Source of the DNA: Octopus bimaculoides
Taxonomy: Eukaryota
DNA length: 64,000 nucleotides
Direction of reading: 5' to 3'
Assembly (NCBI RefSeq): GCF_001194135.2
Contig: NC_068999.1
Span: 965,412 to 1,029,411, forward strand
Made by a program: the position numbers and the translations under genes. The notes under the pieces are model-generated. The model had not been told where the DNA came from, searched no databases, and saw only the letters and a program-made list of their open reading frames with translations. The stretch's first letter is position 1, and each line of letters starts with the position of its first letter. This document shows positions 1 through 64,000 of this stretch, piece by piece.

Positions 1-66
1 TATATATATACGTACAAATATATATAAATATATATACATATATATATAAATATGTATATATATATA

Positions 67-116
<50 letters not shown>

Positions 117-1401
117 CAGAGACAGATATGTACTTGTATACTCCTCTCTATACTTGTATATTATACAAATACCTTCAGTATGTAAGTAAACATCTCTATA
201 AATATGTGTGTATATGTATTTGGTGCTGCGTGTGTGTATAGGTGTGGGTGTGAGTGCGTATGTTCGTGTGTATGCGTGTATTCGTTTGTATGTGTGTGTC
301 CGTGTATGTGTGCTTGTGTTTGTGTGCATGTGTGCGTATTTCTAATTGCCTCCACCGAAAACAAATATAAATAGATATCATTACATGCAAATATATGCAT
401 TATGCAACGTTTTGCTATTATACGAAATGTGATAAGTATTGTTACGTAAAGGTTCTTTCACCGCATACGCATGTAAGCTTCAATCACAACATTTCGACAT
501 ACTTTTATACTTCATACTTTCGTTCCTTATGTGTGTATACATATATACACGTATATTGTTATACACACACATATGCATATACACACACACACACACACCC
601 TCACCCCCCATATATATANNNNNNNNNNNNNNNNNNNNNNNNNNNNNNNNNNNNNNNNNNNNNNNNNNNNNNNNNNNNNNNNNNNNNNNNNNNNNNNNNN
701 NNNNNNNNNNNNNNNNNNNNNNNNNNNNNNNNNNNNNNNNNNNNNNNNNNNNNNNNNNNNNNNNNNNNNNNNNNNNNNNNNNNNNNNNNNNNNNNNNNNN
801 NNNNNNNNNNNNNNNNNNNNNNNNNNNNNNNNNNNNNNNNNNNNNNNNNNNNNNNNNNNNNNNNNNNNNNNNNNNNNNNNNNNNNNNNNNNNNNNNNNNN
901 NNNNNNNNNNNNNNNNNNNNNNNNNNNNNNNNNNNNNNNNNNNNNNNNNNNNNNNNNNNNNNNNNNNNNNNNNNNNNNNNNNNNNNNNNNNNNNNNNNNN
1001 NNNNNNNNNNNNNNNNNNNNNNNNNNNNNNNNNNNNNNNNNNNNNNNNNNNNNNNNNNNNNNNNNNNNNNNNNNNNNNNNNNNNNNNNNNNNNNNNNNNN
1101 NNNNNNNNNNNNNNNNNNNNNNNNNNNNNNNNNNNNNNNNNNNNNNNNNNNNNNNNNNNNNNNNNNNNNNNNNNNNNNNNNNNNNNNNNNNNNNNNNNNN
1201 NNNNNNNNNNNNNNNNNNNNNNNNNNNNNNNNNNNNNNNNNNNNNNNNNNNNNNNNNNNNNNNNNNNNNNNNNNNNNNNNNNNNNNNNNNNNNNNNNNNN
1301 NNNNNNNNNNNNNNNNNNNNNNNNNNNNNNNNNNNNNNNNNNNNNNNNNNNNNNNNNNNNNNNNNNNNNNNNNNNNNNNNNNNNNNNNNNNNNNNNNNNN
1401 N

Positions 1402-1438
<37 letters not shown>

Positions 1439-1811
1439 TTATAGATCTGTACCAAAAAATTTGGTAACAATATTGTACCTATTATCAACGTAGCAAAATT
1501 CTCATATGAGAGGTAGTTATTCGTACAATTTTGTGTGCATATCGATTTAAATAAGAGCTATAACGCGATCCATTGTAAACACTTTTTAATAACCTATTAT
1601 CATTTCAATGCAAAATTCAGACTCACTCCTGTATGTTATAAGATATGGAATATTGTACCTCCTCAGGGTCAGATTTGGTTAATTCATAGCAGACAGTAAA
1701 AAACAGGCAACATTAATAGTTGTCCTTAAATTACATGTGTATAAACAGGTTGAAAGGACATGAAGCATATTGACACTGCATACAATATCGGTTATGAAAA
1801 CCATTACATGT

Positions 1812-1980
1812 TACACACACACACACACACACGCACACACACACGCACACACACGCACACACATACACACAANNNNNNNNNNCACACACACACACACACA
1901 CGCACACACACACACGCACACACACACGCACACACACACACGCACACACACACGCACACACACGCACACACATACACACA
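1812..1980. repeat. Compound (CA)n microsatellite with CG interruptions and a 10-N gap
   Basis: Direct reading of cacacacacgcacacac units. Confidence 0.95.
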
Positions 1981-2981
1981 ATTAAATAAATATATATGGA
2001 TGTATGTGTATATGAGTAAATGTCCTTTCTGTTTGATGCTGTAAGCACATTTGCTGCAAATATAATGATAGTATTTAATTGGGGTTTGCAGCAGGAAATA
2101 TTATTTTATATTTATATGTCACTATTTGTGAGATAACTTCTTTTTTTTTTTACTATCTCTGGAATAATTCCTGGAAACATTGCTTAATGAGATCTGATAG
2201 TCTTTACCTTACGGTTCTTTAGTTATTTGTAACCGTTTAGAAATTGCGATATTTTTACTCATCTAAGGAAGGCATAAACCCACATATTCCCATATCTGGA
2301 CACCTGTGAATGCTGAGCGAATCTATAGAATTATTAGAATTCATTTCCAGCCTAAAATCACTGAAATCTGCAAAGAAATATAGAAGAATTAAGAAAATAA
2401 TGAGATACAAATTTGTTGGTATAATTGGCTGCAGTTCAGAAAGAATAGAAAGAAAATATGAAAAAATATATACAAAAATACGAAATTATAAATTTGTATT
2501 GATGGCTGGACACTAAAAGGGCATGAGGGGAATAAATTAATGTTAAATGGGATGTGTGTTGGTTTTGGTAATGTGTACGCTGTGACTCTATATAATTCCA
2601 CAACAAGGCATTAATTAATTGCTACAAGCTAATAAGACCCACATGAAATGTTTGTTCTGAGTGCAATGAATTACAAGAAAAGCGCCTATGAAGGATCACT
2701 ACACCTCCCAGAAATAGCAGCGAAAAGTCAACAAACGAACCCGTTTTTTTCTTTTTAAAGAGACATTGGATAGAATAATGCTTGATGACTTGTAAATAGG
2801 ACGGCATGGTCCAGCGCGGAACGCATCTAATTAGAGGTCATTTTGCGTATAGGTTTGTCGGCTTTATACAGGTATATGGCTACACAATATAGACAACAGC
2901 AACAGCCTAAGCTTGTGGGCCCAAATTGGAGGAGATCCTAAAGAAATTTTCTAGAAATATGCATACCTGAAATTACACTCA

Positions 2982-3132
2982 ACCGTAGCTGTGCTTTAAA
3001 AAATTGTCTTGCAACACATTTTTTCCTTTCAGTTTCACTGCGTGGCAAATTTGGCAGCCGTTTTCTAGTCTAGCCTCGGGACAGCGAAAGACTTTTCAAT
3101 GGATATGTTAGACGAAAACCGAAAGAAGCTTG

Positions 3133-3174
<42 letters not shown>

Positions 3175-3380
3175 ACTTGTGTATGTGTGTGTATACACGT
3201 GTGTATGTTTGTGTGTTTTTTTTGTGTGTGTGTGTGTGTGTGTGTGAGTGTGTGTGTGTATACACTTGTGTATGTGTGTGTATACACGTGTGTATGTGTG
3301 TGTGTGTGTGCTTGTGTCTGTGTGTCTTTGTTTATTCCCCACCACCGCTTGACAACCGGTGTTGACCAATCTATAACGTG
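2982..3380 (+). mobile_element. Diverged octopus-type tRNA-derived SINE (family C here) with an internal (GT)n microsatellite
   Basis: Degenerate head ccgtagctgtgc..ttcagtttcactgcgtggca, then tagcctcggg..gaaaaccgaaagaagcttgtcg, (GT)n, then ccccaccaccgcttgacaaccggtgttg. Motif order matches the abundant Octopus SINE as I recall it and the other copies in this window. Confidence 0.75.
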
Positions 3381-4232
3381 ACAGTGCAGGCAGCTACTCT
3401 TTCTGTCGACAAAGAATACCCATGCAATATCCTTTATCAACTAATAAACACAGAATATGAGGAACCAAATCATGTGTTAAAAGATCTTAGAAGCAAAATT
3501 CCAGAAGAAAAAGAAAAAAACATAGAATATGCGTAACCAAAGACCAGACAGGCAAAATGTGAGAGAAAAGAGCTTCCAGACAACATTTAGCAGCAAAGCA
3601 GCAGAAAGAAAAAGACCTGACATCAAAATCTAGACATACAATGCTTTTACATTAAAGATTTGGCTGTAACGATAAAAGAACAAAAAATAATATGTGTGAG
3701 TCAAAGACTTGAGGTAGAGTATATTGCATCAGAAAAATAAATAATGAATTAATTTTAAGCTTCTGACACCATTATTTATATGTAGCTCAACCGGTATGTC
3801 CACCTTTTATAAATAATGTATGTTGATTATTGTGTAATGATGAAAAGAAATATATTTTCTCTAACGAGTGTCAACTGAATGCTCAATGTCTGTGGCGATA
3901 CATTAATCGCATTCGAATGGTGTGAATAGATGAGTAAATGAATTCTAATTTATGCATCAAATAAACAAATTTCTGTTACGTAAAAGTGATTTATAATGTA
4001 TACATAACAATATGTATATATTCATAGAATGATATATAGATATATATATATATATATANNNNNNNNNNNNNNNNNNNNNNNNNNNNNNNNNNNNNNNNNN
4101 NNNNNNNNNNNNNNNNNNNNNNNNNNNNNNNNNNNNNNNNNNNNNNNNNNNNNNNNNNNNNNNNNNNNNNNNNNNNNNNNNNNNNNNNNNNNNNNNNNNN
4201 NNNNNNNNNNNNNNNNNNNNNNNNNNNNNNNN

Positions 4233-4276
<44 letters not shown>

Positions 4277-4283
4277 ATATATA

Positions 4284-4445
4284 AGGCGGGTTTCTTTCAG
4301 GTTCCGTCTGCCAAATACACTCACGATATTTTAGTTGACCTGCGCCTATAGTGGAAGTTATTTTGCCCAGGTTTCTGTGGAGTGAGCCTGAAGCGAGGAT
4401 CACATGGTTGAGAAGCAACCTTCTTAATACAATCAATCCTGAGAC
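4284..4445 (-). mobile_element. Family C SINE, 5' half, minus strand
   Basis: ggcgggtttctttcaggttccgtctgccaaatacactcac..cctatagtggaag..ttgcccagg..cacatggttgagaagcaaccttctta is the reverse complement of the head and body of the copy at 2982. The adjacent (TA)n plus gap lies where the internal microsatellite is expected. Confidence 0.75.
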
Positions 4446-4633
4446 TATAAATGAGCAAAGATACAATCACAAATTTATGAGAATATACGCGTCTATACTC
4501 GTGTGTGCTAATATACGTGTGAGTATGTGTACATGTAATGGTATATATTTAAGCTTACTAATTGTGTGTTTATTCGTGCGCGTGTAACTGTGTGTATGTT
4601 TGAAGTTTCGTAAGTGGATTGGTCCACGTGACA

Positions 4634-4634
<1 letters not shown>

Positions 4635-4714
<80 letters not shown>

Positions 4715-4726
4715 CGTGTGTGTGTC
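4635..4726. repeat. (GT)n microsatellite
   Basis: Direct reading. Confidence 0.95.
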
Positions 4727-4879
4727 ACTTGAGTGTCTATCTCATACAATGTAGAAATGTTTGTGTTCGCTGAACCAAAATTCTTTGAAGGACGTTTAAT
4801 TAAATTTCTAAAATAGTCGTAAACGTATTTCTGTTGAAGTGGCAGCAGCAGTCTTTGACGACGGGGGCGGTAGTGATAA

Positions 4880-4990
4880 TAATGATGAGGAAGCTGGTGT
4901 TACTACTGATGGTGATGGTGATGATGGTGATGAAGAAGATGCTGCTGATGATGACGATGGTGATGATGACGATGATGATGATGGTGATTA
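4880..4990. repeat. Degenerate (GAT/GGT)n trinucleotide tract
   Basis: Direct reading. It produces the Met/Val-rich ORF at 4834. Confidence 0.85.
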
Positions 4991-5179
4991 ACTCTTTCCA
5001 AAATCGTTTATTAATTTTAATGACAGAAGATGTGTTTTCTATAAAGACACACATATATACTCATAGATATATAGATATATATTTATGCGTGTGTATGTGC
5101 AGGTGTATGTTTGTGCGTGAGTGCGTGTTGGTGTGTGTATTTATATATATTGACACAGAATATACATATTGTATGTATA

Positions 5180-5219
<40 letters not shown>

Positions 5220-5456
5220 NNNNNNNNNNNNNNNNNNNNNNNNNNNNNNNNNNNNNNNNNNNNNNNNNNNNNNNNNNNNNNNNNNNNNNNNNNNNNNNNN
5301 NNNNNNNNNNNNNNNNNNNNNNNNNNNNNNNNNNNNNNNNNNNNNNNNNNNNNNNNNNNNNNNNNNNNNNNNNNNNNNNNNNNNNNNNNNNNNNNNNNNN
5401 NNNNNNNNNNNNNNNNNNNNNNNNNNNNNNNNNNNNNNNNNNNNNNNNNNNNNNNN

Positions 5457-5488
<32 letters not shown>

Positions 5489-5536
5489 GTGTGGATGAGT
5501 GTGTCATTGTATGGACATGTACATCTGAATGTTAAT

Positions 5537-5569
<33 letters not shown>

Positions 5570-7376
5570 TACAAACCCTGTGTATGTCCGTATATTTGTA
5601 ATTATATATGCGTCTACTAATACAGTATATCATACTATATAACTCCAGCACCAACGCCATTTTCCAAGTGATGCAGTAATTACAGTAAATGATAATTCGT
5701 CATGTTATAATTATGACAAGTCTTAACTCAGTAAGAACACAAATCAAACAATACTTGCTTAATTGACAGCTAATTATAACACTGGCAATATATTCTAATG
5801 GAAGGTTACTTAAACTTTGCTGCTACGGCTTCATATAAGTGAATAACGATTGACAACCAAATCACTGTTGTTACGGTGATGCCCGGTTTACTCTCATTAA
5901 GGAATTTTGTTTCTCAGGAGTTCTGAGTTCGCTTTCCATGTGCTTGAGGAATTGTAAAGTTTCACAACTTAAGCAAGACCTGAATGATCAGCGATATCTA
6001 CCTAGAATGAAATCTATCTTCAACAAATCTGAGGGTTAATTGGGAACCATTCTGACAAGGAGTTATACTGGGATGAGTTTTAAGTGACTCGGATTGCTCA
6101 AAATACATTATATGTTTTCTGGACGAAGGAACCCGTTGTTTGTTCTACTAGAAAGACAAATGTACCATTTGATTAGGAAGGTCTTCAAATCCTGAGATTT
6201 CTCTATCAGAGACCACCTTGCATGTGTATGAAAACAAAAGTGGAAGACATTTTTAACGTGAACAAACGATTATTTCTGTCTAGTAACATCTTGCAAACGA
6301 TTCGAGTAGCATTTTTCTATGCGACGAAAGATCTCTATATCCAGAACTTGTAAGAGCTAAGAGCCAGCGTATTTATAGGTACAAGGAGAGGTGTGTGTGT
6401 ATTTGCTTGTCTGCAGCTCATTCCACTGAAGTATTTTATAAAGGTCCACATTCATTCATATTCTTCCGAGGCCTGCCTATTTTCCCTGTGAAACGAACTG
6501 ATCGTGTTACAGTATGGAACGATGAATGAAAAAAACAAACATGTCTGCCTGTCATTTTATATTAATAGGACATTCAAACTTCTCCTAATTATGTCGTCTT
6601 AAAACACTTCTCTCTCAAATTCAGGTTGATATTCCACAGACGAAAGAGGACACTAACCATGCATAATTAAAATAATTATCTGTTAGCTCCATTGATTATA
6701 TTTATTACTTTTCGTTTCATATCACACTAGATGCATCCAAATTAAAATATACACTTCTACCAGATTGCAGAAAAGTGTTTTAATATTATTAGCCAGAATT
6801 TTCCAGAAAATTGCTTTCGTTGTTTAAATAGTAAAATACAATTTGGTACTTTTAGCTTTCATTTTAGATTTTTCTTTTTCTCACTATTACATTTATAAAA
6901 TGTAGTTGCCGCAGTTCAGAGTTTGGCTGCCAAAAGACATTTGCTGGTTTACATTCTAATTTAACACATTTCCAAAATAACGATTTCGTTAAACGTTAGC
7001 ATCTTTCATCGTTTCATCGTGATGAATAAAAAATTTTAATCAAGAAAGAATAAACGATGTTAACGAAAGAAGTCGTACCAAAAATGTGTTGACCAAACGC
7101 AACACTGTGGTTTGTGTGAGTGAAAAGGCAAACAGATACTCTTGCGCTAACAGGACGATTCCATGGCACAGTCAGCGTTTATTATTGAAATAATGAGCAA
7201 AGGAACCGCAAGAGAAAGGAGAAGGGGATTCTCGCGCAGGAAAAAAAAATATAAAAGAATTTGTTTAAGGGTTTCAAAATGCACTGGTGTCTCAAAACGT
7301 GGAGCCGTTTTTTAATTCTGTCATAGATTTATTCAAATGCCAATCCGGTTTCGAAAATGTCTTGCTTGTCAAAGAT

Positions 7377-7433
7377 AATAAATAAATAAATAAATACATA
7401 AATAAATAAATAAATAAATAAATACATAAATAA
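7377..7433. repeat. (AAAT)n tetranucleotide repeat with two ACAT interruptions
   Basis: Direct reading. Confidence 0.9.
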
Positions 7434-8860
7434 AGGAGTTCGGAGACTTTAAATCCAGAAGGTAAGTTTCAGAAACGATCAGATTTTCACAGAAATTTCA
7501 ATGAGTTTCTCAAGGATTGACAGTAATATGAGTGAAAATGTTTAATGATGATCATAAACAAACAGACATCATTGAAAGTTTAGCCATATTGAGTTTTTAT
7601 TTTTTTTTAATGGTGAAGACAAAGAACAAGGATGGGCGGAAAGAAAATGATGATTCTTTTTTTTTAATTTTACGGTGGAAGCGAATCCGGAATCGTATTC
7701 TTGGGAAGCAAACCTCTTGTCACACACCGACGACCAAAACCTTTATGAGAAACGTCATAACATTTATGTATATTTGAGAATATATTGCTAACAATCCCGT
7801 CTATTGCTGGTGCAACAGCGAAAGATTGTTTAGTAAATCCCAATATACATATGCATATATATATATATATATGCATGTATATACACACACACGTATCTAT
7901 GCATGTATGTATGTATGAATAAATCTGCAATGTTTCAAAGCACGTTTGTGGATTTAGTAAAACTCAATATCGAATCCAGCTTTACCAGAGATATCAACAT
8001 TGATAGAATTATTAGAAATTTTGCAGAGAAAAATTCCAGAGAATCATCCATTATATTATCTGATTAGCTTCATCGATGCCTCGTATGCAACACGGATGTA
8101 TTTGTTCATTCTGGTCCACAATGAGAAACGAAAAAAAGGAAAAACATTTACAAAAATATCTCAATGGTCATATTTTGTTATCCTGAGTTTAGTTATCGTG
8201 TTTAATTATAATTGAACATGATGGCTAATCTCATGATAACTCAACATGACCATCCATACATTCATAGTTCAGGGCTTTCATAATCAGACACCAAAAGAGG
8301 TCTTCTCTGTTTATAATTCTTTATAGTCATATTTTTGTTTTCGGAAACGGACAGACATCCTGCGATGTTAGAATCTCATCTCATGCAATTGTTTTTATTA
8401 CAATAAATAAATACAAATGAAACACTAAATATTTCATACGCAATTACGTTCTTCAAATCATAAATTATCAAAATATTTTTTACACTTCCTCCGATGTGCA
8501 AAAGTCGTCTTGTTTCAACTTCAGAATTTAACTTCGGCTATTCCTTTCCATATATGTAGTCAGCTCCATTATTCTCTGTGTATGGCTTCATGAAGTCTAT
8601 GAAGGAATACCTTACTTTTTAAGATCTAAATTTACTCAATCTGCGACTTTTAAGAGAAACTACTCACAGACAGACACTTATACACAAACACACACGCATG
8701 TTTAAAGTATATTCCGGTAGTAACGTAGAAGAGTAAAAATAGAGCTAGTTCACCCTTAGAATTACCAAATAGCCGGCAGTATTACCGTATACTTCCAAGT
8801 TTAGGCTTAGGCATTCATCGGGTGTTAAAATAAAATTGAATAAAATAGAGTCAGCAAGAA

Positions 8861-9250
8861 GTGATATATAATTACTGTCCCCGTTAATAACTCTTTGACT
8901 TCGACGCTAATGCATCCTACTGGCTTGTTTGAATCTAGTGGATGCGGGTAATCCCAATTCCGTTCGCTGTCAATGTGCTTTCAATGTTGACAAGAAATTA
9001 TCCGAATTTTCTTTTATTCAAGTTTTAGGCAGACGATAGCTTTCGAAGCTAATCTATCGTCTGCCAATTCTTTAGTCAAATCACTTGATCCATGCACTCT
9101 TAACAAAGGAAGCCTCTCGTGTCAACATTGAAGGCACGCTGACAGCGAGCGGAATGGAAATACCAGCGTCTATTAGATATAAACGAGCTAGTTGGATGTG
9201 TTAACATCGAAGTCAAATATTTACTAATGAGGACGGCGATTGTATATCAC
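8861..9250. repeat. Long imperfect inverted repeat: arms 8861-8991 and 9121-9250, with an inner perfect 12-bp stem at 9028-9039/9054-9065
   Basis: Manual alignment of the left arm to the reverse complement of the right arm gives 102/130 Watson-Crick pairs, 28 substitutions (22 transitions) and one 1-nt bulge. Inner stem ggcagacgatag/ctatcgtctgcc. Confidence 0.93.
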
Positions 9251-9419
9251 ATGAGGAGATACATCTGGATCCCATTATACAGGTAAACCATTGCTTAATT
9301 TAAATCCTGTGTATATGTGGATTTATGTTGTATCGAAACATGTGTAGTGTTTATGAAATAGCTGTCTAATCGTACTCCTTCTTGTTGATTCTATTTCATT
9401 CAATTATATATACATGTGT

Positions 9420-9686
9420 GTTCGTGCGTATGTGTGTGTGTGTGTGCGTGTGTATGTGTATGTCTTTGCGTTAGAGTTTGTGCCCTACCACCACTTGACA
9501 ACTAGTGTTGGCGTGTTTTCATCCACGTAACCTCGAGGTTCGTAAAATAAACCGATAGCATGAGTACCAGAGTCTCAAAATAGGCAAACATATTACTGGG
9601 ATCGATTTATTCGGCTATAACTCTTCAATGCGGCTCCCTAGCATGGTTTCAGCCTAATAACGCAAATGGGTAAAACAAAAAAGATA
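9420..9686 (+). mobile_element. Family C SINE, 3' half after a (GT)n tract
   Basis: (GT)n followed by ctaccaccacttgacaactagtgttggcgtgtt..gtaacctcgaggttcgtaaaataaaccgatagcatgagtaccag..tactgggatcgatttattcggc..gcggctccctagcatgg. The first part matches 3335-3365. Confidence 0.75.
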
Positions 9687-11087
9687 TATGTCTACTCACA
9701 CACACACGAGAACCCAGAGTGTATTTATTCCAGTTACTCTGTATCCTGATGATATTTCAACAACTTCTCTATACGTATGTATTTACTTTGACTCTTCCCC
9801 AGGAATAAATATCAAACGAAGTTCTTGTAGCTATCCTCTATGGAAGTTCAGAGAACGTGTTGCTATGTAACTGTTGACAGTATATCAATAAACTTCAACA
9901 CTGTGTACGGACACATTTACAGACCACCTCACTTTGTCTTATATAAATAGACGGTGCTAAATTCATGCGCTACTTATTCAATCTCTACCACATTTTCCCG
10001 AGAGTTGCGTTGTTTGGAACTACAGTTCGTCCGCATCGATTTACTGGTCGATGCGTTTCCGACGGCGAAATGGCCAATCGTGAATTGTGGAAGTGTGAAG
10101 GGACTTGCCGCAGAATAAATATAAACGTAAAATTTCCCTTTCAAAACATCGTTTTCCTTATGGCCTCGCTGGCGTTTACAATACCATTCGCCTGTAAATG
10201 TTGGTATACATTTATGCGCATTCATACATATGTACATACACACGTGCACACACATATACACATGTGTGTATGTTTATGCATACATGTTGTTCTGGAGCGA
10301 AAGAAATACATTGAAACTGACAACAATTAGTTGTGTATTCAAAACCTGCCATCCAGTAATTAATTTGTTTCATTAAGGATTTGTTTAATTTGTTATTTTA
10401 AGACCAGAAGGTAGAACCATATTGAGTTTCGAACTGAGAAATTCTGTTCAATGAAGGAAACGTTACTCAATGAAAGAAATGCCAGTCAATGAAAGAACAA
10501 AGTAAGTTACTTATAATAGTAAGCATTTTTGCTGTGGTTGTCAACTTTTCAAGTTACCAAATTTCGAGTTACCAAGATTAGCGTTTATAGGGCCATCGGG
10601 ACAGGAAGGAATAATACAGACATTGCCTTCTGTTTAGAAAGCGAGCTAAAACACTCGGAATAAAGTGGTTTAAGGATAAATGCATCTAACCAATGTGTTC
10701 GAACTCAAGCGAAGGATATGTAGCACAAGTAAAGTGGACTGGTTCTCTGGAGGTTTCATGCGCATCTCGTTTTTGCTGCAAGTCCTGCTTCTAAGTGTTT
10801 TTAGTCGAAGCTACCAACCTCAATAGCAACAAATCAGATGTTAGGCAAATTGGTCTTACCAGTTGTACCTCATGAACTCTACAGTGCATTTCCGTTTTAC
10901 AGTAAATGACAGTCGCCAGGGAAACGTTTTAATAACACAGATGAAATGAAAGTGAAATCGAAACGACATACACTGATGCGCACCTAAGCATTTCAAAGTT
11001 TGGCACTTATGTCAGCATTCTCCGTTTGTGGCAGCAAAGATGCTTGAAACCATCACAGATACCATTTCTGCCAACAACTTTTAAATT

Positions 11088-11155
11088 CGCTGTGTGGATC
11101 GAACCTGGATCTTCGTATGTACGCACTAGCGTTACAATCAGACAACCGTGCCTGC
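11088..11155 (-). mobile_element. tRNA-like Pol III head (SINE head or tRNA pseudogene fragment)
   Basis: The minus strand reads ggcacggttgtctgattgt..gatccaggttcgatcc, a clear B box (GGTTCGATCC) with a weak A box. The cloverleaf stems do not pair. Confidence 0.3.
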
Positions 11156-11833
11156 AACCGAGAGATGTTACTTTTATTTAAAGCTCTGTGAAATGTGATC
11201 AAACGTGAATGGGCGATGTTGTGTTTCGAAACTATATCACCTAGAAATACAAAAGAAACTATCCGTCGTATCAACGAAAATCGTATGAAAGCAGACAAGT
11301 TGGAATTTTATTGTATAATAGGTTATTTTGAATATTTAATCAAGTAGATTCCATTTAAGAACCAGCCAAGCTTGTGTATCATAAATGCCAGACTATCTTT
11401 AAGTAGATAACTCACATGGCCAAGTTTTCAATGAAAGAATCTTGTCAGAGGAATACAATCAGTGTGTTTGTCTGTTAGCGGAAGTCCATAAGCTATCAAT
11501 TAAGTTATGTGTGATAGAGAAGAAGACACACATCTTCTGTATGCGCTGAAAAATAGTCTGCTGTGTTTCTTTAAAGCCGGACTTAAGTAGTTTCTTCTTT
11601 TAAAATAAAAACAGTTGCTTTTTTATTGAAAACAATATACAGATGAGATTCAAATTAGCAGACATAGACACACACAAACAGACACACGCACATACACACA
11701 TACACACACAAATGCATGCACGAGTGGGATATTGTGTGTTTATGTGTGTATCTATATATGTATGTGCACATTTACGTATACATATAGATAATTTTATATA
11801 TAAGCATTGTGTGTGTAAATATATATATTTATA

Positions 11834-11870
<37 letters not shown>

Positions 11871-12956
11871 ATATAAATGAATATATGTGTATTTTATATA
11901 TGTACATAGCAACGTGCGCAACATGCTTACACGCAGCAGCCGATAAAAGTCAAACAGAGAGATTTTATATAAGTCAGTCGCCGTACGCGCTAGAAGTAGA
12001 AACCACATGCCACATAGCGATTGGGGATATTTCACTATTAATTAGATTATAATTAGTGGAATTCAAGAGATGGCTACGGCTGGAAAGTCTTTGTAATATT
12101 AACGCAGATTTTGTGGTAAACAACGAAACCAGCAAGAATAAGCGCATGAATTTCAAAGGGACAAAGAAGGAACATTCCGAATCGTCGGTGAACCTGCTGC
12201 ATGTAGGAAGCAAATATTACTCAAATCTTACCAATTTCTCCCAATAACAATAACGGTAGCTCGGAGAGTGTGATCAAATATAAACTATATTTGAATGAAA
12301 TATGTGACGAATGTTTAGTCATGGATCTGCTCTGCCTTTAGGCTGAACTGTGACTTAAAAACAATGCACAACGACTCAGCATCTTCGCTTAAACTGGAGA
12401 AAATATCACTGAAATGTACCCCATATTAAAATAAATTTGTTTGAAATTTTAAGGTGTTTCCATTATTTTGTCCAACACCTGTATATATATGGATTGGTAA
12501 ATAGATAGATCGATACATATATATATATGTGTATATATATATATATACATATATATGAATACGTATGTATACATATACATACAAATATGCATGTATGCCT
12601 ATATATGTATAGGCGTCTATATGTACGTATATGTATATACATATGTGTGTGTATGTGTGTATGTATACGCATATATACATATATATATATAAATATATGT
12701 GCGTGCGTATGTGTGTATAGATATGAAATAATATTGTAGGAGACACATGCACAGAAGCGCACACACACATGTAATACATTTGTTGAACTCTAAATTATTT
12801 TTTTGTGTTATTATGCATCTTGTGTTTGGCATATGAGTATCCACATGTGCTGTTTATTTCTGCAGATATGAAGCTTTGACTCTGTCTGTGTGCGTTCTGT
12901 TTACAACTCTGGAAATAAGCGAATGTGATTTCTCATTCTCCTAATATCTCCATCGT

Positions 12957-12960
<4 letters not shown>

Positions 12961-13024
<64 letters not shown>

Positions 13025-13080
13025 TCTCATTCTATCTTTCCCTATCCCAACCTCTCTCTCTATCTCTCTTTCTCCCTCCC
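12961..13080. repeat. (CT)n microsatellite decaying into a pyrimidine tract
   Basis: Direct reading. Confidence 0.92.
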
Positions 13081-13239
13081 TTTCTTTCTTGGTCATGCTT
13101 AATTGATGTGGAGTTGTTTACCATTCCTGGGAAATAAAATATGTATTCCATAGCTGTTTCCATTTAACAATACTTAGCGTGACTGAACCGCATGAATAAA
13201 ATTATTCTGATGCAAGCATTAGCACAAACATCATCAGCA

Positions 13240-64000: not shown

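What the first reader, a model, noticed from the sequence alone, without database searches (positions are those of the whole stretch)
8861..9250. 390-nt rod-like imperfect hairpin with kept register, G.U-biased mismatches and a perfect apical stem
Seen: a 130-bp outer stem (8861-8991/9121-9250) with 102 Watson-Crick pairs, 28 substitutions and only one 1-nt indel. 22 of the 28 substitutions are transitions. Read as a + strand RNA, 15 become G.U wobbles and 7 become A.C mismatches (117/130 paired). The 15:7 bias has a one-sided binomial p of about 0.07, so it is suggestive only. The ~129-nt interior holds a flawless 12-bp stem (ggcagacgatag/ctatcgtctgcc) capped by an AGCTT-TCG-AAGCT mini-hairpin. 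The sequence is unique in the window, not low complexity, and shows no target-site duplication. Inference: either an aged fold-back/MITE, or a structure under selection as RNA, such as a Drosophila-style hairpin RNA feeding endo-siRNAs or an ADAR duplex (A.C mismatches are preferred editing sites). This is the strongest candidate for an undescribed functional element here.
Basis: partly seen in the sequence, partly recalled or inferred. Interest (0 to 1): 0.75.

Follow-up and report, generated by a model that had tools for sequence, protein, structure and literature searches.

The report
Decayed inverted transposon copies, not RNA gene
The 390-base hairpin is real, but its two arms are old, decaying copies of a dispersed mobile-element repeat lying head to head, with no sign of transcription or of selection on the fold, so it is an ordinary feature of a repeat-rich genome.

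Summary
Arms 8861-8995 and 9117-9250 pair with 105 Watson-Crick pairs, 29 mismatches (22 transitions) and 1 indel. The + strand has 15 G.U and 7 A.C, MFE -190 kcal/mol, z = -19.9. A perfect 12-bp stem sits in the loop.

The functional reading does not hold.
- **Larger repeat:** the inverted repeat runs further out (8830-8861 pairs with 9409-9378). The right side carries a 127-nt segment that the left side lacks.
- **Dispersed family:** the flanks and the outer arm parts belong to a family of roughly 100 or more copies, found in the source organism and three relatives. Other copies carry the arm sequence next to the same neighbours. Only the inner ~230 nt is single-copy.
- **Decay, not selection:** 11 of the 29 mismatches are places where one arm still matches the family majority. 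Transitions are enriched at CpG. The G.U excess is not significant (two-sided p = 0.13).
- **No compensation:** the orthologous hairpins in three related species differ almost only by one-sided, pair-breaking changes. The stems diverge at least as fast as the flank.
- **No RNA:** no read in three RNA-seq runs, and no RNA contig covers this copy.
- **Literature:** no endo-siRNA pathway has been found in molluscs.

Verdict: an aged fold-back or inverted pair of transposable-element copies. Low interest.

The parts
8660..8704 (.). CA-rich microsatellite on the outer left edge; mirrors the TG-rich tract at 9413-9470
   Evidence: Sequence. Weak inverted match 8662-8698 / 9471-9435, 78%. Very high read depth typical of a simple repeat.
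8705..8861 (.). Outer module A of the repeat family (multi-copy); its last 32 nt (8830-8861) are the inverted partner of 9378-9409
   Evidence: 97-200 contigs per run lie here at >=80% likeness, at depth 10-100x single copy. In other copies it continues outward as GTGTATTCCGTTAGGAACGTATTAGAGTAC, and inward after 8861 into the reverse complement of 9348-9377 (loose ends).
8861..8995 (.). Left arm of the hairpin: an inverted copy of 9117-9250. Relative to the family it lacks the 127-nt segment that should lie between 8861 and 8862.
   Evidence: 77.8% over 135; the family sequence preceding 9252 matches the reverse complement of 8861-8889 at 26/29; other copies continue after 8861 into the reverse complement of 9251-9377.
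8996..9116 (.). Spacer or 'loop', single-copy at >=80% likeness. Its right part (about 9090-9116) still resembles another family copy, so the right copy probably runs into it.
   Evidence: Depth equals one contig in all runs. Another family copy (X17 record 8) continues past the 8992 equivalent as TGAGACGTCGTCTTCGTTAAGAGAGCAGAG. That is 20/30 identical, in register, to the reverse complement of 9090-9119, against 9/30 to 8993-9022 (my alignment).
9028..9065 (.). 38-nt palindrome: a perfect 12-bp stem plus a small apical hairpin. It sits 10 nt off the symmetry centre of the big arms.
   Evidence: one occurrence, none in shuffles. In organisms B, C and D only 9045 G>T differs, in its loop.
9117..9250 (.). 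Right arm of the hairpin; part of a family copy in + orientation
   Evidence: Depth rises from 1x at 9117 to 10-40x at 9250. Other contigs span 9140-9386 and 9185-9384. The family-majority letters at 9173, 9179, 9180, 9189, 9204, 9218, 9228, 9230, 9235, 9238 and 9242 restore Watson-Crick pairs with the left arm.
9251..9377 (.). 127-nt family segment present only on the right side; the most abundant part of the family
   Evidence: 250-350 contigs per run, at depth about 100-170x single copy in the source organism. About 37x single-copy raw-read depth at >=90% likeness.
9378..9412 (.). Inverted partner of 8830-8861. Family homology ends at 9412 in this copy.
   Evidence: In other copies it is followed either by (TA)n or heterogeneous sequence (11-20 contigs per run) or by the reverse complement of about 8800-8830 (5-7 contigs per run).
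9413..9470 (.). TG-rich microsatellite on the outer right edge
   Evidence: Sequence; depth above 17,000.

Best explanation
The hairpin is a by-product of mobile DNA. Two copies of the same part of a dispersed, non-coding repeat family lie head to head. Typical members read, on one strand, 8705-8861 + 9190-9377 + 9378-9412, often followed by an inverted copy of the first module. That makes it a MITE-like or fold-back-like element with long inverted ends.

The right copy (from 9090 or earlier to 9412, + orientation) is followed directly by a TG microsatellite. The left copy (8705-8995, opposite orientation) has lost the 127-nt segment 9251-9377. The most likely origin is a single fold-back (inverted) duplication of one family copy. 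In that model the spacer is the continuation of the original right copy. Two independent insertions followed by a deletion is the alternative.

The arms have since drifted apart to 78% identity by ordinary DNA mutation, much of it CpG deamination. That drift produces the transition-rich pattern that reads as G.U/A.C 'mismatches'. Nothing indicates that the fold is used as RNA.

Shown: family membership, decay without compensation, and absence from the RNA data examined. Inferred: the fold-back origin, the class of the element and the age.
For: **1. Multi-copy family**
- At >=80% likeness, hundreds of contigs from the source organism (X1, X2, X3) and from related organisms B, C and D lie on 8734-8860 and 9140-9412.
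- Depth is 10-170x the single-copy level. Only 8879-9110 is single-copy.
- Raw DNA reads give about 1x on the left arm and loop, and 5-12x on 9186-9262.

**2. The arm sequence is part of the family**
- 25-32 contigs per run continue upstream of 9252 as TACTAACGGAGACAGCAATTATATATCACC. This is 23/30 identical to the right arm and 26/29 to the reverse complement of the left arm.
- After 8861 the family continues into the reverse complement of 9348-9377.
- Contigs join 8736-8844 to 9384 and downward on the opposite strand, with up to 109 nt on the shorter side.
- RNA contigs from other copies read 8736-8833 + 71 nt + 9238-9369 on one strand.

**3. Mismatches look like decay**
- At 11 of 29 mismatches the family majority equals the complement of the left-arm base. 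At 9224 and 9237 it equals the right arm.
- Transitions hit 8 of 24 CpG-context sites against 14 of 108 others (OR 3.4, p = 0.03).
- The G.U:A.C ratio of 15:7 has a two-sided p of 0.13.

**4. Orthologues**
- Organism B has 23 listed differences and C has 17. Almost all are one-sided and break or wobble a pair.
- Watson-Crick pairs number 105 in A, 98 in B and 104 in C.
- The only pair changed on both sides (8993/9119) is a mismatch in the window.
- A-B divergence is 7.8% in the stems against 5.1% in the left flank.

**5. RNA**
- No read on 8850-9262 in three RNA-seq runs (about 5.5 Gb read) at >=80% likeness.
- None on 8905-9165 at >=90%.
- RNA-run contigs hold 0.00 of the hairpin's words. Those that touch the flanks are other copies, all below 90% alike.

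**6. Other searches**
- No Rfam family reached E <= 1 on the hairpin (8861-9250) itself; the nine sub-threshold hits of that search lie in the flanks. No tRNA.
Against: - The inner 230 nt, including half of each arm, was not found in other copies at >=80% likeness, apart from one contig in organism B. Family membership of the innermost arm parts therefore rests on continuity and that single contig.
- Family termini and target-site duplications were not determined, so the class of element is unproven.
- The loop is less diverged than the stems between A and B (2/121 against 21/268, p = 0.018). The difference is not significant for C, nor when events are counted once per branch.
- RNA sampling was about 6% of three libraries of unknown tissue. 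Low-level or tissue-specific transcription, and small RNAs, are not excluded.
- At CpG sites, polarising changes by the family majority can be misleading.
Confidence: 0.85

Rival explanations
1. A hairpin-RNA (hpRNA) gene: the inverted repeat is transcribed as one RNA, Dicer cuts the stem into 21-22-nt endo-siRNAs, and these silence a target.
For: A long, register-keeping stem with strong predicted stability. The locus is retained in three related organisms.
Against: - No RNA read or RNA contig from this copy.
- The stems decay without compensation and at least as fast as the flank.
- The arms are transposon copies.
- A survey of 32 molluscs, including Octopus bimaculoides, found no siRNA-type Dicer and no endo-siRNA population (PMC12479628).
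- Retention in relatives is expected for any neutral sequence at 4-6% divergence.
Confidence: 0.02
2. An ADAR substrate: when transcribed, the duplex is bound and edited A-to-I. In the strong version the A.C mismatches and the fold are kept by selection. In the weak version editing is incidental.
For: - Any transcribed inverted repeat of this length and identity is a plausible ADAR target.
- Most hyper-editing in animals lies in paired inverted repeats.
- O. bimaculoides has an unusually high fraction of loci that form long dsRNA, and very high hyper-editing (PMC5625713).
- Low RNA depth (0.1-0.9x) exists in unique sequence 600-1200 nt away.
Against: - No read over the hairpin even at 80% likeness, a threshold that would admit heavily edited reads.
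- No conservation of pairing.
- The A.C sites are explained by G>A or C>T DNA changes: 8887 and 9230 are G in the relatives.
- The incidental version would make this one of very many such loci, not a distinct element.
Confidence: 0.08
3. Two independent insertions of the family in opposite orientation close to each other, later trimmed by deletion, rather than one fold-back duplication.
For: - Each copy has a different lesion. The left lacks 9251-9377. The right lacks the equivalent of 8705-8830.
- Few changes are shared by both arms against the family majority: 9209, perhaps 9226.
- The region is dense in repeats.
Against: - The two copies break off at nearly the same family coordinate (8995 against 9090-9117), which is unlikely for independent events.
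- The right copy runs on into the spacer, as expected for a fold-back duplication.
- The mirrored CA/TG microsatellites lie outside both copies.
- This rival changes only the history, not the verdict that the hairpin is transposon-derived and neutral.
Confidence: 0.3

Closest known systems
Fold-back / palindromic MITE-type transposable elements (for example the palindromic ~200-bp Harbinger-derived repeat of Xenopus tropicalis described in PMC5625713; Drosophila FB and Galileo elements, from my own knowledge)
   Same: Non-coding, dispersed in many copies, with long inverted ends so that a single copy folds into a long imperfect hairpin. Copies differ by internal deletions with variable breakpoints.
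   Different: Termini and target-site duplications were not identified, and no autonomous partner or transposase was found. This particular copy carries an extra inverted duplication of internal sequence (8862-9189) that typical family members lack.
Inverted pairs of interspersed repeats, such as inverted Alu pairs in primates, the usual source of long dsRNA and of ADAR hyper-editing
   Same: Two diverged copies of the same repeat in opposite orientation within a few hundred bases give a long imperfect duplex if transcribed (PMC5625713).
   Different: No transcription or editing was detected here. The two copies break off at almost the same internal position, which suggests one duplication event rather than two insertions.
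Drosophila hairpin-RNA (hpRNA) loci that produce endo-siRNAs
   Same: A long inverted repeat with a short loop.
   Different: No transcript, no small-RNA evidence, and no constraint on pairing. The pathway is reported absent from molluscs (PMC12479628). The arms are transposon copies, not gene-derived sequence.

Membership tests
MITE / fold-back transposable element | Many dispersed copies in the genome | tested here: met
   97-351 contigs per run at >=80% likeness on 8700-8862 and 9251-9415, at depth 10-170x single copy, in four organisms. The inner 8879-9110 is single-copy.
MITE / fold-back transposable element | Terminal or long inverted repeats within one element | tested here: met
   In this copy: 8830-8995 against 9117-9409. 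In other copies: 8736-8844 is joined both to 9190-9238 onward on the same strand and to 9384 downward on the opposite strand. 9409-9412 is followed by the reverse complement of about 8800-8830 in 5-7 contigs per run.
MITE / fold-back transposable element | Common sharp termini flanked by target-site duplications | tested here: inconclusive
   Family homology continues at least 54 nt outward of 8736 and ends in or near microsatellites on both sides. No terminus or duplication could be read from the summaries available.
MITE / fold-back transposable element | No coding capacity | tested here: met
   No ORF of 90 aa or more overlaps 8600-9500. Ten of the longer ORFs elsewhere in the window have no Pfam match.
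hpRNA / endo-siRNA locus | Transcribed as a single hairpin RNA | tested here: not met
   No reads in three RNA-seq runs at >=80% likeness. 0.00 of the words in RNA-run contigs. Sampling was limited, about 6% of each run.
hpRNA / endo-siRNA locus | 21-22-nt small-RNA duplexes with 2-nt overhangs from both arms | not testable with these tools
   No miRNA or small-RNA run could be listed. Contig sets cannot hold reads shorter than 31 nt.
hpRNA / endo-siRNA locus | Host has a dedicated siRNA Dicer/Argonaute pathway | not tested
   Literature only: none found in 32 molluscs, including O. bimaculoides (PMC12479628). The identity of the source organism is coded here and was not verified.
Structured RNA under selection | Base pairs kept by compensatory changes; stems slower than neutral flank | tested here: not met
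   Between A and B, C, D nearly all changes are one-sided. At least 14 break or wobble a pair, against 2-3 that restore one. No pair is kept through a double change. Stems diverge 7.8% against flank 5.1%. Only three close relatives were available, so power is low.
ADAR hyper-editing substrate | Clusters of A-to-G differences in RNA reads relative to DNA | tested here: not met
   No RNA reads at all over 8850-9262.
Known RNA families (Rfam 15), including miRNA precursors | Match to a covariance model | tested here: not met
   No hit at E <= 1 inside 8861-9250.

The most novel reading that the evidence does not exclude
The hairpin, or the well-kept 38-nt perfect palindrome in its loop (9028-9065; one loop change across four organisms), is transcribed in a tissue or stage not sampled here. 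It would then serve as a long-dsRNA source, for example a dedicated ADAR sponge or editing-dependent regulator, or a precursor of non-canonical small RNAs in an animal thought to lack endo-siRNAs.
Probability: 0.04. Interest if true: 0.5.

Novelty: new member of a known kind. Interest (0 to 1): 0.1.

Why it matters
It matters mainly as a negative result. A striking, statistically extreme hairpin with a seemingly RNA-like G.U bias turns out to be what two decaying inverted transposon copies look like. In repeat-rich genomes such structures are common. PMC5625713 reports an exceptionally high density of long dsRNA-forming loci in octopus. Such hairpins should be screened against the genome's own repeat content and against orthologues before being proposed as RNA genes. 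If this locus were transcribed, it would at most add one more incidental ADAR substrate.

Tried and rejected
- **Rfam and tRNA.** Rfam scan of 8000-10200 at E <= 1 gave nothing on the hairpin. Sub-threshold miRNA-like hits fall on a different palindrome at 8155-8262. ARAGORN found no tRNA-like SINE head in 7000-11000.
- **Copies inside the window.** BLASTN with word size 7 found no second copy of the family in the 64 kb. Family evidence had to come from public runs.
- **Runs not available.** Searches for miRNA and for PacBio runs returned none. Small RNAs and long-read architecture could not be examined.
- **First read-laying run.** It failed on a filtered stretch.
- **An internal inverted repeat.** I suspected that 9165-9189 is a decayed copy of 8715-8745. 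The local alignment score was 22 against 18.3 +/- 3.1 for shuffles, which is not significant, so I dropped it.
- **Twin priming.** Twin priming of a LINE-like element was considered. Both copies include the same outer end, whereas twin priming inverts an upstream, non-overlapping part.
- **SINE or LINE 3' end.** A simple 5'-truncated SINE or LINE 3' end would explain the fall in depth towards the inside. It does not explain contigs that join 8736-8844 both to 9190 onward on the same strand and to 9384 downward on the opposite strand.
- **Pfam.** Ten of the longer ORFs of the window had no match, so no gene context or transposase was found.
- **Strand asymmetry of the fold.** The + strand folds at -190 and the - strand at -170 kcal/mol. 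This follows directly from the non-significant 15:7 count and adds nothing.

Full report
**Observation**

The hairpin is there as described. Aligning 8861-8995 with the reverse complement of 9117-9250 gives 105 matches, 29 mismatches (22 transitions, 7 transversions) and one 1-nt gap. On the + strand 15 transitions read as G.U and 7 as A.C.

The + strand RNA folds at -190.4 kcal/mol, against -88 +/- 5 for dinucleotide shuffles (z = -19.9). The - strand folds at -169.8. The loop holds a perfect 12-bp stem (9028-9039/9054-9065) that occurs once in the window. The small AGCTT-TCG-AAGCT hairpin overlaps that stem by two bases.

The structure is not an assembly artefact. A contig from another sample of the same organism covers 8560-9294 without a difference. 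Twelve DNA runs hold 82-94% of its words.

**The inverted repeat is larger than reported**

- 8830-8861 pairs with 9409-9378 (87.5% over 32 nt).
- Between this outer pair and the reported arms, the right side has 127 nt (9251-9377) with no counterpart on the left.
- Outside, a CA-rich tract (8660-8704) mirrors a TG-rich tract (9413-9470).
- So 8861 and 9250 are not element ends. The absence of a target-site duplication there is uninformative.

**The arms belong to a dispersed repeat family**

I laid contigs of public runs on 8560-9415 at >=80% likeness. Hundreds of contigs cover 8734-8860 and 9140-9412, in the source organism (coded A; runs X1-X3) and in three related organisms (B, C, D). Depth is 10-170 times the single-copy level. 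Only 8879-9110 is covered by one contig per run.

Raw DNA reads agree. They give about 1x on the left arm and loop, and 5-12x on 9186-9262. At >=90% likeness they give about 37x on 9253-9339.

The arm sequence itself is part of the family:
- 25-32 contigs per run continue upstream of 9252 as TACTAACGGAGACAGCAATTATATATCACC. This matches the right arm at 23/30 and the reverse complement of the left arm at 26/29.
- Other copies continue after 8861 as GAGTACGGTTGGACAGTTATTTTTTAATCA, the reverse complement of 9348-9377. The left copy has therefore simply lost the 127-nt segment.

**Family architecture**

- RNA-run contigs from other copies read 8736-8833, then 71 nt, then 9238-9369, all on one strand.
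- DNA contigs join 8813-8833 to 9190-9222 on the same strand. They also join 8816-8851 to 9378-9395 on the opposite strand, with up to 109 nt on the shorter side.
- After 9409-9412, some copies go on into the reverse complement of about 8800-8830.

A typical member is therefore module A (8705-8861), a centre (9190-9377), the 35-nt inverted partner of A's inner end, and often more of A inverted. It is a non-coding element with long inverted ends, MITE-like or fold-back-like. Typical members lack 8862-9189. A few copies reach 9140. One copy in organism B covers the equivalents of 8908-8992 and then continues with sequence 20/30 identical, in register, to the reverse complement of 9090-9119. That continuation is only 9/30 identical to 8993-9022. 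So the right copy runs on into the 'loop', while the left copy stops at 8995.

**The mismatches are decay**

- At 11 of the 29 mismatched pairs (right-arm positions 9173, 9179, 9180, 9189, 9204, 9218, 9228, 9230, 9235, 9238, 9242) the family-majority letter is the complement of the left-arm base.
- At 9224 and 9237 it equals the right arm.
- Transitions fall on 8 of 24 CpG-context sites against 14 of 108 other sites (odds ratio 3.4, p = 0.03). This is the signature of methyl-CpG deamination in DNA.
- At such sites the majority rule can mislead about which arm changed. In either case one arm keeps CpG and the other has TpG or CpA.
- The 15:7 G.U excess has a two-sided p of 0.13. It only reflects how many C>T and A>G changes, against G>A and T>C changes, fell on the + strand.

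**Orthologues**

Single-copy contigs of organisms B (8852-9262, 25 differences), C (8858-9262, 19) and D (8906-9070, 6) carry the same hairpin. I placed the listed differences on the pairing scheme.

- Almost all are one-sided.
- At least 14 break a pair or turn it into a wobble. Two or three restore one.
- The only pair changed on both sides (8993/9119) is T-A in B and C, but an A.G mismatch in the window.
- Watson-Crick pairs number 105 (A), 98 (B) and 104 (C).
- A-B divergence is 7.8% in the stems, 5.1% in the left flank and 1.7% in the loop.
- The loop-stem difference is nominally significant for B (p = 0.018). It is not significant for C. By my hand tally it is also not significant when events are counted once per branch (22/268 against 4/121); no test was run on that tally. 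The stems hold more CpG.
- There is no sign that pairing is protected.

**Transcription**

- Three RNA-seq runs of organism A (about 5.5 Gb read, about 6% of each) give no read on 8850-9262 at >=80% likeness. That threshold would admit heavily edited reads.
- They give none on 8905-9165 at >=90%.
- Contig sets of the older RNA runs listed hold none of the hairpin's words.
- The RNA contigs that touch the flanks are other family copies, all less than 90% alike, and none covers 8850-9168.
- Small-RNA runs could not be obtained.

**Context from the literature**

Organism names are coded here and I could not verify it.

- A survey of 32 molluscs, including O. bimaculoides, found no siRNA-type Dicer and no endo-siRNA population (PMC12479628).
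- Hyper-editing in animals lies mostly in paired inverted repeats. O. bimaculoides has an exceptionally high fraction of loci able to form long, nearly perfect dsRNA (PMC5625713).
- About two thirds of the O. vulgaris genome is repeats, with many unclassified SINE, TIR and MITE families (PMC13282606).
- A transposon-derived hairpin is thus an expected object in such a genome.

**How it arose (inference)**

The two copies break off at nearly the same family coordinate. The right copy continues into the spacer. The mirrored microsatellites lie outside both. This fits one fold-back (inverted) duplication of a single family copy together with its flank. Later the left copy lost 9251-9377, and the right copy lost the equivalent of 8705-8830.

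Two independent insertions trimmed by a deletion remain possible, at about 0.3. Few changes are shared by both arms against the family majority: 9209, perhaps 9226.

Arm-to-arm Jukes-Cantor distance is 0.255, about 0.13 per arm. That is four to five times the per-lineage A-B distance. With the calibration quoted in PMC13282606 (0.09 for about 25 My), this is roughly 35 My. The figure is a rough estimate.

**Verdict**

The functional-RNA reading is not. The object is a member of a well-known kind, a transposon-derived inverted repeat, and of low interest.

Remaining uncertainty concerns the class and termini of the family, the exact history of the duplication, and transcription in tissues that were not sampled.

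Noticed in passing
window 53542-54051: A 510-nt, non-low-complexity, almost perfect palindrome (508 of 510 positions self-complementary; 255-nt arms, no spacer), directly after a (TA)n tract. It is either a very recent inverted duplication or an assembly fold-back artefact.
   Followed up: partly
window 8155-8262: A 108-nt palindrome (58-nt arms, 78% complementary) with sub-threshold miRNA-like Rfam hits on both strands (MIR7504, 34.7 bits against a gathering score of 83). It is probably a small palindromic MITE.
   Followed up: no
window 9470-9707; short related stretches at 8533-8550 and 10035-10052: Another multi-copy repeat, at depth 14-22 per strand at >=90% likeness. It ends in an A-rich stretch plus (CA)n, which is SINE-like. 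Short direct matches nearby suggest further fragments of the same family.
   Followed up: no
window 7774-7947 and 9340-9513: TG/TA-rich simple repeats with very high DNA and RNA read depth (up to about 17,000x). Many reads join the two tracts, which is a mapping effect of microsatellites and not a real deletion.
   Followed up: no
window 8736-8783: The most abundant 48 nt of the left module. 7-15 contigs per run diverge after 8783 into a different sequence (CTTATGGTATGCTACCAA...). This piece seems to be shared by more than one repeat family.
   Followed up: partly
window about 31460-31540, from 60458, from 61865: Runs of N (assembly gaps) inside TA/CA microsatellites. The 'inverted repeats' reported there are artefacts of N and simple sequence.
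   Followed up: partly
window 9183-9225: A 35-40-nt stretch of the right arm is far more abundant at >=90% likeness than its neighbours. Short high-depth contigs cover it in organisms B and C. It marks the point (about 9190) where typical family members begin their central part.
   Followed up: partly
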